In this document: one piece after another, positions 1-64,000 of the stretch
How positions within the stretch are numbered: the stretch's first letter is position 1
Layout of the letters: every line of letters starts with the position of its first letter
Made by a program: the position numbers and the translations under genes
Notes under the pieces: generated by a model
The model's database searches: none
What the model was told of the DNA's origin: nothing
What the model saw: only the letters and a program-made list of their open reading frames with translations
Source of the DNA: an uncultured Candidatus Saccharibacteria bacterium
Lineage (GTDB): Bacteria; Patescibacteriota; Minisyncoccia; UBA6257; Colwellbacteraceae
Direction of reading: 5' to 3'
Assembly (NCBI GenBank): GCA_964360065.1
Contig: CAYHTW010000001.1
Coordinates: forward strand, 86,289 to 150,288
DNA length: 64,000 nucleotides

Positions 1-737
1 GGCAAAACATCCGCTTCGGACTTTTAGCCATTAAAAATATCGGCTCTCACATTACTGACGTGATAGTAAGCGAAAGAATGAGGGGCGGACCATATGAGGG
101 CTTGGCGGATTTCGTGACCAGAATACACGACAGAGATCTGAATAAAAAATCTATGGAGGCTCTCATTAAAAGCGGGGCTATGGACTCCTTCGGCATTGAG
201 CGGGCCGCGGCGCTAAGCAGCCTCGAAGACATCCTTCGAACTGGTAACGGCATAAAAAAACAAAGCGTTTCAACGCAGACTGGCCTTTTTGGTTCTATGA
301 CCCCGATACAGATAAAATTACGGACAGATGTTCCCCCAGTCTCAAAAGCAGAACGCCTTGGCTGGGAGAAAGAACTCTTAGGACTTTATGTGACCGAGCA
401 TCCGTTGCGGGAATTCTTTGATAAGCTGGCTAAAGACGGCAAAAGAGTTACTCACATCAAAGAGGCTTATAAAATAATTAACGATGGTAAACCCATTTTA
501 ACCTACGGGGTAATCGTCTCTCTAAGCAATAAAGTGACCAAAGACGGCAAACCAATGTGCTTTGCCAAAATAGAGGATCTGACTGATAATATAGAAGTTC
601 TCATTTTTGAAGATATTCTTAAAAAGAATCTTGAAGTTTGGAAAGAAGGCAACGCCATTGCGATAACCGGCCGTATCTCCAGGAGGAACGGAGAACCTAA
701 AATCCTATGCAACGAAGCGAAAAAACTAATTCTTTAG
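1..737 (+). CDS. dnaE: DNA polymerase III alpha subunit, C-terminal fragment (gene starts upstream of window)
   Basis: Frame is open from window edge (QNIRFGLLAIKNIGSHITD... HhH-like region) through an OB-fold C-terminal region typical of DnaE; stop at 737. Confidence 0.8.
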   Translation, partial: QNIRFGLLAIKNIGSHITDVIVSERMRGGPYEGLADFVTRIHDRDLNKKSMEALIKSGAMDSFGIERAAALSSLEDILRTGNGIKKQSVSTQTGLFGSMTPIQIKLRTDVPPVSKAERLGWEKELLGLYVTEHPLREFFDKLAKDGKRVTHIKEAYKIINDGKPILTYGVIVSLSNKVTKDGKPMCFAKIEDLTDNIEVLIFEDILKKNLEVWKEGNAIAITGRISRRNGEPKILCNEAKKLIL

Positions 738-2509
738 ACGCCCAAAGACATTCCCTTGCCCATATTTTAGCGGCGGTGGTTTTGGAAAAGTTTCCTGCCG
801 CCAAATTTGGTATCGGCCCGACTATAGACAATGGCTTCTATTACGATTTCCAGCTTCCTAAAAACCTCGCCCCCGAAGACTTAAAAGACCTAGAGAAAGA
901 GATGAGACGGCTCGTCAGAATGAATCTGACTTTTACCGGTAAAAAAGTTACTCCCGTAGCCGCCAAGAAGGCTTTTTCTAAACAGCCTTTTAAGCTGGAC
1001 CTAATAAAAGAATTTGTTAATCCGCCAGCTGGCGGAAAAAAACAACCACTCACCGTCTATGACACGATTGATAAAAGAACCGGCAAAGTTTATTTCTCCG
1101 ACCTTTGCAAAGGAGGGCATGTCAAAAGTACCTCGGAAATAAACGCTGATGCTTTCAGGCTTACTAAGGTTGCCGGAGCTTATTGGAGAGGAGACGAAAA
1201 AAATCCCCAGCTGCAGAGAATCTACGGCATAGCCTTTCATCAAGAGCAGGAACTTAAAGATTACCAGGAGATGCTCCGCTTAGCTGAAGCAAGCGACCAC
1301 AGAAACCTAGCCGATAAATTGCAGCTGTTTATGGTTGACGAAGGCATTGGGCGAGGCCTCCCTCTTTGGCTGCCCAACGCCTTCACGACCAGGAAGGTTC
1401 TGGAAGACTATATATATGAGCTGGAGAGACGATCCGGCTACAAGCACGTCTTAACTCCACATCTAGCCAAAGAAGATCTCTATAAGACCTCCGGACACTT
1501 AGCTCACTATAAGAACGATATGTATGCTCCGCTTGAGATTGACGGCACTAAATATTATTTGAGGCCGATGAATTGTCCCCACCACCACAGCATCTATAAA
1601 TATTCCAAAAGAAGTTATCGTGAACTGCCTTTGCGTATTGCCGAATTCGGAACGGTATATCGCTACGAAAGAAGCGGCACTTTAAGCGGGCTTGTAAGAG
1701 TCAGGGGGTTTACGCAAAATGACGCGCATATTTATACCGATGAAGAAAGATTGGAGAGCGAGATAGTCGGAGTTTTGAAGCTGCACAAGAAAGTTTATGA
1801 AGATATGGGCATTAGCGACTATTGGTACAGATTGTCACTCCCAGACTTTAAGAACAATAAAGAAAAGTATGGTGACGTAAAAAACAAGGCCATGTGGGAA
1901 AAGGGTTCGGCTGTTTTGAGAAAGGCGCTGAAGGAGACCGGCCACAAATTCGTGGAAGCTCCCGGAGAGGCGACTTTCTACGGACCGAAAATTGATATCC
2001 AAATAAAAGATATTTACGGCAAAGAGGAAAGCATCGCTACAATACAAGTTGATTACTACTCTGCTGGTAAATTTAATCTGAACTACATTAGTAAAGATGG
2101 TAAAGAAAAGTCTGTCATTATTGTTCACCGGGCGATATTCGGATCATTTGATAGGTTCTTCGCTTTCCTTATAGAAAAGACCTCTGGCAACCTCCCGGTC
2201 TGGCTCGCGCCAATACAAGTAAAGATCTTAGCGGTAAGCGATAAACATTCGGAGTACGCTGAAAGTATTAATAAGAAACTAATGGAGGCAGGACTCCGAA
2301 GCGAAGTGGCGCCAAGCGATGAAACTTTGGGCAAGAGAATCCGCCAGGCTGAAATGCAAAGAATTCCCTATATAGCGGTTGTGGGTGATGAAGAAGTAAA
2401 AGCTGGCACAATGAGTATACGAGTACGAGGAGGGGGCACTGGAGGGCAAGTTACGCCAGAGAGCCTCATTGAAACTATCCGCAAGCAATCAGATAAGCTC
2501 TCTTCTTAA
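707..2509 (+). CDS. thrS: Threonyl-tRNA synthetase (no N-terminal TGS domain)
   Basis: HSLAHIL editing-domain motif, RDHRKL-like 'SDHRNLADKLQLF', class II motifs (MNCPHH, FRYERSGT), anticodon-binding C-terminus. Confidence 0.9.
   Translation: MQRSEKTNSLDAQRHSLAHILAAVVLEKFPAAKFGIGPTIDNGFYYDFQLPKNLAPEDLKDLEKEMRRLVRMNLTFTGKKVTPVAAKKAFSKQPFKLDLIKEFVNPPAGGKKQPLTVYDTIDKRTGKVYFSDLCKGGHVKSTSEINADAFRLTKVAGAYWRGDEKNPQLQRIYGIAFHQEQELKDYQEMLRLAEASDHRNLADKLQLFMVDEGIGRGLPLWLPNAFTTRKVLEDYIYELERRSGYKHVLTPHLAKEDLYKTSGHLAHYKNDMYAPLEIDGTKYYLRPMNCPHHHSIYKYSKRSYRELPLRIAEFGTVYRYERSGTLSGLVRVRGFTQNDAHIYTDEERLESEIVGVLKLHKKVYEDMGISDYWYRLSLPDFKNNKEKYGDVKNKAMWEKGSAVLRKALKETGHKFVEAPGEATFYGPKIDIQIKDIYGKEESIATIQVDYYSAGKFNLNYISKDGKEKSVIIVHRAIFGSFDRFFAFLIEKTSGNLPVWLAPIQVKILAVSDKHSEYAESINKKLMEAGLRSEVAPSDETLGKRIRQAEMQRIPYIAVVGDEEVKAGTMSIRVRGGGTGGQVTPESLIETIRKQSDKLSS
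1020..1037. repeat. GC palindrome family copy ATCCGCCAGCTGGCGGAA inside thrS (encodes PPAGG in frame)
   Basis: Exact CCGCCAGCTGGCGG core within coding sequence. Confidence 0.8.
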
Positions 2510-2515
2510 TCATCC

Positions 2516-3430
2516 ATGGAGAAGTTTAAAGTAATAGCCGTGGTAGGGCCGACCTCCAGCGGCAAAAGCGATCTGGCTGTGGAATTAGCCAGGCGTTTTA
2601 ATGGTGAAGTGATCTCGGCTGACTCCAGGCAGGTATATAAGGGTTTAAATATCGGCAGCGGCAAGATCACAATAAGCGAGATGAAAGGCGTGCCTCATTA
2701 TCTGCTAGATGTTTCTTCTCCGAAAGCTCCGCCGGCTGGCGGATTCACCGTATCTAAATACAAAGCATTGGCTGCGAAAGCCATCAATAAAATTATCAAA
2801 AAGCGTAAAGTACCGATTATCTGCGGCGGCACTGGGCTTTACGTTGATACTGTTCTTTATAACTGGCCGATACCAGAGGTTAAAGCTGATACGAAGCTGA
2901 GAGCCAAACTCCATTTGCAGAGCGCCGAGAAATTATTTAAGACATTGCAGAAACTGGATCCGAATAGAGCTAAAAATATTGATAGATTCAATAAGCTAAG
3001 ACTGGTGAGAGCCTTGGAAATAATAAAAACTACGGGCTCTCCTGTCCCCTACTTCCAACTCTTTGATTTAAATGCGTCGCCATACGAGATACTTAAAATA
3101 GGATTAAGGCCTAAAACTAAACTACTTAAAGAGAAAATAAGAAATCGGCTTCTGAAAATGATTAAGGCCGGAATGGTCAGAGAAGTTAGAAATTTAAAAA
3201 AGAATGGAGTGAATTCCAAAAGACTGGAAAGTTTCGGTTTGGAGTACAGATATGTTAATAGATATCTGGAGGGCCGGATTAGTAAAAACGAGATGGTGGA
3301 AGAACTAACAAGCCAGATAAATCATTATGCCAAGCGGCAAATGACCTGGTTCAAGAGAGATAAAAATACTATTTGGTTAGATGCTCCAGGAGCATCTTTT
3401 TCAAAAGTTCGGGATTTCCTCTCCCCTTAA
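2516..3430 (+). CDS. miaA: tRNA dimethylallyltransferase
   Basis: P-loop GPTSSGKS, ISADSRQVYKGLNIGSGK, GGTGLY motifs. Confidence 0.9.
   Translation: MEKFKVIAVVGPTSSGKSDLAVELARRFNGEVISADSRQVYKGLNIGSGKITISEMKGVPHYLLDVSSPKAPPAGGFTVSKYKALAAKAINKIIKKRKVPIICGGTGLYVDTVLYNWPIPEVKADTKLRAKLHLQSAEKLFKTLQKLDPNRAKNIDRFNKLRLVRALEIIKTTGSPVPYFQLFDLNASPYEILKIGLRPKTKLLKEKIRNRLLKMIKAGMVREVRNLKKNGVNSKRLESFGLEYRYVNRYLEGRISKNEMVEELTSQINHYAKRQMTWFKRDKNTIWLDAPGASFSKVRDFLSP
2727..2744. repeat. GC palindrome family copy CTCCGCCGGCTGGCGGAT inside miaA (encodes PPAGG in frame)
   Basis: CCGCCGGCTGGCGG core; the corresponding MiaA region looks about 4 aa longer than E. coli MiaA as I recall it. Confidence 0.8.
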
Positions 3431-4826
3431 GCTCACTCATCGCTTTACCTATTAAGAACTGAAGAGAAACCTCTTTGCCTTTTCTATAGTCCTCTACAGC
3501 CTTGGAATTGGCTTCAATGATCCTAACAATCGTCTCCCGTAGAGTTCCCTCGTCATGAATTTGTGTTAATCCCCTTTTTTCAATGATATCTGATGGGTCA
3601 CCTCCAGTACTAAACATTTCCGCAAGCACTATTTTAGCTGCAGATGAAGAAGTTGACCCTTCAAAGACTATTGTTATAAATTCTGCAAAGTTCCCTGGCT
3701 TAATCATATCCGCTAACGGTCCTCGTTTAGCGTTAGGTTGGGCAAATAAATATTGAATATCACCCATTAAATAATTTGCAGTCATTTTCATCATCCTAAG
3801 ATGTTCATCTCCTTTTTTAGGCAGATTTTTATCTTCAACCAAAATGTCCAATTCAGAAATAGCTTCTTCAAAATATTTAGCAAATTTTCTATCTGAAACT
3901 AAAACTTCTACGTCTTGTGCTGGCAAACCATATTCGGAGACAAACCTCTTCCTTTTCTCGGCTGGCAATTCCGGTATCTCAATCTGAAGATTCTGTATGA
4001 CATCTGCCGGAATCGTGACAGGCGGCAGATCCGGTTCGGGAATATATCTGTAGTCGTGGGCGTTCTCTTTGGTTCTTTGTGAAAAAGTTTCCATCTTAAC
4101 ATCGTCCCACCCTCTGGTTTCTTGTTTAACTTTTTCGCCAGCCTCTAAAACTTTGACCTGCCTAGTCACTTCATAAGCAATGGCGTTTTTGACAGCGCTG
4201 AAGGAATTGATATTTTTAAGTTCCACTTTATCTCCTAGCTTATCGGTTTTAGAAACAGAAATGTTAGGCTCAACTCTCATTTGGCCTTTTTCCATATCGG
4301 CGTCGGAAACTCCCAAGTAACGCAGGATGAGCTGTAACTCTTTGGCGAAAGCAAAGGCTTCGTCAGCCGACTCAATATCCGGGTCAGTGACAAGCTCCAT
4401 TAAAGGAATGCCCGCTCTATTATAATCAACATAAGAAGATTTGCCGTCTTGCCCGTGCAGCAAACGGGCTGTGTCTTCTTCCAAATGAATCCTAGTCAGT
4501 TTAACGCCGTTTAAAGAGCCTCCTACAACCAGTGGTTCGTCGTATTGGGAAATCTGATAACCTTTAGGCAAGTCAGGGTAGAAGTAATTCTTCCTATCAA
4601 ACTTGGAAGGGTTGCCTATCTTGCTTCCTAAAGCCAAACCGACTTTAACGACGGCTTCAACTGCTTTCTTATTAATGGTCGGCAAAACACCCGGATGAGC
4701 CAAGCAGATGGGGCAAATATTCAAATTGGGGATCTTTTCGTCCGGATCGTTCTTGCAGGAACAAAACATCTTAGACTCCGTCTTAAGTTCCGCGTGTATT
4801 TCTAGTCCTATAATAGTTTTATACAT
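3369..4826 (-). CDS. gatB: Asp-tRNA(Asn)/Glu-tRNA(Gln) amidotransferase subunit B
   Basis: N-terminal IGLEIHAEL...KMFCSC motif, full-length GatB-like 485 aa. Confidence 0.9.
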   Translation of the reverse strand: MYKTIIGLEIHAELKTESKMFCSCKNDPDEKIPNLNICPICLAHPGVLPTINKKAVEAVVKVGLALGSKIGNPSKFDRKNYFYPDLPKGYQISQYDEPLVVGGSLNGVKLTRIHLEEDTARLLHGQDGKSSYVDYNRAGIPLMELVTDPDIESADEAFAFAKELQLILRYLGVSDADMEKGQMRVEPNISVSKTDKLGDKVELKNINSFSAVKNAIAYEVTRQVKVLEAGEKVKQETRGWDDVKMETFSQRTKENAHDYRYIPEPDLPPVTIPADVIQNLQIEIPELPAEKRKRFVSEYGLPAQDVEVLVSDRKFAKYFEEAISELDILVEDKNLPKKGDEHLRMMKMTANYLMGDIQYLFAQPNAKRGPLADMIKPGNFAEFITIVFEGSTSSSAAKIVLAEMFSTGGDPSDIIEKRGLTQIHDEGTLRETIVRIIEANSKAVEDYRKGKEVSLQFLIGKAMSELKGRGNPELLKKMLLEHLTK

Positions 4827-4850
4827 TATTACAATTATAAACTTTATTCC

Positions 4851-4882
4851 GGAAACAAAAAACGGGGCTTCCTATCCCCGTT
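4851..4882 (-). terminator. Rho-independent terminator candidate downstream of rplK (GC stem aacgggg/ccccgtt followed by T-run on minus strand)
   Basis: Hairpin AACGGGG-N8-CCCCGTT then TTTTGTTTCC when read on minus strand. Confidence 0.5.
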
Positions 4883-5013
4883 CCTACAATAGGACTTACA
4901 TAAACAGATGCAGTTCTAGGAGCACGAGTAAAATGGAACGAAATGTACTGATATAAGTACATTGAGCGAGATTTTACGCGGTGCGACAACGAAATGCGCT
5001 GTTTGTGTAAGTC

Positions 5014-5439
5014 CTAACTTACATCAATGCCCATACTGCGGGCGGTACCGGCGATAATCTTCTCGGCTGCTGCGGCGTCGTAGGCGTTCAAATCAACCAT
5101 TTTACGCTCAGCAATTTTCTTAACATCAGCTCGACTCACTTTACCTACCTTAGTTTTATTAGGTACGCCTGAGCCTTTCTCCACCCCAGCGGCTTTTCTT
5201 AGTAAATCCGAAGCTGGAGGAGTCTTCAATTTAAAAGTGAAAGACCTGTCCTCAAAGATGGTAATCTCGGCCGGGACGATGTCGTTACCCATTTCTTTAG
5301 TAGCTTCATTAAACTGCCTGCAGAATTCCTGGATATTCACACCCTGGGGGCCTAGGGCTGTACCAATCGGAGGAGCTGGATTAGCTTTGGTGGCCTCAAT
5401 TTGGATCTTTATTATTGTTTTTACTTTCTTAGCTGCCAT
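5014..5439 (-). CDS. rplK: 50S ribosomal protein L11
   Basis: Near-canonical L11 sequence ([28 protein letters not shown]). Confidence 0.95.
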
Positions 5440-5455
5440 AGGACTATTATTATAT

Positions 5456-6010
5456 TTAATTTTTTTTGATTTGCAATGAGTCCAGCTCCACGGCAGTATC
5501 CCGGCCGAAAACCGGCACTAAAACCTTAACTCTGCCTCTCGACTCATCAACTTCTGAAATCTTACCATCATAATCCTTGAATGGCCCGTCAGTTATTCGA
5601 ACCATCTCACCAATTCTGAAATCAACTTTAAATTTAGGCTCATCTCCGCTCATCCTGGCCTTCAAAGATTCTACCTCTTCATAAGACAAAGGCGTGGGGC
5701 TTGTGCTGTCAGATCCCACGAAACCAGTAACACGAGGAGTGTTGCGAACCACGTACCAGGAATCGGGCTCCATAATCATTTCCACTAAAACATAACCAGG
5801 ATAGATTTTCTCTTCTGTGGTAGTTCTCTTACCAGCTTTAATCTTAATACTCTTCTCTTTAGGAACGATGATGTTAAAAATTTTGTCGTTCATCGCCAAT
5901 GACTCAACCCTTTGCTTTAAGTAACGAGAAACGGCGTCTTCGTAACCGGCGTACGTGTGAACCGCGTACCAGCGTCTTAAATCAGTTTTTTCTTCTTTGA
6001 CGGCTTTCAT
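5456..6010 (-). CDS. nusG: Transcription termination/antitermination factor NusG
   Basis: [14 protein letters not shown]-domain start, C-terminal KOW ([22 protein letters not shown]). Confidence 0.9.
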
Positions 6011-6011
6011 A

Positions 6012-6200
6012 TTAAATCTTCAAGACTCTCTCCAGGATAGTAATAAATATATAGTCCAAAGCTCCCAAAAAGGCCGCCACAAAAATGGAAATAGCAATCA
6101 CAACTATAACCATTTTAGTGGCTTCTTTTCTGGTGGGCCAGTTGATACGTTTAAATTCCTCCTGGGACTCGGCTAAAAAGAGCCTGATTCGGGTAAACAT
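6012..6200 (-). CDS. secE: Preprotein translocase subunit SecE
   Basis: 62-aa single-TM protein with INWPTRKE motif, immediately upstream of nusG as in the conserved secE-nusG-rplK cluster. Confidence 0.8.
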   Translation of the reverse strand: MFTRIRLFLAESQEEFKRINWPTRKEATKMVIVVIAISIFVAAFLGALDYIFITILERVLKI

Positions 6201-6227
6201 TATTTATGTAGAATAGTAAAAAATCGC

Positions 6228-8201
6228 CTATAAATCAAGGTTGGCGACTTGATGGCCCTTACTCATGATGAAGTGCTTCCTAGGCATCACTTCCGAACCC
6301 ATCAAAATATCAAAGAGTTTGTCGGCTTCGTGGGCATCTTCTACCGTGATTTGTTTCAGAAGACGGGTAGCCGGATCCATAGTAGTTTCCCAGAGTTGAC
6401 CCGGGTTCATCTCTCCCAAACCCTTGTAACGCTGGATATTAACATTGGCTGCTTTTCCGCCCGAGGCGCCTGCCTGTCCGGTAGGCAGGGATCCGCCTTT
6501 GGCGGAGAATTCTTTGAGGACTACGTCCTTCTCTACATCATCAAAAGCATATTTCACGGTCTTACCGGCGGATAACCTGTAGAGAGGAGGAGTAGCTATA
6601 TAGAGATACCCCGCTTCTATGATTTTAGGGAAATGGCGATAGAAAAGACTTAGCAGCAATGTGCGGATGTGAGCTCCATCAACGTCGGCATCGGTCATAA
6701 TTATAATCTTGTGATAGCGAATTTTAGCAAGATCAAACCCTTCGGCGATAGCTGTACCTAAAGCGATAACCAGGGACCTGATTTCTTTGTTGGCCAAAAT
6801 TTTATCGACCCTCGCTTTTTCCACATTCAAAATCTTGCCTCTTAAAGGCAGAATAGCTTGGAACCTTCTGTCTCTTCCTTGCTTGGCGCTGCCTCCGGCC
6901 GAATCCCCTTCAACTAGGAAGAGCTCCCCTTCTTCGGCTTTTCTGGTTTGGCAGTCGGAAAGTTTTCCAGGTAAAGCCAAACCCTCCAAAATACCTTTCC
7001 TTAAAATAGTTTCCTTGGCGGCTTTAGCGGCAGCGCGTGCTTTAGCGGCCAAAAGAGATTTGCCGACAATGGAACGGGCATCATTAGGGTGAGTTTCTAA
7101 GTATGACTTCAGGGCATCGGCTACTACGGTTTCTACAGCGCTTCTGGCTTCCGTATTACCTAACCTCGCTTTAGTCTGGCCTTCAAACTGCGGGTCGCGG
7201 ATTTTGACTGATATTATAGCGGCCAGGCCCTCTCGCACGTCGTCCCCCGTCAGATTATCTTCTTTTTCTTTAATATAACCTTCTTTCCTGCCATAGTCGT
7301 TTAGAACTCTAGTCAGAGCCGTACGGAAACCGGTTAAGTGCATACCGCCGTCGGTGGTATAAATGTTATTGGCGAAGGACATCTCTTTAATCTCCATGCC
7401 TTCGTTGTAAGAGAAGGCTACTTCCACGCCAACTCCTTCATATTCTTTTTCAACATAGAAAATGTCGTTTTGGATTAGCTTATCTCCACCATCATTCAAG
7501 TAATCCAAGAAGGACTTGATGCCTCCATCAAATTTAAAAGCGTGATAGAAAAGAGCTTCGTCGCGCTCATCTATAAGAACAATACGCACTCCCTTAGTAA
7601 GATAGGCTTGATCTCGGAGATAATCCAAAATCTTTTTTCTCTCAAACTCGGTCTTGGGGAAAATACTTTTATCAGGCAAAAAAGTTACCTTGGTGCCGGT
7701 ACGGTATCCCTTGCCCTCTTCTTTAACTTTTCCCTGGGGGACGCCTCTTTTATATTCTTGGGCATAAAGTTTACCATCACGGGTTACTTCAACCCTAAGC
7801 CAGTCTGACAAGGCATTAACCACTGAAACGCCTACGCCGTGCAAACCTCCAGAAACTTTATAAGCTTCTCCTCCGAATTTTCCTCCGGCATGCAAAACCG
7901 TCATAACAGTTTCCAAAGTAGATTTTTTGGTCTGCTTATGAGCTTCAATCGGTATACCCCTGCCGTTATCCAAAACGCTCAAGAGATTGTCTTTCAGGAT
8001 CCTGACTTCAATGTCATCAGCAAAGCCAGCCGTCGCTTCATCAATGGCGTTATTAACAACTTCCCAAACGAGATGGTGCAAGCCAGCCACATCAGTCGTT
8101 CCAACGTACATACCTGGTCTCTTGCGGACAGGGTCTAAGCCCTCAAGAACTTGAATGTCTGCGGCCGTATATGAGGTTGGTTTTTTGTCTTCTTTAGCCA
8201 T
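6228..8201 (-). CDS. gyrB: DNA gyrase subunit B (type IIA topoisomerase ATPase subunit)
   Basis: GHKL ATPase N-terminus (LEGLDPVRKRPGMYVGTTD), TOPRIM (EGDSAGG), 657 aa; GyrB vs ParE cannot be separated without phylogeny. Confidence 0.85.
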   Translation of the reverse strand: MAKEDKKPTSYTAADIQVLEGLDPVRKRPGMYVGTTDVAGLHHLVWEVVNNAIDEATAGFADDIEVRILKDNLLSVLDNGRGIPIEAHKQTKKSTLETVMTVLHAGGKFGGEAYKVSGGLHGVGVSVVNALSDWLRVEVTRDGKLYAQEYKRGVPQGKVKEEGKGYRTGTKVTFLPDKSIFPKTEFERKKILDYLRDQAYLTKGVRIVLIDERDEALFYHAFKFDGGIKSFLDYLNDGGDKLIQNDIFYVEKEYEGVGVEVAFSYNEGMEIKEMSFANNIYTTDGGMHLTGFRTALTRVLNDYGRKEGYIKEKEDNLTGDDVREGLAAIISVKIRDPQFEGQTKARLGNTEARSAVETVVADALKSYLETHPNDARSIVGKSLLAAKARAAAKAAKETILRKGILEGLALPGKLSDCQTRKAEEGELFLVEGDSAGGSAKQGRDRRFQAILPLRGKILNVEKARVDKILANKEIRSLVIALGTAIAEGFDLAKIRYHKIIIMTDADVDGAHIRTLLLSLFYRHFPKIIEAGYLYIATPPLYRLSAGKTVKYAFDDVEKDVVLKEFSAKGGSLPTGQAGASGGKAANVNIQRYKGLGEMNPGQLWETTMDPATRLLKQITVEDAHEADKLFDILMGSEVMPRKHFIMSKGHQVANLDL

Positions 8202-8424
8202 AATTATAAAATAAAACGCCCAAGTTTTAGGCCATTAAATTATAACTCAAATAGCCCTTGAAAACAAGTGCAAAGAAAGCCAAAAAACTCAGTATTAATG
8301 GGGATTAATTAACTAATAACGGCTTCTAGGGTAGAGACTAAAGAATCTTCGGTTTTTTTCTATTTCTCGATCCACTTCGGCATCCGTTAAAATGCCGGAA
8401 TCAGAGCGAAAAACTATACAGAAA

Positions 8425-9564
8425 TCACCTTAATCGGGCCTTAAATTGAGAGGCTGTTTGCCTGTAAATTTCGTCCTGAATGGCATCAACTTCCTCGCTT
8501 TTAAGAGTTCTATCTGTGCTTCTATATACGATACGATAGGTATAGCTGGATGTATCTGAACCAAATTTTTCTGGATCCTCATACTTATCAATCTGCTCAA
8601 CTTCTTCCACAATATTTCCACCAATATCACGAATAAGATCAAAATAATTATTAGGCACAAAATCATTACTTACGACGAAAGAGATGTCTCGCGTGATCGG
8701 CGGATACTTTGAAACTTCTTTATAAATATTCCCAAGCTTAAGTTGTTTTTTGACGCGCTCGTCTTCGGACCACAGTAATCTGATATCCGGCAATTCCATA
8801 CTAACGATAGCTAGTCTCTCCAACCCGAAGCCAAATGCCCAGCCAGTGTAGTTTGAGGAATCCACACCTAGCTTTTCTAAAACACTCCCTTTTACTACCC
8901 CGCTGCCAAGAACTTCAACCCAACTGCCATTCTTATCTACCTCCATTTCAATACTTGGGTGCGTATAAGGAAAAGTATCTTCGTTGAAGCGATATTTAAC
9001 GTCCCCACCAAACACCGCTTGAGCAATCTTCAGTAAAATATTTTTTAGGTCGTCAACCGTGATGGTCTTTTGGTCTTTAGGGATAAGATAATAACCATCC
9101 ATCTGATGAAACACATTCATGTGATGCCGGTCAATTTCATCCTTGCGGTATACCTTACCGTATGTCAGTACCCCAAGCGGTACGTTTTGCCGTACTTTTT
9201 CCTTAGCATGTTCAGAAATTAGATAGTAGTACCAGGATATTGTAGTGTGAGGGCGTAATATATATTCTTTATCCACGTAATAAGTATCTGAAGTGCTCCT
9301 CGCTGGATGGTCAGCCGGAAAATTAAACAAATCAAAGCTCTGTGCCGCCGGCACGATTTCCGGAACTTGGACAACGTCGAAGCTCTTAAAATCTGGTAGA
9401 TTAATGATTCGCTCGGCCAACTCATAGATTGGACTGCCAGGTGTCCTAGAGAGATCTGGCATTTTCAAAAAACGCTTCATTCGGTCAGCTTCAACGTCGC
9501 TCCTACTCTCTAGTAAAGACGTGATGCTCTTTTGCTCTTTTTCTGAATCTATTTTTATATCCAT
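8425..9564 (-). CDS. pheS: Phenylalanyl-tRNA synthetase alpha subunit
   Basis: Class II core motifs (FPYTHPSIEMEV, GFGLERLAIV). Confidence 0.85.
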   Translation of the reverse strand: MDIKIDSEKEQKSITSLLESRSDVEADRMKRFLKMPDLSRTPGSPIYELAERIINLPDFKSFDVVQVPEIVPAAQSFDLFNFPADHPARSTSDTYYVDKEYILRPHTTISWYYYLISEHAKEKVRQNVPLGVLTYGKVYRKDEIDRHHMNVFHQMDGYYLIPKDQKTITVDDLKNILLKIAQAVFGGDVKYRFNEDTFPYTHPSIEMEVDKNGSWVEVLGSGVVKGSVLEKLGVDSSNYTGWAFGFGLERLAIVSMELPDIRLLWSEDERVKKQLKLGNIYKEVSKYPPITRDISFVVSNDFVPNNYFDLIRDIGGNIVEEVEQIDKYEDPEKFGSDTSSYTYRIVYRSTDRTLKSEEVDAIQDEIYRQTASQFKARLR

Positions 9565-9634
9565 GACTTCAATGATAATGGTTTAAATTAGCTTTGACAA
9601 ATCACGTTTTAAGACCTAATATGGGCAATACTAT

Positions 9635-9705
9635 AGCGGGTTGGAGGAACGGTACCTCGAAAGCCTCATAAGCTTTAGGAGCGGGTTCAATTCCCGCACC
9701 CGCAA
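9635..9705 (+). tRNA. tRNA-Met/Ile2 (anticodon CAU), 71 nt, CCA not encoded
   Basis: Manual cloverleaf: acceptor AGCGGGT/ACCCGCA (A1·A72 mismatch), D stem GAGG/CCTC, anticodon arm AAAGC-CTCATAA-GCTTT, T arm GCGGG-TTCAATT-CCCGC. Confidence 0.75.
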
Positions 9706-9759
9706 CATATATTCGCTAGAATTATCTTCATCTAAGCCCGCTGCGCTCGTCCGGCGACT

Positions 9760-9777
9760 CTCCGCCAGCTGGCGGAT
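9760..9777. repeat. GC palindrome family copy: CTCCGCCAGCTGGCGGAT (intergenic)
   Basis: Exact 14-bp palindrome CCGCCAGCTGGCGG with conserved flanks; same motif at 1020, 2727, 31624, 53659. Confidence 0.8.
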
Positions 9778-9783
9778 TAGTCC

Positions 9784-9826
9784 TCGTTGCGAACCGTTCG
9801 TAGCTACGAACGGGCCATGCTTCGCA
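9784..9826. repeat. Nested perfect palindromes GTTGCGAA-[CCGTTCGTAG|CTACGAACGG]-..-TTCGCAAC
   Basis: 20-bp perfect palindrome inside an 8-bp inverted repeat; likely bidirectional terminator or structured RNA downstream of ligA and tRNA-Met. Confidence 0.5.
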
Positions 9827-9918
9827 ACTGCGGAGGCTTTAGAAAAGATAATTCTCGCTCACTTACCTAACTACTCCGTGGGTTTCGAATAAAAAGAAAT
9901 ATTCCTCACTAACCTAAA

Positions 9919-12345
<2,427 letters not shown>

Positions 12346-12353
<8 letters not shown>

Positions 12354-12903
12354 TGATATCTGATTCGCTTACTCTGGCACTGACCGTTGTTTGTAGATTA
12401 ACGTCTATGTTTCGCGGACCCGCAATGGAAATAACCAGAGTGACGCGGGGTGAGAACTGGTCCGAAGCATCAACGCCTGTAACTATCACCTTAAATCTCT
12501 TCACCTTCACTTCCGGAGCCGTGATGGCACTCCATGTACTGCCTCCGTCTTTGGACAGTAAAAGGCATCCGACGGCACCAACAGCCTGACCACAGGCGAC
12601 ACTATCACTATTCTCCAGTTTATAGAGAACTACTTCATTTTTATAGTTAACAAACCACAGAACATCAGCGGTGGACTGCTGGAAACTGTAGCCGGTACGA
12701 ATTTCTCTGCCGATTTGCTCTATCGCTTGAGTGGCGTTGTTATTGGCGGCGGAGAGTTCTGTAATAATCCTCTGCATTCTAAGAGTTTCGAGGAATGTGC
12801 CGGTTGCCACTCCAATCAAAATCAGGAACATAGACATAGCCACCATCAGCTCAATTACAGTGAATCCAGCGCTATTTTTCATATTTACATTCATCATCTC
12901 CAA
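12346..12903 (-). CDS. Type IV minor pilin / pseudopilin (prepilin-type N-terminal methylation domain)
   Basis: GFTVIELMVAMSMFLIL class III signal. Confidence 0.7.
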
Positions 12904-13445
12904 TTATAAAAATGGTCTTCCAGATTAATTTCGAATTTAGCCCCAGCGCTGATTTTATAAGTAACTACTGAATTAACCTGTATCTCGTCTTCGGGAGCGT
13001 TCGTAATAGTTACAACGCGCCTATAAACACTCTGGTTGCCAGTATCGGTATCGTAGCTATAAAGACCGGTAGCCGGATCGTAGAAAAGATATTTATTCTC
13101 GCTACCGTTGACTAGGGTCGTGCTGTTGTATTGGATGCCGTAATACTTTGCCTCGGTAACCGCAAAACCGTAATTCCAAGCCCTACCGTTAATGAGGTTA
13201 GCGTCAAGAATGTTCTTTGTGACTTCTATGCCTTCGGCAGCCAGGTTGATAGCCACATACTCCTGGGCGGCTGTGTGATACATGTTAAGAGATCTGGAAA
13301 TAAGCACGAAAATGCCAAGCAAACCCACTACCATAATGCTGGTGGCGACAGTAGCCTCTATAATCAGCTGGCCCGCCTTGCTGCGAGACAGGTCCTTTTT
13401 ATTTTGTTGAGATTTTGCCTGCATTATCAATTTTAACCAAAACAT
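12894..13445 (-). CDS. Type IV minor pilin-like protein (atypical prepilin signal KAGQLIIEATVA)
   Basis: G-Q-L-I-I-E motif with Glu5 followed by hydrophobic helix. Confidence 0.55.
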   Translation of the reverse strand: MFWLKLIMQAKSQQNKKDLSRSKAGQLIIEATVATSIMVVGLLGIFVLISRSLNMYHTAAQEYVAINLAAEGIEVTKNILDANLINGRAWNYGFAVTEAKYYGIQYNSTTLVNGSENKYLFYDPATGLYSYDTDTGNQSVYRRVVTITNAPEDEIQVNSVVTYKISAGAKFEINLEDHFYNWR

Positions 13446-13995
13446 TTAAACTTTTATCTTTACTCTGCAAAGTCACCTTAGCTGACTGCAAAGACGGATC
13501 GGCGTTAGCGTTAACGAATACAGTTGGATCAGGCGGAACAAATAAAACGTCAGTTAAAGTAGTGTCGTCGCCAAACTGAACAGTGGTGTCTGGGACAGAG
13601 AAAACATCCAGTGTGCTGGTCAGCTTAACGTCGTCTTTGTCGTCATATACATAGCGGCGCGCAGGGTCATCTGCGGAACAATCAACTGCCGAGTCTCTAA
13701 AGATGAACACTTGTCCGACTCCCCTATTAACATGCACTCCATAACCGCAAATCTTAGATGCGGCAGGATCCGTAGGCAAATCCTTTTCATCAATGAGATT
13801 TTCATCAACAAAAGTAGCCACGCTTAAAGATTTAGCCCTAGAGATAAGATTAATGACTTTGGCCTGACTGCTTATTAAAAGTAGCTGCCGGCCAGACTCT
13901 CTAGCATAACCTATGAGTATCGCGGAAAGCACCAAAGTAATGCTCATCACGACGAGCATCTCTATAAGGCTAAATCCACCCCTAGGTTTCAACAT
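13399..13995 (-). CDS. Type IV minor pilin / pseudopilin (GspH/FimT-like)
   Basis: GGFSLIEMLVVMSITLVL prepilin signal. Confidence 0.7.
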   Translation of the reverse strand: MLKPRGGFSLIEMLVVMSITLVLSAILIGYARESGRQLLLISSQAKVINLISRAKSLSVATFVDENLIDEKDLPTDPAASKICGYGVHVNRGVGQVFIFRDSAVDCSADDPARRYVYDDKDDVKLTSTLDVFSVPDTTVQFGDDTTLTDVLFVPPDPTVFVNANADPSLQSAKVTLQSKDKSLNVLVKIDNAGKISTK

Positions 13996-14022
13996 AATCT
14001 TACTTAATTATAAGCTAAGAGG

Positions 14023-14907
14023 TTAGAAGTTTAACAGACCGAAGAAATCAAAATAACCTCGCATCAACTCATGCCCGAACAGATATATAAGAACCGTGGC
14101 CAGGGCCATAAATGGTCCGAAGGGTATAAAATCTTTCATAGTCTTAAGGCGCAACCCGATAAGAACAAGGCTGAATAAAGCTCCTATAATAAAAGAAGAG
14201 ACAAGGGCCAGAGCTGCATCCGGATAACCCATAAAGAATCCTATGGCCCCGGCAAGCTTTACATCCCCCAGGCCTATCCCCCTGCCACGCGACAATAAAA
14301 ACAACCCTCCGAATAAAACTAGGCCGAACAGGGCCCCGGAGAGATGGTTCCAAGGGAGGTTGGTACTACCTGGGAAGATGAGAGCGTAGTTCCCCAATAA
14401 TGACCACCCCCCTACCTCCGAAGATATTGATGCAGGATAGAAATATTGCGCGGTGATGAGGAGAAGTCCGGAGATAACAATAAAGATATTCACTCCATCC
14501 GGTATTAATCTCTCACGGAAATCTATAACAGACATTACTAACAGAGAGAAAAGAACTCCAGACCAGATAATCATCATTAAATACGGCAAGAGAGAAATAT
14601 CATAGATAGAATAGAATTTGAAGAAAACCAGAATAAATATGAGACCTCCCAAGAATTCTACGAGAGGATATTGAATAGTGAGCTTAACTCCGCAGGAACG
14701 GCACTTTCCACGCTGAATAAGAAAACTGAAGATGGGGATCAGTTCATACCAATTTAAGGTTTTACGGCAATGCGGACATCGAGAACGGCCCATAGCATTC
14801 TTCAGAATGGCATCGTGAACCGAATCATACCGAAGTATGAGTACATTAAGAAAACTTCCGAAAGACGTTCCCGCGATAAAGAGAAAAAAATAAATTAATG
14901 GAGACAC
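14023..14907 (-). CDS. pilD: Prepilin peptidase (A24 family)
   Basis: N-terminal Zn-binding CPHCRK..CRSCG, multi-TM A24 peptidase core. Confidence 0.9.
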   Translation of the reverse strand: MSPLIYFFLFIAGTSFGSFLNVLILRYDSVHDAILKNAMGRSRCPHCRKTLNWYELIPIFSFLIQRGKCRSCGVKLTIQYPLVEFLGGLIFILVFFKFYSIYDISLLPYLMMIIWSGVLFSLLVMSVIDFRERLIPDGVNIFIVISGLLLITAQYFYPASISSEVGGWSLLGNYALIFPGSTNLPWNHLSGALFGLVLFGGLFLLSRGRGIGLGDVKLAGAIGFFMGYPDAALALVSSFIIGALFSLVLIGLRLKTMKDFIPFGPFMALATVLIYLFGHELMRGYFDFFGLLNF

Positions 14908-14920
14908 TGGTATCTATAAT

Positions 14921-15385
14921 TTAGGAATGGATACAGTACTGTCGAGCAGTTTTATCACAAGTGCTGCCAAATTCGCTGCCTGTGTAGCTTTCTTTCAAGA
15001 TGCTCTTGCTGTCGGTTTGTAACTTGGTGCCTAAAACATAGTTAGATCCGTCGGTCCAGTAAGAATATATAGCGCCGGGAACAGGGTCTTCGGGGAAACG
15101 GCTAGGATCAACGATGCCAGCCAAGGCCGTTTCTAATTGAGTCCAAGTGAGGGAAGAAGCAGAAGAACAATCGGCGTTGCCTGGGTAGCGATCGCACCTG
15201 CTGAAATAAATCTCCAGATAGCCTTGGACATTCTTTAAGTCTCCGACACGGCGAGTGTCATTGGCGGTTTGTCTGGAGCTGTTCAAGGCCGCAAAGGCGA
15301 GTCCCGACATAAGTGCGATGATTGACAAAGAAATGAGCAACTCAATAAGCGTAAACCCAGATCTTTTGTTGTTTATATTTTTCAT
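14921..15385 (-). CDS. Type IV pilin (likely major pilin), 4 Cys
   Basis: SGFTLIELLISLSIIAL prepilin signal; 154 aa with two Cys pairs; located between pilC and pilD. Confidence 0.8.
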   Translation of the reverse strand: MKNINNKRSGFTLIELLISLSIIALMSGLAFAALNSSRQTANDTRRVGDLKNVQGYLEIYFSRCDRYPGNADCSSASSLTWTQLETALAGIVDPSRFPEDPVPGAIYSYWTDGSNYVLGTKLQTDSKSILKESYTGSEFGSTCDKTARQYCIHS

Positions 15386-15399
15386 GTTTATTTTTTGTT

Positions 15400-16608
15400 T
15401 TAAAAAGATTGAGCGAGGTTATAAATCGGAACTAGTATCGAAGCGAAGAGCCCACCTACCAAGACACCTATAACCAGCATCAACGCAGGCTGTATTAATT
15501 CTACCAAATTACCCAACAAGCTATCAACCTCTCTTGTGTAGAATGATGAGATACGGCCCAAAAGCTCTTCCAAACGTCCCGTGGACTCTCCGATAGCTAT
15601 CATTTGAGACACTAGTGGCGGGAAAAACTCTTCGTTTTTGCTAAGAGACTGCGATAAAAGTTCACCACGTCTTACGTCTTCGGCAACTTGGCGTAAAAGA
15701 TCCCGGTAGATGGTGCTACCCACCGTGACGCTGGATATTTCAAGGGTTTGCGAGATTGGAATGCCGCCTTTAATAAGAATACTTACAGACTCGGCAAAAC
15801 GAGCCACATAAAGCTGTTTTAATATCTTGCCGAAGATTGGCGTCCTCAAAGTTATTTCGTCTATGATACCCCTGCCTTCGGGAGTCCTGAAGTAATCAGC
15901 TATTAACACGAAGCTTCCTAAAAGAACTAGGATAATGGCCCACCACCAGGCGGCAATGAACTTACCTAAAACGAGAATCACTTTAGTGTAGGTTGGGATA
16001 TCAACGCCCGCTTCTAGGAAAATTGGTTCTATCTGAGGCAAAACTACCGCTGCCATAACACCCACCACAACCAAGAAAAGTAGTATAACTACCGCCGGAT
16101 AAATCAGGGCATTTTTAACTTTACTGGTAATAGCTACTTCTTTTTCCGTATAGTCAGCCAGGTAATTAGTGGCTTCCTCCATACGACCCGTAATTTCAGC
16201 TGAACGGATCAAGTTTACGTAGAAAGGAGAAAAAATGTTGCCGTATTTTTCCAATGATTGTGAAAGAGAAAGTCCTGCATCAACGTCGGAAATTATCTCA
16301 AAGACGGTGTTTTTAAGAATCGGGTGCTTAGTCTGCTTTTCCAGTGTCCGCAGAGATTCCGAAAGCGGAATCTTGGCCGAAAGCAGAGTAGCAAATTGCC
16401 TAGTGAAGACCATTAGGTCTTTGCCGCTGACTCTTTCCAGAAAACCAAAAAGTCCCTCATACCAGGCTTTTTTCTCGCTGTACTGGAGTGTGAGAATAAA
16501 AAGATCGTGAGAAGACAAGGTATTCACGGCCGCCTCGCGGGTAGGCGCCTCTATAAAACCAACCTGCAACTCCCCTTCTTTGGTTCTGGCTTTGTATTGA
16601 AGTTTCAT
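15400..16608 (-). CDS. pilC: Type IV pilus assembly platform protein PilC (GspF family)
   Basis: Two T2SS-F repeats, 3 TM segments, 402 aa. Confidence 0.9.
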   Translation of the reverse strand: MKLQYKARTKEGELQVGFIEAPTREAAVNTLSSHDLFILTLQYSEKKAWYEGLFGFLERVSGKDLMVFTRQFATLLSAKIPLSESLRTLEKQTKHPILKNTVFEIISDVDAGLSLSQSLEKYGNIFSPFYVNLIRSAEITGRMEEATNYLADYTEKEVAITSKVKNALIYPAVVILLFLVVVGVMAAVVLPQIEPIFLEAGVDIPTYTKVILVLGKFIAAWWWAIILVLLGSFVLIADYFRTPEGRGIIDEITLRTPIFGKILKQLYVARFAESVSILIKGGIPISQTLEISSVTVGSTIYRDLLRQVAEDVRRGELLSQSLSKNEEFFPPLVSQMIAIGESTGRLEELLGRISSFYTREVDSLLGNLVELIQPALMLVIGVLVGGLFASILVPIYNLAQSF

Positions 16609-16615
16609 GCCAGTA

Positions 16616-17686
16616 TTAAACTCTTTCCAGAAGAATTCTTAATTCGCTTGGATTGACCGAGTAGAGCTCGGCATTTTCCAAAGAAATTTCCTTCCTTCTG
16701 ACGAGTTCAGCCAAAGACCGGTTTAGAGTCGTCATACCTTCCTGCAAACTGGTCTCAATAACCAAGTCTATCTGATAAGTCTTTCTTTCCCTGATAAGGT
16801 TTCTGATGGCGGAATTAACAAACATAACTTCACAGACTGGTACTCTACCTCCTTCAATACGAGGCACCAACCTCTGAGATACGATAGCTACAAGAGTTGC
16901 CGCCAGTTGGGAAGTAATCTGCCCCTGCTGATCAGCGGGGAAAGAGTCAATGATACGGTCTATGGTTTGAGCGGCTGAATTAGTGTGCAACGTCGAGAAA
17001 ACTAAGTGACCTGTTTCGGAAGCGGTCATAGCGGTAGCAATGGATTCTGAGTCTCTCATTTCACCGATCATAATGACGTCGGGGTCCTGACGGAGCAGAG
17101 ATCGGAGAGAGCGGTGGAAGCTCGGGCTATCTGTTCTAATTTCTCTCTGGGAAACGATAGACCTGTCCTGGACGAATAAATATTCTATGGGGTCTTCAAT
17201 GGTGATAATGTGGTCAGTACGTTTATGGTTAACCTCATCAAGTAAAGCAGCCAAAGTGGTTGATTTGCCGTTTCCCGCCGGGCCCACCACCAAAACGAAA
17301 CCTTGGTTAAGTTTAGTCAGTTCGTGAAGTATCGGAGGCAAATTAAGTTCTTCAACAGTTTTAATTTCGCCAGCGATCAAGCGCAAAGCGGCAGCCATAA
17401 AACCTCTCTGGAAAAAGACATTAGCGCGAAACCTGGCTTTATCTTCGTAAGCATACGAGAAGTCAACGTCCCCGTACTTTATCATCTTATCTTTCTGCTC
17501 TGGAGTCAGAAGCGCCAATATTAACCCTTGGGTATCTTCTGGAGTAAGGATATTTTCTTTTTGTAGGGCAACTAAGATCCCGTCAATTCGAAGAGTCGGA
17601 CGGCGACCGACCGCCAAGTGCAAGTCAGAGGCGTTTTGTCTCGCTGTAGTGAGGAGTAGTTCGTTTAATTTTTCCTTGTAATCCAT
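16616..17686 (-). CDS. pilT: Twitching motility/retraction ATPase PilT
   Basis: ASDLHL motif, Walker A GPAGNGKST, 356 aa without GspII N-domain. Confidence 0.9.
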   Translation of the reverse strand: MDYKEKLNELLLTTARQNASDLHLAVGRRPTLRIDGILVALQKENILTPEDTQGLILALLTPEQKDKMIKYGDVDFSYAYEDKARFRANVFFQRGFMAAALRLIAGEIKTVEELNLPPILHELTKLNQGFVLVVGPAGNGKSTTLAALLDEVNHKRTDHIITIEDPIEYLFVQDRSIVSQREIRTDSPSFHRSLRSLLRQDPDVIMIGEMRDSESIATAMTASETGHLVFSTLHTNSAAQTIDRIIDSFPADQQGQITSQLAATLVAIVSQRLVPRIEGGRVPVCEVMFVNSAIRNLIRERKTYQIDLVIETSLQEGMTTLNRSLAELVRRKEISLENAELYSVNPSELRILLERV

Positions 17687-17743
17687 ATTGGTTTTAATTA
17701 TAGCTTATCTTATCGAGACTTAGCCATTTGTCGGCCATTCTTA

Positions 17744-19492
17744 CTAATTGTTATCGCTCGCAGCACTCTCTCTTATTACTTCTTCCATGGAAACAATACC
17801 GCCCAAGGCTTTAATAATACCGTCCTGACGCATAGTGAGCATACCTTGCCTCTTGGCCTCGTCTCTAATCTTGCCTTCCACCGGAGAGCTATTAATAATA
17901 TTCTCCAACTCTCTGGTCATACTGAAAACCTCAAAGAGCGCGATTCTGCCGATGGCTCCTTTATTCTTACAAACGGGACAGCCCGGAGCATGATAAATTT
18001 GATAGGGCTCTTTGTATTTTATCCTGGCACGGTCTTCGGGGTTGATGCCGGCAATTTCGTCTTTAATAATTTTAGCAATGTCGGGAGGAGCAGCTTCGGC
18101 CTTCTTGCAGTTATCACAAAGACGGCGCACCAGTCTTTGAGAAAGCATCACGTTAAGGGTTGATGGCAAAAGGAACGGCTCAACTCCCATATCAACCAAA
18201 CGCGGGATAACACCAACGGCGTTGTTGGTGTGGAGAGTGGAAAGAACAATCTGACCCGTAAGGGCGGCTTGCACGGCGAGTTTAGCGGTATCGGTGTCAC
18301 GGATTTCACCAACCATAATAATGTCAGGGTCTTGACGCACGATTTGTCTTAAGCCGGAAACAAAGTCGTAACCGATTTCCGGGTGAACCTGAGACTGGTT
18401 CAAGCCTTCCACGAAATATTCCACCGGGTCTTCCAGGGACAAAACATTGACGTCTTCTTTATTAAGCTGGGTTAAGAGTGCGTATAAAGTCGTGGTCTTA
18501 CCGCTGCCGGTAGGGCCGGTGACCAAAATCATACCGTAAGGACGTTTGACGGCCGCCATCACCAAATCGGCTGCCCTGCCCGTAAGTCCCAAGTTACCGA
18601 CTCCCTTCAAACCAACGGTAGGGTCCAAAACACGGATAGCGACTTTCTCGCCAACTGGGGTAGGAAAAGTAGAAACACGGAAATCTATGTCGCGCCCGAA
18701 GACAACGGTTCTGAATCTGCCGTCCTGCGGGACTCTGGTCTCATCGATTTTCAGATTGGAAAGTATTTTAATCCTGGATATGATCGGCTGATGTATCTCC
18801 AATGGGAAAGAAGTTACTTCCTGGAGGGCGCCATCTATTCTGAACCTGACTCTCACTCTCGTGCGCTGTGGCTCTATGTGGATGTCGGATGCCCCTTCTT
18901 CTATAGCTGAGCGGAGTGTGGAGGCTACGATTTTAATAATCGGGGCTTCATCGGAGATGGAACCGCCTTCATCTACCGAGACTATCTTCTGGCCGAAGGA
19001 TAATCCGCTGCCGGGCTTGATATTCAAAGACTTGATAGCCTGCTGCACCTCGGACTTGTAAGGAGAGTATTTTCTAATTACTAGTTCAAAATCAGCCGGA
19101 GTGATGATGTAAACGCCAAGACTCAATTTATTTTGCTTAGCGATAAAACGTAGCGCTTCCTGGGCACGGACATCGGTGGGGTGAAGCATACCGGCGACAA
19201 GCATTTTGTCGTCACGGCTCAACGGGACAAAGCCATAGGTCGTGGCGGTTTCCAAGGGTATAACTTTAATAAGTTCTTCCGTTATCTCGTCAGGTTTAAT
19301 TTTTTTATAAGGAATACCTAAAATTTCCGATTTAGTTTTGGCTACGGAAACTTCGTCCAGCAGGTGCCTAGTGTAGAGAATGTCTTCAACTGATTTCCCT
19401 GTTTGCCCAGACTCCAAAATAAGTTTTTGACCCAGCTCCTCCGAGAGGAGAGTTTTTTTAATAAGAGCTTCTATAAGTTGCCTATCGTTCAT
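17744..19492 (-). CDS. pilB: Type IV pilus assembly ATPase PilB (GspE family)
   Basis: N-terminal GspII domain, Walker A GPTGSGKTTTLYA, tetracysteine motif CDNC..CPVC. Confidence 0.9.
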   Translation of the reverse strand: MNDRQLIEALIKKTLLSEELGQKLILESGQTGKSVEDILYTRHLLDEVSVAKTKSEILGIPYKKIKPDEITEELIKVIPLETATTYGFVPLSRDDKMLVAGMLHPTDVRAQEALRFIAKQNKLSLGVYIITPADFELVIRKYSPYKSEVQQAIKSLNIKPGSGLSFGQKIVSVDEGGSISDEAPIIKIVASTLRSAIEEGASDIHIEPQRTRVRVRFRIDGALQEVTSFPLEIHQPIISRIKILSNLKIDETRVPQDGRFRTVVFGRDIDFRVSTFPTPVGEKVAIRVLDPTVGLKGVGNLGLTGRAADLVMAAVKRPYGMILVTGPTGSGKTTTLYALLTQLNKEDVNVLSLEDPVEYFVEGLNQSQVHPEIGYDFVSGLRQIVRQDPDIIMVGEIRDTDTAKLAVQAALTGQIVLSTLHTNNAVGVIPRLVDMGVEPFLLPSTLNVMLSQRLVRRLCDNCKKAEAAPPDIAKIIKDEIAGINPEDRARIKYKEPYQIYHAPGCPVCKNKGAIGRIALFEVFSMTRELENIINSSPVEGKIRDEAKRQGMLTMRQDGIIKALGGIVSMEEVIRESAASDNN

Positions 19493-19782
19493 CAGAACGG
19501 AGTGTATGGATTCTGACGACCGTAGAGGGTAGATGTAGGCGGGCCCACCAGTTGTTTCAGGGATTTATACACTGGTGAATCGGTAACATTAGAAACATCA
19601 AAGCTAATTTTGGAAACTTGCGCTACTGATTGCATTTCGGTAGACACAATTGCCTTTTCAATTCCCGGAGGTGACTTAAAAACGAAATACGTGCCGAGGC
19701 CAAGTACGGCCATCACTATCACTACTACGATTGTAATGAAGAGCGGGCTGTTATTTTTTTCTTGTTCAATTAGTATGGCCAT
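19492..19782 (-). CDS. Small membrane protein of unknown function within pilus operon
   Basis: Single TM helix; start overlaps pilB stop (ATGA); between pilO and pilB. Confidence 0.4.
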   Translation of the reverse strand: MAILIEQEKNNSPLFITIVVVIVMAVLGLGTYFVFKSPPGIEKAIVSTEMQSVAQVSKISFDVSNVTDSPVYKSLKQLVGPPTSTLYGRQNPYTPF

Positions 19783-19788
19783 AATTTT

Positions 19789-20349
19789 TTATTGGTAATA
19801 TGTATCTATTATCAAACTATAGTTTAGCGCGGTTTTGCCCGCGGCTCCTCCTACATCAACACTTAAGGAGCTAACATCCATGAGTCTGATATTGGTTTCT
19901 AACCCTTCCAAATAGCCTTTCACGTTCCTGTAGTCACCGGTGAATTTAACCGTGATTCTTACGATACCCACGGGCTTAATAAGAGAATCCTTAGGAACGG
20001 CTTTGATGGGCGGGTACTGTAGCGACAAACCGGTAATAGTCATGTTATTAAGCCCAGCTATGCCCTGGATTTGCTGCACAATAGATGGCACCTCTTCTTG
20101 GATTGGCAGAACCGTAGAGATGCTGTTCTGGATATCGGTCAGGCTTTGATACTGTCCCAAAAGTTTATTAACCGCGTTGATAGCATCTCTCTGATCGTTC
20201 AAAAGATTTTCATCGGCCAGCTGCTTATCTTTCAGGGTCTGTATATCGGAATAGGTCGGCACCACAAAGTTGGAGTAAACAACCACCGCTCCGATAAGAA
20301 GTCCGATGCTCCCCAAAATACTTATTAACCTATAAGTTGATGATTTCAT
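19789..20349 (-). CDS. pilO: Type IV pilus assembly protein PilO-like
   Basis: N-terminal TM, coiled-coil, position after pilN. Confidence 0.6.
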   Translation of the reverse strand: MKSSTYRLISILGSIGLLIGAVVVYSNFVVPTYSDIQTLKDKQLADENLLNDQRDAINAVNKLLGQYQSLTDIQNSISTVLPIQEEVPSIVQQIQGIAGLNNMTITGLSLQYPPIKAVPKDSLIKPVGIVRITVKFTGDYRNVKGYLEGLETNIRLMDVSSLSVDVGGAAGKTALNYSLIIDTYYQ

Positions 20350-20875
20350 TTTTGAAAGTAATTCTTAACGTGAATTTAACAGTTTTATCGGTAGCGGAAG
20401 AGTCGTCCAGTACAACTCTCTCTACCCAAGGCGAATTTTCATATAACGCCAGCTGTCCGGCCAAAACCTCATAAGAAGAAGCGTAGCCTTGAATCTTAAG
20501 AGTCTCGTCGGGGATGGTGAAATTAGTAGAAGTGTAAACGACTTTTTGGTCGGTAGCTGCTTCTATGAGAGGCAAAAGCTTGGAAGAAAGAACGTGCTTG
20601 GCAAGCATTCCCTTTAAGTTAGAAATCTGGGAGTAAAATTCAACGAAGTTACTTTGCTCGTCTGGAGAGATCTGAGTCGAAAGACTTTTTAACTCGTCTT
20701 CTGTTTTGATAATCTGTCCTTCTACATAAGGCTTATAGCCAAAAAGAAGTCCTAGGTAAGCAACGATGGAACATGCAAAAAGCAGGGAAAAAAGTATGAA
20801 CATACGCCACGGCCAGCCCACCGAGACGTGGTCTTTCAGAAATCTGTCGTTAGCTGTTTCTGTGTATTGAGCCAT
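20330..20875 (-). CDS. pilN: Type IV pilus assembly protein PilN-like
   Basis: Single TM bitopic protein directly after pilM. Confidence 0.6.
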   Translation of the reverse strand: MAQYTETANDRFLKDHVSVGWPWRMFILFSLLFACSIVAYLGLLFGYKPYVEGQIIKTEDELKSLSTQISPDEQSNFVEFYSQISNLKGMLAKHVLSSKLLPLIEAATDQKVVYTSTNFTIPDETLKIQGYASSYEVLAGQLALYENSPWVERVVLDDSSATDKTVKFTLRITFKNEIINL

Positions 20876-20876
20876 T

Positions 20877-21968
20877 TTACATAAATTGCCTGATGCCCAA
20901 GCCCAAGGCTACGGAGAAAGGCGGACCTATTTCCTTAATAAGCGGCGCCACTTCAGGCGGATAGGTGATTTTAGCGAAAGGATCGGCTTTGACTGCCGGA
21001 ATACCGAACTGGTCGGAAACATATTTCTCCAAACCAAGCAGGTTAGCTCCCCCGCCGGACAAGATAATGCGCTCTATCTTGCTCTTATAGTTCTTTTCGT
21101 AAGTATCTTTGGCCCTTTTCGCCTCTCCAAGTATAACATCCAATAGAGGCATCATTAAAGTGGAGAGTTCGTATTCACCACCCGTTCCCAAAAGTCCTTT
21201 CTGTTTTTTGAGTTCTTCGGCGCGTTTGATGTTGATGCCAAGGCTAGACGAAACAGCTTGAGTCAGAGATCCGCCTCCCCAATCTGTTTGCACGCTGTAT
21301 TTCAAAAGGCCTTTTTCGGCCACAAGCAGAGCCGTAGAGCGCGAACCGATATCAACTATCAAGGTGGTGGTGGGGTCGCCTGCTGTTAATACTCTTGCTA
21401 AACTTACGCCTTCTATTTCCAGGGCCTTCAAATTTAATCCGGCTGATTTAAAAATACGCTGGTACTTTCTGACTTGTTCGTTGGGCACCGAAACAAGGAA
21501 TACTTGCTGATGTTTAATCCCCTTCTCGTCTTCGTACTCGCCAACGGGAAGCCAATCAATGCTTACTTCCGAAATCGGCAACGGCACGAAAGCTTTTGCC
21601 TGGTATTCCATCGCCTGGGCAGTTTCTTGTGGAGACATGACGGGTACGTCCAGTAGCGCCGTGAAAGCGGAAAAAGTCGGCAGAGAAGCTATCACATCCG
21701 TTGTTTTTATTTTTAGATTTCTAAGCAGTTGGTTCATCAGCTCACCCGTTTCCTTGTCCAGCATTTTCAGGGTTGAGGTCTGGATAGCGTTATTAAGGCG
21801 CTCCAAGTGGCCGTAGGATTCCAAAACACCGTAGTTCCTAAGCGTGGGGTGTCCACCGCTTTCGGTCAGCTCAACAATCTTAATAGAAGTAGTGCCGATA
21901 TCCACACCTAAGTAAGTCTTCTTGCCCATGAGAGATCCAAGAGAACCGAAAGATTTCAAAAAATTCAT
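20877..21968 (-). CDS. pilM: Type IV pilus assembly protein PilM (actin-like ATPase fold)
   Basis: GVDIGTTSIKIVEL N-terminal actin-fold motif. Confidence 0.85.
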   Translation of the reverse strand: MNFLKSFGSLGSLMGKKTYLGVDIGTTSIKIVELTESGGHPTLRNYGVLESYGHLERLNNAIQTSTLKMLDKETGELMNQLLRNLKIKTTDVIASLPTFSAFTALLDVPVMSPQETAQAMEYQAKAFVPLPISEVSIDWLPVGEYEDEKGIKHQQVFLVSVPNEQVRKYQRIFKSAGLNLKALEIEGVSLARVLTAGDPTTTLIVDIGSRSTALLVAEKGLLKYSVQTDWGGGSLTQAVSSSLGINIKRAEELKKQKGLLGTGGEYELSTLMMPLLDVILGEAKRAKDTYEKNYKSKIERIILSGGGANLLGLEKYVSDQFGIPAVKADPFAKITYPPEVAPLIKEIGPPFSVALGLGIRQFM

Positions 21969-21983
21969 CTTAGTTATATTATA

Positions 21984-22053
21984 CCAGGTAGTAGAAATTC
22001 GGCTAATTTATATTTGTCGCAAAAAGCGACCAGCCGAATTTTCACTACCTGGT
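21984..22053. promoter_or_regulatory. Long imperfect palindrome in divergent pilM/comFC promoter region (candidate operator)
   Basis: ACCAGGTAGTAGAAATTCGGCT ... AGCCGAATTTTCACTACCTGGT, with a small central hairpin GTCGC-AAAAA-GCGAC. Confidence 0.45.
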
Positions 22054-22064
22054 TATATCTTAAA

Positions 22065-22745
22065 ATGAGCATCTTGAGAAAAAGTTGGGCTTTCGCGCTG
22101 GACATCTTCTTCCCTCCCCTCTGCCTAAATTGCCAAAACTATCTGGAGGAAAACGAAAAACCAGACTTGGTCTGCCGTGAATGTTTAGAGAAGATTGAGT
22201 TGAATAAGATCCTATTTCATCCTAATAATATTTCTGGTATTAACTTTTCACTGGCTGCTGCCGCTTCTTACAATGATAAAACCGTTAAGGAGCTAATCCA
22301 CCATCTCAAATACAATGGGCTAACGGGAGCGACTAAACCTCTGGGAGAGTTTATCTTGAAGTACTTAACCGACATTAACCTAAATAGGGCAGACTGGATT
22401 TTAGTTCCTATCCCCCTTCATTCATCAAAATACAGAAAGCGAGGCTTTAATCAGGCGGAGCTCATAATTGAAGAAGTAAACAAGAAGTTGAGGTTACAGA
22501 TTATTACCAAGGCACTAAAAAGAGTTAGAGAAACCGACCCGCAGATAACTTTTTCCGGAACGAAAAGGGAAGAAAATGTTAAAAATTGTTTCGGCCCAGG
22601 AGAAGAAATAAACCTGGTAAGAGATAAAAAAGTTATTTTAGTTGATGATGTCTACACTTCCGGCGCCACAATGAAAGAAGCGATAAAAGTTTTACGTAGG
22701 AATGGAGTTAAAGAAGTTATGGGGTTGGTAGTGGCGAAGGCGTAA
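22065..22745 (+). CDS. comFC: Competence protein ComFC (phosphoribosyltransferase-domain protein)
   Basis: N-terminal Cys cluster (CLNC..CREC), C-terminal PRTase motif VILVDDVYTSGAT; start taken at MSILRK rather than ORF-track 22014. Confidence 0.8.
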   Translation: MSILRKSWAFALDIFFPPLCLNCQNYLEENEKPDLVCRECLEKIELNKILFHPNNISGINFSLAAAASYNDKTVKELIHHLKYNGLTGATKPLGEFILKYLTDINLNRADWILVPIPLHSSKYRKRGFNQAELIIEEVNKKLRLQIITKALKRVRETDPQITFSGTKREENVKNCFGPGEEINLVRDKKVILVDDVYTSGATMKEAIKVLRRNGVKEVMGLVVAKA

Positions 22746-22810
22746 AATAGAATTTTAAAAAAAGTGTACTTAATTTATGGAAGGATAATTTCTCCCTAAC
22801 GTAGATTAAT

Positions 22811-23476
22811 CTAACTTTTAGATTTTTCTGCTTTCAGTCTCTGCCTCAACTTTTTCTCCTTTTTGTAGACTTCAATAACTCCTTTAATCACTATCTGTTT
22901 TAATGGTTCATAGTCTCTATATTTATCTGCCCTACAAAGGGCTTCTAGGTATTTTTCTTTCATATCTCCCTCATATTTAACTTGGGATGGCTTGATGCCA
23001 TATCTCTGTAAGACAAGATTGGTCAGTAAACGAGCAGTTCTTCCATTACCTTGAGAAAAAGGATGTATTGAAACGAATTTATGTTGCGCCCAAACAGCTA
23101 ATTCTATAACATCTGACCACCATTTCTTATACTTAGTACTTTTAAAAGAGCTAAACCTAGGGCGAAGCTGTATTAAGGAACTTCTGTAATCGAAATCTCT
23201 CCAGAAGTTATAAATTTCTTCGTTCACTTTACTTCCCTCAGGAGGTTGAACGCACCTTAACTTTCGGACACCTTGGCCAGTTACTCTGAACTTACCAGCG
23301 ATTTGTGGTTCAGAATCCTTAAGGATCTCTGCGTGTATAGACCTTATGGTGTTAAGAGTTATTTTCTGCCGACTATCAGCTATACTTTTCACTAAGCCAA
23401 TAGCTCTCCAGAGACCAGCTACCTCTTTATCATCAAGTTCTCTTTTAGTTTTAGGACGAGAGAACTTCTTTGCCAT
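22811..23476 (-). CDS. Fic/Doc family protein (Fido domain)
   Basis: HPFSQGNGRTARLL matches Fic motif HxFx(D/E)GNGRxxR except Q at the acidic position. Confidence 0.85.
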   Translation of the reverse strand: MAKKFSRPKTKRELDDKEVAGLWRAIGLVKSIADSRQKITLNTIRSIHAEILKDSEPQIAGKFRVTGQGVRKLRCVQPPEGSKVNEEIYNFWRDFDYRSSLIQLRPRFSSFKSTKYKKWWSDVIELAVWAQHKFVSIHPFSQGNGRTARLLTNLVLQRYGIKPSQVKYEGDMKEKYLEALCRADKYRDYEPLKQIVIKGVIEVYKKEKKLRQRLKAEKSKS

Positions 23477-23690
23477 ACAAAGCTTTCTCTATCTGTTCAT
23501 TAGTTAGCTTGGTTCCTTCTATTTTAGAAGAATAGTAAAGATGCCCAATCGCAATATCTTGGTTAAATCTGGCCTGCTCTAAAGCAGATAGAGATGGTAA
23601 TTTACCAACCTCACACTCAAGATTAATGAGATGCTCTATCAAGGCCTCATTAGGGGAAACCTTATTTTTTGAAACCATTTTTTTCTTCAT
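23451..23690 (-). CDS. Small ORF carrying Fic inhibitory-helix motif (SSKIEG = [ST]xxxE[GN]); antitoxin-like, or frameshifted N-terminus of the Fic gene
   Basis: Overlaps Fic ORF start by 26 bp in a different frame; motif matches class I Fic antitoxins. Confidence 0.5.
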   Translation of the reverse strand: MKKKMVSKNKVSPNEALIEHLINLECEVGKLPSLSALEQARFNQDIAIGHLYYSSKIEGTKLTNEQIEKALYGKEVLSS

Positions 23691-23854
23691 TTTCGAGGTC
23701 TTTTAAAGAGTTCATAGAACAATCGCTTGTTCTTGCTACAGTAACTATAGCGACTTAGCTTGCTATTGTAAAGTCTAGTAAATAGGCAAAAATAAAGCTC
23801 CTAATCCTCCCGCTTTTTTGAGAACCGACTTTTTAGCTCATCCAAAAAGGTAGA

Positions 23855-23972
23855 AAAGTTATTCTGGTTGATGACGTCTATACCTCGGGCGCCACGATGA
23901 GAGAAGCGGTAAAAGTTTTAAGGAAGAATGGAGTTAAAGAAGTTATGGGGTTGGTAGTGGCGAAGGTTTGAG
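23855..23972 (+). pseudogene. Duplicated 3' fragment of comFC (encodes ..KVILVDDVYTSGATMREAVKVLRKNGVKEVMGLVVAKV*), in-frame stop upstream
   Basis: About 118 bp direct repeat of 22627-22745; last 45 bp identical, upstream part about 88% identical. Confidence 0.7.
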
Positions 23973-23977
23973 AAAGA

Positions 23978-24676
23978 TTACTCAATATTGTCTGACTTTT
24001 GAAGATTATGCTTCATACAAAGCAAACGAACATTTTTTGAAGACAAACTAGTCCCTCCTCTAGAAAATGGTAGGTCGTGGTCAAAGTGAAGATTCTTAGT
24101 CTCTCCACACTTAACACATTTGCCCTCATCTCTTTTCCAGACCTCTCTCTTAACTTCAGATGGGATTAACCGCGTGTACTCAATATGAACTTTTCTTGAG
24201 TCAAGATTTTCTTGCCGATCCGACAATCTTAAGATGAAACGAAATACATTTCGTTTACCATCGTGGACAATTTTGTAATCAATAAGATCAAAATATCCTT
24301 TCAAAGACCATACTCCAGGGAAAATTTTCTCATATACTTTAACTGGCTCTGCTGCATCAGTATTTTCTTTATAACTTTTAGCCGCCTTAATAAAATATCC
24401 ATTCTGAGTTAATTGTCCGCTAGGTAATTTATCTGGCTGGTCTTCTACTTTAGGGTTGTGATTATAAGCCCTCCTAGAAACATCGTGACCCTCGTACTCA
24501 ATAGTTAACCCATCTTCGTGAACTTTATCCTGATAGGGCGCGTTAGATCTCTGAGACATTAATATTACAGAGTAAGCCGGGTTCATTCTAAAGTTCATAC
24601 CACGCTGTAAAGTCTGAACATTCTCAGCGTCACACATTTCTCTATAACTTAATATATCGTTCTGAATTTTATTCAT
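23978..24676 (-). CDS. SRA-like domain fused to HNH endonuclease (candidate modification-dependent type IV restriction enzyme)
   Basis: N-terminal SRA-like motifs (AYSVILMSQ.., EDGLTIEYEGHD, QLTQNGYF, EPVKVY); C-terminal HNH (CVKCGETKNLHFDHDLPFSRGG..N..LLC..HN). Confidence 0.65.
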   Translation of the reverse strand: MNKIQNDILSYREMCDAENVQTLQRGMNFRMNPAYSVILMSQRSNAPYQDKVHEDGLTIEYEGHDVSRRAYNHNPKVEDQPDKLPSGQLTQNGYFIKAAKSYKENTDAAEPVKVYEKIFPGVWSLKGYFDLIDYKIVHDGKRNVFRFILRLSDRQENLDSRKVHIEYTRLIPSEVKREVWKRDEGKCVKCGETKNLHFDHDLPFSRGGTSLSSKNVRLLCMKHNLQKSDNIE

Positions 24677-24691
24677 AAGTTAAAGTATTTA

Positions 24692-27001
24692 TTATTCACT
24701 ACCAGATTCAAGAACTTCTTGGACGACACCTTGTACGCTGTCTCCCTCCTCGGGCGTGATTGGCATGTGACTTTTGTTTGTGCTCTTCGGCAATAGAATT
24801 CTACGCCCATCTTTTTTGTCATACATCTTTATCGTTACATTATCGCCAAGTAGAGCGACAACCCTATTACCTGTGTCTGCCTTTAGTTGCTGGCGGCATA
24901 AAACAAGATCACCATCATTTATACCTGCTAGATTCATTGAGTCACCTTCAGCCCTAAGTACGAAATACTCGAAACCTGGCTTGATTTTCGTTTTCTCTAC
25001 TGAAATGTATTCCTCAATGTTTTCCTGTCCTAATAAAGGATTGCCGCAAGGAGCAGACCCAACGAGTGGTATACGAAGCATATTCAAAGTAATGGGAGAA
25101 AAGACCGGTGCAACAAATTTTTGATAACTCTCCCCCGTTTCAATTCTACTTTTGAAAAACTTTTCTGTCTCTTTATCTACAAAATACACATAGCACCCCT
25201 TCATTCCACGAGTAAGAAGAACGCGATAAGTATTTTTAAGAAGATCAACAAGTTTTTCTCCAGAGCGCTTCACGACACTATCTGCGGATTTTTCTCGTAA
25301 CGCAATCCATGTCTGATTTTCAAAGTTGTAAACAAGATCCGGACCGATAATGACTCCGACATAGTCAAATTCAAATCCTTGAATCGTATAAATACTGCCT
25401 ATCTGATTCACTCCATTTGGATCATTCGGCCACAGCGAGGCCGGCGGAATCCCTGGGGCGAGTTTATAACCGTCTTTGCCTTCCCAGGGCATTTGAAAAT
25501 TGCCGATTTTAACGTCATTTACTAGCGTCCCGTCTGGATTAGGGTTGCTCCATGGCCAGCAAAAACCTGAGACAAGCCGCGCAGAACCTTGTTTCTCATC
25601 GCTTTTTTGTTTTATCTTTACATATAGTTCTTGAGGAGAATCTACAATTTGAAAATCAAACTCTTCTTTCTGGTCCCAAATGACGTTCGCTGTACGTTTG
25701 ATGCCGAGTGTATTATTTACCCAGTTCACAAATGCATCTGACCCGCTACACCGAAATTGCGCTTCTAACTCATAATTATAAACCTCACATCCCAACTTTA
25801 TAGCGGTATCTTTGATAAATTCCGCGGACCCCGTTTCATTAGGACGAACGTTTTGATTGTCATCAATAAAAAACACCCCAATTTTTGATGCCTTTATAAG
25901 CTCCTCAATTTGAGGGGTGTCTGATCGCATTTCTTTTTTTGTAAACCGGTTATTACTCGTCTCTCTTATTCGATGAGCTTCATCAGCAATAAGAACATCT
26001 AGAATATTCTTCTTAGAATTCATATAACTATTAAAATACTTAAATTGAACAGCTCCGCGAACACCAATCTTTTTCCTTAACGTCTCGGTAAATGCTTTCG
26101 ACCCCGTAGCATAGTTAGTGTCATATCCTGCACGCAGCAAATCCGCCATCAGATTAATAGCAATCACCGATTTTCCAGTGCCAGGACCACCACTAATAAT
26201 TACAACTGACTTTTTGTCTTTACCAAGCCCTTGTTTAACAAGGGAAATAACCTTGTCATATACAATAAGCTGTTCATCGAGAAGCACATACTCACTCCTA
26301 TTTTTTATCATCATACTCACATGGTCCATGAGTTTTTTACTCACTTTGTATTCCGTTTTCTCCACTCGTTCGAGTATTGGCAACCCACCTCCCGCTGAAA
26401 GTCTGTCTTTAAGGTATTCACTAAAAATATCTACACCATCCGCGCAAAAAATTGGATTATTTTTTATTTTTTCTGTAAATTTCATTGCTAGAAGCTCATC
26501 ATCCTTTGTAGGAGAATAATTATGAAGATAAGAAGCTGCGTCTAATTTGATAGAGCCTTCACCGTCAAATGCTGGGTGAAGATCTTGTAAATACATCTTA
26601 TATTGCCCGACTTGAACGGATGGATGAAGAACTTCTCTCTTCGCTCCTCCGACCCATGTAGCTACTTCATTCTCTCCATCTGATGCCTCACACTTCTCCC
26701 ATTGTTTAAGCTCAATAATAACTGCCCTATCACTTCCTGATTGATCTCTGCCAGTTATCATACAATCGAGACGCTTGGATGTTTGAGGAAGTTGATATTC
26801 AAGAATCACTCCGTGATCATCCAACCCCGAGTAATCGAACACTTGGGAGACAGCACGAAGAGAATTTCTCCACGACTGCACCTCGTTTGGGGAAGGATAA
26901 TACCTAAAGTACTGGAAGAAAGATTCTCTAAGTTTGTCTCCTATTTCGTTATGAACGGTGTCGTTTAAAAACTGAACGGATGAGCCCGAATAGAGTCTCA
27001 T
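24692..27001 (-). CDS. Three-domain protein: PD-(D/E)xK nuclease + DUF2075-type P-loop ATPase/helicase (Nhi-like) + C-terminal LexA-type S24 autopeptidase domain
   Basis: N-term LDCMITG..AVIIELKQW (D..ExK); Walker A GGPGTGKS, Walker B LIADEAHR; C-term IPLVGSAPCGNPLLG..FVLRAEGDSM..VTIKMY aligns to LexA CTD including cleavage-site region and Ser/Lys dyad. Confidence 0.75.
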   Translation of the reverse strand: MRLYSGSSVQFLNDTVHNEIGDKLRESFFQYFRYYPSPNEVQSWRNSLRAVSQVFDYSGLDDHGVILEYQLPQTSKRLDCMITGRDQSGSDRAVIIELKQWEKCEASDGENEVATWVGGAKREVLHPSVQVGQYKMYLQDLHPAFDGEGSIKLDAASYLHNYSPTKDDELLAMKFTEKIKNNPIFCADGVDIFSEYLKDRLSAGGGLPILERVEKTEYKVSKKLMDHVSMMIKNRSEYVLLDEQLIVYDKVISLVKQGLGKDKKSVVIISGGPGTGKSVIAINLMADLLRAGYDTNYATGSKAFTETLRKKIGVRGAVQFKYFNSYMNSKKNILDVLIADEAHRIRETSNNRFTKKEMRSDTPQIEELIKASKIGVFFIDDNQNVRPNETGSAEFIKDTAIKLGCEVYNYELEAQFRCSGSDAFVNWVNNTLGIKRTANVIWDQKEEFDFQIVDSPQELYVKIKQKSDEKQGSARLVSGFCWPWSNPNPDGTLVNDVKIGNFQMPWEGKDGYKLAPGIPPASLWPNDPNGVNQIGSIYTIQGFEFDYVGVIIGPDLVYNFENQTWIALREKSADSVVKRSGEKLVDLLKNTYRVLLTRGMKGCYVYFVDKETEKFFKSRIETGESYQKFVAPVFSPITLNMLRIPLVGSAPCGNPLLGQENIEEYISVEKTKIKPGFEYFVLRAEGDSMNLAGINDGDLVLCRQQLKADTGNRVVALLGDNVTIKMYDKKDGRRILLPKSTNKSHMPITPEEGDSVQGVVQEVLESGSE

Positions 27002-27003
27002 AA

Positions 27004-27351
27004 TTAGAGTTTATTATATTTCGTATGTTTCCCTTTGGCTTTTTCAACTGGATACTTATCTTCATTCTTTTTAATTTTTTTATCCAGCGCATCCAAGACA
27101 TTAATATCCAAGTCGTGACTCATAAGTAAAACCCAATACAAAACATCCGCTAGTTCTTCTCCAATTTCATCTTTATGGGTCCTAACATACTCTTCTATCT
27201 CCTCCTTACTCTTCCATTGGAAATGTTCCATTACTTCTCCAGCTTCGAGCACTAGTGACAACGCAACATCCTTAGGATTATGGAATTGTTTCCAATCCCG
27301 CGCATCTCGGAAAGCAATTATTCTTTTAAGTAGATCATTAATTTTTGGCAT
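27004..27351 (-). CDS. MazG-like nucleoside triphosphate pyrophosphohydrolase (small all-alpha NTP-PPase)
   Basis: EAGEVMEHFQWK ... EEIGEELADVLYWVL MazG signature; stop 3 bp before the start of the 769-aa gene (operon). Confidence 0.75.
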   Translation of the reverse strand: MPKINDLLKRIIAFRDARDWKQFHNPKDVALSLVLEAGEVMEHFQWKSKEEIEEYVRTHKDEIGEELADVLYWVLLMSHDLDINVLDALDKKIKKNEDKYPVEKAKGKHTKYNKL

Positions 27352-27438
27352 TTAATTGAACTAATTATGCCCCACTAAATAAGAATAGAGAAGGCTTAGT
27401 CCTAATATAGAGGCAGCTTTAGTGTTTTTGTATTGGAT

Positions 27439-27963
27439 CTAGCCAAGATCCGTGAATCCGAGAGCTTCAAAAAGCTCAATAATAACTCTTTCTCCGCCAA
27501 CTTGCGTATGTATATTTGCGATGCCAAAGTGATCACAGACATTCGGTATTTTATCTTTCAAACGATTAGCTTGTAGAGGAAGCTGATGTGGTTTTTCACA
27601 AGTCACAATAACTGACACTTCCAATAAAGCGTCCGCAATAAGATATGGATCTGCTTGTTCATATTCGCTATCAGGATCTATAATCTTTGGAAAAGCTATA
27701 ACAACTTCAGCAGCTTTACTTTCCACGATAGTACCGGAAACTTTTACAATTTTCTTTTTTATGCTTTTAATCCAATTATGAGTGAAATCGTCTTTTCTAC
27801 TGAGTTCATTGTAAACTTTATCAAGAACAAATAACTTTCCTTCCTCTGCCGCACGCTCAATCTTTTCCCATACTTTCGGGAAGAGGTGGATAGGATAAGT
27901 CTTGCTGATTTGAAGCATCGCACTCGTATCGAGAGAGTATTTTTTACTTTCTGTTTGGCTCAT
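27439..27963 (-). CDS. DUF4411-like PIN-fold protein (partner of ImmA/IrrE peptidase)
   Basis: 174 aa, N-terminal YSLDTS acidic start typical of PIN-like folds; 4-bp overlap with upstream HTH-peptidase gene. Confidence 0.5.
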   Translation of the reverse strand: MSQTESKKYSLDTSAMLQISKTYPIHLFPKVWEKIERAAEEGKLFVLDKVYNELSRKDDFTHNWIKSIKKKIVKVSGTIVESKAAEVVIAFPKIIDPDSEYEQADPYLIADALLEVSVIVTCEKPHQLPLQANRLKDKIPNVCDHFGIANIHTQVGGERVIIELFEALGFTDLG

Positions 27964-29198
27964 TGTTGATGAGATGGAGGCTTTATTTGCGCATAGTGCT
28001 GATTTGTTTTATCGATAACTTTCTCTAAACCAGCAAGTTTAACGTTAAGAAAAGTCACTAGCTCGTTGGTGGATATGACTCCTTTTGCGGCAGCGGCGAA
28101 AGCTTTCTGACTTAAGTCGTAACTACTACTTTTAACTATGTCTCGGTAGTAGTCGGGAACAAATTTTTGTCCTTTTTCTTCCGCTTTTTTCCTTTTTCTT
28201 AGTTCTTCTCGCTCATACCATTTCTGCAACTCTACCCTCTTCATTTCATACTCTCTTTCGGACATATAGCCATGATTAACAAATTTTCTATAAATCACTT
28301 CACCACTGACCTTATATAGGTAAACAAGATTAGTTACTAATCTATCATCTTTAGTAACAAGATATTTTTTGACATATTCATTACCCAAAAAATCTTCGTT
28401 CGGTACTAAGAAAGATCCAGCAAATTCATTTGCTTTTATTTCAATTAACTTATGAGCAAGCTTTTCTCCTTTAGAAAATACTAAAGAATCTATGTCTTTT
28501 TGTGACAAAAGTAAGTGATAAAACTCATGAAATAGAGTAAAAATCCTTCCTCGAATAGCATCCCCCGCATTTAGAACGATAACCGGAGGAAGGCTGTCTT
28601 CTCTTAAGCAAAATCCCCTAATCTCTTGTTTGGGAAATGGAAGCTGAAAAACAGGTATTCCGCTGCCTTCAATAATATCAATCCATCTATTAAAGGCGAA
28701 TCCTTCACTCTTCCATCCCTTTTGTTCTTCAATGCTTATATTAAGATATTTTCTAAACTCGCCTGCTAGTTCGGTTGGATTGGAATTAAAACTTATTGGT
28801 TTTAACTTAACAAACTCGCTCTTTGTGACTTCGAGAAGATAGGCATAAAACTTCCTATTCCTTTGAGCTTTCCTGATAGCTAATCTAACCTTTGGGGAGA
28901 GTGTCTCGACATTGACGCTATCGAGGGTTCTAAAATCCCTTGGGATAGGATTTATGGTTGGTGGGTTATTAAGAAAAAAGAAGCTTAACGTCCTCTTTTC
29001 TGTTTTAGCTAGCTTCTTAAGATCACTGATTTTTACTTCTGAATCTACGTCTTCCCATTTTCTAAGTTCTTCGATATCAATTTTGGATTTCTCACTCACG
29101 GCTTCGATAGAAAGACCAATAGACTCTCTGGCCCATTTCATGATGGCTTTCTTTACTACAATTTTATTTTTTGGTTTTTCTTTTTTGAGACTTATCAT
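27960..29198 (-). CDS. HTH (XRE-type) + ImmA/IrrE family zinc metallopeptidase
   Basis: N-terminal HTH, HExxH motif FTLFHEFYHLLL. Confidence 0.8.
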   Translation of the reverse strand: MISLKKEKPKNKIVVKKAIMKWARESIGLSIEAVSEKSKIDIEELRKWEDVDSEVKISDLKKLAKTEKRTLSFFFLNNPPTINPIPRDFRTLDSVNVETLSPKVRLAIRKAQRNRKFYAYLLEVTKSEFVKLKPISFNSNPTELAGEFRKYLNISIEEQKGWKSEGFAFNRWIDIIEGSGIPVFQLPFPKQEIRGFCLREDSLPPVIVLNAGDAIRGRIFTLFHEFYHLLLSQKDIDSLVFSKGEKLAHKLIEIKANEFAGSFLVPNEDFLGNEYVKKYLVTKDDRLVTNLVYLYKVSGEVIYRKFVNHGYMSEREYEMKRVELQKWYEREELRKRKKAEEKGQKFVPDYYRDIVKSSSYDLSQKAFAAAAKGVISTNELVTFLNVKLAGLEKVIDKTNQHYAQIKPPSHQQ

Positions 29199-29252
29199 AA
29201 ATTATTTCCAAAAAGAATTAATTAAAACTCTTAAATGCTCTCATTTTTGCAT

Positions 29253-29342
29253 TGGCGGAAGCGGGAGGATTTGAACCTCCGATACCCTTTCGGGTATACC
29301 ACATTTCGAGTGTGGCGCCTTCAACCACTCAGCCACGCTTCC
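29253..29342 (-). tRNA. tRNA-Ser (anticodon CGA), 90 nt, CCA encoded
   Basis: Manual fold: GGAAGCG acceptor, anticodon arm CCACA-CTCGAAA-TGTGG, long variable arm, T arm GGAGG-TTCAAAT-CCTCC, 3' CGCTTCC-G-CCA. Confidence 0.9.
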
Positions 29343-29371
29343 TTATTCTATTGTAATGGACTCCTTCAACC

Positions 29372-29407
29372 CCTGCCTGCCGGCAGGCAGGACTCAGCCA
29401 CGCTTCC
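29372..29407. repeat. 20-bp perfect palindrome CCTGCCTGCCGGCAGGCAGG followed by a 17-bp duplicate of the tRNA-Ser 5' end (ACTCAGCCACGCTTCCT)
   Basis: Second copy of the tRNA 5' acceptor/D-arm segment located about 50 bp upstream of the tRNA. Confidence 0.6.
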
Positions 29408-29476
29408 TTTTGGGTTTGTTAGAGCTTAGCCCGAAGGCTGGATAATCTCAAGATTAGCAATAAGGTGTCTGAATAA

Positions 29477-29515
29477 TTTCAGTATACTATAGTACTGATC
29501 AGCACTATAGTATAC
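29477..29515. repeat. Near-perfect 18-bp inverted repeat CAGTATACTATAGTACTG-atc-AGCACTATAGTATACTG
   Basis: Located between the dsbB stop and tRNA-Ser; possible terminator or protein binding site. Confidence 0.5.
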
Positions 29516-29526
29516 TGGTTGTAATT

Positions 29527-30072
29527 TTAAGAGTGAGAGCGATTATAGATCTTCTGAAGATATAGAAAACCGATAAGCAGAGCAAAGGCTGTCAGCGACA
29601 TCACGGGAATAGTTACATAACCGAATTCATTGATGTAATTTTTAAGACACAAAGAAATAGCTTCCGAGTTCGCATCACAGTCAAAGAGTGGTGTGCCGCC
29701 GTAGTAGATATAGTTGTGGTAAAAGGCAAAAGCTGCCCCAAGCCAAGCGAGTGGAATGGCATAATCAACGATTTTTCTATCCCCCTTCCACCAAGCTAAA
29801 CCTAGAAGCACTACTTGCGGATATATAAATATCCTTTGGAACCAGCAGAGATCGCAGGCGGCGTATCCTGCGTAATAAGAATAAAAAAGTGAAGTTACGG
29901 TCGCGCCGAGAGCAACAAAGAAAGCGAACTTGATTCCGTGCTTGCCGAAGAAATCTACGACTGCATCATTAGGCTGCTTGAGAAAAAAATAATAAATAAC
30001 TCCCGTAACAATGAAAACATCGCTAAGGACGATTAGAGAGGCGAAAAACTTATTAATTAGAATCAGAAACAT
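29527..30072 (-). CDS. dsbB: Disulfide bond formation protein B (DsbB/BdbC-like)
   Basis: CDLCWFQR motif, 4 TM helices. Confidence 0.75.
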   Translation of the reverse strand: MFLILINKFFASLIVLSDVFIVTGVIYYFFLKQPNDAVVDFFGKHGIKFAFFVALGATVTSLFYSYYAGYAACDLCWFQRIFIYPQVVLLGLAWWKGDRKIVDYAIPLAWLGAAFAFYHNYIYYGGTPLFDCDANSEAISLCLKNYINEFGYVTIPVMSLTAFALLIGFLYLQKIYNRSHS

Positions 30073-30461
30073 TAAGGTTGTTTAGGCATTTCGCATCCGG
30101 TCTTCTCGGCCAAGTATTGTGGCGTTTTCTCGCCCGTTTCTATGCTTCCATCGGGATAAACCCAAGTTGGGTAACTTTTAACTCCTTTTTCAACGCACAG
30201 AGCTACTTGGGAGTTGCCGTCTGGGGTAGAACATTCCACGTAGGGCAGTAGCTTAGCCGAAGAGCCGAAAGCCGCTTTTTGAGTCTGACAATGAGGACAC
30301 CAGAAGGCGCCATAAAAAATTGTTCCGCTGTCTTTAATACATTGGGCCAGAGGGTCTAACGGTCCCGGACCTCTCTCCCTATTTAATAGATAGATTGTGC
30401 TGCCGAGGATGACGAACCCTACCAAAGAAACTATTATTACTTGTCTAGTTTTTGATTCCAC
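30072..30461 (-). CDS. Thioredoxin-fold thiol-disulfide oxidoreductase (DsbA/BdbA-like), membrane anchored
   Basis: FWCPHCQ CxxC motif after N-terminal TM. Confidence 0.7.
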   Translation of the reverse strand: MESKTRQVIIVSLVGFVILGSTIYLLNRERGPGPLDPLAQCIKDSGTIFYGAFWCPHCQTQKAAFGSSAKLLPYVECSTPDGNSQVALCVEKGVKSYPTWVYPDGSIETGEKTPQYLAEKTGCEMPKQP

Positions 30462-30502
30462 AGAGATATATTACAAACCCGCCGCTTAAATTACAAACTC
30501 CA

Positions 30503-31066
30503 CTAAACCCTGTTTTTAACTTCGGCTAGCTGACCCAAACTTAAATAGCGGTAAGCGTATATAGCGAATTCCGCGCTCCCTACCAAGATGCCCACGTAGA
30601 AGAAATCCCCCAAAAGCGAGTTGCCGAAGAAAGGTAGAGCCATTATGTACGAGGTCATTAATCCCCCGAAGTTATGGGCATACATACCGGAGAAGGCCCA
30701 AACGGCAAAGTTAGTAGCGAGATAAAAGATAACTGAACCGGAAAAAGTTCCTACCGCAACCGTAAAAAAGTTTTTATTACGGCTAACCAGAACACCAATG
30801 AAGGCGTACATAAGGAAGCTGCCGTAAACCACAGCCATAACTTTAATGTCGTAGAAACCGATAAAATAGTCTGTGGCAAACATTGCTCCCAAAGGCAGCA
30901 GAAGTTGCCATTTCTTTTTGGCATATAATCCGGAGGTGATAGCGAGCGCCCCCATCGGGACAAAATTAGCAGGGTGTGGCAAAAGCCTGATGAGGCTCGC
31001 CATCACTGTAATCAATATTAAAACTAAATTAATATTCTTATTGTTCATTAGAGAATTTCCACTCAA
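30503..31066 (-). CDS. Integral membrane protein (possible ECF-transporter S-component-like)
   Basis: About 6 TM helices; adjacent to DUF4430 protein. Confidence 0.35.
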   Translation of the reverse strand: MSGNSLMNNKNINLVLILITVMASLIRLLPHPANFVPMGALAITSGLYAKKKWQLLLPLGAMFATDYFIGFYDIKVMAVVYGSFLMYAFIGVLVSRNKNFFTVAVGTFSGSVIFYLATNFAVWAFSGMYAHNFGGLMTSYIMALPFFGNSLLGDFFYVGILVGSAEFAIYAYRYLSLGQLAEVKNRV

Positions 31067-31481
31067 TCACGTCACCTGATTTAATTTCATAAGAAGAAGC
31101 TCCCTCATTTGAATACTTGCCGTTTACAAAAAACTGCCAATATTTTCCGCCGGTACCATTTTTTGAGCTGCCGATAGACTCCACCAAAACCCCCATACCA
31201 GGGTATTCTTTAAATTTCATTTCTATCCCCTCCCTAGCAGTGGCAATTTTTAAAGCATCAAAAAGATTAGTCCCTGCAACAAAGTTTTCCTGCAAAGATT
31301 TCTGGCCGGAACTTAAGTTAAGAAGAAGGGTGAATGTATTGGATGAAGGAGTAGTGGTACCAATAACGGATGGGTTATTGGTACTGACTGGAGCGATAGT
31401 CGGGTTTTGGTAGTAGTAGCCGGCAAACGCCAAAAGACCGACCACGAGAACCGAGAGAATTGATATTATTTTTTTATTCAT
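31038..31481 (-). CDS. DUF4430-like secreted/lipid-anchored protein
   Basis: N-terminal TM/signal, C-terminal GKYWQFFVNG beta-grasp-like motif. Confidence 0.5.
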   Translation of the reverse strand: MNKKIISILSVLVVGLLAFAGYYYQNPTIAPVSTNNPSVIGTTTPSSNTFTLLLNLSSGQKSLQENFVAGTNLFDALKIATAREGIEMKFKEYPGMGVLVESIGSSKNGTGGKYWQFFVNGKYSNEGASSYEIKSGDVIEWKFSNEQ

Positions 31482-31565
31482 TTGTTTTTATTTATCTTGA
31501 CCTTTTGTACACTGTAGCTCGCCCGGTTACTCATCAAAGTGAGTAACGAATCAAATAGACAAAAA

Positions 31566-31586
31566 TACCCGCCTCGAGGCGGGATA
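31566..31586. repeat. GC palindrome family variant TACCCGCCTCGAGGCGGGATA
   Basis: 16-bp perfect palindrome CCCGCCTCGAGGCGGG, same CCGCC..GGCGG architecture. Confidence 0.65.
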
Positions 31587-31623
31587 AAATACAACTTTAA
31601 AATAAAGTGGCCCTTGCTCGAGG

Positions 31624-31641
31624 TCCCGCCAGTTGGCGGAT
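31624..31641. repeat. GC palindrome family copy TCCCGCCAGTTGGCGGAT
   Basis: One mismatch from CCGCCAGCTGGCGG. Confidence 0.75.
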
Positions 31642-32003
31642 AAATTGATGCAGGGTTGGCCATCGGACTTACCATCTTACAAACCAGGAAACTTGTCCTG
31701 AGCTTGTCGAAGGAACACCGTAACGGCATTGTGTGGGATTCAAACCCATCGTTGGCAGCAAGGCAAAAAATGAAAATCTATTTTCATTTGAGCCACGCAA
31801 ACCAACGACATGAAGCTTTAGCTTCATACTTCCCCAACCGAGGTTCTATACAATCGGCTGCATTTATCTTTTTGAAGATCTGGAATCCGTCAACCGACGG
31901 AACAGAATACTGTCCTCAATTTAGTTTGAAAGGGCCTTGCCGGTCAAATGACCTGTGGATAGGCTACAATCAAAACAGAATCAAAAAGAGGGCACTTTTG
32001 GGG

Positions 32004-32369
32004 CTACCCTCTTTTGTTTACTATATCTCTCAATACTTCTGCGCCAATCATGGCTCCTACCAGATCTACTCCCAGATCATTTAATGCTTCGGCATGGCTG
32101 ACGTACAGATTCTCGTACCCGAGTATCATTTGGCCGATTTCCCAGCTTATTCCTATAAGCATTACAGGAAGAATGATATCTAAGTAAGATACTCGAAGTT
32201 TGTATGTCTTTAGGACAACATACGTTCCAAGCGCTAATCCCAAGCTCACAGTAAAGTGGGCCAGGATGTCGAAACCCGGAAGAATATGCCAAACGCCAAG
32301 GAGTTTACCGGCATAAGCAATGAAAGGCAGAAGGATACAAACTACAGCCAGCAAAGTTAATTTGCGCAT
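32004..32369 (-). CDS. Small integral membrane protein, unknown function
   Basis: 3-4 TM helices, 121 aa. Confidence 0.5.
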   Translation of the reverse strand: MRKLTLLAVVCILLPFIAYAGKLLGVWHILPGFDILAHFTVSLGLALGTYVVLKTYKLRVSYLDIILPVMLIGISWEIGQMILGYENLYVSHAEALNDLGVDLVGAMIGAEVLRDIVNKRG

Positions 32370-32445
32370 AGTATTTATATGGTTAATTATTAATGAGCAG
32401 GCCTACACTACCAACTTTTAAGACTTGTGTCAATGAAAGAAAATG

Positions 32446-32478
32446 AAAAAGAGGGCCCCATATGGCTAAGCCCTCTTT
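32446..32478 (-). terminator. Hairpin AGAGGGC-N13-GCCCTCT followed by T-run on minus strand
   Basis: Seen in sequence; about 290 bp downstream of ddl stop. Confidence 0.4.
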
Positions 32479-32762
32479 GCGCGGGTAAGTAATTTGTAAT
32501 GTACCAAGTGGTGAGTATTAGATGACGTCAGCGAGCTTTGAGTACTGGATACGCAATCCCTCAAAGGACCATTCTCCAGGAAGCTCAGGATACGCCGCAC
32601 AACTACCGAAGTAATTGAGCTATTCTCCTTATACCTTCAGTCACATGTAAGCGTCGAACTTACAATAACACCGCACCACTTGAGACACTATAAATCGTTA
32701 ATAAAAGAACAATTAACTATACTGGTATGATACCATATATTTGGCTATTTGTCAAGACCAGG

Positions 32763-33848
32763 CTAGTCAATGAAAGAAGTCTTAAGCTTCTTCTCTTTAG
32801 CGAACCTCTGGAGGGCCAGCTGTATTAATTTATCAATAAGCTCGGCATAACTTATGCCGCTAGCTTCCCAAAGCTTGGGATACATACTGATGGAGGTGAA
32901 GCCCGGGATGGTATTAATTTCGTTCGCATAAACTTCTCCGTTCTCTTTCAGGAATAAATCAACCCGTCCCATCCCCTCACAGCAAAGCGCCTTAAAAGTT
33001 TTAACGGCCAGTTCCTGGACGTGCTTAACGGTTTCAGGCGGGAGATCGGCGGGGATTTTTAGTTCCGCCCCGTTTTCATCCAAGTACTTAGCTTCATAAG
33101 AATAGAAATCATGAGACGTTATAATTTCACCAGGGATAGAGGCTGTCGGGTTATCGTTTCCCAAAACAGAACATTCTATTTCCCTGCCCTTAATAAATTC
33201 CTCCAGCAGTATCTTGGTGTCGTATTGAAAAGCCAAGGCAACCGCCTCATCAAACTCTTCTCTGCTTCTTACCTTACTGATGCCAACCGAAGAGCCGAGA
33301 TTGGCCGGCTTAATGAATAGGGGCAGCCCGAGCTCCCTAACGGCAGTATCAAAATCCGCTTTATCACCGTCCTTTAAGACTACGAACTTTGAGATCGGAA
33401 TCCCCGCATCACGCAGAAGGCGCTTCATAACATCTTTATCCATACCCACCGCCGAGCCCAGGACTCCCGCTCCCACGAAAGGAATATCGGCTAGCTTGAG
33501 GAGACCCTGAACGGTGCCGTCTTCGCCGAAAGGGCCGTGGAGGATCGGGAAAGCTACATCAATAGTTTGGCTAACCTCTTTATTATCCAATGGCGCAATT
33601 TCGCCGCCACTCTCCGGAGCCATAGAAACTACCTCACGCTTATCCTCGCTCTTTATAGACTCCCCGCTCTCCAGAGCTAACCTAGAAGAATCTCCCAGAA
33701 GCCATTGCCCTTTCTTACTAACACCTATTAGAACTGGCTCGTATTTATTTTTGTCCAGAGCCTGATAAACATTTTTAGCGGACCGCAAAGAGACTTCGTG
33801 TTCCGCCGATTTGCCTCCAAAAATTATGCCTACTCTGATTTTTTTCAT
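32763..33848 (-). CDS. ddl: D-alanine--D-alanine ligase
   Basis: ATP-grasp; VGIIFGGKSAEHEVSL N-terminus. Confidence 0.9.
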   Translation of the reverse strand: MKKIRVGIIFGGKSAEHEVSLRSAKNVYQALDKNKYEPVLIGVSKKGQWLLGDSSRLALESGESIKSEDKREVVSMAPESGGEIAPLDNKEVSQTIDVAFPILHGPFGEDGTVQGLLKLADIPFVGAGVLGSAVGMDKDVMKRLLRDAGIPISKFVVLKDGDKADFDTAVRELGLPLFIKPANLGSSVGISKVRSREEFDEAVALAFQYDTKILLEEFIKGREIECSVLGNDNPTASIPGEIITSHDFYSYEAKYLDENGAELKIPADLPPETVKHVQELAVKTFKALCCEGMGRVDLFLKENGEVYANEINTIPGFTSISMYPKLWEASGISYAELIDKLIQLALQRFAKEKKLKTSFID

Positions 33849-33915
33849 GTGGGCTCGCAGTCTTTATACGATACAGCCGGAACCGATTTTCGGCAAAACC
33901 AGAAGCGTTCCAGAC

Positions 33916-34713
33916 CTAAAGGGTCCTGATAATTTCGGAGGGATTAGCGCCTTCGACTCTCTCTACAATCTTCTCCATAATTTCCACGGCTCGCAGTGGG
34001 TATTTACCTATAGCAGTTTCTTCGGATAGCATAACTGCATCCGAGCTCATCAGGATGGCATAGGCCACATCAGTTACCTCTGCGCGGGTTGGATTTTCGT
34101 TATCAACCATAGAATAAAGCATCTGCGTGGCTGTGATAACCGGTTTTCCCGCCTGCTTGCACTTACTAATGATATCTTTCTCTATGAAAGGAATATCTTC
34201 CAGAGGCACCGCCAGCCCCAAGTCGCCGCGCGCTATCATAACCGCATCGGCAACGACGAGTATGGTATCAAAATTACTGACTGCTTCGGCTCGTTCAATC
34301 TTAGCTATAACAGGAATGCCGGCTCCGCGTTTAGCAATCTCGGATTTAAGCAGAGTTACGTCTTCAGCCGAACCAATATAAGACTGGGCTACGTAATCAA
34401 CTTTTTGACTGATACCGAAATCCAAATCGGCCAAGTCTTTAGCCGTTACAACCACCGACTGACCGGCATCAAACCCGTGCCCGCTTCCGGTAGACATTCT
34501 TGGGCCGGACAAATCCTGAATGATAGGGATTCTCTTGCCGAATAAAACGGCAGCTTCTCTAATATTTTTAATATAATCGGCGTGAGACTTGTAATCCCCG
34601 TGAGAAAAATTAAGTCTCGCCACATCCATACCAGCAGCAATAAGTTTAAGAAGCATATCCTTATCCCCGCTCGCGGGGCCTATAGTAGCGACTATTTGAG
34701 AACGTGACAACAT
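33916..34713 (-). CDS. pyk: Pyruvate kinase, minimal form (barrel only; lid B-domain and C-terminal domain absent)
   Basis: IVATIGPAS, ARLNFSHG, MIARGDLG motifs; only 265 aa. Confidence 0.7.
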   Translation of the reverse strand: MLSRSQIVATIGPASGDKDMLLKLIAAGMDVARLNFSHGDYKSHADYIKNIREAAVLFGKRIPIIQDLSGPRMSTGSGHGFDAGQSVVVTAKDLADLDFGISQKVDYVAQSYIGSAEDVTLLKSEIAKRGAGIPVIAKIERAEAVSNFDTILVVADAVMIARGDLGLAVPLEDIPFIEKDIISKCKQAGKPVITATQMLYSMVDNENPTRAEVTDVAYAILMSSDAVMLSEETAIGKYPLRAVEIMEKIVERVEGANPSEIIRTL

Positions 34714-34715
34714 TT

Positions 34716-35930
34716 TTATTTAGTTATATCCAGTAGGCGTTTGTACTTGATAACTCGTTCGGGTCGCCGAAGGGCTCCCGCTTTAAGACCGAAACAACCG
34801 AAAGCATAAACCAAGTCTGCAATGAAACTATCTTCTGTCTCGCCACTTCGGTGGCTTACTATGCAATCCAGGCCATTATCCCTAGCCTCCTTCATAGTAG
34901 CAAGAGTTTCCGTCAGTGTACCTATTTGATTAGGTTTTATAATTATAGCGTCTATGGCGTTTTGAGCCACAGCTTCGGCCAACTTTTTACTATTAGTAAC
35001 AGTTAGGTCGTCGCCGACAATTTTCGCTTCCAATACACTTTTTAAATCGGCGAAATCCTTGAAAGAGCCTTCAAAGAAAGGATCTTCAATAGATAAGAAG
35101 TTGAACTCCTTATCCAAAGCGATAAATATATCTCTTAATTCTTTAGCTGAATAAGTTTTGCCTCCCACCAGATATGAGCCATTTTTATAAAAAGATGAGG
35201 CCGCCACATCCGTAGCCAATCGGACCAGGCCATCACATTTAGAAGCAACAACCGCCTGCCTTAGTAAATCAAATGGCTTTTTATAGTCATTCTCGGGAAT
35301 TATATATCCCCCTTCGTCTCCCATACTGGAGCCCGCGCTATCACCATATTCGTTGGTTATAATGATTCCTAAAGCGGTTTCTACATTCCAGGCAATCTCC
35401 AGAGCCTCGCCGATTGAATCTGCTTGAGGCACGATGATATGTTCCTGAAAAGAGAGTGGAGAAGCGGCATGTTTACCGCCGTTAATGTAATTAAAGTAAA
35501 GGTACGGAGTCTGGCGCGACGGCTTGATGTCGGAAAGCGTACGGAGATATTCAAATAATTCTCTGCCCTCGGCAGAAGCGGAGGCCTTAGCGGCGGCGAT
35601 GCTAACGCCAACCATAGCGTTGCCTCCCAATCTCGACTTATCGCCGGTTCCGTCCAGCGCTATCATAGTTTCATCTATCTTCTTTTGTTCCGTCACCTCT
35701 ACACCCAGAAGAGAGGGTTTGATGATTTTTTCTATATTCTCTATGGCACGACTCATGTGACCATCACTATCTCTCAACTCGCTGGCTTCGGCCGAACCAG
35801 TAGAAGCACCCGAAGGAACCTGAAATGTTCCGGTAGCAACTCCGGCATAAACCACTACTTCGAGAGTCGGCCGGCCACGTGAATCAAGTATTTCCCTGGA
35901 TTTTATATTAGTGATTTTACTCATGCTCAT
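34716..35930 (-). CDS. eno: Enolase
   Basis: SREILDSRGRPTLEV and rest of canonical enolase. Confidence 0.95.
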   Translation of the reverse strand: MSMSKITNIKSREILDSRGRPTLEVVVYAGVATGTFQVPSGASTGSAEASELRDSDGHMSRAIENIEKIIKPSLLGVEVTEQKKIDETMIALDGTGDKSRLGGNAMVGVSIAAAKASASAEGRELFEYLRTLSDIKPSRQTPYLYFNYINGGKHAASPLSFQEHIIVPQADSIGEALEIAWNVETALGIIITNEYGDSAGSSMGDEGGYIIPENDYKKPFDLLRQAVVASKCDGLVRLATDVAASSFYKNGSYLVGGKTYSAKELRDIFIALDKEFNFLSIEDPFFEGSFKDFADLKSVLEAKIVGDDLTVTNSKKLAEAVAQNAIDAIIIKPNQIGTLTETLATMKEARDNGLDCIVSHRSGETEDSFIADLVYAFGCFGLKAGALRRPERVIKYKRLLDITK

Positions 35931-37182
35931 TTAATAAAATGTATAAATCCGAGACATTGGCGCCGGTAGGACCGGTAAAAATAAGGTCTCCAGTAGCCTC
36001 AAAAACTTCATACGCCCGGAAGTTTTCAAGATAACTCTCTAAATTAAGGTTTAACTCCCGAGATTTATCAATAGTTCTCTTGTCGGCTATGACACCGGCA
36101 GCGTCACTGTTATCTATACCATCAGAAGCTAAAGATAAAAGAACATGTCCCGGCTTAAGATATTTAAGCGCTTCCAGGGCCAGCATCTGACAACGACCGC
36201 CTGTGCCGCCATTTTTAGTGATTTTAAATCTTGTTTCTCCGCCGGCTAAAATAACCGTTCCGGGCTTAGCGAGAGTAATCAATCTTTCAATTAATTTCTT
36301 GGGCGGATCGTAGACGGCGTCACCCAATATTTTTACTTTGAAGCCAAAACTTTCTGCAACTTCGCTCATAGCCTTCAAAGCGGTAGCATTAGAAATCATT
36401 TTAACGTTGTGAACTTTATCAAAAATGCTCTTATTTTTTAGTGTCTCATTAAGCACATAACCTGTAAGGCCGTAACTGTCTAATATTTTTTGGGCGTCGG
36501 CAACAGTGCTAAAGTCGTAATAAGTCGGCCCAGAAGCAACTTCCTCAAAAGCTCCGCCAGGCACATCGCAGAAAATCAGGCCTATAACAGTAGCCGGATG
36601 CAAAATAGCCGCTAGCCCTCCGCCTTTAACTTGGGACATATGTTTTCTCACGATATTCATTTCCAAAATATTCATACCCACTCTTTCGGAATCTTTATAT
36701 AAATTCACTCCCTGTCGGCATTCTAAGAACGGCCAACATAAAAGAGCGGAACCTCCACCAGAGACTACAACAAGAACTAAGTCTTCCTCGGTACTCTCCT
36801 GCGCAAGTTTAACCAAACTATTACTCGCGGTTATATTTTTTTCCGATGGAAGAGGATGATCTCCCTGTTCCACTCTAACTATCTGACTGGCTTCTGGATG
36901 CGTATCAATGGCTATACCGCCGGAAATCCTGTCGCCTAAGATATCTTCTATAGCTTTAACGGCCTTAGAGGAAGCTTTTCCGAAACCGAGCAATTTAATA
37001 TTTTTATAAGAGGAGAGATTGTATTTTTTGCCATCCACAATCAATGAACCATTTTCATATTTAAGCCTGGAGCGCACAATGCTGTCGGTATTAATAGCTT
37101 CTAGAGCGGCCTCGGCAATGGAAAGTATTTTATAGCGAGAAGGAGTTGAATTTAGAGCGTTATAATTTTGAATCCACTTCAT
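35917..37182 (-). CDS. Glycerate 2-kinase (MOFRL family)
   Basis: DUF4147/MOFRL architecture, VVSGGGSALL motif. Confidence 0.8.
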   Translation of the reverse strand: MKWIQNYNALNSTPSRYKILSIAEAALEAINTDSIVRSRLKYENGSLIVDGKKYNLSSYKNIKLLGFGKASSKAVKAIEDILGDRISGGIAIDTHPEASQIVRVEQGDHPLPSEKNITASNSLVKLAQESTEEDLVLVVVSGGGSALLCWPFLECRQGVNLYKDSERVGMNILEMNIVRKHMSQVKGGGLAAILHPATVIGLIFCDVPGGAFEEVASGPTYYDFSTVADAQKILDSYGLTGYVLNETLKNKSIFDKVHNVKMISNATALKAMSEVAESFGFKVKILGDAVYDPPKKLIERLITLAKPGTVILAGGETRFKITKNGGTGGRCQMLALEALKYLKPGHVLLSLASDGIDNSDAAGVIADKRTIDKSRELNLNLESYLENFRAYEVFEATGDLIFTGPTGANVSDLYILLNEHE

Positions 37183-37184
37183 AA

Positions 37185-38180
37185 TTAGACAATGTTAGCA
37201 GGATTACCTTTCTGGAAGTCCAAAATATTCTTCGCGGTAATTGACAATATTTCCCCGTAGGCTTCCTTAGAAAAGAAAGCGATGTGCGGCGTTACTACCA
37301 CGTTGGGCATATCTATAAGAATATGGTCACGGATAACCGACTTTAAATCCTGGATAGATTCACCCCCCCTCACCAGAGCCATTTCATCTTTGAGCATTCT
37401 TTCTCCTTCCAATACATCCAGTCCCGCTCCGCCTATAGTACCATCTTTGAGAGCCTCCAAGAGCGCTGATGTATCTACCAGCTCGCCTCTCGCAGTATTA
37501 ATCAGAACAACGCCTCTTTTCATCTTGGATAATTCGTTCTTACCCAAGAAATAATGCGTTTCCTCCGAGTAAGGAAGATGCAGAGTCACGATGTCGGACT
37601 CGGAGAGTAGATTTTCCAGAGGGACGTAAGCTGAACTTTCCGATTCACAATTCTTACTGGGAAAGGCATCGAACATCAAGACTTTCATCCCAAACCCCTT
37701 GGCTATTCCAATAACGGAGCGACCTATGCTGCCCGTACCGATAACCCCCAGAGTCTTACCGAAAAGACTAAACCCCTCCAAAGCTTTTATCCTAAAATCC
37801 ACGTCTTCTTTTACCTGGTGAACGGCTTCAAATATTTTTCGTGAAACGGTGAGCATTAAAGCGAAGGTGAATTCCGCCACCGTATGGACTCCGTATTTGG
37901 GGACATTACTCACCACAATCCCCTTACTCCTAGCGTAATCTACATCAATATTATCCGTTCCGGTTGAACGCGCGGCGATAAGGTGAAGCTTGGGCAATAA
38001 ATCTATGTGTTCTTGGCGCATAGCCGACGATACAAAAACAGAAACAATATCCGCGTCTTTATGCTTATTAAGTTCCTCCTTAGAAAGAGGTTCGGTTACA
38101 AAAATGATTTCGTCTTCCGGAAGGGCCGGAATAAAGAAATCCTGGCATTCCTGATCGGCGTCAAAAAACAGAACCTTCAT
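37185..38180 (-). CDS. D-isomer-specific 2-hydroxyacid dehydrogenase (glycerate dehydrogenase/hydroxypyruvate reductase-like)
   Basis: NAD-binding GxGxxG (GVIGTGSIG), catalytic-domain motifs. Confidence 0.85.
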   Translation of the reverse strand: MKVLFFDADQECQDFFIPALPEDEIIFVTEPLSKEELNKHKDADIVSVFVSSAMRQEHIDLLPKLHLIAARSTGTDNIDVDYARSKGIVVSNVPKYGVHTVAEFTFALMLTVSRKIFEAVHQVKEDVDFRIKALEGFSLFGKTLGVIGTGSIGRSVIGIAKGFGMKVLMFDAFPSKNCESESSAYVPLENLLSESDIVTLHLPYSEETHYFLGKNELSKMKRGVVLINTARGELVDTSALLEALKDGTIGGAGLDVLEGERMLKDEMALVRGGESIQDLKSVIRDHILIDMPNVVVTPHIAFFSKEAYGEILSITAKNILDFQKGNPANIV

Positions 38181-38226
38181 AATTTCATATTATAGGACTA
38201 TTTACGCTTATTGTAACAGATTCTGT

Positions 38227-38251
38227 CTGGTGAACCTAGGGAGAAACGAAC
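38227..38251. repeat. Degenerate duplicate of tRNA-Ala(UGC) 3' end (CTGGTGAACCTAGGGAGAAACGAAC vs tRNA CTTGGTGGACCTAGGGAGAATCGAAC)
   Basis: 22/24 identity to the tRNA 3' acceptor/T-arm, about 130 bp downstream in direct orientation. Confidence 0.6.
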
Positions 38252-38382
38252 AACTCGTCCGCTCTAGGCGGACTACATTTTAAAACCCATCGGTTTTAAT
38301 ATTTCCGCTACGGGAAAATTCCAGTTTTCCCGACCCCTTTCCCAGTTTGATTCTCCCACGATATTTTGAGAAAAATGGTGCT

Positions 38383-38456
38383 TGGTGGACCTAGGGAGAA
38401 TCGAACTCCCCCCTCCTCGTTGCAAACGAGGCGTTCTACCACTGAACTATAGGCCC
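38383..38456 (-). tRNA. tRNA-Ala (anticodon UGC), 74 nt incl. CCA
   Basis: Manual fold; G3·U70 alanine identity pair, anticodon loop TTTGCAA. Confidence 0.9.
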
Positions 38457-38495
38457 GGAGCGAACATTTATAACTCCCACTAGAGATTATGGGAA

Positions 38496-38969
38496 TTAAA
38501 CCACAACATCAAGTTTTGAATTCCAGAGTATAGCTTCTATCGCTCTGCTCCCCGAAGATTTTGCTTTGCGGAATTTCCAATTGTGGATAGCAGGGTAGCC
38601 ATACTTTGAATCATTACTAATGGCTTTATTACTGCCCACATAGAAACCGATGTGGCGATGCAGCGCCTCTTTCCCCGAACTGGCCGGACTCCAGATTATA
38701 ACAGCGCCGGGTTTAGGCTTGGAAATCTCCCGCCAACCGGATATTTTCAATTCACGTTCTACCCTATCCACGGTCAAATGCGGTGCGTCTATAAGGTCAA
38801 AGAGATTCAGGACAACAGAGACAAACCAAGCACAAGACAGCTCGCCGTTTTCGGTAATATCCATTTTCTTGCTGCCGTTAAGAACATAAAAATTCCTGAA
38901 AGACTTTGAGCCAACGCTATTTTTGACGACAGCCAGATATGTGTCTTTTATAAGCGACTTAATAGCCAT
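38496..38969 (-). CDS. Hypothetical protein with possible papain-like (NlpC/P60 or transglutaminase-like) Cys/His pattern
   Basis: LSCAWFVSVV (Cys at helix start) and HRHIGFYVG (His) spacing; weak. Confidence 0.3.
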   Translation of the reverse strand: MAIKSLIKDTYLAVVKNSVGSKSFRNFYVLNGSKKMDITENGELSCAWFVSVVLNLFDLIDAPHLTVDRVERELKISGWREISKPKPGAVIIWSPASSGKEALHRHIGFYVGSNKAISNDSKYGYPAIHNWKFRKAKSSGSRAIEAILWNSKLDVVV

Positions 38970-39036
38970 ATTATTTATATAGATTTATTTACCCTCTTCT
39001 TTTATTTTTTTCTTTCATCGCTTATTATTTTAATCT

Positions 39037-39693
39037 TTATTTAGTACTTTTAAAACTTAGCTTGCTGGCGCCTTCCCTTAAAACTTTTAACTTCCCTTTC
39101 TTCAAAGAAACAAGAGTTGATGGTTTAGAGATAACCTTACCGCCATCAAGGTACAAAGCCCTTTTACCGAAATATTTTTTAGCCTCGGAGATTAATCTGG
39201 CCGGTTCATGCCCTTCCAAATTAGCACTGGGCGCAACCAGGGGGCCAGTTTGAACCAAGAGATTCCTTAGCCACCTCGGCCGTGGCAGACGGAAAGCAAT
39301 TGTATTTGTGCCGCGGTGCAGATAATCAATATCTACGGAGCAATTTAAAACAACACTCACCTTGCCCGGCCAAATATTGTTAAGGATTTTTTCTTCTTTA
39401 ATGGCGAGCTTAACTCCGAAGAGATTAAGATCGTCCAGAGAACTTATAAGAACTACCATCGGTTTGCCTGGACTTCTGCGGCGTAACTTATAAATACGCT
39501 CTACGGTTTTAAGTGAAAGTGCCTGGCCAACTATTCCGTAGATAGTATCGGTCTGCATTACAACAACTCTGCCATTTTTAAGGGCCCTCTTTAAGGCATT
39601 AACTGTTCTTTTTTTAACTAACGAGTTCACGCTCAATATTATAATTAAATCACAAGTTCCCTTTTCTAATCTTGTCGCGCACTCGTTCAACAT
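39037..39693 (-). CDS. tsaC: L-threonylcarbamoyladenylate synthase (TsaC/YrdC/Sua5 family)
   Basis: TDTIYGI, PSAN motifs. Confidence 0.8.
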   Translation of the reverse strand: MLNECATRLEKGTCDLIIILSVNSLVKKRTVNALKRALKNGRVVVMQTDTIYGIVGQALSLKTVERIYKLRRRSPGKPMVVLISSLDDLNLFGVKLAIKEEKILNNIWPGKVSVVLNCSVDIDYLHRGTNTIAFRLPRPRWLRNLLVQTGPLVAPSANLEGHEPARLISEAKKYFGKRALYLDGGKVISKPSTLVSLKKGKLKVLREGASKLSFKSTK

Positions 39694-40795
39694 AAGAATT
39701 GAATAAATACAGGTTATGAATAGTTAAAAGTTTCATCCCCGTTATTTCTTTAGCCCTTATAAGGTGCGCCAGATAACTTCTGGTGTAAGTTTCACAGACC
39801 GAGCAATCACATTTCTTATCCAGCGCTTTCAGGTCTTTTAAGAAAATAGCTTTGTTCATATCCAATTTGCCGGTTGAAGTGAAAGCCATTCCACGCCTCC
39901 CATAATGGGTTGGCACGGTACAGTCAAAAGTATCAATCCCCAATTTTACAATCCGCTCAATATCTTCCAAATAACCGATCCCTAAGAGGTGCCTTGGTTT
40001 AGATTCGTCTAAAACTTTTGTGACCCAGCCGACAATACTGCTCATCTCTTCTTTCGTTTTGCCCAAATCTCCGCCTATGCCGAAACCAGAGAAACCAAGT
40101 GAATTAATATAGTTGGAAGCGACTTCCCGTAAATCTTTGAAACTAGAACCCTGAACAATACCGTAAAGAGCCTGTTTTGATTTAGTGGGATGTGCTTCTA
40201 AACAAATTTTAGCCCAAGCGTGCGTACGGGAAAGAGATTTCTCGGCATACTTGTAACTCACTAACGGCGCGGTACATTCGTCAAAGGCGAATATAATGTC
40301 CGCTCCAAGATAGTGCTGTATTTTCATGGATTCCTTGGGGCCAAGAAAAGCTTTGTCGCCGTTAGGCAACCTAAAAGTCGCTCCTTCATCGTTAATGATG
40401 ACATGGTTGGGATTCTCGCCGTGGTTAATGGGCTCCGCCACGCGGCCAGGGAAATATTTTAAAAGCTTACCTACCTGTAAATCTTTGCCGAAACCAAAGC
40501 TGAAAACCTGGAAGCCGCCGGAGTCTGTCATTAGGGGGTTAGGCCAATTCATAAACTTATGCAGGCCGCCGTTTTTAGCTACGATTTTCTCTCCCGGTTT
40601 TTGGTGGAGGTGATAGGTGTTGGCTATAAGAATCTGAGTTTTAGTTTGCAGGACTTCATCTGCCGAGAGAGTCTTAACTACCCCTTGAGTGGCAACTCCC
40701 ACAATAGCAGGAGTAAGTACTTCTCCGTGAGGAGTTTTGAGTATTCCAAGCCTAGCACGGCTTTTCTTTGATTTTTTGATAACTTTAAACTCCAT
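39650..40795 (-). CDS. tgt: Queuine tRNA-ribosyltransferase
   Basis: GEVLTPAIVGVATQGVVK, Zn site CxCxxC...H. Confidence 0.9.
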   Translation of the reverse strand: MEFKVIKKSKKSRARLGILKTPHGEVLTPAIVGVATQGVVKTLSADEVLQTKTQILIANTYHLHQKPGEKIVAKNGGLHKFMNWPNPLMTDSGGFQVFSFGFGKDLQVGKLLKYFPGRVAEPINHGENPNHVIINDEGATFRLPNGDKAFLGPKESMKIQHYLGADIIFAFDECTAPLVSYKYAEKSLSRTHAWAKICLEAHPTKSKQALYGIVQGSSFKDLREVASNYINSLGFSGFGIGGDLGKTKEEMSSIVGWVTKVLDESKPRHLLGIGYLEDIERIVKLGIDTFDCTVPTHYGRRGMAFTSTGKLDMNKAIFLKDLKALDKKCDCSVCETYTRSYLAHLIRAKEITGMKLLTIHNLYLFNSYVERVRDKIRKGNL

Positions 40796-40802
40796 TCAAT
40801 TA

Positions 40803-41498
40803 TTAAAAGCGAGTTAGTATGTACGAAGCGATTATAGCGGCGGTTTCGGCGCGGAAAGTGAGCTTGCCAAGACTCACAATGCTAAACCCATTATTTCTTG
40901 CCAAAGACAGTTCCCTCTCGGTCCAGCCTCCTTCAGGTCCGATGAAAGCTGTAATCTCCACATTCAAAGAAGCTTCTTTGAGTACCTCCCCCGACGAATC
41001 AAATAGAAAGCTACTGCCCACACTAGAGACATTTGCTACCGCCTCTTCAAAAGACATAGGTTCTAAAATAACCGGTACAATACCTCTTCCGGACTGCTCG
41101 GCAGCTTCTTTAGCAATTTTCTCCAAACGTTCTTTGTTGAGGCCCAGCTTAATTGTCCGCTCGCTGATAACGGGGACAATTGTTTTAATGCCGATCTCGG
41201 TGGCCTTTTGCACAACAAGCTCAAAGTTTTCTTTCTTTAAAACAGAACAATAAAGAGTAACTGAGTTCTTTGGTTCATTGTCGTTCTCCTGAACCTTAGT
41301 TGCCTTCAAGATAATAGAAGATTTACTAATTCCCGTTATTTCGGCCAGCATCTCATGCCCTAGGCCGTCTCCGACTACTATTTTCTCACCAAGCTTCAGA
41401 CGGAGGACATTTTTAATCTGCCCGACAACTTCCTGGTCAATAATTTCCAAGTCATCGGTCATTAAATCGCTAGAAATTATAAATCTGTGGGTTTTCAT
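40803..41498 (-). CDS. rsmE: 16S rRNA (uracil1498-N3)-methyltransferase
   Basis: RsmE N-terminal PUA-like + SPOUT C-terminus. Confidence 0.75.
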   Translation of the reverse strand: MKTHRFIISSDLMTDDLEIIDQEVVGQIKNVLRLKLGEKIVVGDGLGHEMLAEITGISKSSIILKATKVQENDNEPKNSVTLYCSVLKKENFELVVQKATEIGIKTIVPVISERTIKLGLNKERLEKIAKEAAEQSGRGIVPVILEPMSFEEAVANVSSVGSSFLFDSSGEVLKEASLNVEITAFIGPEGGWTERELSLARNNGFSIVSLGKLTFRAETAAIIASYILTRF

Positions 41499-41499
41499 T

Positions 41500-42480
41500 T
41501 TAATAAAATATAGTTGTAGTTAAGTGGTGCTGTTCACTCATTTCTATTCTCTTGCTTTCATTCCATAATAGCCAATCTATTTCAAAAGATTTTAATCTAA
41601 CTCCTCTGGCTTTTAGTTCTTCATTGATATATTCAACTGCCCAGACGGTAGCGCTCCTTATCTCCACTTCTTCGTTGCTGCCAGGTTTGAGTTCTGTTCT
41701 GAGTTTTATCTTTTCCGCAAGCTTCGGAGAGTATTCCATAACTTTCCAGTGATTTAATATCTGTGGCAATTTGTAGTCCGGGAAAGCGGTTAAATAATCC
41801 AAGTCATCAAAATAACCTACACCCACTCCTTTAATGATGCCATAAATATCTCCTACCAATATTTGAGCTCGCTTCCACAAATAGATCTTTCTACCCCCGT
41901 AAGTTGCTTCATCGTTAAAATAAGGTAATTCAGCGGCTATTTTCGGGACTAATTTAGCCGCCTTGTGTCCACCGGATAGAATAAATCTTTCGGAGTTCCC
42001 GCTGTAATTCTCTACCAAGAACCTACTCACGGCATAAACAATCTCCAAGCGTTTCTTAAGAAGTTGCAAGATTCCTTCACCTTGAAAGATGGCGGAAAAT
42101 TCTTCAAAACTTATTTTGGAGAGATAGTTAAAGTTGGCTTTCTTGGGTTCGTTCTCAAAAAACTTTTTTAATGACATTGATAGCGCGAAGTAACCGCGGT
42201 AAATCTCTCCTCTATAGTCTACGTTCCACTTATTGCCTTCATCAGGGGCCCAGAAACAAAAGTTTAGACTGTCCAGTAAAATAACGTAGTCAGTAAGCCG
42301 CCTAGTGTCGTTACTTTCCAGGTGATGCTCGGCATCCCAAGCTGGAGCCGAAACGTGAGATTTACTCCACTCTTCAACCAACCTCGCCACCTCTTTTCTG
42401 TTGACTGTGACGCTTTTTGATTTTTCCACTACGGCTAGCGTTGAAGCAAGAACCGGATTTTTATCTTCCGTCCCCCTCAT
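41500..42480 (-). CDS. Queuosine salvage protein (DUF2419 / Qng1-like)
   Basis: LDSLNFCFWAPDEG motif typical of DUF2419; adjacent to tgt. Confidence 0.7.
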   Translation of the reverse strand: MRGTEDKNPVLASTLAVVEKSKSVTVNRKEVARLVEEWSKSHVSAPAWDAEHHLESNDTRRLTDYVILLDSLNFCFWAPDEGNKWNVDYRGEIYRGYFALSMSLKKFFENEPKKANFNYLSKISFEEFSAIFQGEGILQLLKKRLEIVYAVSRFLVENYSGNSERFILSGGHKAAKLVPKIAAELPYFNDEATYGGRKIYLWKRAQILVGDIYGIIKGVGVGYFDDLDYLTAFPDYKLPQILNHWKVMEYSPKLAEKIKLRTELKPGSNEEVEIRSATVWAVEYINEELKARGVRLKSFEIDWLLWNESKRIEMSEQHHLTTTIFY

Positions 42481-42806
42481 TACTTTATTTTAGCTCCAGG
42501 TAAGACATTTTTATCAGGCTCTAGTAAGATTGGTCCTGATTCGTCGTCAGCTGCTAAAAGCATCCCCTGACTTTCTAAACCTAAGAGAGATTTAGGTTCA
42601 AGATTAACCACCACTATAATCTCCAGACCTACCATTATTTCGGGGTCATAAACTTTACCGATACCGGCTATTATCTGCCTCTCGCCCATCTCCGGACCTA
42701 TGTCTACTTTCAATTTAAGTAGTTTATCTGAACCTTCAACACGCTCGGCAGAAAGAACCTTGCCAACCCGCATATCCACGTTTTGAAATTCAGGATAAGA
42801 TATCAT
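42480..42806 (-). CDS. tRNA-binding protein (CsaA/Trbp111, EMAP-II-like OB fold)
   Basis: DMRVGKVLSAERVEGSDKLLKLKVDIGPE..RQIIAGI. Confidence 0.8.
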   Translation of the reverse strand: MISYPEFQNVDMRVGKVLSAERVEGSDKLLKLKVDIGPEMGERQIIAGIGKVYDPEIMVGLEIIVVVNLEPKSLLGLESQGMLLAADDESGPILLEPDKNVLPGAKIK

Positions 42807-42854
42807 TGCCTACCTATTATACAACTAACTAATATTTCTATAAAAACTAAGCTT

Positions 42855-43259
42855 CTAAACGGCTTCAGAAGTGACTCCGTCAAAGTGGTCGTGCTCCTCG
42901 TCCTCTACCGCATCGGCTTTTGTGACGTGTATTGTGCCATCAATATGATTAGGTGGAGAATAAACCGTATAAATCTTCATCGGCTCGGTGCCAGTATTAA
43001 TCACGTTGTGCTTGGTTCCCTGTGGGACAACTATCGCCCAGCCGTCGCTAATCGGATGCCGAACTCCGTTTAAGACGGTTTTGCCACTGCCTCCTTCTAT
43101 TCTGATAAATTGGTCTAATTGATGAATCTCTTCTCCAATCTCCTCTCCTGGAGCCAGACTCATTAAAACCAGCTGGCTGTTTTTGGCGGTGTAGAGAACT
43201 TTCCTGAAATTAGCGTTCTCTAGGGTCTCGGCCTCTATATTAACTACATAACCTTTCAT
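42855..43259 (-). CDS. Cupin domain protein
   Basis: Cupin motifs G(x)5HxH-like (EEIHQLDQ) and GxxxxPxGxxH (PQGTKHNVIN). Confidence 0.6.
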   Translation of the reverse strand: MKGYVVNIEAETLENANFRKVLYTAKNSQLVLMSLAPGEEIGEEIHQLDQFIRIEGGSGKTVLNGVRHPISDGWAIVVPQGTKHNVINTGTEPMKIYTVYSPPNHIDGTIHVTKADAVEDEEHDHFDGVTSEAV

Positions 43260-43477
43260 ATTTTTATTTCAAATATTTTATTCCTAGATCTAGCTCCTTT
43301 AATTAGTTTAATAACTCCCCGTGTGATTTTAAAGTGGTGTGCCAATGCTTTGAGTACTGCCTTAGTCGCCAGGCCTCGTTCCGGCTTCTCTTTCACGTGG
43401 ACATCAAAACTATCCTCTGACTTTATTACTATTCTCTCTTTCTTGGAGTTAGGATGGGTTTTAACTTTGATGTGCAT
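43256..43477 (-). CDS. DUF167 (YggU-like) protein
   Basis: 73-aa; ..HVKEKPERGLATKAVLK.. pattern. Confidence 0.55.
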   Translation of the reverse strand: MHIKVKTHPNSKKERIVIKSEDSFDVHVKEKPERGLATKAVLKALAHHFKITRGVIKLIKGARSRNKIFEIKI

Positions 43478-43530
43478 TTAATTCTCGTAAGATGACCGAA
43501 CTAAACTTCTACCACTATCATCTTTTTTAA

Positions 43531-43749
43531 TTATAGCTTTTCGATTTCTTTTAAGTCTTTATCGGGAAGGTATAAAATCAACAACCCGACTATAATACCT
43601 CCCACAGCAGTCCAGATGTGACTGCCCTCGAAAAACCAAATATCCAGGCCGTCCAATACGTACCAAATCCCCCGCCAAATCAAAACCAAACTTATAACAA
43701 TGAAAATGTTTTTAGCAAAGTAACGTATGGTTATCTTACTTTTTGGCAT
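43531..43749 (-). CDS. Small 2-TM membrane protein
   Basis: Hydrophobicity only. Confidence 0.35.
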   Translation of the reverse strand: MPKSKITIRYFAKNIFIVISLVLIWRGIWYVLDGLDIWFFEGSHIWTAVGGIIVGLLILYLPDKDLKEIEKL

Positions 43750-43780
43750 AATGTTTCGTTAATTATACCAGATACGTAAC

Positions 43781-44353
43781 TTATGTTTCCAATATTGCGT
43801 TCAAGGCAGATTCCAGTTTTTCTACACCGTCATCGGCAGTGAAATGCCCCATATTACGCTCAACAATAATTTCAGCGTTAAATCTTTTCCTTAAGAGCTC
43901 TATATTTTCGCCATGTACGTGTGGGTCGTTGTCCGAAAAGATAGCCGTTATTTTGGGAGTGTGTTTAATAACATCCACTTCTTTAATCGAAGTATTAATC
44001 CATGGTGCAGCCACTTGCTGTTCCTCGTCGCTTTCTAAGTTAGACAAGGTAAGCCACGGCGCGATAAGCACCACGCCGCCGACTTTTACTTCCGGCTGTA
44101 ATCTCTCCAAATATCTCAAAATAGTTTGGCAACCGATAGAATGCCCTACGAGTATCGTATCTTTGTTCGGCACCCCGATTACTTCCTCAAGTTTAGAAAC
44201 CCAAGCTTCAATCTCCGGCTTTTCAGAGTTGGTCATTTCCGGCACAACAACCTCAAAGTCCTTCTTCTCTAATTCTGACTTCAGCCACTTATATAAAGGC
44301 TCGTGAGGAGTGCCTCCCCAACTGTGAATTATAAAAACTCTTTTTTGATTCAT
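43781..44353 (-). CDS. Alpha/beta hydrolase (RBBP9/YdeN-like serine hydrolase)
   Basis: GHSIGC nucleophile elbow; start moved to MNQKRVFIIHSWGG to avoid overlap. Confidence 0.6.
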   Translation of the reverse strand: MNQKRVFIIHSWGGTPHEPLYKWLKSELEKKDFEVVVPEMTNSEKPEIEAWVSKLEEVIGVPNKDTILVGHSIGCQTILRYLERLQPEVKVGGVVLIAPWLTLSNLESDEEQQVAAPWINTSIKEVDVIKHTPKITAIFSDNDPHVHGENIELLRKRFNAEIIVERNMGHFTADDGVEKLESALNAILET

Positions 44354-44360
44354 AAATTTA

Positions 44361-44756
44361 TCATCGCGAAATTTTGCTTCTTCTAACTTCCGTTTGGCGT
44401 ACCTGGGCTTCACTCATCCCGAAATGATGGGCTATTTCATGCCAAACGGTATTTTTAACTATCTCTTTTAAATCTTTTTCGTCCCGCGCTTCTGCCTCAA
44501 TCGATTTTTTAAAAATCGTGATTTTATCTGGAAGCACCGCGCTGTAGTTCGCCCCCCGCTCTAACCGCGACACGCCTTCGTATAAACCGAGTAATGTCCA
44601 TTTCTCGTGAATATTCAACTCCTTTTTTTGGACAGACGTCGGTTCGTCTTCAACAACAATAATCACATTATCTAACTTACGCAAAAACTTTTCCGGAATC
44701 GCGTTTATTCCTTCTCCAACAATTTTTTCAAATTCTTCCCTTTTTAACCTTCGCAT
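44361..44756 (-). CDS. Minimal MMP-like zinc metallopeptidase (COG3824-like)
   Basis: HEIAHHFG HExxH motif in about 130-aa protein. Confidence 0.6.
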   Translation of the reverse strand: MRRLKREEFEKIVGEGINAIPEKFLRKLDNVIIVVEDEPTSVQKKELNIHEKWTLLGLYEGVSRLERGANYSAVLPDKITIFKKSIEAEARDEKDLKEIVKNTVWHEIAHHFGMSEAQVRQTEVRRSKISR

Positions 44757-44875
44757 AAACTTGCCTATCTAATTTTTTATTGGCTAATTTTAGCTGACAA
44801 GGCTCTCCCAAAACTTTAATCCCTCTTTAACCGTCTTCTGGTTAACCTTATGGCGACTTACTTTTCATTGTTATC

Positions 44876-45076
44876 CTACTCCAGGCCCTCCTTAATCTCT
44901 TCAAATTTATTTTTAATACCCTTAAGTTTTGTTTTTAAGTCTTTGATTATTTCTGCTCCCTGCTTAACCTTCTCCAAACCTTCTTCCAGATCTATCTCTT
45001 CTTGTTTTTCAAACCACTCGGCAATGGATTCCAACTTGCTTAAAGATTCGCTTACTTTTTTATCGTTTTCTTTCAT
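44876..45076 (-). CDS. xseB: Exodeoxyribonuclease VII small subunit
   Basis: 66-aa helical protein, LEESLKKLE-type pattern, next to xseA. Confidence 0.75.
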   Translation of the reverse strand: MKENDKKVSESLSKLESIAEWFEKQEEIDLEEGLEKVKQGAEIIKDLKTKLKGIKNKFEEIKEGLE

Positions 45077-45098
45077 GTTTATTATTTTACCCCCACAC

Positions 45099-45359
45099 CT
45101 AATCGATTTTAAGACTTTTAGTAATTCTTCGTTTTAGTTGATTTAAAGCGTTAGCTCGCAATTTTAAATTATGTTCTCTGTGTCTGGCGTCCTCTTCCGA
45201 CTTATATGCCTCGCAATACACAAGCTCAAAAGGCGAACGATATTTTGTTGAACGACTTAATCCTTTGTTGTGTTCTAAAAGTCTTCTTTTCAAATTATTA
45301 GTGGAGCCGATATACAACTCTTTATCTACTTTACTCCTAATAATATAAACACAGAACAT
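45099..45359 (-). CDS. GIY-YIG nuclease family protein (YhbQ/UPF0213-like, 86 aa)
   Basis: VYIIRS..LYIGSTNNLKRRLLEHNKG GIY-YIG motif. Confidence 0.8.
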   Translation of the reverse strand: MFCVYIIRSKVDKELYIGSTNNLKRRLLEHNKGLSRSTKYRSPFELVYCEAYKSEEDARHREHNLKLRANALNQLKRRITKSLKID

Positions 45360-45383
45360 TAATTAAATCGATTAGGTGTGGGG
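45100..45383. mobile_element. GIY-YIG cassette bounded by perfect 20-bp terminal inverted repeats (CCCCCACACCTAATCGATTT / AAATCGATTAGGTGTGGGGG)
   Basis: IRs at 45100-45119 and 45364-45383; inserted exactly between xseA stop and xseB start; IRs supply the last codons of xseA (NPHT*) and of the GIY-YIG ORF (KID*). Confidence 0.55.
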
Positions 45384-46856
45384 GTTAATTTTCTTTATTT
45401 CCGACTCTACTTCTCCTTTATATAGCCTAGTTTTCAACTTCTCCCCTACTTTGAGGCCAGAGGTGTCTCTGACCACTTTACCAGAATTGTCGGTCACGAT
45501 GCTATACCCAAGCTTCAGATTTCTTTCCGGGCTCACTCCTTCCAGGTATTTACCGACATTCTCTACGCTCTTTAGAGCTGCCTCCAAAGCGCTTTCGTAT
45601 GAGTCTATAATAGACGATTTAAGGTTCTCAAACTTAACGAAGGCTCTTTCAAAGTAGCTTGTCATCTTGGACAGCGAAGAACCGACAAAGTTGTCGGCAG
45701 AACGAATACAGCCTTCGTAACGGTTAAAAATTGTCACCTCAAGTGAAGGCAGGCGAACAGTCAGTTTATCCCAAGAGGCATTTACTCTAATAGCAGCTCC
45801 TGTAGGAGTTGAGGGGGCGTCGTCTCCGACGAGACTTGAGATAGGAACGTCCTTGTGGTGGCCTATGGCGCAAATAGTGGGCACCCTAGAGGCAAATATG
45901 GCTTTAGCAACCAGTTCGTTATTAAAGGCTTGCAGGTCTTCTAGGCTTCCGCCGCCACGCATTACCACCATCACATCAAGTTTCATTCTTTCGGCGTTGC
46001 TGTTAAACCAAGAGAGAGCTTCGCAGATATCGTCCACCGCTCTGACTCCCTCCACTCTGACGTCTTTGAGGAAAACCTCAAAGCCAAGTTCTCTGAGGTT
46101 GTTTTTAAAATCCTCTATGACTGCTCCCTGGCGTGAGGTAACTACACCAATTCTTTTAATAAACTCGGGTAATTCTCTTTTTCTGGTGAATAAGCCTTCC
46201 TTTTCCAGCTTGGCCTTCAGGAGTTCGTAAGCTTTTTTAAGAGACCCTTCGCCGGTTAGCTCAAGAGTTTGAATGGTAAAACTAAACTTACTGGTCCTTT
46301 CTATAACTTTCGGGAAGCCTCCTACTTTAACTTTCATCCCCTCTTCCAGCTCCAAACCAAGGCTATCGTAGGTATAAAGCCTCATATAGCACTCCATTAT
46401 CCCTTCACCGCTTTCATCTTTTAAAGTTATATAAACTCCGGTGGTGTGTAATTTAATTGTCACTATTTCTCCGCAAACAGAAACATTCTGAGAATAAAGA
46501 ATGCTATTTACCTTGCTCAAAAATTCTCTGACCGAAAAAATAACTTCGCCCGTTTCGGTGAACTGTGTATTTTTCTCTTCTTCTTTTTTGAACGCCCAAC
46601 TCGATTCACCTTTAGTGATGGCTAAAATAGCCGGACCAAGCTCTTTGAGCTTCTTAGGGCCGATTCCTTTTATGCCTTCTAATTCTTTTAAAGTCTGCGG
46701 CATAGACTCGGCAATGAAATCTATTGTTTTATTCTGGAGAATTTTAAATCTCTCCTGGCCTGTCTTTTGCGCCAAGTCGTTTCTTAGGTCGGTGAGCCGT
46801 CTTATCGCCAACCAATTTTTATTTCTAAAGCTTTCAGCGAAGGGCAGAGTATCCAT
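45372..46856 (-). CDS. xseA: Exodeoxyribonuclease VII large subunit with about 100-aa N-terminal HhH extension
   Basis: OB fold + GVVTSRQGAVIEDF catalytic core; extra N-terminal LKELEGIKGIGPKKLKELGP HhH. Confidence 0.85.
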   Translation of the reverse strand: MDTLPFAESFRNKNWLAIRRLTDLRNDLAQKTGQERFKILQNKTIDFIAESMPQTLKELEGIKGIGPKKLKELGPAILAITKGESSWAFKKEEEKNTQFTETGEVIFSVREFLSKVNSILYSQNVSVCGEIVTIKLHTTGVYITLKDESGEGIMECYMRLYTYDSLGLELEEGMKVKVGGFPKVIERTSKFSFTIQTLELTGEGSLKKAYELLKAKLEKEGLFTRKRELPEFIKRIGVVTSRQGAVIEDFKNNLRELGFEVFLKDVRVEGVRAVDDICEALSWFNSNAERMKLDVMVVMRGGGSLEDLQAFNNELVAKAIFASRVPTICAIGHHKDVPISSLVGDDAPSTPTGAAIRVNASWDKLTVRLPSLEVTIFNRYEGCIRSADNFVGSSLSKMTSYFERAFVKFENLKSSIIDSYESALEAALKSVENVGKYLEGVSPERNLKLGYSIVTDNSGKVVRDTSGLKVGEKLKTRLYKGEVESEIKKINPHT

Positions 46857-46914
46857 TTAAATCCCAGATTTTATTAGGGCCAAGATCATTTTTAAAGGAT
46901 TTTTCATATTTTTG

Positions 46915-46985
46915 TGGACCTACGGGGAATCGAACCCCGACCTCTTCCATGCCATGGAAGCGTAATACCATTTTACTATAGGCCC
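46915..46985 (-). tRNA. tRNA-Ala (anticodon GGC), 71 nt, CCA not encoded
   Basis: Manual fold; G3·U70, anticodon loop ATGGCAT. Confidence 0.85.
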
Positions 46986-47192
46986 GGAACGAAGAGCTTG
47001 AATCATTTTACCCCGCACAACAACCGCGATAGAGCTAACCCTATTTCTCATAATCGCAGTGTCGTGATTATATTCTACCAATAGTAGACAATCAACCTCC
47101 TAAGTCTAGTGTTAGCTCAAAATCGTAATCGCAGTTATGTGACGGGGCATGCTTGAAAAACACAGTAAATCAAGGCATTATAAGGTAATTAA

Positions 47193-47282
47193 GGTGAGGT
47201 GGCCGAGTGGTTTAAGGCGGCAGTCTTGAAAACTGCTATATCAGAAATGGTATCGTGAGTTCGAATCTCACCCTCACCGCCA
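47193..47282 (+). tRNA. tRNA-Ser (anticodon UGA), 90 nt, CCA encoded
   Basis: Manual fold; anticodon arm GCAGT-CTTGAAA-ACTGC, long variable arm. Confidence 0.9.
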
Positions 47283-47288
47283 GCAGTA

Positions 47289-48272
47289 GTGACTATGCAG
47301 CAAAACTTTTGGAGAAAATTGAAAAAGCCAATTATGGCTATAGCGCCGATGGCTAATGTCACCGACGCTGCCTTTAGGAAGCTTTTTGCCAAATACGGCA
47401 AGCCTGATGTCTTTTGGACAGAGTTTGTTTCCGTTGAAGGGCTTTTGTCCAGGGGGAAAGACCGCTTATTGGTGGACTTTTGGTACAGCGAAGAAGAACA
47501 CCCGATAGTGGCTCAGATATTTGGAGCCAAGCCGGAACAGTTTGAAAAAGTGGCCGGAATGATAAAAGACTTGGGCTTTGACGGCATTGATATCAATATG
47601 GGCTGCCCCGATAAGGACATTGAAAAATCCGGGGGCGGAGCTGCCCTAGTTAAAAACCCCGAACTGGCTGGAGAAATTATCAGAGCTACGAAACGAGGGG
47701 CTGGAGGACTGCCTGTATCTGTAAAAACCAGAATTGGTTATGCGAAAAATGAAATTAACGAATGGCTCCCTGCCCTACTCCAGGAAGACCTAGATGCTTT
47801 AACGGTGCATCTGCGCACTCGGAATGAAATGTCCGACGTTCCGGCACATTGGGAACTAGCACTCGAAATAAAAGCCCTGCGGGATAAGTATGCGCCTGAG
47901 ACAATTCTGCTCGGCAACGGTGATGTTAGTACACTCGATGAGGCCAAAGTCAGAGTAAAAGAATCTGGTTTTGACGGAGTAATGATTGGCAGAGGCATCT
48001 TCGGCAACCCGTGGTTATTTGCCGACCATATCCTCTCTCTGCAAGAACGGCTTGAGACGATGTGCGAGCATACCAAGTTATTTCAAGAAACATTTAAAAG
48101 TGACAAGGATAGAGAAAACGGCGGCCTGAAGAATTTTGACGTTATGAAGAAACACTTCAAGGCCTATGTAACTGGATTCCATAGTGCTAAAGAACTACGC
48201 ATACTATTAATGGAAGCTAAGAACGCCAGCGAAGTTAGGAAAATCACAGAAGAATTTCTCAAAAACCAGTAG
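47289..48272 (+). CDS. dus: tRNA-dihydrouridine synthase
   Basis: IAPMANVTD, INMGCP motifs; TIM barrel + helical domain. Confidence 0.85.
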   Translation: MTMQQNFWRKLKKPIMAIAPMANVTDAAFRKLFAKYGKPDVFWTEFVSVEGLLSRGKDRLLVDFWYSEEEHPIVAQIFGAKPEQFEKVAGMIKDLGFDGIDINMGCPDKDIEKSGGGAALVKNPELAGEIIRATKRGAGGLPVSVKTRIGYAKNEINEWLPALLQEDLDALTVHLRTRNEMSDVPAHWELALEIKALRDKYAPETILLGNGDVSTLDEAKVRVKESGFDGVMIGRGIFGNPWLFADHILSLQERLETMCEHTKLFQETFKSDKDRENGGLKNFDVMKKHFKAYVTGFHSAKELRILLMEAKNASEVRKITEEFLKNQ

Positions 48273-48346
48273 TAATAAACACAGTAACAAAAAACACCCG
48301 CCTTAGGCGGATGTCTCTGGTTTATTCTGAACTCGTGAAGGCGTAC

Positions 48347-50548
48347 TTAGACCATAAGTCTCTTCACGGCGATGGCTATCAAAAGGATGAGCAATGCGAT
48401 GAGAAAAATAGTTAACCCGCTGCCCCAGCCAAAAGCTCCAAAGATGGAAGCGAGGAGGCTAGAACCGCCAACGTTGACATCCAAAGAAGCGAACAACGGA
48501 GTCATAGTGGCGCCGGTAGAATTTGAGTAGTTCAAGGTGCCTGTAGTAGTCACTTTGGTAACTTTGGAAGTATCGACGTCTTTAGACAAGTGGGCGTTCA
48601 GCTTCACTATTTGAATACTGTTGGCCACAATGTTGCCAAGGCTGTAAGTAATGGTATTGCCGCTCTTGTTAAAGACTGATGCAACAGAGCTGTCAAAAAC
48701 TAACGACGAGGCTAAGTTAATCTGGAGACTAGCTTTGTTGATGTCGGTTAAAGCATTAATCTCGGCTGTGATCACAACTGTGTCTCCGGAGTTCAGGGTG
48801 GATTTATCGGCAGTCAGAGTCAATTTAGCCAAACCATTGCCAACGGAAGCAACTTGCACAACCCTTTCAACAATAGTTTGGGTGTTCGTGGTAGAACGGT
48901 TGGCAACGGTTCTTACTAATCCGGACAGGGCCAGGTTCAATTGAGAAAGAGAATTAGATAAACCGCTCAAATCCTGGTTATTAGTAACGACAGTGGTGTT
49001 AGTAACGTTGCCTTGAGTGGTAAAGCTCAAGATGGAACCGTAAGTAATACCGTAACTATTTTGAGCCACTGCTCTGTAGTAGTAAGTGGTGTTTGATGAA
49101 AGGTTGAACACGCTCGCGGAAAAACTATTGGAAGAGTTGCCGGAACCGATGGAAGAACTTGAAGTTGCAAAACCAAAAGATTGAGTAGCCCCGTATTCAA
49201 ACCAAGCGGTTGTCGAAGAATTGTTCGGGTTTATGGAACTATACAATGTAGCGCTCGATGTAGAAACGCCGGAAGAAGAACTTGTGTTCACCAATGGCGC
49301 GCCCCCAAAAACTTGCTGACTTTGAGTTGTAAAGCTCAAAGTCGTTCCCTGGTTTGTACCTAAATTATTTTGCGCAATTGCTCGATAATAATAAGTAGTG
49401 TTTTGATATAAGTTCGTCACGCTGGAACTAAAATTATTAAACACGGTGCCAGAACCGATATTTTGTCTTGAAGTAGAAGAACCGAATGACTGGGTAGTCC
49501 CATATTCAAACCAACCTTCAGTAGAAACGCCCGTGGGATTTACAGACCCAGACAAAGTAGCGCTTGTCGTAGAAACTCCAGACGTAGCTTCTGTGCGAGC
49601 GACGGGAGCTCCACCCTGCTGCTGTTGTTCCGCGACAGTCGTGAAACTTAAGATAGAGCCCCTTACTGTCCCGTAAGAGTTTTGTGCAACTGCCCTGTAG
49701 TAATAAGTTGTATTAGAAGAAAGGCTGGAAGCTGTTGCAGAAAAACTTGTTTGAGAAGTCCCGCCGCCGATAGCAGAAGTAGAAGTAGTTGACCCCAACG
49801 ACTGCGTCTGCCCGTACTCAAACCAGGCGGTTGTAGATGAACTATTGGGGTTCACAGAACCATTCAATGTCACGTTAGATTGGATTAAATTAGTGTAAGA
49901 CGCTGTCGCTATGTAAGGAGCAGAGCCGGAATTGATATTGTTAGTCCCAACTTGAACTCGAATAAGCATATATCCGGAGCCTCCAGCTGGAACGTTACCA
50001 ATGTTAACACCATTAAAAGAGTTCACAACTTCATCTCCAGTCTGACCGGACGGAATACTGGTCCAAACTGAGCTAGAACCGGTGTACCACTTTGCAGAAC
50101 CGTTGATGTAAGTTAACGACTGGCTGCCGATGCCATTCAGAGTAACTGATGTGTTGCCGTTAATCTGACTGGTTCTGTCGCTCGTCACATAACCAGTGAC
50201 GAACAAAGAACCACTAGAAATGGATGTAGGCAGATTTATCTTCAACCTAGTGTTGGTAGCGGTAGCGTCCCCTGTGTTGTGGTAAAAGACGAGAAAGTTC
50301 AAAACATCCCCAGCGTTTACATTAGCACTGTTACTCCAAGCGGAGTTGGTATACGGGCTAGTGGTGGCGTTAACGACTTGTAGTGTCGACCTGTCGCCTG
50401 AGGCTGTATTGAATTGGGCAGCGGCCAAAACCGTAGGGGCTAAGCTAAGCAAAACAGCCGCTCCAAAAGCGATAGCAGAAAACTTATTAATTAAATTCAT
50501 TTTCATTTTATTTATATTTGTTTCTTGTGACTTTTTATCTTCGCTCAC
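48347..50548 (-). CDS. Large Ser/Thr-rich surface protein with signal peptide, three tandem about 96-aa Fn3-like repeats and C-terminal hydrophobic anchor
   Basis: Signal peptide; repeats WFEYG.TQSFG...TTYYYRA.AQN..G...SFTT x3; C-terminal TM LTIFLIALLILLIAIAV. Confidence 0.6.
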   Translation of the reverse strand: MSEDKKSQETNINKMKMNLINKFSAIAFGAAVLLSLAPTVLAAAQFNTASGDRSTLQVVNATTSPYTNSAWSNSANVNAGDVLNFLVFYHNTGDATATNTRLKINLPTSISSGSLFVTGYVTSDRTSQINGNTSVTLNGIGSQSLTYINGSAKWYTGSSSVWTSIPSGQTGDEVVNSFNGVNIGNVPAGGSGYMLIRVQVGTNNINSGSAPYIATASYTNLIQSNVTLNGSVNPNSSSTTAWFEYGQTQSLGSTTSTSAIGGGTSQTSFSATASSLSSNTTYYYRAVAQNSYGTVRGSILSFTTVAEQQQQGGAPVARTEATSGVSTTSATLSGSVNPTGVSTEGWFEYGTTQSFGSSTSRQNIGSGTVFNNFSSSVTNLYQNTTYYYRAIAQNNLGTNQGTTLSFTTQSQQVFGGAPLVNTSSSSGVSTSSATLYSSINPNNSSTTAWFEYGATQSFGFATSSSSIGSGNSSNSFSASVFNLSSNTTYYYRAVAQNSYGITYGSILSFTTQGNVTNTTVVTNNQDLSGLSNSLSQLNLALSGLVRTVANRSTTNTQTIVERVVQVASVGNGLAKLTLTADKSTLNSGDTVVITAEINALTDINKASLQINLASSLVFDSSVASVFNKSGNTITYSLGNIVANSIQIVKLNAHLSKDVDTSKVTKVTTTGTLNYSNSTGATMTPLFASLDVNVGGSSLLASIFGAFGWGSGLTIFLIALLILLIAIAVKRLMV
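49006..49876. repeat. Three tandem about 290-bp coding repeats within the surface-protein gene
   Basis: Protein-level triple repeat maps to this span. Confidence 0.5.
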
Positions 50549-50662
50549 ATTTAAAACTTCTATTTACCCTCCAAGCTATCAAGAAACGATAAAAGTCTTA
50601 AAGATGAGGGCAAACTTGTGCTTGCCCTATCTCTCGTAGGTTAACCTGAGTCATAAATCCGT

Positions 50663-51058
50663 CTAATAAGACGGGTAAGGCTGAGGTCCTATCCCTGAAG
50701 TTGATCCTCCATTGTCGCTGTATGGAACTCCACCAACGGAACCGGAGCCATAAGTCGTACCTGTCTGAGGCGTTGGGTTGCTGTAAGGCGGATGCCCAAT
50801 GTAAGACGGGTTTGGTTGTGGCTGTGGTACAGGTGTAGGCTTCGGTTTCGGCTTTGGCGTTATGACCGCCGCGTGATACTCCCTGCACTTGCAGAGACAG
50901 TCTTGGCTGTAAGACTGAACGACATCAGGCGTTGGCGAGTTAGTGTAGTTATAAAACCACCTATCTACCCCAAAAAGCATAAAAGCGAAGAATACGAGAA
51001 TGATACCTATGCAGGTCATCGTGACGATCTTGCGACCGCCAATTTTAATGTTTTCCAT
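50663..51058 (-). CDS. Small membrane-anchored Pro-rich protein (PKPKPKPTPVPQPQP)
   Basis: TM helix then low-complexity Pro-rich tail. Confidence 0.4.
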   Translation of the reverse strand: MENIKIGGRKIVTMTCIGIILVFFAFMLFGVDRWFYNYTNSPTPDVVQSYSQDCLCKCREYHAAVITPKPKPKPTPVPQPQPNPSYIGHPPYSNPTPQTGTTYGSGSVGGVPYSDNGGSTSGIGPQPYPSY

Positions 51059-51227
51059 AAGAATACATTAAGTGACCTACCTCAAGTACTCCCCGAAATA
51101 GGCCCCATTAATCGAATAAACTAATAAATTCGACCTAAACTAAAATCGGGCCACTTTCAGACGTACCTGATCCGATTTAAAGAACGGGCTGAATATACCA
51201 TATCTTAGCTTTTTTGTCAATATGAGC

Positions 51228-53753
51228 CTAGACAACTAGGTTAATAAGCCTATTAAGAACGAACACTATTTTAGTTATGTTTTTACCTCTGATGTACCTC
51301 TCTACGCTCTGGTCTTTTAGGGCTAAGGCAATCGCTTCTTTTTCTGTTAAGCCAGCGGAAGCCCTGACCTTAGCCCGAAACTTGCCGTTAACTTGTATCA
51401 CTAAATCAAAGTGATCTTCCTTAAACAATTTCTCGTTATATTCTGGCCACTTTTCTTTATGAATAGTTTTTTTGTTTTTTAGCTGACTCCAGAGTTCTTC
51501 GGTGATGTGAGGGGCAAAAGGAGCTAAGAGTTTCAAGAAAGATTCAAATTGCTTTTTAGTAATGGCTCCGGAACGCTTTTCAAAATCATTCAAGAGAATC
51601 ATCAGGGTTGAAATGGCAGTGTTATAACTAAGAGACTCAAGGTCGTCCCCTACTTTTTTAATAGTCTTGTTAACCAGTACATCAAGCTTAGCTTCGGCCT
51701 TAGGGGCGAATTTCTTAGTCTGGCCGATTACCCAGACTCTTTCAAGGAACCTGGTAATACCTTTAACGCCGCTGTCGCTAAAGTCTCCCCCATCTTCAAA
51801 TGGACCAAGAAACATCAAATACATTCTTAAAGCATCAGCGCCAAAGTTTTTAATGTACTCGTCTGGATTAACCACGTTACCCTTTGATTTGGACATTTTA
51901 CTTCCGCCTTTGATGATAAGGCCGTGGGCCCTGAACTTATGGAAAGGTTCCTCAAAATTAGTCAGTTTCATATCTTTAAAAAACATTGCCAAGAAACGAA
52001 CGTAAAGTAAATGTAAGACGGCGTGTTCCGCTCCACCGATGTACATATTCACTGGCAGCCATTTTTTTATTAACGCCTTATCAACGATGAATTTTTGATT
52101 TTTGCCGCCCAATTTTATTGAACGAGCCTCGCCCTTTCGGGGCGGGATTTTTGATTTTTGATTTCCGAGGATAAGGTATCCGAGGTAATACCAAGCAGAA
52201 TCCAGGAAGGTGTCTGATACGTCTGTCTCACGTTTCCCCCAGCTTTTACACTTAGGGCACCTGACTTTGTAGAAAGACTCAACTGAGGCTAATGGAGACT
52301 GATCTGTACCGGTGGGCCTGAAGTTTTTCACATAAGGCAGTTTAACCGGCAAATTCTTTTCGGGCACAATATACCAGCCCGGCATATCTTCCCTTTCGCC
52401 AAAACCCCTGCCCGCACAGGCTTTACAGAAGATCATCGGTATGGGCGGACCCCAATATCTCTGCCTGGAGATAAGCCAATCCCTTAATCTATACTGTGTC
52501 TGTTTTTTAGCGCCAATTTGTTTTACTATCGCGTCTTTAGCATGGTCCGAAAACATCCCATTAAACTTATGGGAATTAATCAAATGTCCGGTGCCGATAT
52601 AAGCCCGCTCATGTTCATTACAAGCTTCGTTATGCTCTTTGGGACAGACAACAACGCGTATGGGAAGCTTAAACTTATGAGCGAACTCAAAATCTCTCTC
52701 ATCGTGAGCAGGTACTGCCATAATAGCTCCTGTGCCAACATTACCCAAAACATAGTCTGATATCCAGACTGGAATTTTTTCTCTGCTCCCGGGATTCACC
52801 GCTGAAACGCCAGAAAAAATCCCCGTCTTTTCGGTTGTATTTTCTCTTTTGGCGGATGACCTGCGCGCTAGAGCACCAGCGACATACTTTTTAACTTTTT
52901 TGTCCGCCTGCCAGCCAATATCAAGCCATAGCTTCGCGCGCTCGGGAGAGATAACCATAAATGTGGCACCGAATATGGTATCGGGGCGCGTAGTGAATAT
53001 TTCTAGCGAATGTTTATCATTCTTCTGCACAGGAATATCAATCAGCGGGAACGTAATTAAAGCGCCTTCCGAACGTCCTATCCAGTTTCTCTGGGCTATT
53101 TTTACTTTTTCAGACCAATCAATTTTATCCAAATTATTAAGCAATCTTTCCGAGTAATCGGTGATCTTGAAAAACCATTGTTCCAAGTCTCTATTGATAA
53201 CTTCGGTACTACAGCGTTCGCACTTGCTGTTAATAACCTGCTCGTCGGCCAATACGGTTTTGCACGATGGGCACCAATTAACCGGAGACTTCTTGCGGTA
53301 AGCCAAACCGCGCTTGAACATTTGAGTGAAGATCCACTGTGTCCACTTATAGTAAGCCGGGTCATAAGTAGCCAGGGCCTCTTTCCAAGCAAACCCGTTG
53401 CCAATAAGTTGGAGCTGACGGTAAAAATTCTTTTGGGAAATCTTAGCTTGTTCGGCTGGGTGACGACCAATTTTAATAGCATAGTTTTCGGAGTGTATTC
53501 CGAAGCCGTCCAAACCGATTGGTTCAAAGACATCGTTACCCTGCATTCGCTTGAAGCGACCATAAATATCCGTACCTGTAAAAGCATACATATTGCCAAC
53601 ATGTAGCCCCTCAGCCGAAGGGTACGGAAACATCATTAGATTATAGAAGGGTTTTTTGCTCCGCCGGCTGGCGGATTTCCAGTCCGGCTCATAGGTTTTT
53701 TCGGCAAGCCATATTTTCTGCCACTTCTTTTCTATCTTAGAAAAAGGATACAT
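51228..53753 (-). CDS. leuS: Leucyl-tRNA synthetase
   Basis: HVGN (HIGH-like), KMSKS, editing CP1 domain; 841 aa. Confidence 0.9.
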   Translation of the reverse strand: MYPFSKIEKKWQKIWLAEKTYEPDWKSASRRSKKPFYNLMMFPYPSAEGLHVGNMYAFTGTDIYGRFKRMQGNDVFEPIGLDGFGIHSENYAIKIGRHPAEQAKISQKNFYRQLQLIGNGFAWKEALATYDPAYYKWTQWIFTQMFKRGLAYRKKSPVNWCPSCKTVLADEQVINSKCERCSTEVINRDLEQWFFKITDYSERLLNNLDKIDWSEKVKIAQRNWIGRSEGALITFPLIDIPVQKNDKHSLEIFTTRPDTIFGATFMVISPERAKLWLDIGWQADKKVKKYVAGALARRSSAKRENTTEKTGIFSGVSAVNPGSREKIPVWISDYVLGNVGTGAIMAVPAHDERDFEFAHKFKLPIRVVVCPKEHNEACNEHERAYIGTGHLINSHKFNGMFSDHAKDAIVKQIGAKKQTQYRLRDWLISRQRYWGPPIPMIFCKACAGRGFGEREDMPGWYIVPEKNLPVKLPYVKNFRPTGTDQSPLASVESFYKVRCPKCKSWGKRETDVSDTFLDSAWYYLGYLILGNQKSKIPPRKGEARSIKLGGKNQKFIVDKALIKKWLPVNMYIGGAEHAVLHLLYVRFLAMFFKDMKLTNFEEPFHKFRAHGLIIKGGSKMSKSKGNVVNPDEYIKNFGADALRMYLMFLGPFEDGGDFSDSGVKGITRFLERVWVIGQTKKFAPKAEAKLDVLVNKTIKKVGDDLESLSYNTAISTLMILLNDFEKRSGAITKKQFESFLKLLAPFAPHITEELWSQLKNKKTIHKEKWPEYNEKLFKEDHFDLVIQVNGKFRAKVRASAGLTEKEAIALALKDQSVERYIRGKNITKIVFVLNRLINLVV
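52090..52172. repeat. In-frame hairpin element inside leuS: TIRs CCGCCC/GGGCGG with internal stem-loop, flanked by tandem GATTTTT heptamers
   Basis: gaatttttgatttttg|CCGCCCaattttattgaacgagcctcgccctttcgGGGCGG|gatttttgatttttgatttcc; corresponds to about 20 extra aa (..NQKSKIPPRKGEARSIKLGGKNQKF..) relative to E. coli LeuRS as I recall it. Confidence 0.55.
53659..53676. repeat. GC palindrome family copy CTCCGCCGGCTGGCGGAT inside leuS N-terminus (encodes SASRR)
   Basis: CCGCCGGCTGGCGG core. Confidence 0.8.
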
Positions 53754-53906
53754 AAAACAATGTTACAGTTTTTGATTTCTAATTGCTAATTGCTCTAATC
53801 GGCTTAATCAAATATAAAATGAAACCGAGGTTAGATTTTGATACTAATCAATTACTTTTATTTTCCATATCACAAAGCGTCGTTCCAAACTTTACACCAT
53901 GAAATC

Positions 53907-54749
53907 TTACATATTAATCTTCAATATTTTTTTGGCGTTGGCGGTGGTTTTTTCCGCTACCGTCTCCGAGGAAAGTTCTAATATTTTTGCTATGGCTCCG
54001 GCTGTATGAACCAGGTACGATGGTTCATTGCGCTTACCCCTGAAAGGAGTCGGCGTCACATAGGGCGCGTCTGTCTCCAGAACAATTTTATCCAAGCCGA
54101 TTTTCTTGATTGATGCGTCGTAGTCTCTTGTAAATGTCGTGACTCCCCCAAAAGAAAAATAAAATCCAAGGTCCATCAATTCGGCGGCGTCCTCCGGAGT
54201 GCCGCTGAAGAAATGAATAATGCCGGGACTGTCGTTAAGTTTGTTTTTATTTTTAACAATACAATCTATTAAATCCCTGAAAGCATTACGGCAGTGAATC
54301 ATCAGGGGTTTCCGGAGCTCAAAGCTCAGATTTATCTGAGCCTCAAAGACTTCCAGCTGTTTATCACGGGTAGCTTCCTCCAGGCGGTAGTAATCCAAAC
54401 CACACTCACCTACCGCCAGGACCTTAGGGTCGCCCCCTAGTTTTTTATAAAAATCATAGTCAAAAAGTTCCCCACGGCTCGTAAAGTCTTTAGCGGCAAC
54501 TCCTTCACCTAACTCCTTGCTGTCGTGGTAAAACTTTTCGGTATGAATGGGATGCAGACCGATTGTGGCGTAAACGCCTTCTTTATAAAGATTCGCTACT
54601 TCTACGGCTTTAGAAGATGTGTCTTGTTGGGTGCCTACATTAACAAGCCAGATGCCGGACTTGAGAGACCTATCAATAACTTCAGCTATATCCGAGTCAT
54701 AGGCGGCGAACTGAACGTGAGTGTGAACGTCTATTAGTTTAGGCTTCAT
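53907..54749 (-). CDS. tatD: TatD family metal-dependent DNase/hydrolase
   Basis: LIDVHTHV motif; start moved to MKPKLIDVHTH to avoid overlap with metG. Confidence 0.8.
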   Translation of the reverse strand: MKPKLIDVHTHVQFAAYDSDIAEVIDRSLKSGIWLVNVGTQQDTSSKAVEVANLYKEGVYATIGLHPIHTEKFYHDSKELGEGVAAKDFTSRGELFDYDFYKKLGGDPKVLAVGECGLDYYRLEEATRDKQLEVFEAQINLSFELRKPLMIHCRNAFRDLIDCIVKNKNKLNDSPGIIHFFSGTPEDAAELMDLGFYFSFGGVTTFTRDYDASIKKIGLDKIVLETDAPYVTPTPFRGKRNEPSYLVHTAGAIAKILELSSETVAEKTTANAKKILKINM

Positions 54750-54772
54750 TAATTTAAGTTTTTTAGACCATA

Positions 54773-56233
54773 CTAGTCTCTGCGAAGGAATAAGGGTTTT
54801 TCCGGGATAGCGTTGCGACTGACCAGATCTTTTATCTTTTCTGAAGTCTCTGGTAAAAAAAGTTCCAAAATAATGGCAATTCTCCATAGGCCCTCAACCA
54901 ACGTGGCTACAACTTTTTTAGCCTCGGCAACATTGTCCTTAACAAGACGAAAAGGTTTTTTTACTCCGATATAAGCGTCCAGATTCTGGATTTCTGACCA
55001 AACCTCATCCAAAGCTCTGTTGTAATCATATTTTTCGAGATGGTCAAAAATGGAAGCAGCCCACTCGCTCTCTAGTATCTCTTCGCGATTAGCGAGATTA
55101 GCAGCGACACCGTAGTCGGAGGACATTTTCATAATACGACTGACTAAATTGCCTAAGCCATTAGCCAGATTAGCGTTGTAAGCTTCCTTGAACTTAGCAA
55201 CGGTGAACTCACTATCTTCAAAAGGATGGATGTGACGGAGTAAAAAGTAACGCAGGGCATCCGTACTGTACTGCTCCACAACTTCATATGGGTCAATGAC
55301 ACTACCAAGGCTCTTAGACATTTTTATGCCACCATCACCGATTACGAAGCCATGAATGATAATCTGCTTAGAGGGTTGAAGTCCTGCCGAGAACAACATC
55401 GCCTGCCACATAACAACTTGCTGTCTCACTTGGTCTTTACCCGCGAACTGAATTACAGGCCAATATCTAGTGAACTTCTCCATATCTTTCGGCCAGCCGA
55501 TAGCAGAAATGTAATTAATAAGTGCGTCGAACCAGACGTACATAACGTGAGCGTCGTCCTCCGGCACAGATATACCCCATGGCATTTTGTCCTTCAGGCG
55601 AGAGATACTGAAATCGTGTAGCCCATCACGCTCTATAAGAGATTTCATTTCGTTAAGCCTAAGGCTTGGCACTACAAAATCAGGACGGTCGGTGTAGAGT
55701 TTAACCAAGTCGTCCTGATATTTGGAAAGTTTAAAAAAATAATTCTCTTCTTCTCTGTTCTCTACTTCCATTTTGGGATGAATCGGACACTTACCGTCAA
55801 TCAATTCCGAATCGGTTTTTTCCAGCTCACAGCCAACGCAATATCTTATTTTGTAGAACTTCTTATAAATGTCGCCTTTCTTTAAGCAAATTCTCCAGAA
55901 CTCCCTGGCAGCTTCTTTGTGGTCGGGGTCGGTAGTGCGGGTAAAAAGATCATAGGAAAAATTGAGTATCTTTTTTAAGGCATCAAAAGTAGCCGCATAT
56001 TCGTCAGCGTAAGCCTGGGGGTCTTGGCCTGCTTCTTGTGCTTTCTTATAAATCTTTTGGCCATGTTCGTCTGTACCAAAGTTTAATATGACGTCGTACC
56101 CCTGAAGTCGCTTATACCTAGCCACCACATCGGCCTGCACAAACTCCAGGGCATGCCCGACATGCGGACGGTCATTAACATACGGCAAGGTCGTCGTCAG
56201 GTAATAGCTCTTTTTAGCGAAGTTGTGATTCAT
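54773..56233 (-). CDS. metG: Methionyl-tRNA synthetase (catalytic core without C-terminal tRNA-binding domain)
   Basis: HVGH (HIGH), KMSKS, Zn knuckle CVGC..C..H. Confidence 0.9.
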   Translation of the reverse strand: MNHNFAKKSYYLTTTLPYVNDRPHVGHALEFVQADVVARYKRLQGYDVILNFGTDEHGQKIYKKAQEAGQDPQAYADEYAATFDALKKILNFSYDLFTRTTDPDHKEAAREFWRICLKKGDIYKKFYKIRYCVGCELEKTDSELIDGKCPIHPKMEVENREEENYFFKLSKYQDDLVKLYTDRPDFVVPSLRLNEMKSLIERDGLHDFSISRLKDKMPWGISVPEDDAHVMYVWFDALINYISAIGWPKDMEKFTRYWPVIQFAGKDQVRQQVVMWQAMLFSAGLQPSKQIIIHGFVIGDGGIKMSKSLGSVIDPYEVVEQYSTDALRYFLLRHIHPFEDSEFTVAKFKEAYNANLANGLGNLVSRIMKMSSDYGVAANLANREEILESEWAASIFDHLEKYDYNRALDEVWSEIQNLDAYIGVKKPFRLVKDNVAEAKKVVATLVEGLWRIAIILELFLPETSEKIKDLVSRNAIPEKPLFLRRD

Positions 56234-56251
56234 ATAGATGATGGTCGCAGA

Positions 56252-57274
56252 CTAGGCGTCTAAGTGGCGGCGGTTCATTTCTTTTTGAGCCACCCAGTCG
56301 TCAACCACTTCACTCGCTACCACCACAGCAGGGACAGCCAAGATCAAACCCACGAAACCAGCCAATTCTACTCCCCCCAAAAGAGCGATAAGGATAACCA
56401 CCGGGTGAACGTCTATGGCCTTCTTCATCATAGTAGGAACTAGAACATGATTTTCCAGTTGTTGAATAACTAAGAATAGAAGCAGTACATAGACACCAGT
56501 AGTAGTTGATTGAGAAAGTCCAACAACAACAGCGACACCGCCCGCAAAGATTGGCCCTACAATCGGAACGAGCTCAAAGATGGCGGCGAATATTCCAAGA
56601 ATTACGGCGTATTTAACTCCGAGTAACCAAAGTCCGGTGAAAACCATAAAACCTACTACGAAAGAAAGAATTAGTTGAGCTTGAAACCAATGGCCGATTT
56701 TTTTCTTGGAACGATAGTAAATACTTAGAACTTTATCTTCCAGGTCTTCTGGAAAAACAGCGCGGATAAATCTGCCCACGCCATCACGGCTAAGCGTGAG
56801 GTAGAAAGCAATTACAAGCGTTGCAAGCAGAGAGGTTATCCCACCGAGCAAACGACCCATTATTCCCAAGAAAGAAGTACTCCCGGCGAAAAGCGCATTG
56901 GATACACTTTCCAGATTACTGTTAATAATATCTGTAAGCTGCTGGGGGATGCCCAAGTTTAAAATCTGACCTACTACGCCGTCTAAATTATTAAAAATCC
57001 CACGAAGCTCAAATAAAGCTATAGGAACAATTGTGTAGATTAGAATGGCAATAGAGAGTAAAAATGCGAGGAAAACAAGAATTGTCCCCAACAATCTGGG
57101 AATACGCCAGCTCTCCAGCTTGATGACCAGGGAGTCAAGCGCTGAAGAGATAAAGATGGCTAGAAAGAGTACTGTAATCGCGTTCAGAGCAAAGTAAAAA
57201 AGGACAGCGAGAGATAACATAAGCAGCACCCTCCACAGAGTGGCCCAAGATATTTCCACGATCAAACGGTTCAT
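56252..57274 (-). CDS. AI-2E family transporter (PerM/UPF0118)
   Basis: 8 TM topology, 340 aa. Confidence 0.75.
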   Translation of the reverse strand: MNRLIVEISWATLWRVLLMLSLAVLFYFALNAITVLFLAIFISSALDSLVIKLESWRIPRLLGTILVFLAFLLSIAILIYTIVPIALFELRGIFNNLDGVVGQILNLGIPQQLTDIINSNLESVSNALFAGSTSFLGIMGRLLGGITSLLATLVIAFYLTLSRDGVGRFIRAVFPEDLEDKVLSIYYRSKKKIGHWFQAQLILSFVVGFMVFTGLWLLGVKYAVILGIFAAIFELVPIVGPIFAGGVAVVVGLSQSTTTGVYVLLLFLVIQQLENHVLVPTMMKKAIDVHPVVILIALLGGVELAGFVGLILAVPAVVVASEVVDDWVAQKEMNRRHLDA

Positions 57275-57283
57275 GGCTTTATA

Positions 57284-58555
57284 TTAATCCAAAGTAAGCA
57301 GTCTCCGCAATGGTTCTTCGTCCTTAACAGGACCAAGGAGAGCTAGGTTTAGACTTGAGGTCTTGAAGATGTCTCTCGCCAAACTCTTGATCTCTTCGGC
57401 TGTAACAGCCCTCAGCTTCTGCTCCAACTCCTTAGGGGAGAGAATGTTGCCTGTCATAATTTCTTCGCCACCATAAAAACGGGAGATGTCATCTGATGTT
57501 TCCAGGCCTATCACCATATTGCCCACCAGATGGTTCTTGGCTATTTCCAGCTCTTCTTTCGAAACTAAGTTGTCCCGCAAGTCCTTAAACTCTTTGATGA
57601 TAGTTGCCAAAACTATTTCCAGCTTGTCATTAGCCACTCCGGCGGAGGTCGAGAAATAACCGTGGTCAAGCGACAACTGGCTCTCCGAGTGAACATAATA
57701 AGCGGCGCCTAGTTCTTCCCTAACTTTTACAAATAGTCGCGAACTCATCCCGCCTCCCAAAAGATCGGAGAGAACCCCTAAAGCGAAACGTCTGCCGTCA
57801 AAAAGACTGAAAGCCCTGACTCCCAGAATTAAATGAGTTTGGTCCGATTCTTTAGAATGGACCAAAATAGCCGGAGAGGATTGGGACTCGACCGTAACTG
57901 GCTTAGAGGATTTGCATCCGAGATTAACTCCAGAAAAAAGAGTTTTAACTTTTTGTATAGTGCTTACCTCTCCAAAATTGCCGGCTACGATGACTAGAGT
58001 ATGAGAAGCGACATAACGGGAATCGCGGTATTTAATAAAATCTTCTTTCTTGACACGGTTCACGACATCTTTCTCTCCAGCGATATCCCAACCTGCAGGC
58101 TGGTCGCCATAAATTAGTTTAGTGAAAACCGAATGAACTTTATGCATCGGTATATCTTCATACATATTAATCTCTTCAATAATCACTCCCCTTTCTTTAT
58201 CTATTTCATTGGGGTCAAAAACCGGATTCAAATACAAGTCGGAAACTATATCCAAAATCTTATCCAGGTGTTCGGCTTCGGCTTTGGCGTAATACCCGGT
58301 AACTTCGGTACTGGTAAAGGCATTGTAAGCTGCTCCGATACCATCCAGCTCCCTGCTAATATCAATCGCTTTGGGTCTTTTTAAAGTTCCTTTAAAACAC
58401 ATATGTTCCAGAAAGTGAGACAAACCGTTAATGTCTTTAGTTTCGTATTCCGAACCGGCCTCAACTAGAACCGAAACTGTGGTAGTTAAAGTCCCCGGCA
58501 TAGGAACGGTCAGAATCCTTAAGCCGTTCTCCAGAGTCGTTTTATTGAATTGCAT
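57284..58555 (-). CDS. M16 family zinc peptidase (insulinase-like)
   Basis: HFLEH inverted zinc motif. Confidence 0.8.
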   Translation of the reverse strand: MQFNKTTLENGLRILTVPMPGTLTTTVSVLVEAGSEYETKDINGLSHFLEHMCFKGTLKRPKAIDISRELDGIGAAYNAFTSTEVTGYYAKAEAEHLDKILDIVSDLYLNPVFDPNEIDKERGVIIEEINMYEDIPMHKVHSVFTKLIYGDQPAGWDIAGEKDVVNRVKKEDFIKYRDSRYVASHTLVIVAGNFGEVSTIQKVKTLFSGVNLGCKSSKPVTVESQSSPAILVHSKESDQTHLILGVRAFSLFDGRRFALGVLSDLLGGGMSSRLFVKVREELGAAYYVHSESQLSLDHGYFSTSAGVANDKLEIVLATIIKEFKDLRDNLVSKEELEIAKNHLVGNMVIGLETSDDISRFYGGEEIMTGNILSPKELEQKLRAVTAEEIKSLARDIFKTSSLNLALLGPVKDEEPLRRLLTLD

Positions 58556-59822
58556 TTTTTAGATAAGCTGAGAGATCTTTAATCTCTATTCTCTCTTGCT
58601 TCATTGTGTCGCGGTCGCGGACAGTGACCATTTTATCTTCCAAGGTTTCAAAGTCAACAGTAACGCAGTAAGGCGTACCAATCTCATCCTGACTGTAGTA
58701 ACGCTTGCCGACATTACCTCTGTCATCCCAAGCGGCAGAAAATTCTTTCTTCAGACTCTCATAAATTTCTTTGGCTTTGGCAACAAGTTCCGGCTTGTTC
58801 CTTAAAAGAGGAAAGACCGCCACTTTATAGGGAGCAAGTTTTGGTTTTAATTTTAAAACTACCCTGCCCCCTTCTTCTTCGTAAGCGTCACAAAGTACCG
58901 CCAAAACAGAACGATCTACTCCCCAAGTCGGTTCTATAGCGTGAGGATAGAATGCCTCGCCGCTTTCATTATCTTTATACGGAGCTTCTTTAAAGTGATT
59001 TTTCAGGTCAAAGTCGGTACGGTAAGCGAGGCCGTAAAGCTCTTTCCTGCCGAAAGGATAATCGTATTCAAAGTCTATGGTTTTTTTGGAATAATGAGCG
59101 CGTTCACCATCCGGAATGTCCAGTTCGTGAACACTACTTTCCTTCAGGCCCAACTCATCAGTTATCCAAGCCCACATTTCTTTTCTCCAATGCTCAAATG
59201 AATTCCCCCAATCAGCTTCTTTAATAAAGTATTCTATCTCCATCTGCTCAAACTCCCTGGTACGGAAAATAAAGTTGCCTGGTGTTATTTCGTTCCTGAA
59301 AGCTTTGCCGATTTGGGCAATACCAAAAGGAAGAGTTTTTCTGGAAGTATCCAGAACATTTTTAAAATCAACGAACATGGCCTGGGCAGTTTCGGGACGG
59401 AAGTAAACAGTGTTAGCCTCCTCCTCGGCGGGACCTAGGTATGTCTTCAACATCAAATTAAATTGCCTGGCTTCCGTCCAGTCTTTCTTGCCGCACTGCG
59501 GACAAGTTTCATTATTCAGTTGATCTGTGCGAAAACGTGAGTGGCAACTCCTACACTCAACCAAGGGATCCGAGAAATTAGACAAATGGCCGCTAGCCTC
59601 CCAAACCTTTGGATTCATTATCAAAGCGGCATCAATACCCACCATATCTTCCCTCTGGTGGACAAAACGCTCCCACCAAAGAGCCTTAATGTTATTCTTG
59701 AGCTCAACACCCAGCGGGCCGTAGTCCCAGGAGTTGGCCAACCCGCCATAAATCTCACTGCCTGGAAAAATGAAACCACGGCGTTTACATAAGGAAATTA
59801 TCTTATCAATAGAATCAACCAT
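58542..59822 (-). CDS. glyQS: Glycyl-tRNA synthetase (alpha2 dimeric type)
   Basis: IYGGLANSWDYGPLG motif, class II core, C-terminal anticodon-binding domain. Confidence 0.9.
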   Translation of the reverse strand: MVDSIDKIISLCKRRGFIFPGSEIYGGLANSWDYGPLGVELKNNIKALWWERFVHQREDMVGIDAALIMNPKVWEASGHLSNFSDPLVECRSCHSRFRTDQLNNETCPQCGKKDWTEARQFNLMLKTYLGPAEEEANTVYFRPETAQAMFVDFKNVLDTSRKTLPFGIAQIGKAFRNEITPGNFIFRTREFEQMEIEYFIKEADWGNSFEHWRKEMWAWITDELGLKESSVHELDIPDGERAHYSKKTIDFEYDYPFGRKELYGLAYRTDFDLKNHFKEAPYKDNESGEAFYPHAIEPTWGVDRSVLAVLCDAYEEEGGRVVLKLKPKLAPYKVAVFPLLRNKPELVAKAKEIYESLKKEFSAAWDDRGNVGKRYYSQDEIGTPYCVTVDFETLEDKMVTVRDRDTMKQERIEIKDLSAYLKNAIQ

Positions 59823-59827
59823 AAAAG

Positions 59828-61519
59828 TTATTGTACAACTCTCCCCTGATTTTCGGAAACGGTTTTATCTGAAGGCAATCTGGTGTCCACGCCCACTCCA
59901 GTTACAGAAATCGGCTGACCGGTAAAATCATCTATAGCTTTAACATGAATTTGTCCGATGATGGGCATATATAATCCTACTTTATCGGTAGTCGGGCGAA
60001 CCTCTACCTGGAATATGGCTTCTGGCGGTTTGCCGGTAATACCGGAGGTAGCAACAAGATTTTGTATTTTCCAGATAATCTGACCGCCATCCGCAGCAAT
60101 TTGAGGTTGGTCGGTGGTATTACTCTTCACCACGCTCGTGAAAACAACTCCATCCTGCAAAGGAACCACGACTTCAACATTACTCACATCAGACGAGTAA
60201 TTGGTGAGAGCCAAATGTATTGTAAATTGAGTAGAACCCCCAACCTTAGGCGGCCAAGGACCCTTGTTTACTATTCCCGCATCGGCGTCGCGGAATAAGC
60301 CAATGGCCTGCACAGTAATTTTCCCAGCTACTTTAGTTTCTATAGAGGCAAGGTTAACCGTGCTCGTCGCATCAACTAAATGAGGCACGGTTGGAGACTG
60401 AATGTTGGCTTCCGCTTTAAGGGTGAAGTTTTTATCGTTAAGTTTTTTAATCGGGTAATTAGACTTAACCTTAAGGGATAGTTGAGTTGTTTTTTCTTCG
60501 CCTGGATTAAGAATCTGCAAGTCTGGGACTGATGCGGCGGTCCATGTAACAGTCCTGTTAAAAGAGCTGAAGCTGCCTCCAATACTATTGATGGAAGAAA
60601 AATCAAACATCACACCGGTAAGTTTAGTAGAGAGCTGAATGTTCTGTAACGGTACGTCTGTATTGTTTTTGTAAACCAGGGAATAATTTAAAGTATCACC
60701 AGGATTAGCTATGTAATTATCTGAATTATTTAGGGAGATCCTTAATGAGATTGGTGAGGGAGAAACTGTAACAGTCGAGAATCTTTCCGCAATCACATAA
60801 TCCTGACCAATCAAAGTAACTACCACCTGAACTTTGATATCAAAAGTGGAATTGTCCGGCAGACTCACCTTACCCTTGGCATTTAGCTTGCCTGAAACGT
60901 CGGTGACTTCTGTAATCTGTTCCGAAGTTTTAGAAAACTGTGATGGATAAATAACTTTAAGGGATAACTTTTCGGCGCTCCCCGCGTTACCTCCTTTATA
61001 ATCTCCAGTTATCTCAAACTGCTCACCCGAGAAAACTGTAGCCGGAACGACTAAATTCAAATCAGCTTTTAGCGGAGTTACATCAAGCTCATAACTCTCA
61101 CTCTTCTTGAAGCGGGCGGAAATAGCCCTTGGCACATAAGTCATAGTGGCTGTGACAACGAGCTTATGGTTATCGGTAGGCACGGCCATAATCCTGAAAG
61201 TCTCCTGATGAAATCCACTCTCTGCGATGGCGCCCGTGTCTTTATTTAATATTTTTTTATTGTCAGCCTCGTTAACCGCAACCAAACCATCGGGAAGTTC
61301 CAAATCCAAGCTGGAACTACTTAAAGAGTTGCCAGAATCGTTCATAAAACTGACCTTAAGATCGAAAGATTCACCGATTACAATGTCAGCGGGAGAAGTA
61401 ATTTGAATACTTATACCTCCTGCGGCAACATAGCTCCAAGCATAGAAGCTAACTATAGCCAGGAGAGCTACAACAGCTAAGGCGATTGCAATCCTTCTTC
61501 TAGATTGAAAAAACTTCAT
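59828..61519 (-). CDS. Large membrane-anchored extracellular protein with repeated beta-rich domains
   Basis: N-terminal TM, Ser/Thr/Asn-rich, 563 aa. Confidence 0.45.
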   Translation of the reverse strand: MKFFQSRRRIAIALAVVALLAIVSFYAWSYVAAGGISIQITSPADIVIGESFDLKVSFMNDSGNSLSSSSLDLELPDGLVAVNEADNKKILNKDTGAIAESGFHQETFRIMAVPTDNHKLVVTATMTYVPRAISARFKKSESYELDVTPLKADLNLVVPATVFSGEQFEITGDYKGGNAGSAEKLSLKVIYPSQFSKTSEQITEVTDVSGKLNAKGKVSLPDNSTFDIKVQVVVTLIGQDYVIAERFSTVTVSPSPISLRISLNNSDNYIANPGDTLNYSLVYKNNTDVPLQNIQLSTKLTGVMFDFSSINSIGGSFSSFNRTVTWTAASVPDLQILNPGEEKTTQLSLKVKSNYPIKKLNDKNFTLKAEANIQSPTVPHLVDATSTVNLASIETKVAGKITVQAIGLFRDADAGIVNKGPWPPKVGGSTQFTIHLALTNYSSDVSNVEVVVPLQDGVVFTSVVKSNTTDQPQIAADGGQIIWKIQNLVATSGITGKPPEAIFQVEVRPTTDKVGLYMPIIGQIHVKAIDDFTGQPISVTGVGVDTRLPSDKTVSENQGRVVQ

Positions 61520-62030
61520 CTTCTTTGAGACGCGAATCGTTCAAGCAACGATTGCATAAGAACATTATATCCCGCGGCACGAAATAGGCAATCTTAACGC
61601 TGCCACAATTATCACAAATAGCATTCTTAGCATCGTAGCCCATAATGGAAATTATTCTCTTGTAGGTGTCCTTATCAATTGTCCCTCTGATGGCAGCCCG
61701 TTCCAATTCGTGCCAGAGATGAAGATCCGGCATACCGATGGGTGCCATCTGGCGGATGAAATCCAGGAATTTGAGAAACTCTTGGCTAGCCTTGGATGGC
61801 AATGAAAGAGCATCTACCACCTGCTTGGTGTCACCCCCCATTTCCACAATCCTCACATTAGCCAACCTACCAGGGATGAGATGGCCAGAAAGTTTTGAAG
61901 TAAGCTTCCTTAGGCTTTTAGCCTTGGCGCTAACTCTGCCAAGCTCCTTGGTATATAAGGTCAGTGTGCCGTCTATGTCTCCCCTAGGAGTTCGACCTAA
62001 AACCAGGGCCTTTGTATAGTATTCAACCAT
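61500..62030 (-). CDS. recO: DNA repair protein RecO (short form with C-terminal Zn finger)
   Basis: N-terminal OB fold; C-terminal CDNCG...CNRC. Confidence 0.6.
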   Translation of the reverse strand: MVEYYTKALVLGRTPRGDIDGTLTLYTKELGRVSAKAKSLRKLTSKLSGHLIPGRLANVRIVEMGGDTKQVVDALSLPSKASQEFLKFLDFIRQMAPIGMPDLHLWHELERAAIRGTIDKDTYKRIISIMGYDAKNAICDNCGSVKIAYFVPRDIMFLCNRCLNDSRLKEDEVFSI

Positions 62031-62139
62031 AACTAAGCTTAATTATAGCCTAAAAGGCCCAAATACGAGTTAGATCTAGTGGGGTTTGGCATTGATTGAC
62101 TTTTGGGTCTAACTGGGGTAAGATGTAGTGGTAATGAGG

Positions 62140-62164
62140 CTCCCTTAATCGGGAGGTTTTTATT
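62140..62164 (+). promoter_or_regulatory. Plus-strand intrinsic-terminator-like hairpin (CTCCC-ttaatc-GGGAG + TTTTTATT) within the 5' leader of the 3D-domain gene; possible attenuator/riboswitch expression platform
   Basis: No upstream plus-strand gene to terminate. Confidence 0.35.
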
Positions 62165-62171
62165 ACACGAA

Positions 62172-62615
62172 ATGAGTAAATATATAGCTTTAGCGGCTCT
62201 TTTCGTTGGTCTGGGAACATTAAAAATAGGAGTGATTGAAGGGGCGGTCGACAACTATACCCATGACCTGAGCTATCCATATACGGAAGGCTCGGCCTTG
62301 GTAAGCCAAAACCCCATCACCTCTACTCTCAAGTCTGTGGACGTTTTCGTGACCGCCTATTCTAGCCGAGTCGAGGAAACGGACTCAACACCTTTCATTA
62401 CTGCATCCGGCAGTACAGTGAGGTCGGGAGTGGTAGCTGCCAACTGGCTGCCTTTCGAGACTAAAATAAGAATCCCCGAATTATTTGGAGAAAAAGTCTT
62501 CACAGTTGAGGATAGAATGCACAGGAGAAACGCCGAGAAAATGGATATCTGGTTCCCGACCACCGAAGAAGCCCTGCGATTCGGCACGCAAGTGACCCGA
62601 GTCGAAATTTTATAA
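62172..62615 (+). CDS. 3D (MltA/RpfB-like) domain cell-wall-binding protein
   Basis: C-terminal DIWFPTTEEALRFG 3D-domain signature; start set at MSKYIALAAL. Confidence 0.7.
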   Translation: MSKYIALAALFVGLGTLKIGVIEGAVDNYTHDLSYPYTEGSALVSQNPITSTLKSVDVFVTAYSSRVEETDSTPFITASGSTVRSGVVAANWLPFETKIRIPELFGEKVFTVEDRMHRRNAEKMDIWFPTTEEALRFGTQVTRVEIL

Positions 62616-62688
62616 AGCGACAATAAACCCGATCTCTCGATCGGGTTTTTGTTTTCTTTAATTATCTCACTAAACCAAGCTTGTAAAT

Positions 62689-63891
62689 TTACTGAACAGC
62701 CAGATTGGCTCTTACTCTGCCCCAGCCATAATCTTTATCTTTTCCAGACCTGCCTAAATCTTTAGCGGTACTAAAGAGTTTACTTTCAACCTGACTCTGT
62801 GTATATGCGGGATGAGCATATTTCATAAGAGCTACCACGCCGGTAACCATAGGTGTCGCCATACTTGTACCGCTCCAACTAGCATAGAGGTTCCCCAAAA
62901 CGCTGGAGTAAATACTAACTCCAGGAGCGGTAATATCCAAAGCGCTACCCCTGCCGGAAAAACTGGCAACTTTATCACTGCTATTAACGGCGCCTACGGT
63001 AGTTGAATAACTGACGCAGCCTGGGATAGAAACGCCTCGGCTGCCGCTGTTGCCGGCGGCAACAATCACAATCACATTTTTCTGAATCGCATACTTAATC
63101 GCGTTAGTTAAGTCTGGTAAAACTCCGTCGCAGAAACCCTTATAAATGTAAGGCGCTCCTGTGCCCAGGCTTAAGCTAATAGCATCAGCGTTAAAATCAT
63201 CACTAGTCCCGTAAACACTGTCTAGCCCATTCACTGCCCAATAAATAGCAGCCACAACATCACTGAAGTAACCGGAACCTGTACTATCAAGCACCTTGCC
63301 CGCTATAACTCCCGCATCTGGCGCTACACCTTTAGCGTTGGGGTCAACTCCGTCAGCAGTAATGATTCCTGCCACATGGCTGCCGTGACCTTGATCATCC
63401 ATCGGATCGTTATCGTTATTCACAAAGTCCTTCCCTCCTAAATAGCTGGAACTTAATTCGGGGTGAAGGTAGTTGTACCCCGTGTCCAGCACTACCACTT
63501 TTCTGCCACTGCCGGTGTTACCGGAGGTCTGAACAATACCGGCTCCAATCTGCTTATTGGCGCTGGCACTCATTACGCCAGGTTGAAGACCCCTCAAAAC
63601 GCCGGCTTCTTCATCGTCTAAAGCGAATACCCTTACATCCTCGGCAAGAGATAGAGATTCGGCTACACCCTGCGAACAGCGAAGGGCTTTTAAAGTCTTT
63701 GCGTCTCTTACAACTTTACAACCAGAAGAAACTGCCTTACTTACCTCCTCTTCTGTGTGAGCAATAACTCTTTTATGAGTATCGCCCTTATCAACGGCTA
63801 CTTTGGCACTCACCGTTCCTACAAGAGCGAAAACCGTAATCAATGCAACTACAATGACCGAATATTTCCTAAAATTCATAATTTTTACCAT
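62689..63891 (-). CDS. Subtilisin-like serine protease (S8 family), secreted
   Basis: Catalytic triad motifs VVVLDTGY, HGSHVAGII, GTSMATP; signal peptide. Confidence 0.85.
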   Translation of the reverse strand: MVKIMNFRKYSVIVVALITVFALVGTVSAKVAVDKGDTHKRVIAHTEEEVSKAVSSGCKVVRDAKTLKALRCSQGVAESLSLAEDVRVFALDDEEAGVLRGLQPGVMSASANKQIGAGIVQTSGNTGSGRKVVVLDTGYNYLHPELSSSYLGGKDFVNNDNDPMDDQGHGSHVAGIITADGVDPNAKGVAPDAGVIAGKVLDSTGSGYFSDVVAAIYWAVNGLDSVYGTSDDFNADAISLSLGTGAPYIYKGFCDGVLPDLTNAIKYAIQKNVIVIVAAGNSGSRGVSIPGCVSYSTTVGAVNSSDKVASFSGRGSALDITAPGVSIYSSVLGNLYASWSGTSMATPMVTGVVALMKYAHPAYTQSQVESKLFSTAKDLGRSGKDKDYGWGRVRANLAVQ

Positions 63892-64000
63892 AAATATTTT
63901 ATGATTTTTTTATTAAGTTTTTATGATTTAAGTCTAATATATGGATAATAGTCTGTCAAAGCTCCACGGGACTCCTTAGAATGAGGTGATGACACGGCAA

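Follow-up and report, generated by a model that had tools for sequence, protein, structure and literature searches.

What is a LexA-type autopeptidase domain doing at the C terminus of a nuclease-helicase? The question is posed by an ORF (24692..27001) that encodes, from an ATG start, a 769-aa protein in the window, by which we mean the whole 64,000-nucleotide stretch of Patescibacterial DNA analysed here; this ORF and all features described below lie on the minus strand. Judged by its homologues, up to 88% identical among more than 7,900 database proteins matching at E≤1e-5, the ORF encodes a real protein.

A nuclease-helicase joined to an S24 domain

The three-domain architecture proposed in the initial annotation is borne out by Pfam and by residue conservation. 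An N-terminal PD-(D/E)xK-fold nuclease domain (aa 1–215; 26357..27001) contains the invariant candidate catalytic residues D79 (26765–26767), E97 (26711–26713) and K99 (26705–26707). It is followed by a DUF2075, or Schlafen-group-3, SF1 helicase core (aa 240–622; 25136..26284), which is recognized by PF09848 (DUF2075, now SLFN-g3_helicase) at aa 264–609 with E 1e-89 and 301.7 bits against a cutoff of 24, and which covers that profile end to end (positions 1–354 of 354). Walker A (GGPGTGKS; 26168–26191) and DEAH (25973–25984) motifs are invariant in the homologue comparison, and the SF1 fold resembles those of the repair helicases FBH1, RecD2 and Pif1. A variable linker, predicted to be disordered (aa 623–643, 25073..25135; pLDDT below 50 for aa 623–640 in the predicted structure), leads to the S24 domain (aa 644–766; 24704..25072), within which PF00717 (Peptidase_S24) spans aa 645–759 (E 2e-20). 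The predicted scissile bond C652|G653 is encoded at 25043–25048, the nucleophile S688 at 24938–24940 and the general base K725 at 24827–24829. The profile searches that the initial annotation had suggested find the C-terminal region to be an S24 peptidase with its Ser/Lys dyad intact.

A phmmer search of the PDB aligns aa 644–766 with the C-terminal domain of Escherichia coli LexA (E 1.7e-13), reproducing exactly the residue-for-residue alignment first read by eye: IPLVGSAPCGNPLL pairs with LPLVGRVAAGEPLL, GDSM with GMSM and VTIK with VTVK. S688 sits in GDSM and K725 in VTIK; the LexA counterparts of these motifs hold S119 and K156 in standard E. coli numbering. C652|G653 aligns with the VAAG cleavage motif of LexA, which contains A84|G85 in the same numbering. 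The NCBIfam lexA model (TIGR00498) is matched only over positions 79–198, its C-terminal half, with a score of 77 bits against a cutoff of 110.95. Pfam gives no match to the winged-helix DNA-binding domain PF01726 in the 769 residues, as expected from the earlier reading that the LexA winged helix is absent. Compared with LexA and UmuD (MEROPS family S24), the protein is without a winged helix, carries a 650-aa enzyme as its N-terminal cargo and scores below the lexA cutoff; it is therefore not a LexA repressor.

The S24 domain of the window is 55–56% identical to genuine Patescibacterial LexA repressors, and the unusual cleavage motif IPLVG(S/T)APC|G is identical in both. We considered whether C-G might be an odd site borrowed from UmuD and rejected the idea, C-G being the normal LexA site in this lineage. 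A host lexA gene was not found within the 64-kb window. The nearest stand-alone relatives are 74–89% identical and include at least one UmuD-like protein (P0147), whose gene is followed about 3 kb downstream by one for a Y-family polymerase. Among S24-bearing homologues the serine is kept in 78 of 79 and the lysine in all 78, and across about 20 fusions the cleavage motif, Ser and Lys are conserved, the motif being near-invariant and the preceding linker hypervariable. A near-invariant C|G or A|G site in the window's clade behind a hypervariable linker is what selection on cleavage itself would be expected to produce. The initial claim of an intact dyad and cleavage site is supported, and the S24 domain in the window, far from being a generic one, is LexA-type, host-matched and apparently functional.

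A MazG-like enzyme is the conserved partner

Immediately upstream lies a gene (27004..27351) for a 115-aa MazG-like, DCTPP1-like NTP pyrophosphohydrolase (PF12643, E 3e-17, 63 bits against a cutoff of 27). Its closest solved relatives are the pyrophosphatase 4qgp (E 7e-21) and, over the full length, mammalian dCTP pyrophosphatase 1 (DCTPP1; E 1e-16), and the acidic motifs EAGEVME and EELAD can be read by eye. We infer that its substrate is possibly dCTP or modified dCTP. The coupling of the two genes is as tight as described initially, with the correction that 2 nt rather than 3 bp separate the MazG stop from the ATG.

This arrangement recurs. Of 60 related loci, 47 have a MazG homologue as the gene next upstream under a strict test, and 2 others have one downstream. 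Two further loci, L037 and L064, were recognized by hand, the ORF caller having extended the start too far, so that about 50 of 60 carry the partner. Intergenic gaps between the MazG and helicase genes range from −4 to +6 nt in related loci, and the hosts span many phyla, with Patescibacteria, Omnitrophota, Bacillota, Bryobacterales and Treponema among them. The conserved unit is two genes, MazG and the nuclease-DUF2075 helicase, and the conservation of the MazG partner speaks for the two proteins of this family acting together. A MazG-DUF2075 fusion was not seen among the best 150 of 5,979 HMMER matches to the MazG protein (1.84 billion representatives); these 150 are at most about 320 aa long, and those matching in two stretches look like tandem MazG. 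The module looks horizontally transferred, given its patchy distribution and the 60–65% identity between bacterial and archaeal cores. It is a very widespread two-gene module that is missing from PADLOC.

On the other side, 15 nt downstream of the fusion ORF, a gene (23978..24676) encodes a protein of 232 aa whose C-terminal part is a probable HNH nuclease and whose N-terminal domain is a candidate modified-DNA reader. Of the SRA-HNH label given to it initially, the HNH half has some support. Pfam scores for HNH (18.1 bits against 21.4) and HNH_5 (18.3 against 27.5) are below the gathering cutoffs (E 2–3e-3), and a profile of seven homologues matches the IscB HNH domain (E 1e-3), with C187 and C190 (a CxxC pair), H197, D199, H200, N215, H223 and N224 invariant. 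The SRA half is not significant, the SAD_SRA match (E 0.04, 14 bits) lying below the Pfam threshold of 30.7, and a search for a solved-structure relative of the N-terminal 150 aa found none. HNH homologues (44–74% identical) adjoin the module in six related loci only (L001, L005, L006, L020, L043 and L059), once on the opposite side, as against about 50 of 60 for MazG; the three-gene operon first envisaged is not a conserved unit. Downstream genes vary among loci (DUF6904, DUF3800, a second DUF2075 gene, a YgjP-like gene), and the HNH gene adjoins the module only occasionally and is no core part of it.

The S24 domain as an optional cassette

Fusion of the nuclease-helicase to S24 is not rare: 79 of the best 120 database matches, from more than 7,900, carry the domain. 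A further 33 of these 120, about a quarter, lack it and are about 620 aa long. Proteins without S24 include relatives 80–87% identical to the 769-aa protein, the 80%-identical one being known only from a 5-kb contig, and in the genome scan most full-length S24-less loci still keep the MazG partner. Moreover, orthologous cores 60–70% identical to that of the window bear an unrelated (type-2) S24 domain, about 22% identical to the type-1 domain of the window, and a third variant is also present among the relatives. In these comparisons S24 is an accessory, modular part of the nuclease-helicase. The head is exchanged as well, a GIY-YIG nuclease replacing PD-(D/E)xK in some MazG, helicase and S24 arrangements. 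In one relative an HTH occupies the C-terminal position of S24. In a Bacillota subclade that retains the S24 domain, the cleavage site reads AVAT instead of AAAG, and these proteins may not be cleaved at all.

The type-2 cassette, with motifs LKAAA|G, SMEP and TVK, shares 50–57% identity with S24 domains in short database proteins; XRE-S24 repressors, stand-alone S24 proteins and restriction-enzyme fragments are among those checked. Full-length Type I HsdR proteins (HSDR_N, SWI2_SNF2, T1RH-like_C and S24; 1171–1214 aa) carry this cassette too, and in locus L095 such an HsdR-S24 sits within a real hsdM-hsdS-hsdR operon. HsdR proteins with a C-terminal S24 are present in metagenomes, type-2 S24 occurs on Type III-like RE_endonuc fragments, and S24 subtypes are common to the HsdR and DUF2075 fusions.

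The module lies in a defence island

The surroundings support a defence-island context. GC content is 38–40% over 22–30 kb of the window and mostly 43–46% in neighbouring bins, and the edge of this low-GC island is marked by tRNA-Ser(CGA) (29253..29342; ARAGORN). An att-type repeat of the tRNA 3′ end bounding the island was not found. Between the module and the tRNA lies a RosmerTA-like module (27439..29198), a separate system in the same island, comprising an HTH and M78 (ImmA/IrrE-type) protein (27960–29198; Peptidase_M78 E 6.5e-15, HTH_3) and a DUF4411 protein (27439–27963; Pfam E 8e-27). The former is matched by 16 PADLOC RmrA models (best E 3e-20) and weakly by capP; no PADLOC model matched the latter. 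Beyond the HNH gene, another defence-type gene of the island, a Fic-domain gene with an overlapping 79-aa upstream ORF (22811..23690; Pfam Fic E 8e-14), matches the PADLOC models SoFic (E 8e-19) and PDC-S04 (E 6e-17). The flanks of 24 related loci match Drt1a, HmaA, DISARM DrmA/D, BrxH, HamB, mad3/8, AriA and DpdF.

The only repeats found were one of 18 nt at the tRNA 5′ end and one of 133 nt, from a comF-like 3′ end, bracketing the Fic cassette.

No PADLOC model matches the 769-aa protein over its full length, and none matches MazG. Because the PADLOC matches to the former, PDC-S41, AbiO (E 1e-13) and Nhi (PDLC02372; E 2e-12), are partial, assignment to defence rests on context and architecture. 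Nhi is a validated PD-(D/E)xK and DUF2075 defence enzyme that acts as a dimer and has a variable C-terminal domain. Nhi (SERP2475, Staphylococcus epidermidis), Nhi-like single-gene defence proteins and AbiO have, like the window protein, a PD-(D/E)xK nuclease at the N terminus, then a DUF2075 SF1 helicase, and an additional C-terminal domain of low conservation; they too occur in defence islands and spread horizontally. The Nhi and AbiO models both match the helicase N-lobe, the former over positions 179–329 only, so that about 150 of 470 profile positions are covered and the 769-aa protein, whose core is about 620 aa, is not a full-length Nhi by this HMM; the AbiO match is similar. Nhi works alone, whereas the window protein has an obligate-looking MazG partner gene, and the C-terminal domain is glyoxalase-like in Nhi but an S24 autopeptidase here.

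A phage or satellite gene was also considered and is unsupported: no homologue turned up in the viral contig collection, and hence nothing ties the module directly to phages or satellites. A phage GenBank collection yielded only two core matches (35–39%), together with repressor- and UmuD-type S24 matches.

A possible SOS off-switch

The reading we lean towards, with slightly more doubt than belief, is of a mobile two-gene anti-phage module in which S24 would serve as a RecA*-triggered off-switch. The MazG pyrophosphatase would be one half of the module and the other, coupled to it in translation, an Nhi-like enzyme that combines a PD-(D/E)xK nuclease with a DUF2075 SF1 helicase; in the Patescibacterial lineage this enzyme would have acquired, via a flexible linker, the self-cleaving C-terminal domain of the lineage's own LexA/UmuD-type proteins. 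DNA damage would give rise to RecA-ssDNA filaments (RecA*), these would stimulate S24 to cut the C652|G653 bond, and the nuclease-helicase (aa 1–652) would be parted from the 117-aa S24 core. The S24 core of LexA is a dimerization module. Cleavage would turn the enzyme off through loss of S24-mediated dimerization, exposure of a new, protease-recognized C terminus, or both, and an enzyme that is off during SOS would spare host repair and recombination intermediates, a hard-wired form of restriction alleviation. We infer cleavage, its RecA* trigger, its off direction and the substrates of the nuclease-helicase.

An off-switch is favoured over an on-switch because the same kind of cassette sits on HsdR, for which an SOS 'on' switch would make little sense since restriction must act at DNA entry, before the SOS signal; relief of restriction under SOS, in contrast, answers a known need. 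Self-cleaved LexA exposes a new ...VAA C terminus that is a ClpXP degron, and a cut at LKAAA|G would leave a similar end. This is an argument by analogy with HsdR fusions, which bear the type-2 cassette whereas the window has type-1. Further points against an off-switch are that the predicted new C terminus, ...SAPC, is unlike ssrA and that S24-less relatives evidently function without S24-mediated dimerization.

It is unlikely that S24 instead acts as a lock, the model implied by the initial annotation, opened by self-cleavage when RecA* forms on phage or damaged DNA and releasing an effector for phage DNA destruction or abortive infection. The absence of S24 from relatives 80–87% identical and from 33 of the best 120 matches, with MazG retained at most S24-less loci, makes it improbable that the core is a lethal toxin in need of locking, and on Type I HsdR the same cassette would be an implausible activation device. 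Nevertheless, the cleavage machinery would be equally intact under activation, UmuD is activated by RecA*-stimulated cleavage, and UmuD-like P0147 is among the nearest stand-alone S24 relatives (74–89%). M78/HTH regulators such as CapP/CapH provide a precedent for DNA-damage-induced defence, and the HTH-M78 neighbour is the one that weakly matches capP.

Rather improbable is a domain that does not switch at all, with cleavage absent or incidental, and that merely pairs protomers or brings the enzyme to RecA-coated ssDNA, for example recombination-dependent phage replication intermediates. Such a role would suit the dimeric state of Nhi and the AVAT Bacillota subclade, which keeps the domain despite its altered cleavage site; the HTH found in place of S24 in one relative further suggests that the C-terminal slot holds binding modules. 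It is difficult to square with the retention of Ser (78 of 79) and Lys (78 of 78) in the fusions and with a C|G or A|G site that is near-invariant beside a hypervariable linker.

Alternatively, the module could be a mobile DNA-damage-response cassette under post-translational RecA* control, by analogy with umuDC and imuAB-dnaE2, and not a defence system; we regard this as very improbable. MazG, closest to the house-cleaning enzyme DCTPP1, would sanitize the nucleotide pool, the nuclease-helicase, with its FBH1-, RecD2- and Pif1-like fold, would process damaged forks, and the source proteins of S24 are SOS components. Set against this are the patchy, transfer-like distribution with bacterial and archaeal cores 60–65% identical, the low-GC island beside a tRNA and the recurrence of known defence genes as neighbours, the swapping of PD-(D/E)xK and GIY-YIG nuclease domains, the validated Nhi architecture with partial AbiO and Nhi HMM matches, and the same S24 cassette on restriction enzymes. 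A housekeeping core-genome helicase with a degenerate S24 remnant, for which only the generic helicase fold speaks, is scarcely credible: the neighbourhoods are variable with MazG the only conserved neighbour, the gene lies in an island, and S24 has intact, conserved residues for catalysis and cleavage.

Relation to other damage-coupled systems

The proposed off-switch has an analogue, in function only, in SOS-induced alleviation of Type I restriction, in which a defence nuclease-motor is shut down when host DNA is at risk. The established route to it is the ClpXP-dependent destruction of HsdR (PMC4231737). In E. coli an external protease acts on translocating HsdR, whereas the window protein would have a built-in, self-cleaving sensor. 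CapH/CapP and ImmR/ImmA rest on the same concept, in that proteolysis connects DNA damage with immunity or with a mobile element, and the next system in the island encodes an M78/HTH protein of their kind. These are transcriptional switches in which the M78 metalloprotease is a protein of its own; in the window the effector itself carries a serine autopeptidase, and control would, by its architecture, be post-translational. Eukaryotic Schlafen group 3 proteins (SLFN11 and others) have a different N-terminal nuclease domain and lie at a large evolutionary distance (12% identity); SLFN11 is recruited via RPA-coated ssDNA and not by a fused autoprotease.

The initial annotation knew of no described system with this combination of domains, and full-text searches of a collection with few subscription journals likewise found no publication on a DUF2075-S24 fusion or on HsdR-S24.

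Implications for prokaryotic immunity

Beyond this locus we propose, tentatively and at slightly less than even odds, that self-cleaving S24 cassettes of the LexA/CI type are a general plug-in sensor, repeatedly fused to the C termini of ATP-dependent defence nuclease-motors and placing these effectors under RecA* control. The carriers would be Nhi-like DUF2075 enzymes with PD-(D/E)xK or GIY-YIG heads, Type I HsdR and Type III-like endonucleases, and the cassettes would often be drawn from the host lineage's own SOS proteins. If true, immune effectors would be under direct post-translational RecA* control, acting as hard-wired restriction alleviation or, alternatively, as SOS-triggered activation. 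We know of no previous description of such a RecA*-sensing control layer in prokaryotic immunity. It would form a prokaryotic parallel to Schlafen-11, in which cell fate is tied to ssDNA and replication stress through a homologous helicase domain. To our knowledge, how the chromosome is protected from the cell's own immune nucleases during repair is understood for only a few Type I systems, via ClpXP-dependent alleviation. An effector with its own self-cleaving RecA* sensor would solve the problem of self-attack during repair in a simple and portable way, and the presence of the same cassette on Nhi-like enzymes, HsdR and Type III-like nucleases suggests that this solution is widely used.

Domain architecture of the nuclease-helicase-S24 protein

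The ORF at 24692..27001 on the minus strand has an ATG start and encodes 769 aa. Pfam assigns aa 264–609 to DUF2075 (now SLFN-g3_helicase, PF09848; E 1e-89, whole profile covered) and aa 645–759 to Peptidase_S24 (E 2e-20). The lexA equivalog model of NCBIfam is matched in its C-terminal half alone (model positions 79–198; 77 bits against a cutoff of 110.95), and Pfam and NCBIfam searches of the protein found no LexA DNA-binding domain. A phmmer search of the PDB aligned aa 644–766 with the C-terminal domain of Escherichia coli LexA (E 1.7e-13), placing IPLVGSAPCGNPLL over LPLVGRVAAGEPLL, GDSM over GMSM and VTIK over VTVK. In this alignment C652|G653 corresponds to the LexA A84|G85 scissile bond, S688 to S119 and K725 to K156 in standard E. 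coli numbering. Residues 623–640, which join the helicase to the S24 domain, are predicted to be disordered.

The N-terminal 255 aa gave no Pfam match. Within this region D79, E97 and K99 are invariant among 121 aligned sequences, and a separate structure prediction (pLDDT 84) places residues 77–85 and 91–99 in neighbouring β-strands; alignment and model thus point to a nuclease. The three-part description in the initial annotation, a PD-(D/E)xK nuclease, a DUF2075 NTPase and a LexA-like S24 domain, is correct in the light of the Pfam matches, the LexA alignment and the invariant D79/E97/K99.

'Nhi-like' proteins are defined by the PD-(D/E)xK plus DUF2075 architecture. Nhi is a validated enzyme that works as a dimer, and the 769-aa protein shares its plan, Nhi itself carrying a variable C-terminal domain. 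We class the 769-aa protein as an Nhi-like nuclease-helicase defence enzyme. Its PADLOC matches are partial only (PDC-S41, AbiO and Nhi), and databases contain many such proteins, annotated for instance as 'DUF2075 domain-containing protein'. Its closest relatives are in Patescibacteria (Nomurabacteria, Minisyncoccia and Paceibacterota), which makes a CPR bacterium the probable source of the window.

A conserved MazG–helicase gene pair

The 115-aa MazG-like gene (27004–27351, minus strand) lies directly upstream, the distance from its stop to the ATG being 2 nt and not the 3 bp first reported. A scan of one genome per species recovered 73 related loci from Patescibacteria, Omnitrophota, Bacillota, Bryobacterales, spirochaetes, Acidobacteria and archaea. 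Of the 60 loci that could be judged, 47 have a homologue of the MazG-like gene directly before the helicase gene and 2 more have one directly after it; L037 and L064, where crude ORF calling overextended the start, also bear it by inspection. Gaps between the two genes are typically −4 to +6 nt. The conserved unit is therefore this gene pair. A Patescibacteria sister family keeps the MazG gene, helicase and S24 domain with a GIY-YIG nuclease in place of PD-(D/E)xK, a swap that supports a nuclease role for the N-terminal slot.

The downstream HNH gene (23978–24676, minus strand) had been proposed as third member of an operon. It accompanies the pair in only six related loci, once on the opposite side, and its place is taken elsewhere by DUF6904, DUF3800, a second DUF2075 gene or a YgjP-like gene, so it is not a conserved component. 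Its earlier 'SRA-HNH' label is supported for the HNH part, as a candidate domain; the SRA match is not significant (E 0.04). DUF6904 (PF21845) is a possible third component in the Bacillota clade, where its genes (L014:10491–11258, L033:3351–4118 and L042:10412–11266) lie 12–81 nt downstream of the module or overlap it by 13 nt.

Two distinct DUF2075 genes occur in tandem at L064:5813–7783 and on the Hymenobacter plasmid NZ_CP114769.1 (L080), where a DNA methyltransferase gene lies upstream, separated from the tandem by one DUF4747 gene and one hypothetical gene.

The nearest solved structure to the MazG-like protein is 4qgp (E 7e-21), and mammalian dCTP pyrophosphatase 1 (DCTPP1) is also close over its full length (E 1e-16). 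Hydrolysis of dCTP or modified dCTP is a reasonable guess at its activity, given the similarity to DCTPP1, the occasional HNH linkage and the published link between DUF2075 NTPases and modification-dependent nucleases (PMC6765204).

The S24 domain as a cassette

Among the best 120 database matches the S24 domain is present in 79 and absent from 33, which are ~620 aa long; two proteins without it are 80–87% identical to the query. A large clade of ~800-aa proteins has a core 60–70% identical to the query and an S24 region only about 22% identical, and cores about 90% identical carry a third S24 variant of about 50% identity. In the GIY-YIG sister family the helicase is only about 41% identical and the S24 domain 70–85% identical. 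One core orthologue (P0106, 705 aa) has an HTH_3 domain at aa 637–679, in the C-terminal slot that S24 occupies in others.

Used alone as query, the S24 region reveals its origin: it is 50–58% identical to genuine Patescibacteria LexA repressors (PF01726 plus PF00717), with tblastn giving 55.7% and 56.3%. Both share the motif IPLVG(S/T)APCG, so Cys-Gly is the normal LexA site of this lineage. These comparisons indicate that the S24 domain is an optional, swappable and host-matched cassette.

Nearer still to the window S24 (74–89%) are short S24-only entries, many of them taken from short contigs and perhaps fragmentary. A true stand-alone protein is among them in at least one case, and it looks like UmuD because it lies ~3 kb upstream of a Y-family polymerase gene. 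At the locus L074:5001–9697, an S24 protein of 126 aa that stands alone and is 74% identical to the window S24 has its start exactly at the cleavage motif; three genes, HNH_5, DUF4238 and an unknown one, separate it from a downstream Y-family polymerase gene, as though a umuDC-like pair had been broken up by a small defence insert.

S24 domains on restriction enzymes

In the ~800-aa clade the S24 domain (type 2; the window's, with its C|G site, is type 1) has the motifs LP(V/L)YSLKAAA|G, G(K/R)SMEP and (Y/F)T(V/I)K. Short database proteins carry S24 domains 50–57% identical to it; among the ones inspected are repressors of the XRE(HTH_3)-S24 type, S24 proteins that stand alone, and fragments ending in a Type I R-subunit C-terminal domain or RE_endonuc (PF19778). 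One metagenome scan yielded about 29 loci with an HsdR C-terminus and S24 in one frame; four full-length ORFs of 1171–1214 aa combine HSDR_N, SWI2_SNF2, T1RH-like_C and Peptidase_S24. Full-length Type I R subunits with C-terminal S24 lie at L082:1040–4681, L093:755–4345, L102:1903–5415, L089:3181–6735 and L095:3157–6753, and in each the LKAAA|G site, the Ser and the Lys are intact; the L095 gene stands in an hsdM–hsdS–hsdR operon and adjoins ApeA. The S24 Ser and Lys are kept in 19/19 aligned sequences. Type III-like RE_endonuc C-termini are also fused to type-2 S24 (P0295 and P0346, the latter at L081:7001–7648); no full-length RE_endonuc-S24 protein was seen, and the one long contig examined looks frameshifted.

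The S24 of the HsdR fusion L100 is 63–66% identical to that of Bacillota DUF2075 fusions. With S24 domains from anywhere else, those of the other HsdR fusions among them, its identity does not exceed about 50%, and no other HsdR fusion is in its top eight matches. The fusions and this sharing show that S24 cassettes move between enzyme families. At the expected cleavage site, L100 and the Bacillota fusions L010, L012, L033 and L042 have SL(K/Q)AVAT for SLKAAAG, AVAT replacing AAAG, with Ser and Lys kept; this subtype may be non-cleavable or cut elsewhere.

Genomic island and defence context

GC content is 38–40% over 22–30 kb of the window against mostly 43–46% in neighbouring bins, and the low-GC stretch ends at tRNA-Ser(CGA). 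The HNH gene lies inside this island, as do an HTH-M78 plus DUF4411 pair (27439–29198, minus strand), which matches the RosmerTA RmrA models of PADLOC (E 3e-20), and a Fic gene matching SoFic and PDC-S04. The MazG partner has no PADLOC match. Among 144 flanking proteins from 24 related loci, strong matches include those to Drt1a, HmaA, DISARM DrmA/DrmD, BrxH, Hachiman HamB, mad3/mad8, AriA and DpdF.

Exact 18-nt repeats of the tRNA-Ser(CGA) 5′ end (29327–29344 and 29392–29409, 65 nt apart) lie on the border of the island, and a type IV pilus cluster flanks it (16616–22745: PilB-like ATPase, PilM, PilN and PilO-like, assigned by eye), followed by a ComF-like phosphoribosyltransferase gene (22014–22745), the sole member confirmed by Pfam. 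A 133-nt direct repeat, 85% identical, brackets the 1.1-kb Fic cassette, one copy (22619–22751) being the 3′ end of the ComF-like gene and the other (23845–23977) lying just beyond the HNH gene, as if recombination at that 3′ end had brought in or swapped the cassette. The Fic gene (221 aa; 22811–23690 with its preceding ORF, minus strand) may be frameshifted or split, since the preceding 79-aa ORF overlaps it by 26 nt and has weak similarity to the N-terminal portion of PDC-S04 models.

The HTH-M78 plus DUF4411 pair recurs with a Fic gene at L082:4681–7511, directly downstream of the HsdR-S24 fusion on that unrelated metagenome contig. M78 proteases are DNA-damage-responsive regulators, and the co-occurrence with S24 fusions may be chance or a shared theme.

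Proposed mechanism and direction of the switch

By alignment, no residue required for self-cleavage is missing from the LexA-type domain, which is matched to the LexA of the host and is joined by a flexible linker to an Nhi-like nuclease-helicase with a conserved MazG partner. We propose that the RecA-ssDNA filament (RecA*) stimulates cutting at C652|G653, which would detach the S24 core (117 aa) from the enzyme.

The direction we favour, tentatively, is that cleavage turns the enzyme off. The nuclease-helicase core does not appear to be a toxin in need of a lock, since there are close relatives that lack S24 and, in the genome scan, MazG is retained at most full-length loci without S24. The protein also copies the topology of LexA, with S24 C-terminal to its cargo, and in LexA the N-terminal function is lost when cleavage removes the dimerisation domain; Nhi, too, is a dimer. 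The HsdR fusions argue likewise: in E. coli, according to one published account (PMC4231737), ClpXP degradation of HsdR gives SOS-induced restriction alleviation, an established need. An SOS-activated switch on HsdR would be implausible. Finally, cleavage at LKAAA|G would leave an end similar to the new ...VAA end of cleaved LexA, which is a ClpXP degron.

Against an off-switch, the HsdR evidence concerns the type-2 cassette, whereas the window carries type 1, and the predicted new end here, ...SAPC, is not ssrA-like. UmuD, moreover, exemplifies activation through cleavage, in keeping with the reading implied by the initial annotation that SOS activates the enzyme, a direction we regard as less likely. 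The AVAT subclade may not cleave at all. A non-cleaving binding or dimerisation role for S24 is improbable: about 20 fusions of the window type show almost no variation in the cleavage motif, GDSM and TIK, although the linker immediately preceding them is hypervariable, as selection for cleavage would predict. A function in repair instead of defence is likewise improbable.

A full-text literature search of incomplete coverage turned up no account of DUF2075 or HsdR fused to S24, nor of a MazG plus Nhi-like pair. Control of immune effectors by a RecA*-sensing autoprotease fused to them would, if confirmed, be a new regulatory principle.

Follow-up and report, generated by a model that had tools for sequence, protein, structure and literature searches.

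The closest described systems are the Ssn nucleases, a family of GIY-YIG enzymes that act on single-stranded DNA (ssDNA) and whose genes lie between hairpin repeats called SRM/NTS (Chenal et al., Nat Commun 2025, PMC11893778). Ssn enzymes cleave ssDNA beside the hairpin, also when the two halves of its stem sit on separate strands, and the authors remarked that the architecture resembles an insertion sequence (PMC11893778). An initial sequence-only reading of the locus presented here stated that small GIY-YIG genes are not usually described with terminal inverted repeats. Since 2025 such genes have been described as Ssn, so the statement no longer stands in general, but the repeat and the architecture found here are different ones (PMC11893778). 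Literature searches for the arm motif, for a GIY-YIG transposase and for COG2827, UPF0213 and YhbQ returned nothing beyond the Ssn paper.

The locus lies in a stretch of 64,000 nucleotides, which we refer to as the 64-kb window. We consider it likely, from comparison of sequences, that the cassette found there is a selfish mini mobile element that sits at the stop codon of xseA, with an approximate breakpoint, and consists of a nuclease gene, two 20-bp arms and a probable tail. The mobility of the family to which it belongs is well supported by comparative evidence. This GIY-YIG element family of ultra-small bacteria (Patescibacteria/CPR) is apparently undescribed, and its members may count among the smallest known self-contained mobile elements.

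On the minus strand the gene order is xseA, the GIY-YIG gene and xseB, all on the same strand. By Pfam, xseA (45372..46856) encodes the 494-aa large subunit of exonuclease VII and xseB (44876..45076) the 66-aa small subunit, parted from xseA by the insertion. A repeat search places the complete cassette, measured between the outer ends of its arms, at 45090..45384 on the minus strand, which makes it 295 bp long instead of the 284 bp first given. The perfect 20-nt inverted repeat noticed at the outset is present, but its positions, given as 45100-45119 and 45364-45383, were wrong: the arms, CCCCCACACCTAATCGATTT and its exact reverse complement, occupy 45090-45109 and 45365-45384. In gene orientation, the upstream arm, CCCCCACACCTAATCGATTT (45365..45384), supplies the end of xseA (..N-P-H-T, then the TAA stop at 45372-45374), and the downstream arm, AAATCGATTAGGTGTGGGGG in minus-strand reading (45090..45109), supplies the last codons of the GIY-YIG ORF (K-I-D, then TAG at 45099-45101), both as originally proposed. 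The XseA C-terminus is lengthened by the arm-encoded P-H-T; the XseA proteins of relatives finish in ..SEIKKIN*. The burden of the element on its host is small. The upstream arm gives xseA an in-frame TAA, and the G-rich downstream arm and the tail lie just before the xseB ATG.

This tail, TAAAATAATAAAC, comprises the 13 nt from the downstream arm to the xseB ATG (45077..45089, minus strand). It is shared at 12 of 13 nt with a related cassette in a more distant clade, described below, and is missing at every empty site; it is probably a component of the cassette, whether as DNA transferred with the element or as a co-copied flank. A weak match to a promoter, oriented towards xseB (45112-45084), overlaps the tail. 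Immediately outside the arms lie the tetranucleotides TTAA (upstream, 45385..45388) and TAAA (downstream in minus-strand reading, 45086..45089), which together form an imperfect direct repeat with three of four positions matching.

The inverted repeat lengthens to 24 nt at 96% complementarity, and none of 100 shuffled sequences yielded any match. A segment of 255 nt separates the arms, each of which is non-palindromic, such that a stem forms only between the two. Within the 64-kb window the two arms are the only copies of the 20-mer at up to 3 mismatches and of its 10-nt core at up to 1 mismatch, and the core CCCCCACACC is confined to them; the repeat is not dispersed there. The element is likewise single copy in the window, where tblastn found no second GIY-YIG gene, and the PADLOC defence models returned nothing meaningful.

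The sole ORF of the cassette (45099..45359, minus strand) encodes the 86-aa GIY-YIG protein originally noticed, as its match to PF01541 confirms (E=3e-18). A family alignment shows the catalytic residues Y5, Y16, R26, H30, E62 and N64 to be kept, and an AlphaFold2 model (pLDDT 90) predicts a GIY-YIG fold with a beta-sheet/helix catalytic core and one C-terminal helix. The model superimposes on the SLX1 nuclease domain with an rmsd of 1.4 A over 70 residues and also matches UPF0213, to which the profile is similar as well (E=4e-10); by sequence, the best matches among solved structures are 1zg2 (E=4e-10) and 1ywl, of the UPF0213 / YhbQ / YazA group. The protein is 41% identical to Azospirillum WP_014249537 (E=4e-14; hhalign probability 97.8%), a GIY-YIG protein whose gene has four canonical SRM hairpins around it, with the identity spanning the catalytic core. 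No transposase of a known class (DDE, DEDD, HUH, serine, tyrosine or Cas1) was found in the cassette, and no Y1 HUH transposase emerged from Pfam and NCBIfam, which gave only GIY-YIG matches. NCBIfam and PHROGs offered only sub-threshold matches to homing endonucleases or UvrC N-terminal regions; the TIGR01453 match covers residues 4-39 only and falls below the family cut-off. With its 86 aa, the protein could not accommodate a further domain for DNA binding or strand transfer, which counts against a role as a transposase.

Comparison with relatives demonstrates that the cassette is an insertion, present in some related lineages and absent from others. Adjacency of xseA and xseB is the normal state, as had been supposed, with gaps of 0, 1 or 12 nt in relatives. 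Empty junctions, in which xseA runs directly into xseB and nothing corresponds to the cassette, occur in lineages with 91% (L091) and 79% (L092) identical XseA and in two members of a clade whose XseA is only 65% identical (L235 and L236/237). Within that same 65% clade, another lineage has this cassette between its xseA and xseB as well. Filled lineages are found once in each of two XseA clades, each of which has empty sister lineages. Divergence in XseA is 9-21% for the closest empty relatives, which also have indels at the junction, and thus the breakpoint in the window is approximate; the cluster of XseA sequences at 90% identity held no near-identical empty allele.

The cassette reached these two diverged host lineages later than the hosts' own split. 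Between the window and the 65% clade, the cassette DNA is 91.6% identical, compared with 66.5% for xseA and 75% for xseB. Likewise, identical codons are used at 82% of conserved residues in the GIY-YIG gene, versus 45% in xseA and 47% in xseB; even against the closest empty relative, the same measure reaches only 70% (xseA) and 65% (xseB), both below the value for the cassette. Among the codons that differ between the two cassettes, 14 of 20 are synonymous, and in the 65% clade a compensatory double change (C>A / G>T) preserves the pairing of the arms. The sequence-only reading had suggested a minimal mobile or homing cassette and had named as counter-evidence a 20-mer confined to this site together with a shared arrangement with diverged repeats in relatives. 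All of the checks that it proposed favor its suggestion: the nearest relatives lack the arrangement, homologues elsewhere have arms too, and the distant carrier clade has a 92% identical cassette between host genes that are 66-75% identical.

Protein variants at least 93% identical to ours are all located at xseA|xseB, and the closest homologues elsewhere (82-83% protein identity) occupy unrelated contexts; among 80 GTDB loci, none has xseA or xseB nearby. The family thus combines presence/absence polymorphism with copies at different sites, as is expected of insertion sequences. A recombination transfer, rather than site-specific transposition, could explain both the junction shared by the two clades and their shared 13-nt flank. 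A metagenome scan with an arm 16-mer returned 108 stretches, mostly single chance matches, and real elements at only seven loci (L110, L119, L129, L193, L197, L204 and L212). A tblastn search of a plasmid collection yielded two distant homologues only, one of them the SRM-flanked reference. Viral contigs, mostly large phage contigs, contributed 17 distant homologues (36-65% identical, many partial), including 12 near full length at 44-47% identity. The six viral homologues that we checked had no flanking inverted repeat, and so give no evidence of a phage vector.

Beyond this junction, the nuclease belongs to a large Patescibacteria family, with a homologue encoded in at least 557 GTDB species genomes. 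The initial reading had asked whether other GIY-YIG genes carry the same kind of repeat, and many do: across 80 scanned loci, arms with the core CCCCCACACC bracket 62 of 85 homologue ORFs from other species, while about one-quarter of the ORFs have no detectable arms. The arm signature common to the family is the outer 13 bp, CCCCCACACCWAW; the inner 7 bp co-vary between the arms. Besides CCCCCACACC, the arm cores distinguished are GCCCCTCACC, TCCCCCACCT and CCCTGTTAAATAA, along with SRM. The armed genes occupy dozens of unrelated genomic contexts (more than 60 were counted), with 35 elements on the same strand as the neighboring genes and 19-22 on the opposite strand. A role of the downstream arm as a Shine-Dalgarno sequence for the following gene was considered and set aside, the enrichment being modest: 11 of 63 starts lie at +3 to +12, as against 6% at random positions.

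Terminal inverted repeats are thus a feature of the family as well as of the window, where the repeat is a perfect 20 bp: the median stem among 64 members is also 20 bp, and pairing falls to background beyond pair 20 or 21. All four types of Watson-Crick pair are used at pairs 14-20, where inner positions are paired in 83% of cases compared with 42% for permuted partners. The covariation score of 0.53 was reached by none of 500 shuffles (0.14) and exceeds those of slid registers (0.06-0.13). Such Watson-Crick covariation over a fixed length of 20 bp argues for formation of a stem, and not only for protein binding to the arms. Among mismatches within the stems, G-U does not outnumber A-C when the sense strand is read (34 versus 40), and given this lack of bias they do not indicate whether the stem forms in RNA or DNA, on which strand, or whether DNA is recognized as one strand or two.

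The flanks of the elements also point to transposition. A perfect 4-nt direct repeat surrounds 26 of 63 elements, where permutation leads one to expect 4.0 and gave at most 11. The repeats have the consensus T-N-A-A and fall on the upstream stop codon at 12 loci, lying within 1-2 nt of it at three more. Judged by these patterns, the flanking 4-bp repeats of the family resemble target-site duplications and frequently comprise the upstream stop codon; in the window, TTAA and TAAA match at three of four positions. The direct repeats range from 4 to 10 nt, often reaching into a G-run, and measure 9 nt at tRNA genes; a fixed staggered cut does not account for such variation. Units that lack the gene but have the same cores, 28-140 nt long and present as extra copies in some other genomes of the family, bear perfect 4-nt direct repeats in 8-9 of 12 cases. 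One of them lies inside a full element, bordered by TTTA/TTTA. These gene-less derivatives resemble miniature inverted-repeat transposable elements (MITEs).

How such an element might move can be sketched from these features. Once the DNA is single-stranded or extruded, the arms would come together as a 20-bp stem whose loop contains the gene. The nuclease, as kin of Ssn and of the structure-selective SLX1, would recognize the conserved base of the stem and cut a few nucleotides outside it, while the inner 7 bp of the arms would be free to change as long as the arms stay complementary. Host repair, ligation or recombination would then complete excision and insertion, and recombination anchored in the neighboring genes may also contribute to spread from lineage to lineage into the xseA|xseB junction. 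That the nuclease acts on a hairpin formed by its own arms is our inference. A stronger version holds that these elements constitute a previously unrecognized class of autonomous transposon, in which a GIY-YIG nuclease of about 85 aa is the sole encoded function, reads its own 20-bp stem and makes 4-bp duplications preferentially at stop codons. We put this forward tentatively, as a possibility that is somewhat doubtful; to our knowledge, no GIY-YIG protein has ever been demonstrated to be a transposase.

Alternatively, the gene may encode a nuclease of the Ssn type that has been domesticated and works for the cell, perhaps limiting or modulating the ssDNA that enters during transformation, like Neisseria SsnA, with the arms as recognition or autoregulatory sites of a locus that is no longer, or never was, a transposon. 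The protein is homologous to an SRM-flanked Ssn-type protein, its ORF is under purifying selection with catalytic residues conserved, and the single copy in the window would suit a host gene. The family is also very widely kept in Patescibacteria, a group believed to rely on DNA uptake, and canonical SRM hairpins stand beside diverged paralogues in some loci of the candidate phyla radiation (CPR). However, the pattern HGTCWYN(0-2)YYVSBRHN(0-5)WNVSBRGN(0-2)RNCYNB, used to search for SRMs, has no match in the 64-kb window, whereas the same script finds four around the Azospirillum gene; for this reason we do not class the element as a canonical Ssn/SRM locus. A host enzyme here would be left without a substrate beyond its own flanks, as the 64 kb contain no dispersed target sites. 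Moreover, the gene is lacking in the nearest relatives and entered two lineages horizontally, and the 4-nt flanking duplications, the gene-less copies bearing them and the nested insertions point to transposition instead of a fixed host locus. We therefore regard domestication as unlikely.

It is less probable still that the cassette is a free-standing homing endonuclease gene whose product cuts the empty xseA|xseB junction, with the cassette then installed by double-strand-break repair from a copy that bears it, the inverted repeat being incidental or regulatory. Sporadic occupation of an identical junction in two diverged clades, each with empty sisters, is what homing would produce, as is the restriction of the most similar variants to this junction; the 13-nt flank that moves along with the cassette recalls co-conversion, and there are the weak profile matches to homing endonucleases (TIGR01453, PHROGs). 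Yet the protein is without a DNA-binding domain, being 86 aa long where I-TevI or Seg-type enzymes reach 200-300 aa, and the 82-83% identical homologues sit at unrelated sites. A terminal inverted repeat of 20 bp with co-varying arms is neither required nor generated by homing, nor are 4-nt target duplications and derivatives that lack the gene, and flanking genes that are 66-75% identical between the clades offer poor homology for repair-mediated copying.

A mobile element remains our preferred reading, and the weakest competitor, raised in the sequence-only reading as a stem regulating xseB, is a very improbable one: a 20-bp stem in the xseA-GIY-xseB transcript, kept by selection, could govern how the nuclease and/or xseB are translated, or their stability, and the minus-strand RNA does fold into a closed 21-bp stem (z = -5.1 versus shuffles) with the GIY-YIG start codon 5 nt inside it and no Shine-Dalgarno sequence, an arrangement that would plausibly keep nuclease expression low and is compatible with mobility, but the arms are kept around the gene in unrelated contexts and in both orientations, the stems have no G-U excess, gene-less units retain arms and flanking duplications, a permissive Rfam search of 44700-45600 gave no family (only a chance miRNA match, E=0.55), and the insertion polymorphism is left unexplained.

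If the family is self-moving, GIY-YIG would become a sixth catalytic class of prokaryotic transposases, and the size floor for autonomous mobile elements would drop to about 0.3 kb. Should the autonomous reading be true, no autonomous mobile DNA known would be smaller than these elements of 280-320 bp, which would also offer compact ssDNA nucleases guided by hairpins, with recognition sites legible from their arms; the matched pairs of nuclease and site could be read from the 13-bp conserved arm core. The Ssn nucleases would gain a plausible mobile-element origin, so far only hypothesized by their discoverers, and this link is testable. For the Patescibacteria, mobility would explain the abundance of small GIY-YIG genes and the frequency with which they are flagged as horizontally transferred, and their elements appear to insert harmlessly, at stop codons, at the 5' ends of tRNA and tmRNA genes and inside operons. 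It also carries a warning for annotation, in that C-terminal extensions of neighboring genes such as ..PHT* derive from the element.

Our findings can be set against several known systems. The UPF0213 / YhbQ / YazA proteins are encoded by stable chromosomal genes in conserved synteny, as between trmN6 and rsmI in Bacillales, with no flanking repeats described, whereas the gene in the window is an insertion with terminal repeats and its family occupies diverse contexts. The structure selectivity of SLX1 is in keeping with recognition of a stem, but SLX1 also possesses a RING domain and has a partner protein. The T4 Seg/Mob and I-TevI enzymes share the GIY-YIG catalytic fold and sporadic presence at one intergenic junction, but the window protein is without their linker and DNA-binding domain, and homing endonuclease genes have no terminal repeats, target duplications or miniature derivatives. 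RAYTs / REPtrons and IS200/IS605 elements are similar in having a single small gene between inverted structured repeats, gene-less short repeats elsewhere and presumed recognition of a hairpin in single-stranded DNA; they employ a Y1 HUH transposase instead of a GIY-YIG nuclease, and IS200/IS605 hairpins are subterminal, with neither terminal inverted repeats nor target duplication.

The likeness to Ssn (CDD cd10448, GIY-YIG_unchar_3) is closer. In each case the GIY-YIG protein is small, with a single domain and about 85-100 aa, both genes are bracketed by inverted cognate repeats with matched variants of repeat and nuclease and with gene-less repeat copies, and both can lie within operons, sufB|sufC for the Azospirillum gene and xseA|xseB for the one in the window. 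The repeat sequences are unrelated, however; each SRM is itself a hairpin of 20-50 nt, while the stem in the window forms only between arms. The C-terminal third of the protein differs as well (..REHNLKLRANALNQLKRRI.. here versus ..REKRLKKWNRDWKIRLIEEHNPDW..), and the 64-kb window shows no repeat expansion. Target-site-like duplications of 4 bp, filled and empty alleles and nested insertions are features of the present family that are not reported for Ssn. They recall the classical insertion sequences and MITEs, among them IS630/Tc1 elements with their TA duplication and the Correia elements of Neisseria. The cassette differs from classical insertion sequences in encoding no DDE, serine, tyrosine or HUH transposase, and its 295 bp are less than half the length of the smallest known autonomous insertion sequences (about 600-700 bp). 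What the cassette and its family have in common with this group is their organization: terminal inverted repeats, short flanking repeats that resemble target-site duplications, gene-less miniatures, nested insertions and presence/absence polymorphism.

The GIY-YIG gene between xseA and xseB is bracketed by an inverted repeat whose two 20-nt arms are perfectly complementary (CCCCCACACCTAATCGATTT on one side, the reverse complement on the other) and which is still 96% complementary when lengthened to 24 nt. The sequence-only reading had noted this repeat, and it is real once its coordinates are corrected: the arms lie at 45090-45109 and 45365-45384, making the cassette 295 bp long (45090-45384) rather than 284 bp. 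These arms are the sole copies of the 20-mer in the 64 kb at up to three mismatches, and 0 of 100 shuffles contained any match. All three genes are on the minus strand: xseA (45372-46856; 494 aa with HRDC, OB-fold and Exonuc_VII_L domains), the GIY-YIG ORF (45099-45359; 86 aa, PF01541 at E=3e-18) and xseB (44876-45076; 66 aa). The upstream arm supplies the last codons and stop of xseA (N-P-H-T-TAA), and the downstream arm supplies the nuclease C-terminus (K-I-D-TAG). The outer flanks, TTAA and TAAA, match at three of four positions and each fits T-N-A-A; the breakpoint lies no more than about 3 nt from the ancestral xseA stop, a resolution bounded by the divergence of relatives.

Two features of the surrounding genes deserve separate mention. 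The XseA protein carries an N-terminal HRDC domain (46617-46805, residues 18-80; PF00570, E=6e-16) ahead of the usual OB-fold and catalytic domains, and this domain is absent from many other Patescibacteria XseA matches of about 375-470 aa. Further along the minus strand, a Zincin_1 ORF (44361-44756) and a serine-hydrolase ORF (43781-44413) overlap by 53 nt (44361-44413), and the GTG start of the latter was probably called too far upstream.

Relatives of XseA fall into two clades, A and B, which are 63-67% identical to each other. Clade A comprises the window XseA together with relatives 91, 86, 77 and 71% identical to it; every one of these relatives ends in ..SEIKKIN or ..KKIK without the PHT extension. 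In the DNA of two of them, xseA is followed directly by xseB; the junction of L091 reads ..aaataaatTAAATGggt, and that of L092 has a 12-nt spacer. Within clade B, one lineage is filled at the same junction (protein P0131; loci L093, L094, L119, L204, L110 and L240), and sister lineages at 85-88% identity (L235, L236 and L237) have no cassette, reading ..actaaaTAAtATGggg. Between the window and clade B the cassette is 91.6% identical at the DNA level, compared with 66.5% for xseA (56% over its last 100 nt) and 75% for xseB in the same two genomes. Identical codons among conserved residues tell the same story, at 82% for the nuclease versus 45% for xseA and 47% for xseB; even against L091, the closest empty relative, the window genes reach 70% for xseA and 65% for xseB. 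Because cassette identity so exceeds that of the host genes, including at synonymous sites, the cassette was acquired horizontally by at least one of the two lineages after their hosts diverged. The empty junctions and this disparity support the earlier suggestion of a mobile cassette. Among the nuclease codons that differ, 14 of 20 are synonymous, so the nuclease is under purifying selection. The clade B arms (CCACCACACC.. and ..GGTGTGGTGG) have undergone a compensatory double change that leaves pairing perfect. A 13-nt stretch from the right arm to the xseB ATG, TAAAATAATAAA(C/A), is common to both filled lineages and occurs in no empty site, and therefore travels with the element.

The window cassette belongs to a large family. 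Hundreds of homologues 65-85% identical to its protein occur in Parcubacteria and other Patescibacteria, scanning a single genome for each GTDB species confirmed at least 557 loci, and 1.84 billion cluster representatives searched with a profile gave 3,649 clusters at E<=1e-10. Many matching representatives are 200-600 aa long with the match over residues 1-80 (for example, P0242, P0252, P0264, P0294 and P0335), and may represent fusion proteins or read-through from the nuclease ORF to a downstream host gene. The same outer core recurs as an inverted pair, CCCCCACACC ... GGTGTGGGGG, around 62 of 85 homologue ORFs in 80 retrieved loci, and elements are typically 280-345 bp long.

Across 64 distinct arm pairs the median stem is 20 bp. 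Conservation covers positions 1-13, where complementarity is 94-100%; positions 14-20 are free to vary in sequence yet remain 69-88% Watson-Crick with all four pair types (at position 15, AT 15, TA 13, CG 12 and GC 10); from position 21 onward pairing falls to 16-41%. Inner-stem pairing is 83%, compared with 42% for permuted partners (maximum 49% in 1000 permutations). The covariation score is 0.53 versus 0.14 for shuffled pairs (0 of 500 as high) and 0.06-0.13 for slid registers, in a subset of 42 pairs picked for gap-free alignment, which excludes arms with indels and so is biased towards pairing; the unselected 64 pairs give the same picture. Selection acts on this inter-arm stem of 20 bp, whose 13-bp base is conserved. 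Wobble-type mismatches show no strand bias in the 64 pairs (34 versus 40), which argues for complementarity at the DNA level rather than for an RNA stem.

Perfect 4-nt direct repeats lie directly outside the arms in 26 of 63 elements (permutation mean 4.0, maximum 11). Their consensus is T-N-A-A, the 4 nt further upstream are enriched in G, and repeat length ranges from 4 to 10 nt across the family. At 12 loci the left copy, adjoining the arm, consists of the upstream gene's stop codon plus A, and at three more the stop codon is 1-2 nt from it; insertion in this family occurs at gene ends. A number of elements directly adjoin the 5' end of a tRNA gene (L037, L040, L043, L045, L046, L052, L071 and L074) or tmRNA gene (L079), whose first nucleotides are supplied by the final 3-5 nt of the right arm; some of these elements carry a variant core, GCCCCTCACC, at the arm terminus. 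At five of six tRNA genes the left side of the element has a copy of the tRNA's first 9 nt, in one case with a single mismatch; at the sixth (L052) the copy is 7 nt long. The nearest homologues of the window nuclease (82-83%) occupy unrelated contexts, namely DUF167|patatin and positions upstream of ligA or hicB, and neither xseA nor xseB was found near a family ORF in any of the 80 GTDB loci. Upstream of ligA (L100/L101/L104 and L109), the left flank of a composite element encodes an N-terminal LigA-like fragment (MDKKTAKERIDQLKKTINYHRYL or ..KQRIEQLKK), and just to the right of the element begins a complete ligA whose N-terminal sequence is different, as if a displaced 5' fragment had been left behind and the replacement 5' end had travelled with the element.

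Arms with family cores also occur without a nuclease ORF. These gene-less units span 28-140 nt, with 60 extra cores in 552 kb versus 17 expected, and perfect 4-nt repeats flank eight or nine of the 12 examined. On one Patescibacteria contig, L058 (1134-1575, 1726-1760 and 2797-3245), a gene-less unit lies in tandem with a full element, TTGA separating the two; the contig also has a minimal hairpin with abutting arms and a further, diverged nuclease of 52% identity that has a core of its own, TCCCCCACCT / AGGTGGGGGA, and gene-less units sharing that core on both sides; judging from these sequences, nuclease subtype appears to co-vary with arm core. The elements that encode P0005 and P0006 contain a nested gene-less unit of 100 nt, flanked by TTTA/TTTA, between the left arm and the ATG; the composite occupies more than one site, with either TTTA/TTTA or TTGA/TTGA as its flanks. 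Diverged second GIY-YIG paralogues with other flanking repeats are present in CPR loci, with the pair CCCTGTTAAATAA.. / ..TTATTTAACAGGG in L020 and, in L029, a canonical SRM hairpin of the type associated with the Ssn ssDNA nucleases. CPR contigs also hold stand-alone canonical NTS-like hairpins; these paralogues and hairpins were seen at L020 5028-5318, L029 6826-7171, L030 1773, and L085 542 and 1177. Several nuclease and repeat systems therefore coexist in CPR genomes.

The element appears adapted to do little harm to its neighbors. Its left arm provides an in-frame TAA, and the G-rich right arm lies 3-12 nt upstream of the downstream start codon at 11 of 63 loci, compared with 6% at random positions. 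In the window, a weak promoter-like match on the minus strand (45084-45112; TTAAAA, 17-nt spacer, TAAAAT; 9/12), a consensus match only, covers the right arm together with the 13-nt tail and is directed at xseB.

The GIY-YIG catalytic set (Y5, Y16, R26, H30, E62 and N64) is invariant in the family alignment. An AlphaFold2 model of the window nuclease (pLDDT 90) has a three-stranded sheet with helices and one C-terminal helix, and contains no extra domain. Among solved structures it is closest to the UPF0213 proteins BH0048 and EF2693 and to the nuclease domain of the structure-selective SLX1 (rmsd 1.4 A over 70 residues), with the I-TevI catalytic domain next. Large phage contigs from IMG/VR (L218-L229, many about 200 kb) encode GIY-YIG proteins 44-47% identical over residues 2-66, and a flanking inverted repeat was absent in all four checked (L218, L220, L221 and L228).

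Our comparisons demonstrate insertion, horizontal acquisition, diverse target sites, non-autonomous copies and, at the family level, flanking direct repeats that resemble target-site duplications, and mobility of the cassette is likely. By analogy with related nucleases, a mechanism in which the nuclease acts on the hairpin is plausible. The arms may pair when DNA is single-stranded during replication, uptake or repair, or when a cruciform is extruded; the nuclease would bind the conserved stem base and cut a few nucleotides outside the stem, a preference for a G-run plus T-N-A-A would also define targets, and host enzymes would complete the reaction. Repeats of varying length (4 to 10 nt), the 9-nt tRNA duplication, the displaced ligA 5' fragment and the shared 13-nt flank are not accounted for by a simple staggered cut, and suggest that microhomology- or recombination-dependent steps contribute. 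One possible example is homology-facilitated transfer between lineages, which would also account for the presence of the cassette at one junction in two clades.

The family resembles insertion sequences in its terminal inverted repeats, miniature derivatives, insertion polymorphism and, at the family level, target-site-like duplications, but the window element encodes no transposase of a known class. Free-standing homing endonucleases, for their part, have a DNA-binding domain that the window nuclease lacks. In the searchable literature, related descriptions were found only for the Ssn family, whose members are small single-domain GIY-YIG proteins (CDD cd10448) that make site-specific cuts in ssDNA beside a hairpin repeat, NTS/SRM, even when the hairpin halves are on separate strands; their genes are typically flanked by such hairpins, and the NTS-ssnA-NTS arrangement has been likened to an insertion sequence and compared with REP/RAYT (Chenal et al. 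2025, PMC11893778). An Azospirillum lipoferum 4B reference locus from a plasmid collection (L095; plasmid AZO_p3, NC_016623.1 255506-255799) places an Ssn-type gene, WP_014249537, between sufB and sufC with four canonical SRM hairpins around it (CGTCATCCCCGCGAAGGCGGGGATCCAG), an insertion inside the suf operon analogous to that at xseA|xseB. The window protein, which may or may not fall within cd10448, matches WP_014249537 at 41% identity in the catalytic core (E=4e-14, profile probability 97.8%). Of the three hallmarks of an Ssn locus that could be assessed, including placement in cd10448, two are lacking: the 64-kb window contains no SRM motif and no dispersed copies of the arm repeat. Moreover, whereas an SRM forms a hairpin by itself, the window arms are non-palindromic and form a stem only with each other across the gene; we therefore treat the element as a distinct variant rather than a member of Ssn. 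To judge from the searchable literature, the widespread family of the window element, in which a minimal GIY-YIG unit ends in inverted repeats, has not yet been described. Its nearest known relative is the Ssn/SRM system, and the window element probably works in a similar way: a GIY-YIG nuclease specific for both structure and sequence would act on a DNA stem.

Follow-up and report, generated by a model that had tools for sequence, protein, structure and literature searches.

A 42-nt GC-rich double-hairpin element in frame in the leucyl-tRNA synthetase gene of a groundwater Patescibacterium

The best-known cases of selfish palindromic DNA within protein-coding sequence come from Rickettsia and organelles. 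The Rickettsia palindromic elements (RPEs) are short palindromic repeats that lie in frame in unrelated housekeeping genes and are translated without disrupting the fold or function of the protein (PMC10969869). Mitochondrial GC clusters and byps are G+C-rich hairpin mini-elements of ~30-80 nt that spread in A+T-rich genomes, with conserved stems and variable loops, the yeast cluster GC42 being 42 nt long (PMC4478555); elements of double-hairpin type occur in Allomyces (Paquin et al. 2000, cited in PMC4478555). REPs are imperfect G+C-rich palindromes of 20-40 nt, often paired, that can act as terminators (PMC3733652). Here we describe an in-frame insert in a 64-kb stretch of DNA (the window) from a groundwater Patescibacterium.

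The insert in leuS and its empty site

The host gene, leuS (51228..53753, minus strand), encodes an 841-aa leucyl-tRNA synthetase (LeuRS), assigned from the ORF list, its translation, Pfam domains, and homologues; PDB LeuRS structures match the product at E = 1e-185, and the gene is essential. Within it lies a 42-nt GC-rich double-hairpin element, CCGCCCCGAAAGGGCGAGGCTCGTTCAATAAAATTGGGCGGC (52104..52145, minus strand), recovered by a covariance model at 64.7 bits and translated as PPRKGEARSIKLGG (residues 537-550). The coding strand across the site reads AAATCAAAAATCAAAAATC / CCGCCCCGAAAGGGCGAGGCTCGTTCAATAAAATTGGGCGGC / AAAAATCAAAAAT, and the inserted block amounts to 14 codons, with one boundary C ambiguous. 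The original prediction of a hairpin insert in leuS was borne out, the described sequence being present where it was placed, with corrections to its strand, length, left array, and loop size. Its length of 41 bp becomes 42 nt (52104-52145); the left array, given as (GATTTTT)2, reads AATTTTT GATTTTT on the plus strand (52090-52103), with one unit exact and one mismatched; and the right array, given as (GATTTTT)3, comprises 2.7 copies (52146-52164) by TRF. About 20 residues had been placed between WYY and WLPV..YIGGAEHA; the loop from DSAWYY to YIGGAEH, canonically 39 aa, is 21 aa longer in this leuS, 14 aa coming from the GC element and 7 aa from an array-type loop (three heptamers). The same leuS DNA occurs in two further assemblies (one from ENA and one from Logan, whose underlying datasets may overlap), and the insert is therefore not an artefact of a single assembly. 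It falls in a loop predicted to be disordered, which separates the WYY block from the WLPV/YIGGAEH block; AlphaFold2 assigns residues 532-553 a pLDDT below 50 and no secondary structure, in a model that is confident elsewhere (mean, 81.7).

The motif CCGCCC-N10-40-GGGCGG has 1 match against 0.05 expected, and GATTTTTGATTTTT with <=1 mismatch has 4 against 0.26 expected, a number reached in 0/100 shuffles; comparative evidence, more than these chance tests, gives decisive support for an insert. Among 120 listed LeuRS, the segment occurs in P0001 alone and is absent from 119/119 other homologues, and alignment of orthologues, the check originally proposed, reveals an insertion polymorphism in which syntenic relatives at 79-86% identity lack the segment. 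The original prediction had been set against a segment conserved in all close relatives and against one with no copy elsewhere; relatives lack it, and related copies occur in other genomes. In five syntenic housekeeping genes (~2,400 aa) compared with those of the closest relative (L006), internal indels occur only at the two GC-hairpin sites of leuS. An HMMER search of the loop against 1.84 billion representative proteins returned 7 hits, none with the PPRKGEAR insert; one of the 7, P0124, carries another hairpin family.

The empty site is found in P0024 (L004) and P0005 (L013), which read AAT CAA AAA TCA AAA ATC / AAA AAT CAA AAA T, that is, the query sequence minus 42 nt. The uninterrupted array encodes the peptide NQKSKIKNQK[FS] in P0024, P0005, P0063, and P0077, and its unit count equals the query's two halves summed; the net insertion is thus exactly 42 nt, without duplication. 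In a cluster look-up for empty-site alleles, members at >=90% identity were all equal in length. The upstream array half in the query, AAATC(AAAAATC)2 (52146..52164, minus strand), encodes NQKSKI, and the downstream half, AAAAATCAAAAAT (52091..52103, minus strand), encodes KNQK(F); together they make 4.7 copies, the usual size in these genomes, where in-gene heptamer arrays are widespread, have many unit sequences at a near-constant ~4.6 copies (~33 nt), and each encode the same peptide whichever of the three frames is used. The suggestion that the heptamers are target-site duplications is contradicted by the uninterrupted arrays of the same unit number in these four LeuRS lineages and by four copies of the element outside arrays that have no flanking direct repeat. 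That repeats kept in threes preserve the frame holds only trivially, array-type loops being the canonical loop plus three units (+7 aa). We also considered the 42 nt as six mutated heptamers (6 x 7) and rejected this, as it shows no similarity to heptamers position by position and this 42-mer also turns up outside arrays.

Nucleotide identity shifts across a patch of leuS at ~codons 517-560 (52074..52205, minus strand). Against L006 the patch is 24-69% identical, compared with 83.5% gene-wide, while against L004 and L013 it is 94-100% identical, compared with 63-69% gene-wide; it resembles distant leuS genes of the "LGYL + heptamer" type, not the closest relative.

The same leuS also carries a smaller GC palindrome, TCCGCCAGCCGGCGGA (SASRR; 53660..53675, minus strand), in frame at codons 29-32, which is a 12-nt insertion relative to an 86%-identical orthologue and a member of the TCCGCC/GGCGGA palindrome family. 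Palindromes of the form TCCGCC-N3/4-GGCGGA number 5 against 0.1 expected, with 6-bp arms and a 3-4-nt loop, and occur singly or as a 30-nt tandem pair; the AAAAATC^AAAAAT junction of other leuS genes (L003, L015, P0124) holds TCCGCC-N3-GGCGGA, twice. The 42-nt element had been thought possibly a longer member of this palindrome family. It is the same kind of in-frame element, but it shares only the CCGCC/GGCGG core and so represents a different family; by test it falls outside the TCCGCC family, its CCGCCC/GGGCGG termini being 29 nt apart and its interior unrelated. The gyrase B gene likewise holds inserts of a palindrome family separate from the 42-nt element.

Copies in other genes and genomes

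A 20-mer scan of 596 Gb of genomes and of a metagenome collection, neither of which contains the query genome, yielded 20 loci, six of which have 35-42% GC (counted as four distinct sequences). In each of these six, identity runs past the 20-mer as TCGCC...GGCGGC, which none of the GC-rich hits of the scan does; these extended copies are named L009 (= L019), L018, L021 (= L030), L023, and L029, and a partial copy (L024, 47% GC) lies in yidC. The related copies outside leuS that had been anticipated are thus present, at 42-45 nt, near-identical, and on AT-rich contigs. Scored with covariance model R1, the query and the other copies reach 55-69 bits (E = 1e-10 to 1e-13); the query's own 64.7 bits (E about 1e-12) correspond to an end-to-end alignment with five others, under a model built from these same sequences.

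The host genes are unrelated, and the element is read in several frames and in both orientations. The valS copy (L029, PAPKGRGSPNKVGR) is 38/42 identical to the query, with the same heptamer flanks and a different frame, while the ligA copy (L023, RPERARLAQSRWAA) uses the third reading frame; alignment of the L023 LigA with the window's LigA leaves a 17-residue gap that contains the 14 element-encoded residues. Copies in a radical-SAM gene (L021) and in a UvrD/PD-(D/E)XK gene (L018) are antisense and read ASLALSGRE, and the copy in L009 is intergenic (43 nt). The five complete coding copies measure 42, 42, 42, 42, and 45 nt, all multiples of 3. Despite the different genes and organisms, all six copies share the 5' end (CCGCCCC right after TC) and the 3' end (GGCGGC). 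Five of the six lie directly 3' of (A/T)TC, the L009 copy following TTCCC and fitting only with a 2-nt boundary shift, for a 2-nt motif in a sample of six. At the four non-array copies (L009, L018, L021, L023), no flanking direct repeats were found. The flanks of the query leuS and L029 valS copies are alike, the left one being AAATCAAAAAT[C/T]AAAAATC and the right one AAAAATCAAAAAT, and both copies sit at an identical unit junction.

Each known copy, of six or seven in all, comes from a different organism, and the hosts of L018, L021, L023, and L029 appear to be Patescibacteria-type, as judged by base composition and gene content only. Neither sequence search nor R1 found a second copy within the 64-kb window; R1 found no further copy over 125 kb of related loci, and a 20-mer scan of viral contigs gave 0 hits. 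A BLAST search of phages with the region aligned nothing beyond the low-complexity heptamers, and the best Rfam hit reached 16.5 bits where the gathering score is 55, with no family match. A protein-level census with concatenated six-frame translations of the intact 42-mer gave 10 word-sharing candidates, none at E <= 10, from peptides too short for the tool; with the 61-aa loop peptide as query, no protein shared three 5-residue words, and even the source protein was not recovered. A literature search for Patescibacteria or candidate phyla radiation genes whose coding sequence holds a hairpin or heptamer insertion returned nothing relevant; its coverage was incomplete, which leaves novelty unproven, and the 42-nt double-hairpin family is apparently undescribed so far. 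The copy in L009 is followed, 30 nt downstream, by a small GIY-YIG gene, and there is a GIY-YIG cassette in the window too; the 18-nt inverted repeats of that cassette are unrelated to the 42-nt element, so a link to GIY-YIG is not established.

Every copy has the same two hairpins. An invariant 5' segment of 23 nt, CCGCCCCGAAAGGGCGAGGCT (hairpin 1 plus linker), is followed by a CGCC-variable-GGCG hairpin and a terminal GC, with CCGCCCCGAAAGGGCGAGGCTCG common to all copies beside the varying second hairpin. Hairpin 1 of the query (CGCCC / CGAAA loop / GGGCG, 5 pairs; 52130..52144, minus strand) is invariant in 6/6 family copies. Hairpin 2 (GC.CGTTCAAT / AAA / ATTGGGCGGC; 52104..52127, minus strand) has the weakest DNA folding energy of the family (-9.9 kcal/mol) and is an eroded form of GC.CGCCCAAC/AAA/GTTGGGCGGC, from which it differs by three C>T and one G>A substitutions; two of these four together make a C-G to T-A exchange. 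The inner stem of hairpin 2 differs among copies yet stays paired through compensatory changes: across the family, both partners have changed in 4 pairs and pairing holds in 93% of cells, values reached by 5-8/500 shuffles, in a covariation test of 6 sequences whose alignment follows the structure of the model itself. The RNA fold suggested as a check gives the two hairpins (-17.2 kcal/mol), with the 42-mer alone only modestly better than shuffles (z = -2.07) and, with its flanks, no better (z = -1.3 sense, +0.6 antisense). Because it is G+C-rich, the intact 42-mer is free of stop codons in 6/6 frames.

Proposed mechanism and alternatives

We consider it probable that the leuS segment belongs to a dispersed family whose members, in AT-rich, Patescibacteria-type bacteria, are GC-rich double-hairpin elements of 42-45 nt. 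We infer that the element moves as a discrete unit, and likewise its manner of moving, in which insertion would occur 3' of a TC dinucleotide in A/T-rich DNA, including the unit junctions of (AAAAATC)n, without target-site duplication. The mover could possibly be a hairpin-recognising single-strand DNA enzyme of IS200/IS605- or REP/RAYT-like type, a tentative attribution; tblastn for a transposase or RAYT with approximate IS200 TnpA and YafM queries over 312 kb returned nothing below E = 0.5. Stop-free copies whose length is a multiple of 3 would be tolerated in genes, where they add 14-15 residues, enriched in Gly, Pro, Arg, and Ala, to a surface loop. The leuS element is most likely without a function; C>T changes are eroding hairpin 2, and array and element would have arrived together, recently, within a ~130-nt recombined patch from another leuS type. 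On a wider and unlikely reading, the GC hairpin mini-elements (the 42-nt element, the 30-nt TCCGCC pairs, and others) and the ~33-nt in-gene arrays would all be products of one DNA insertion process in Patescibacteria coding DNA, with the arrays as landing pads or footprints, the surface loops of essential proteins continually remodelled, and spread between lineages by short-patch recombination.

The alternative that survives best, though we hold it unlikely, is that the real unit comprises array, hairpins, and array, with the heptamers either subterminal repeats or accumulated 7-bp duplications from insertion and excision. The query leuS and L029 valS copies have matching flanks at the same unit junction, a different hairpin family occupies the identical junction in the leuS genes of L003, L015, and P0124, and arrays of varied units and near-constant copy number are common in these genes; that 2/6 copies sit at the same phase of near-identical arrays would, however, be equally expected from a strong target preference. 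Against a composite unit, the L009, L018, L021, and L023 copies lack both heptamer flanks and direct repeats, and four LeuRS lineages hold the uninterrupted array with an equal unit count. A 7-nt duplication plus 42 nt would moreover break the frame, and intermediate arrays of two or three units would be frameshifts in essential genes. It is decidedly unlikely that the insert is instead filler captured at a fragile, slippage-prone array, where GC hairpins would be copied into breaks by template switching or repair synthesis with no self-transposition. The extended LeuRS loops, of which at least 8 of 13 hold assorted GC-rich inserts of differing sequence inside heptamer arrays, would fit such capture, as would the failure of the approximate tblastn queries to find a mobilising enzyme in 312 kb; random capture, however, would leave ragged ends, whereas both ends are uniform in 6/6 copies, and two copies are equal in length and 38/42 identical.

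A locally selected structure, whether an intrinsic terminator acting on transcription antisense to leuS or an mRNA fold that sets the pace of translation, is very unlikely. On the plus strand, hairpin 1 followed by the T-rich heptamers forms a terminator-like site (CTCGCCCTTTCGGGGCGGG then ATTTTTGATT; 52128..52156; 8 pairs, 6 of them G-C) that ranks first on the terminator-like list for 46-58 kb, and the hairpin 2 changes in the query keep sense-RNA pairing via G-U pairs and one compensatory exchange. Family copies outside arrays, however, have no T-run, the element recurs in six other contexts and both orientations, mostly without one, its fold with flanks is no better than that of shuffles, Rfam has no match, and close relatives manage without it; the antisense site is probably incidental. 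That the 14 residues are a selected, LeuRS-specific loop extension evolved in place is extremely unlikely: this surface loop is known to vary and is extended in many Patescibacteria LeuRS, but unrelated proteins are encoded in part by this DNA in other frames and antisense, the segment is predicted to be disordered, and it is missing from all other LeuRS examined, observations that already contradict such an adaptation.

Significance and comparison with known systems

A much smaller element, of 42 nt, would act like the known selfish palindromes in Patescibacteria, a very large and little-studied group with streamlined genomes, and its targets include core genes such as those for aminoacyl-tRNA synthetases and DNA ligase. 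The proteins of these bacteria have many small lineage-specific insertions, some of which could stem from it; it may also serve as a marker for recent recombination between lineages, and it points to a putative hairpin-recognising enzyme. It also exposes a second feature, the arrays of heptamers, whose length is nearly constant. In metagenome-assembled genomes, inserts of this kind can lead alignments, phylogenies, and gene models astray.

By analogy, the closest systems are the RPEs and the mitochondrial GC clusters. Like the RPEs, the 42-nt element is palindromic and lies in frame in unrelated housekeeping genes; RPEs, however, are about 100-150 bp long, are confined to Rickettsia, and encode one conserved peptide per family, whereas the present element is a pair of G+C-rich hairpins that Patescibacteria-type genomes read in three or more sense frames as well as antisense. 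The resemblance to RPE-1 to RPE-10 is functional only, size and host phylum being different; the comparison was made by description, and sequence similarity is not expected. With the Allomyces elements it has the double-hairpin architecture in common, but mitochondrial GC clusters are organellar and mostly intergenic, while this element is bacterial, in frame, and presumably translated, in contrast to byps, which the ribosome skips. GC42 is flanked on each side by an AG target dinucleotide, whereas the 42-nt element shows no duplication. REPs and BIMEs are extragenic, with a GTAG or CGTC head and a genome-encoded RAYT; the 42-nt element begins CCGC and ends GGC without such a head, and 5/6 complete copies plus the partial L024 copy lie inside ORFs. 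Derivatives of IS200/IS605 have hairpin ends and no target duplication, as it does, and insert 3' of a fixed short motif, for which TC is the candidate here; the element is far shorter and has no evident left/right end pairs, its two hairpins might play those roles, and the TnpA queries found no homologue in 312 kb. Like MITEs it is small and non-autonomous, although the terminal inverted repeats of MITEs are longer and come with target duplications, where the 42-nt element has 5-6 nt of terminal complementarity and no duplication.

A hairpin element in the leuS loop

The leuS gene (51228–53753, minus strand, 841 aa) contains a GC-rich segment at 52104–52145, in a window of ~43% G+C. The original observation on leuS is confirmed with small corrections: the CCGCCC and GGGCGG termini are both present, while the length is 42 nt and not 41. 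The coding-strand sequence here is GGA AAT CAA AAA TCA AAA ATC | CCG CCC CGA AAG GGC GAG GCT CGT TCA ATA AAA TTG GGC GGC | AAA AAT CAA AAA TTC, translated as G N Q K S K I | P P R K G E A R S I K L G G | K N Q K F, with flanks of AAATC(AAAAATC)2 on one side of this 42-mer and AAAAATCAAAAAT on the other. Pattern tests on the segment are above chance (1 match vs. 0.05 expected; 4 vs. 0.26), and the gene also occurs with identical sequence in two assemblies, one from ENA and one from Logan (Hainich groundwater data). The 42-mer folds into two hairpins, CGCCC/CGAAA/GGGCG (hairpin 1) and GC.CGUUCAAU/AAA/AUUGGGCGGC (hairpin 2), at -17.2 kcal/mol (z = -2.07). On the antisense strand, hairpin 1 and the T-rich heptamers rank first among terminator-like sites from 46 to 58 kb; we regard this as incidental, since family copies outside heptamer arrays have no T-run.

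The host is a Patescibacterium of the Parcubacteria type. In most of the 120 listed LeuRS, the block DSAWYYLRYPSVKEKxKPW...KKWLPV..YIGGAEH comprises 39 residues, compared with 60 in the query; PPRKGEARSIKLGG is in no other sequence among the 120, and no protein containing it came back when the loop was searched with HMMER in 1.84 billion representatives. The segment is missing from the closest relative, P0002, which is 86% identical and encoded at the syntenic locus L006. Relative to L006, four neighbouring housekeeping genes have zero internal indels and leuS has exactly two (12 nt at codons 29–32, and the loop), both of them G+C-rich palindromic sites. More distant LeuRS (P0024, P0005, P0063, and P0077) carry LGYLILGNQKSKIKNQK[FS], and the DNA of loci L004 and L013 reads AAT CAA AAA TCA AAA ATC AAA AAT CAA AAA T, which is the query minus 42 nt with an equal number of heptamer units. 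The array thus occurs without the element, and exactly 42 nt have been added, with no target-site duplication; the proposal that the heptamers may be such duplications is not supported, given these uninterrupted arrays of the same unit number. The LeuRS comparison, the empty arrays, and the copies found elsewhere support the central proposal, that a hairpin element was inserted.

Along the gene, query leuS is 83.5% identical to L006 in nucleotides, except at codons ~517–560, a short mosaic patch lying between the conserved blocks DSAWYY and WLPV..YIGGAEH. Here, identity to L006 drops to 24–69%, while identity to L004/L013 is 94–100%, vs. 63–69% gene-wide. The best explanation of this pattern is that a short patch was recombined in from a leuS of the "LGYL + heptamer" type; the 42-mer may have come in together with it or at a later time.

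Compared with Thermus LeuRS, 21 extra residues are placed between WYYLRY and W(M/L)PV. In an AlphaFold2 model (60-sequence alignment, mean pLDDT 81.7), residues 532–553 have pLDDT below 50 and no secondary structure, with helices 515–529 and 559–565 on either side; thus, the element would most simply be a tolerated, translated surface-loop extension. Separately, LeuRS of 950–1090 aa in several Patescibacteria carry an extra NUDIX (PF00293) or alpha/beta-hydrolase (PF06821, PF00561) domain (P0016, P0031, P0039, P0076, P0078, P0087, P0090, P0098, P0101; P0054, P0062, P0111).

Copies in other genes and organisms

No second copy of the 42-mer occurs in the 64-kb window. A 20-mer (CCGCCCCGAAAGGGCGAGGC) was scanned against 596 Gb of species-representative genomes and a metagenome collection, neither of which includes the query genome, yielding 6 and 14 loci, respectively. 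Twelve matches in contigs of 54–69% G+C have nothing in common past the 20-mer, and L011 (54% G+C) likewise shows no further likeness. At all six loci of 35–42% G+C (four distinct sequences, with L019 duplicating L009 and L030 duplicating L021), the match runs on as ...TCG CC(variable hairpin)GG CGGC; a seventh low-G+C locus, L024 (47%), has a partial copy in yidC.

The 42-nt L029 copy, CCGCCCCGAAAGGGCGAGGCTCGCCCAACAAAGTTGGGCGGC, matches the query at 38/42 positions and has AAATCAAAAATTAAAAATC and AAAAATCAAAAAT as its flanks. Its host gene encodes a class I tRNA synthetase, and we take this gene to be valS; the copy is read in another frame than the query, as PAPKGRGSPNKVGR. The L023 copy is in ligA and is read in the third frame as RPERARLAQSRWAA; alignment with the window's LigA leaves a 17-residue gap, inside which are 14 element-encoded residues. 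Antisense copies, read as ASLALSGRE, are found in a radical-SAM gene (L021) and a UvrD/PD-(D/E)XK gene (L018), and an intergenic one in L009, a locus labelled Patescibacteria from another Hainich well. The five complete coding copies measure 42, 42, 42, 42, and 45 nt and the intergenic copy 43 nt. TC precedes every copy (TTCCC in L009), A or T comes after, and those outside arrays have no flanking direct repeat.

All family copies have the same two-hairpin fold, with hairpin 1 invariant. In hairpin 2, four pairs have changes in both partners and 93% of cells are paired, values reached by 5–8 of 500 shuffles; because this comparison comprises six sequences aligned to the covariance model, the covariation is supportive of conserved pairing, not conclusive. 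Relative to the L029 form, query hairpin 2 has three C>T changes and one G>A, and no other copy has a less stable one (-9.9 vs. -14 to -19 kcal/mol, DNA parameters); the query copy thus looks to be in decay. The intact 42-mer has stop codons in 0/6 frames, whereas this eroded copy has gained TAA in two frames that are not used, one sense and one antisense.

Two loci have further features. The L018 protein, with its antisense 45-nt element, contains a long Gly/Pro/Arg/Ala-rich stretch at residues ~90–160 (GLPGGLHSPDRAKRGTPRRVASK...KPSAKRGSATKGKRKTG) that may represent further GC-rich insertions. In L009 (Hainich H43 Patescibacterium), perfectly complementary inverted repeats of 135 nt and 197 nt (1104–3054 and 3052–7153) bracket a 533-aa ORF, a putative serine recombinase, and a 3.7-kb segment adjoining tRNA-Gly and tRNA-Thr; the region may be invertible, or its arrangement may stem from the assembly.

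Heptamer arrays and other GC palindromes

Tandem Repeats Finder, applied to the window and 13 related loci (188 kb), detected many period-7 arrays inside genes, including ligA of the window (11440–11471, minus strand; (AAAATCC), 4.6 copies) and genes in L003, L004, L015, L016, L021, and L029. Their density is uneven (6 in L015 leuS; rare in the window), and in those inspected the coding strand is the stop-free strand. The units are diverse (AAAAATC, AAAATCC, GAAATTC, AATTTCC, AAATCCC, AAGTTTA, and others), with copy numbers mostly of 4.3–5.1, centred near 4.6 (about 33 nt), and a few at 7.0–7.3 and 9.7–9.9; the leuS array without the element has 4.7 copies. Over 21 nt, a 7-nt unit encodes one and the same heptapeptide whichever frame is used (KNQKSKI for AAAAATC). 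Conservation of the frame accounts for steps of three units, not for how such arrays start. We found no prior description of such in-gene arrays in the literature.

The strict TCCGCC-N3/4-GGCGGA pattern has 5 matches in the window vs. 0.1 expected, and the 15–16-nt palindromes with close variants lie at 1021–1036, 2728–2743, 9761–9776, 31568–31583, 31625–31640, 48297–48311, and 53660–53675. They occur in frame in thrS (1021; NPPAGGK), miaA (2728; APPAGGF), and the leuS N terminus (53660; KSASRRS, a 12-nt insertion vs. the 86%-identical orthologue), and also between genes. A further site is gyrB (6228–8201, minus strand), where three consecutive in-frame GC hairpins at ~6456–6506 (TCCGCCAAAGGCGGA, CCTGCCTACCGGACAGGCAGG, and CGCCTCGGGCGGA) together encode SAKGGSLPTGQAGASGG and lengthen the protein by ~10 residues compared with solved GyrB; the set looks like the 30-nt TCCGCC pair plus a third hairpin that is nested behind a TC. 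Three other lineages have a 30-nt tandem pair (TCCGCCAAAGGCGGA + TCCGCCTCGGGCGGA) in the leuS loop, at the AAAAATC^AAAAAT junction that the 42-mer occupies in the query; it is read as PPKADPPRAE in L015, in another frame as SSEGGSASGG in L003, and as SAKGGSAFGR in P0124. Of 9 leuS genes examined at the N-terminal site that follows YEPDxKxA, 3 have GC hairpins there (window 53658–53675, L004, and L016), three different ones at one A-rich spot (TCCGCCAGCCGGCGGA, TCCTCCAGCCGGCGGA, and GCCTGCCCGACCAGGGCGGC); because the flanks give no sign of shared ancestry, this spot looks like an insertion hot spot. In-gene pairs of 15-nt hairpins also occur in L003 leuS (P0098; ~2966–2995), as CCAGCCAGAGGCTGG + TCCGCCTCTGGCGGA encoding PARGWSASGG, and at the L029 ValRS C terminus, as a SARGG motif.

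The 42-mer had been put forward as a possible longer member of this palindrome family. The two behave alike but have the CCGCC/GGCGG core alone in common; they are one kind of element in separate families, and the proposal holds in a loose sense only.

Probable mobility and relation to known elements

The element is discrete, has fixed ends, and turns up in various genes and organisms, in more than one frame and orientation, but not in close relatives; we infer that it moves, or moved, as a unit. Since the hairpins are conserved, there is no duplication, and the 5' flank is constant, we suggest that an enzyme recognising single-strand hairpins, IS200/IS605- or REP/RAYT-like, might mobilise it; no gene for an enzyme of these types was found in the 312 kb searched. 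Elsewhere in the window, an 86-aa GIY-YIG ORF (45099–45359, minus strand) between xseA-like and xseB-like genes has perfect 18-nt inverted repeats on either side, CCCCCACACCTAATCGAT (45384–45367) and ATCGATTAGGTGTGGGGG (45107–45090), and the whole (45090–45384) looks like a small mobile cassette.

The 42-mer has no Rfam match, and we found no earlier description of such an element in Patescibacteria in the literature, our coverage of which is incomplete. Having no duplication, it fails the defining test of a MITE; unlike REP, the 42-mer has no GTAG/CGTC head and is not extragenic, so that it fails the defining tests of that class as well. What makes it notable is that it is very small, that it is found in essential genes of a major phylum without cultivated members, and that it is associated with the heptamer arrays. 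Its behaviour resembles that of Rickettsia palindromic elements, and also that of mitochondrial GC clusters and double-hairpin elements; it is a variant of an already known kind of selfish DNA.
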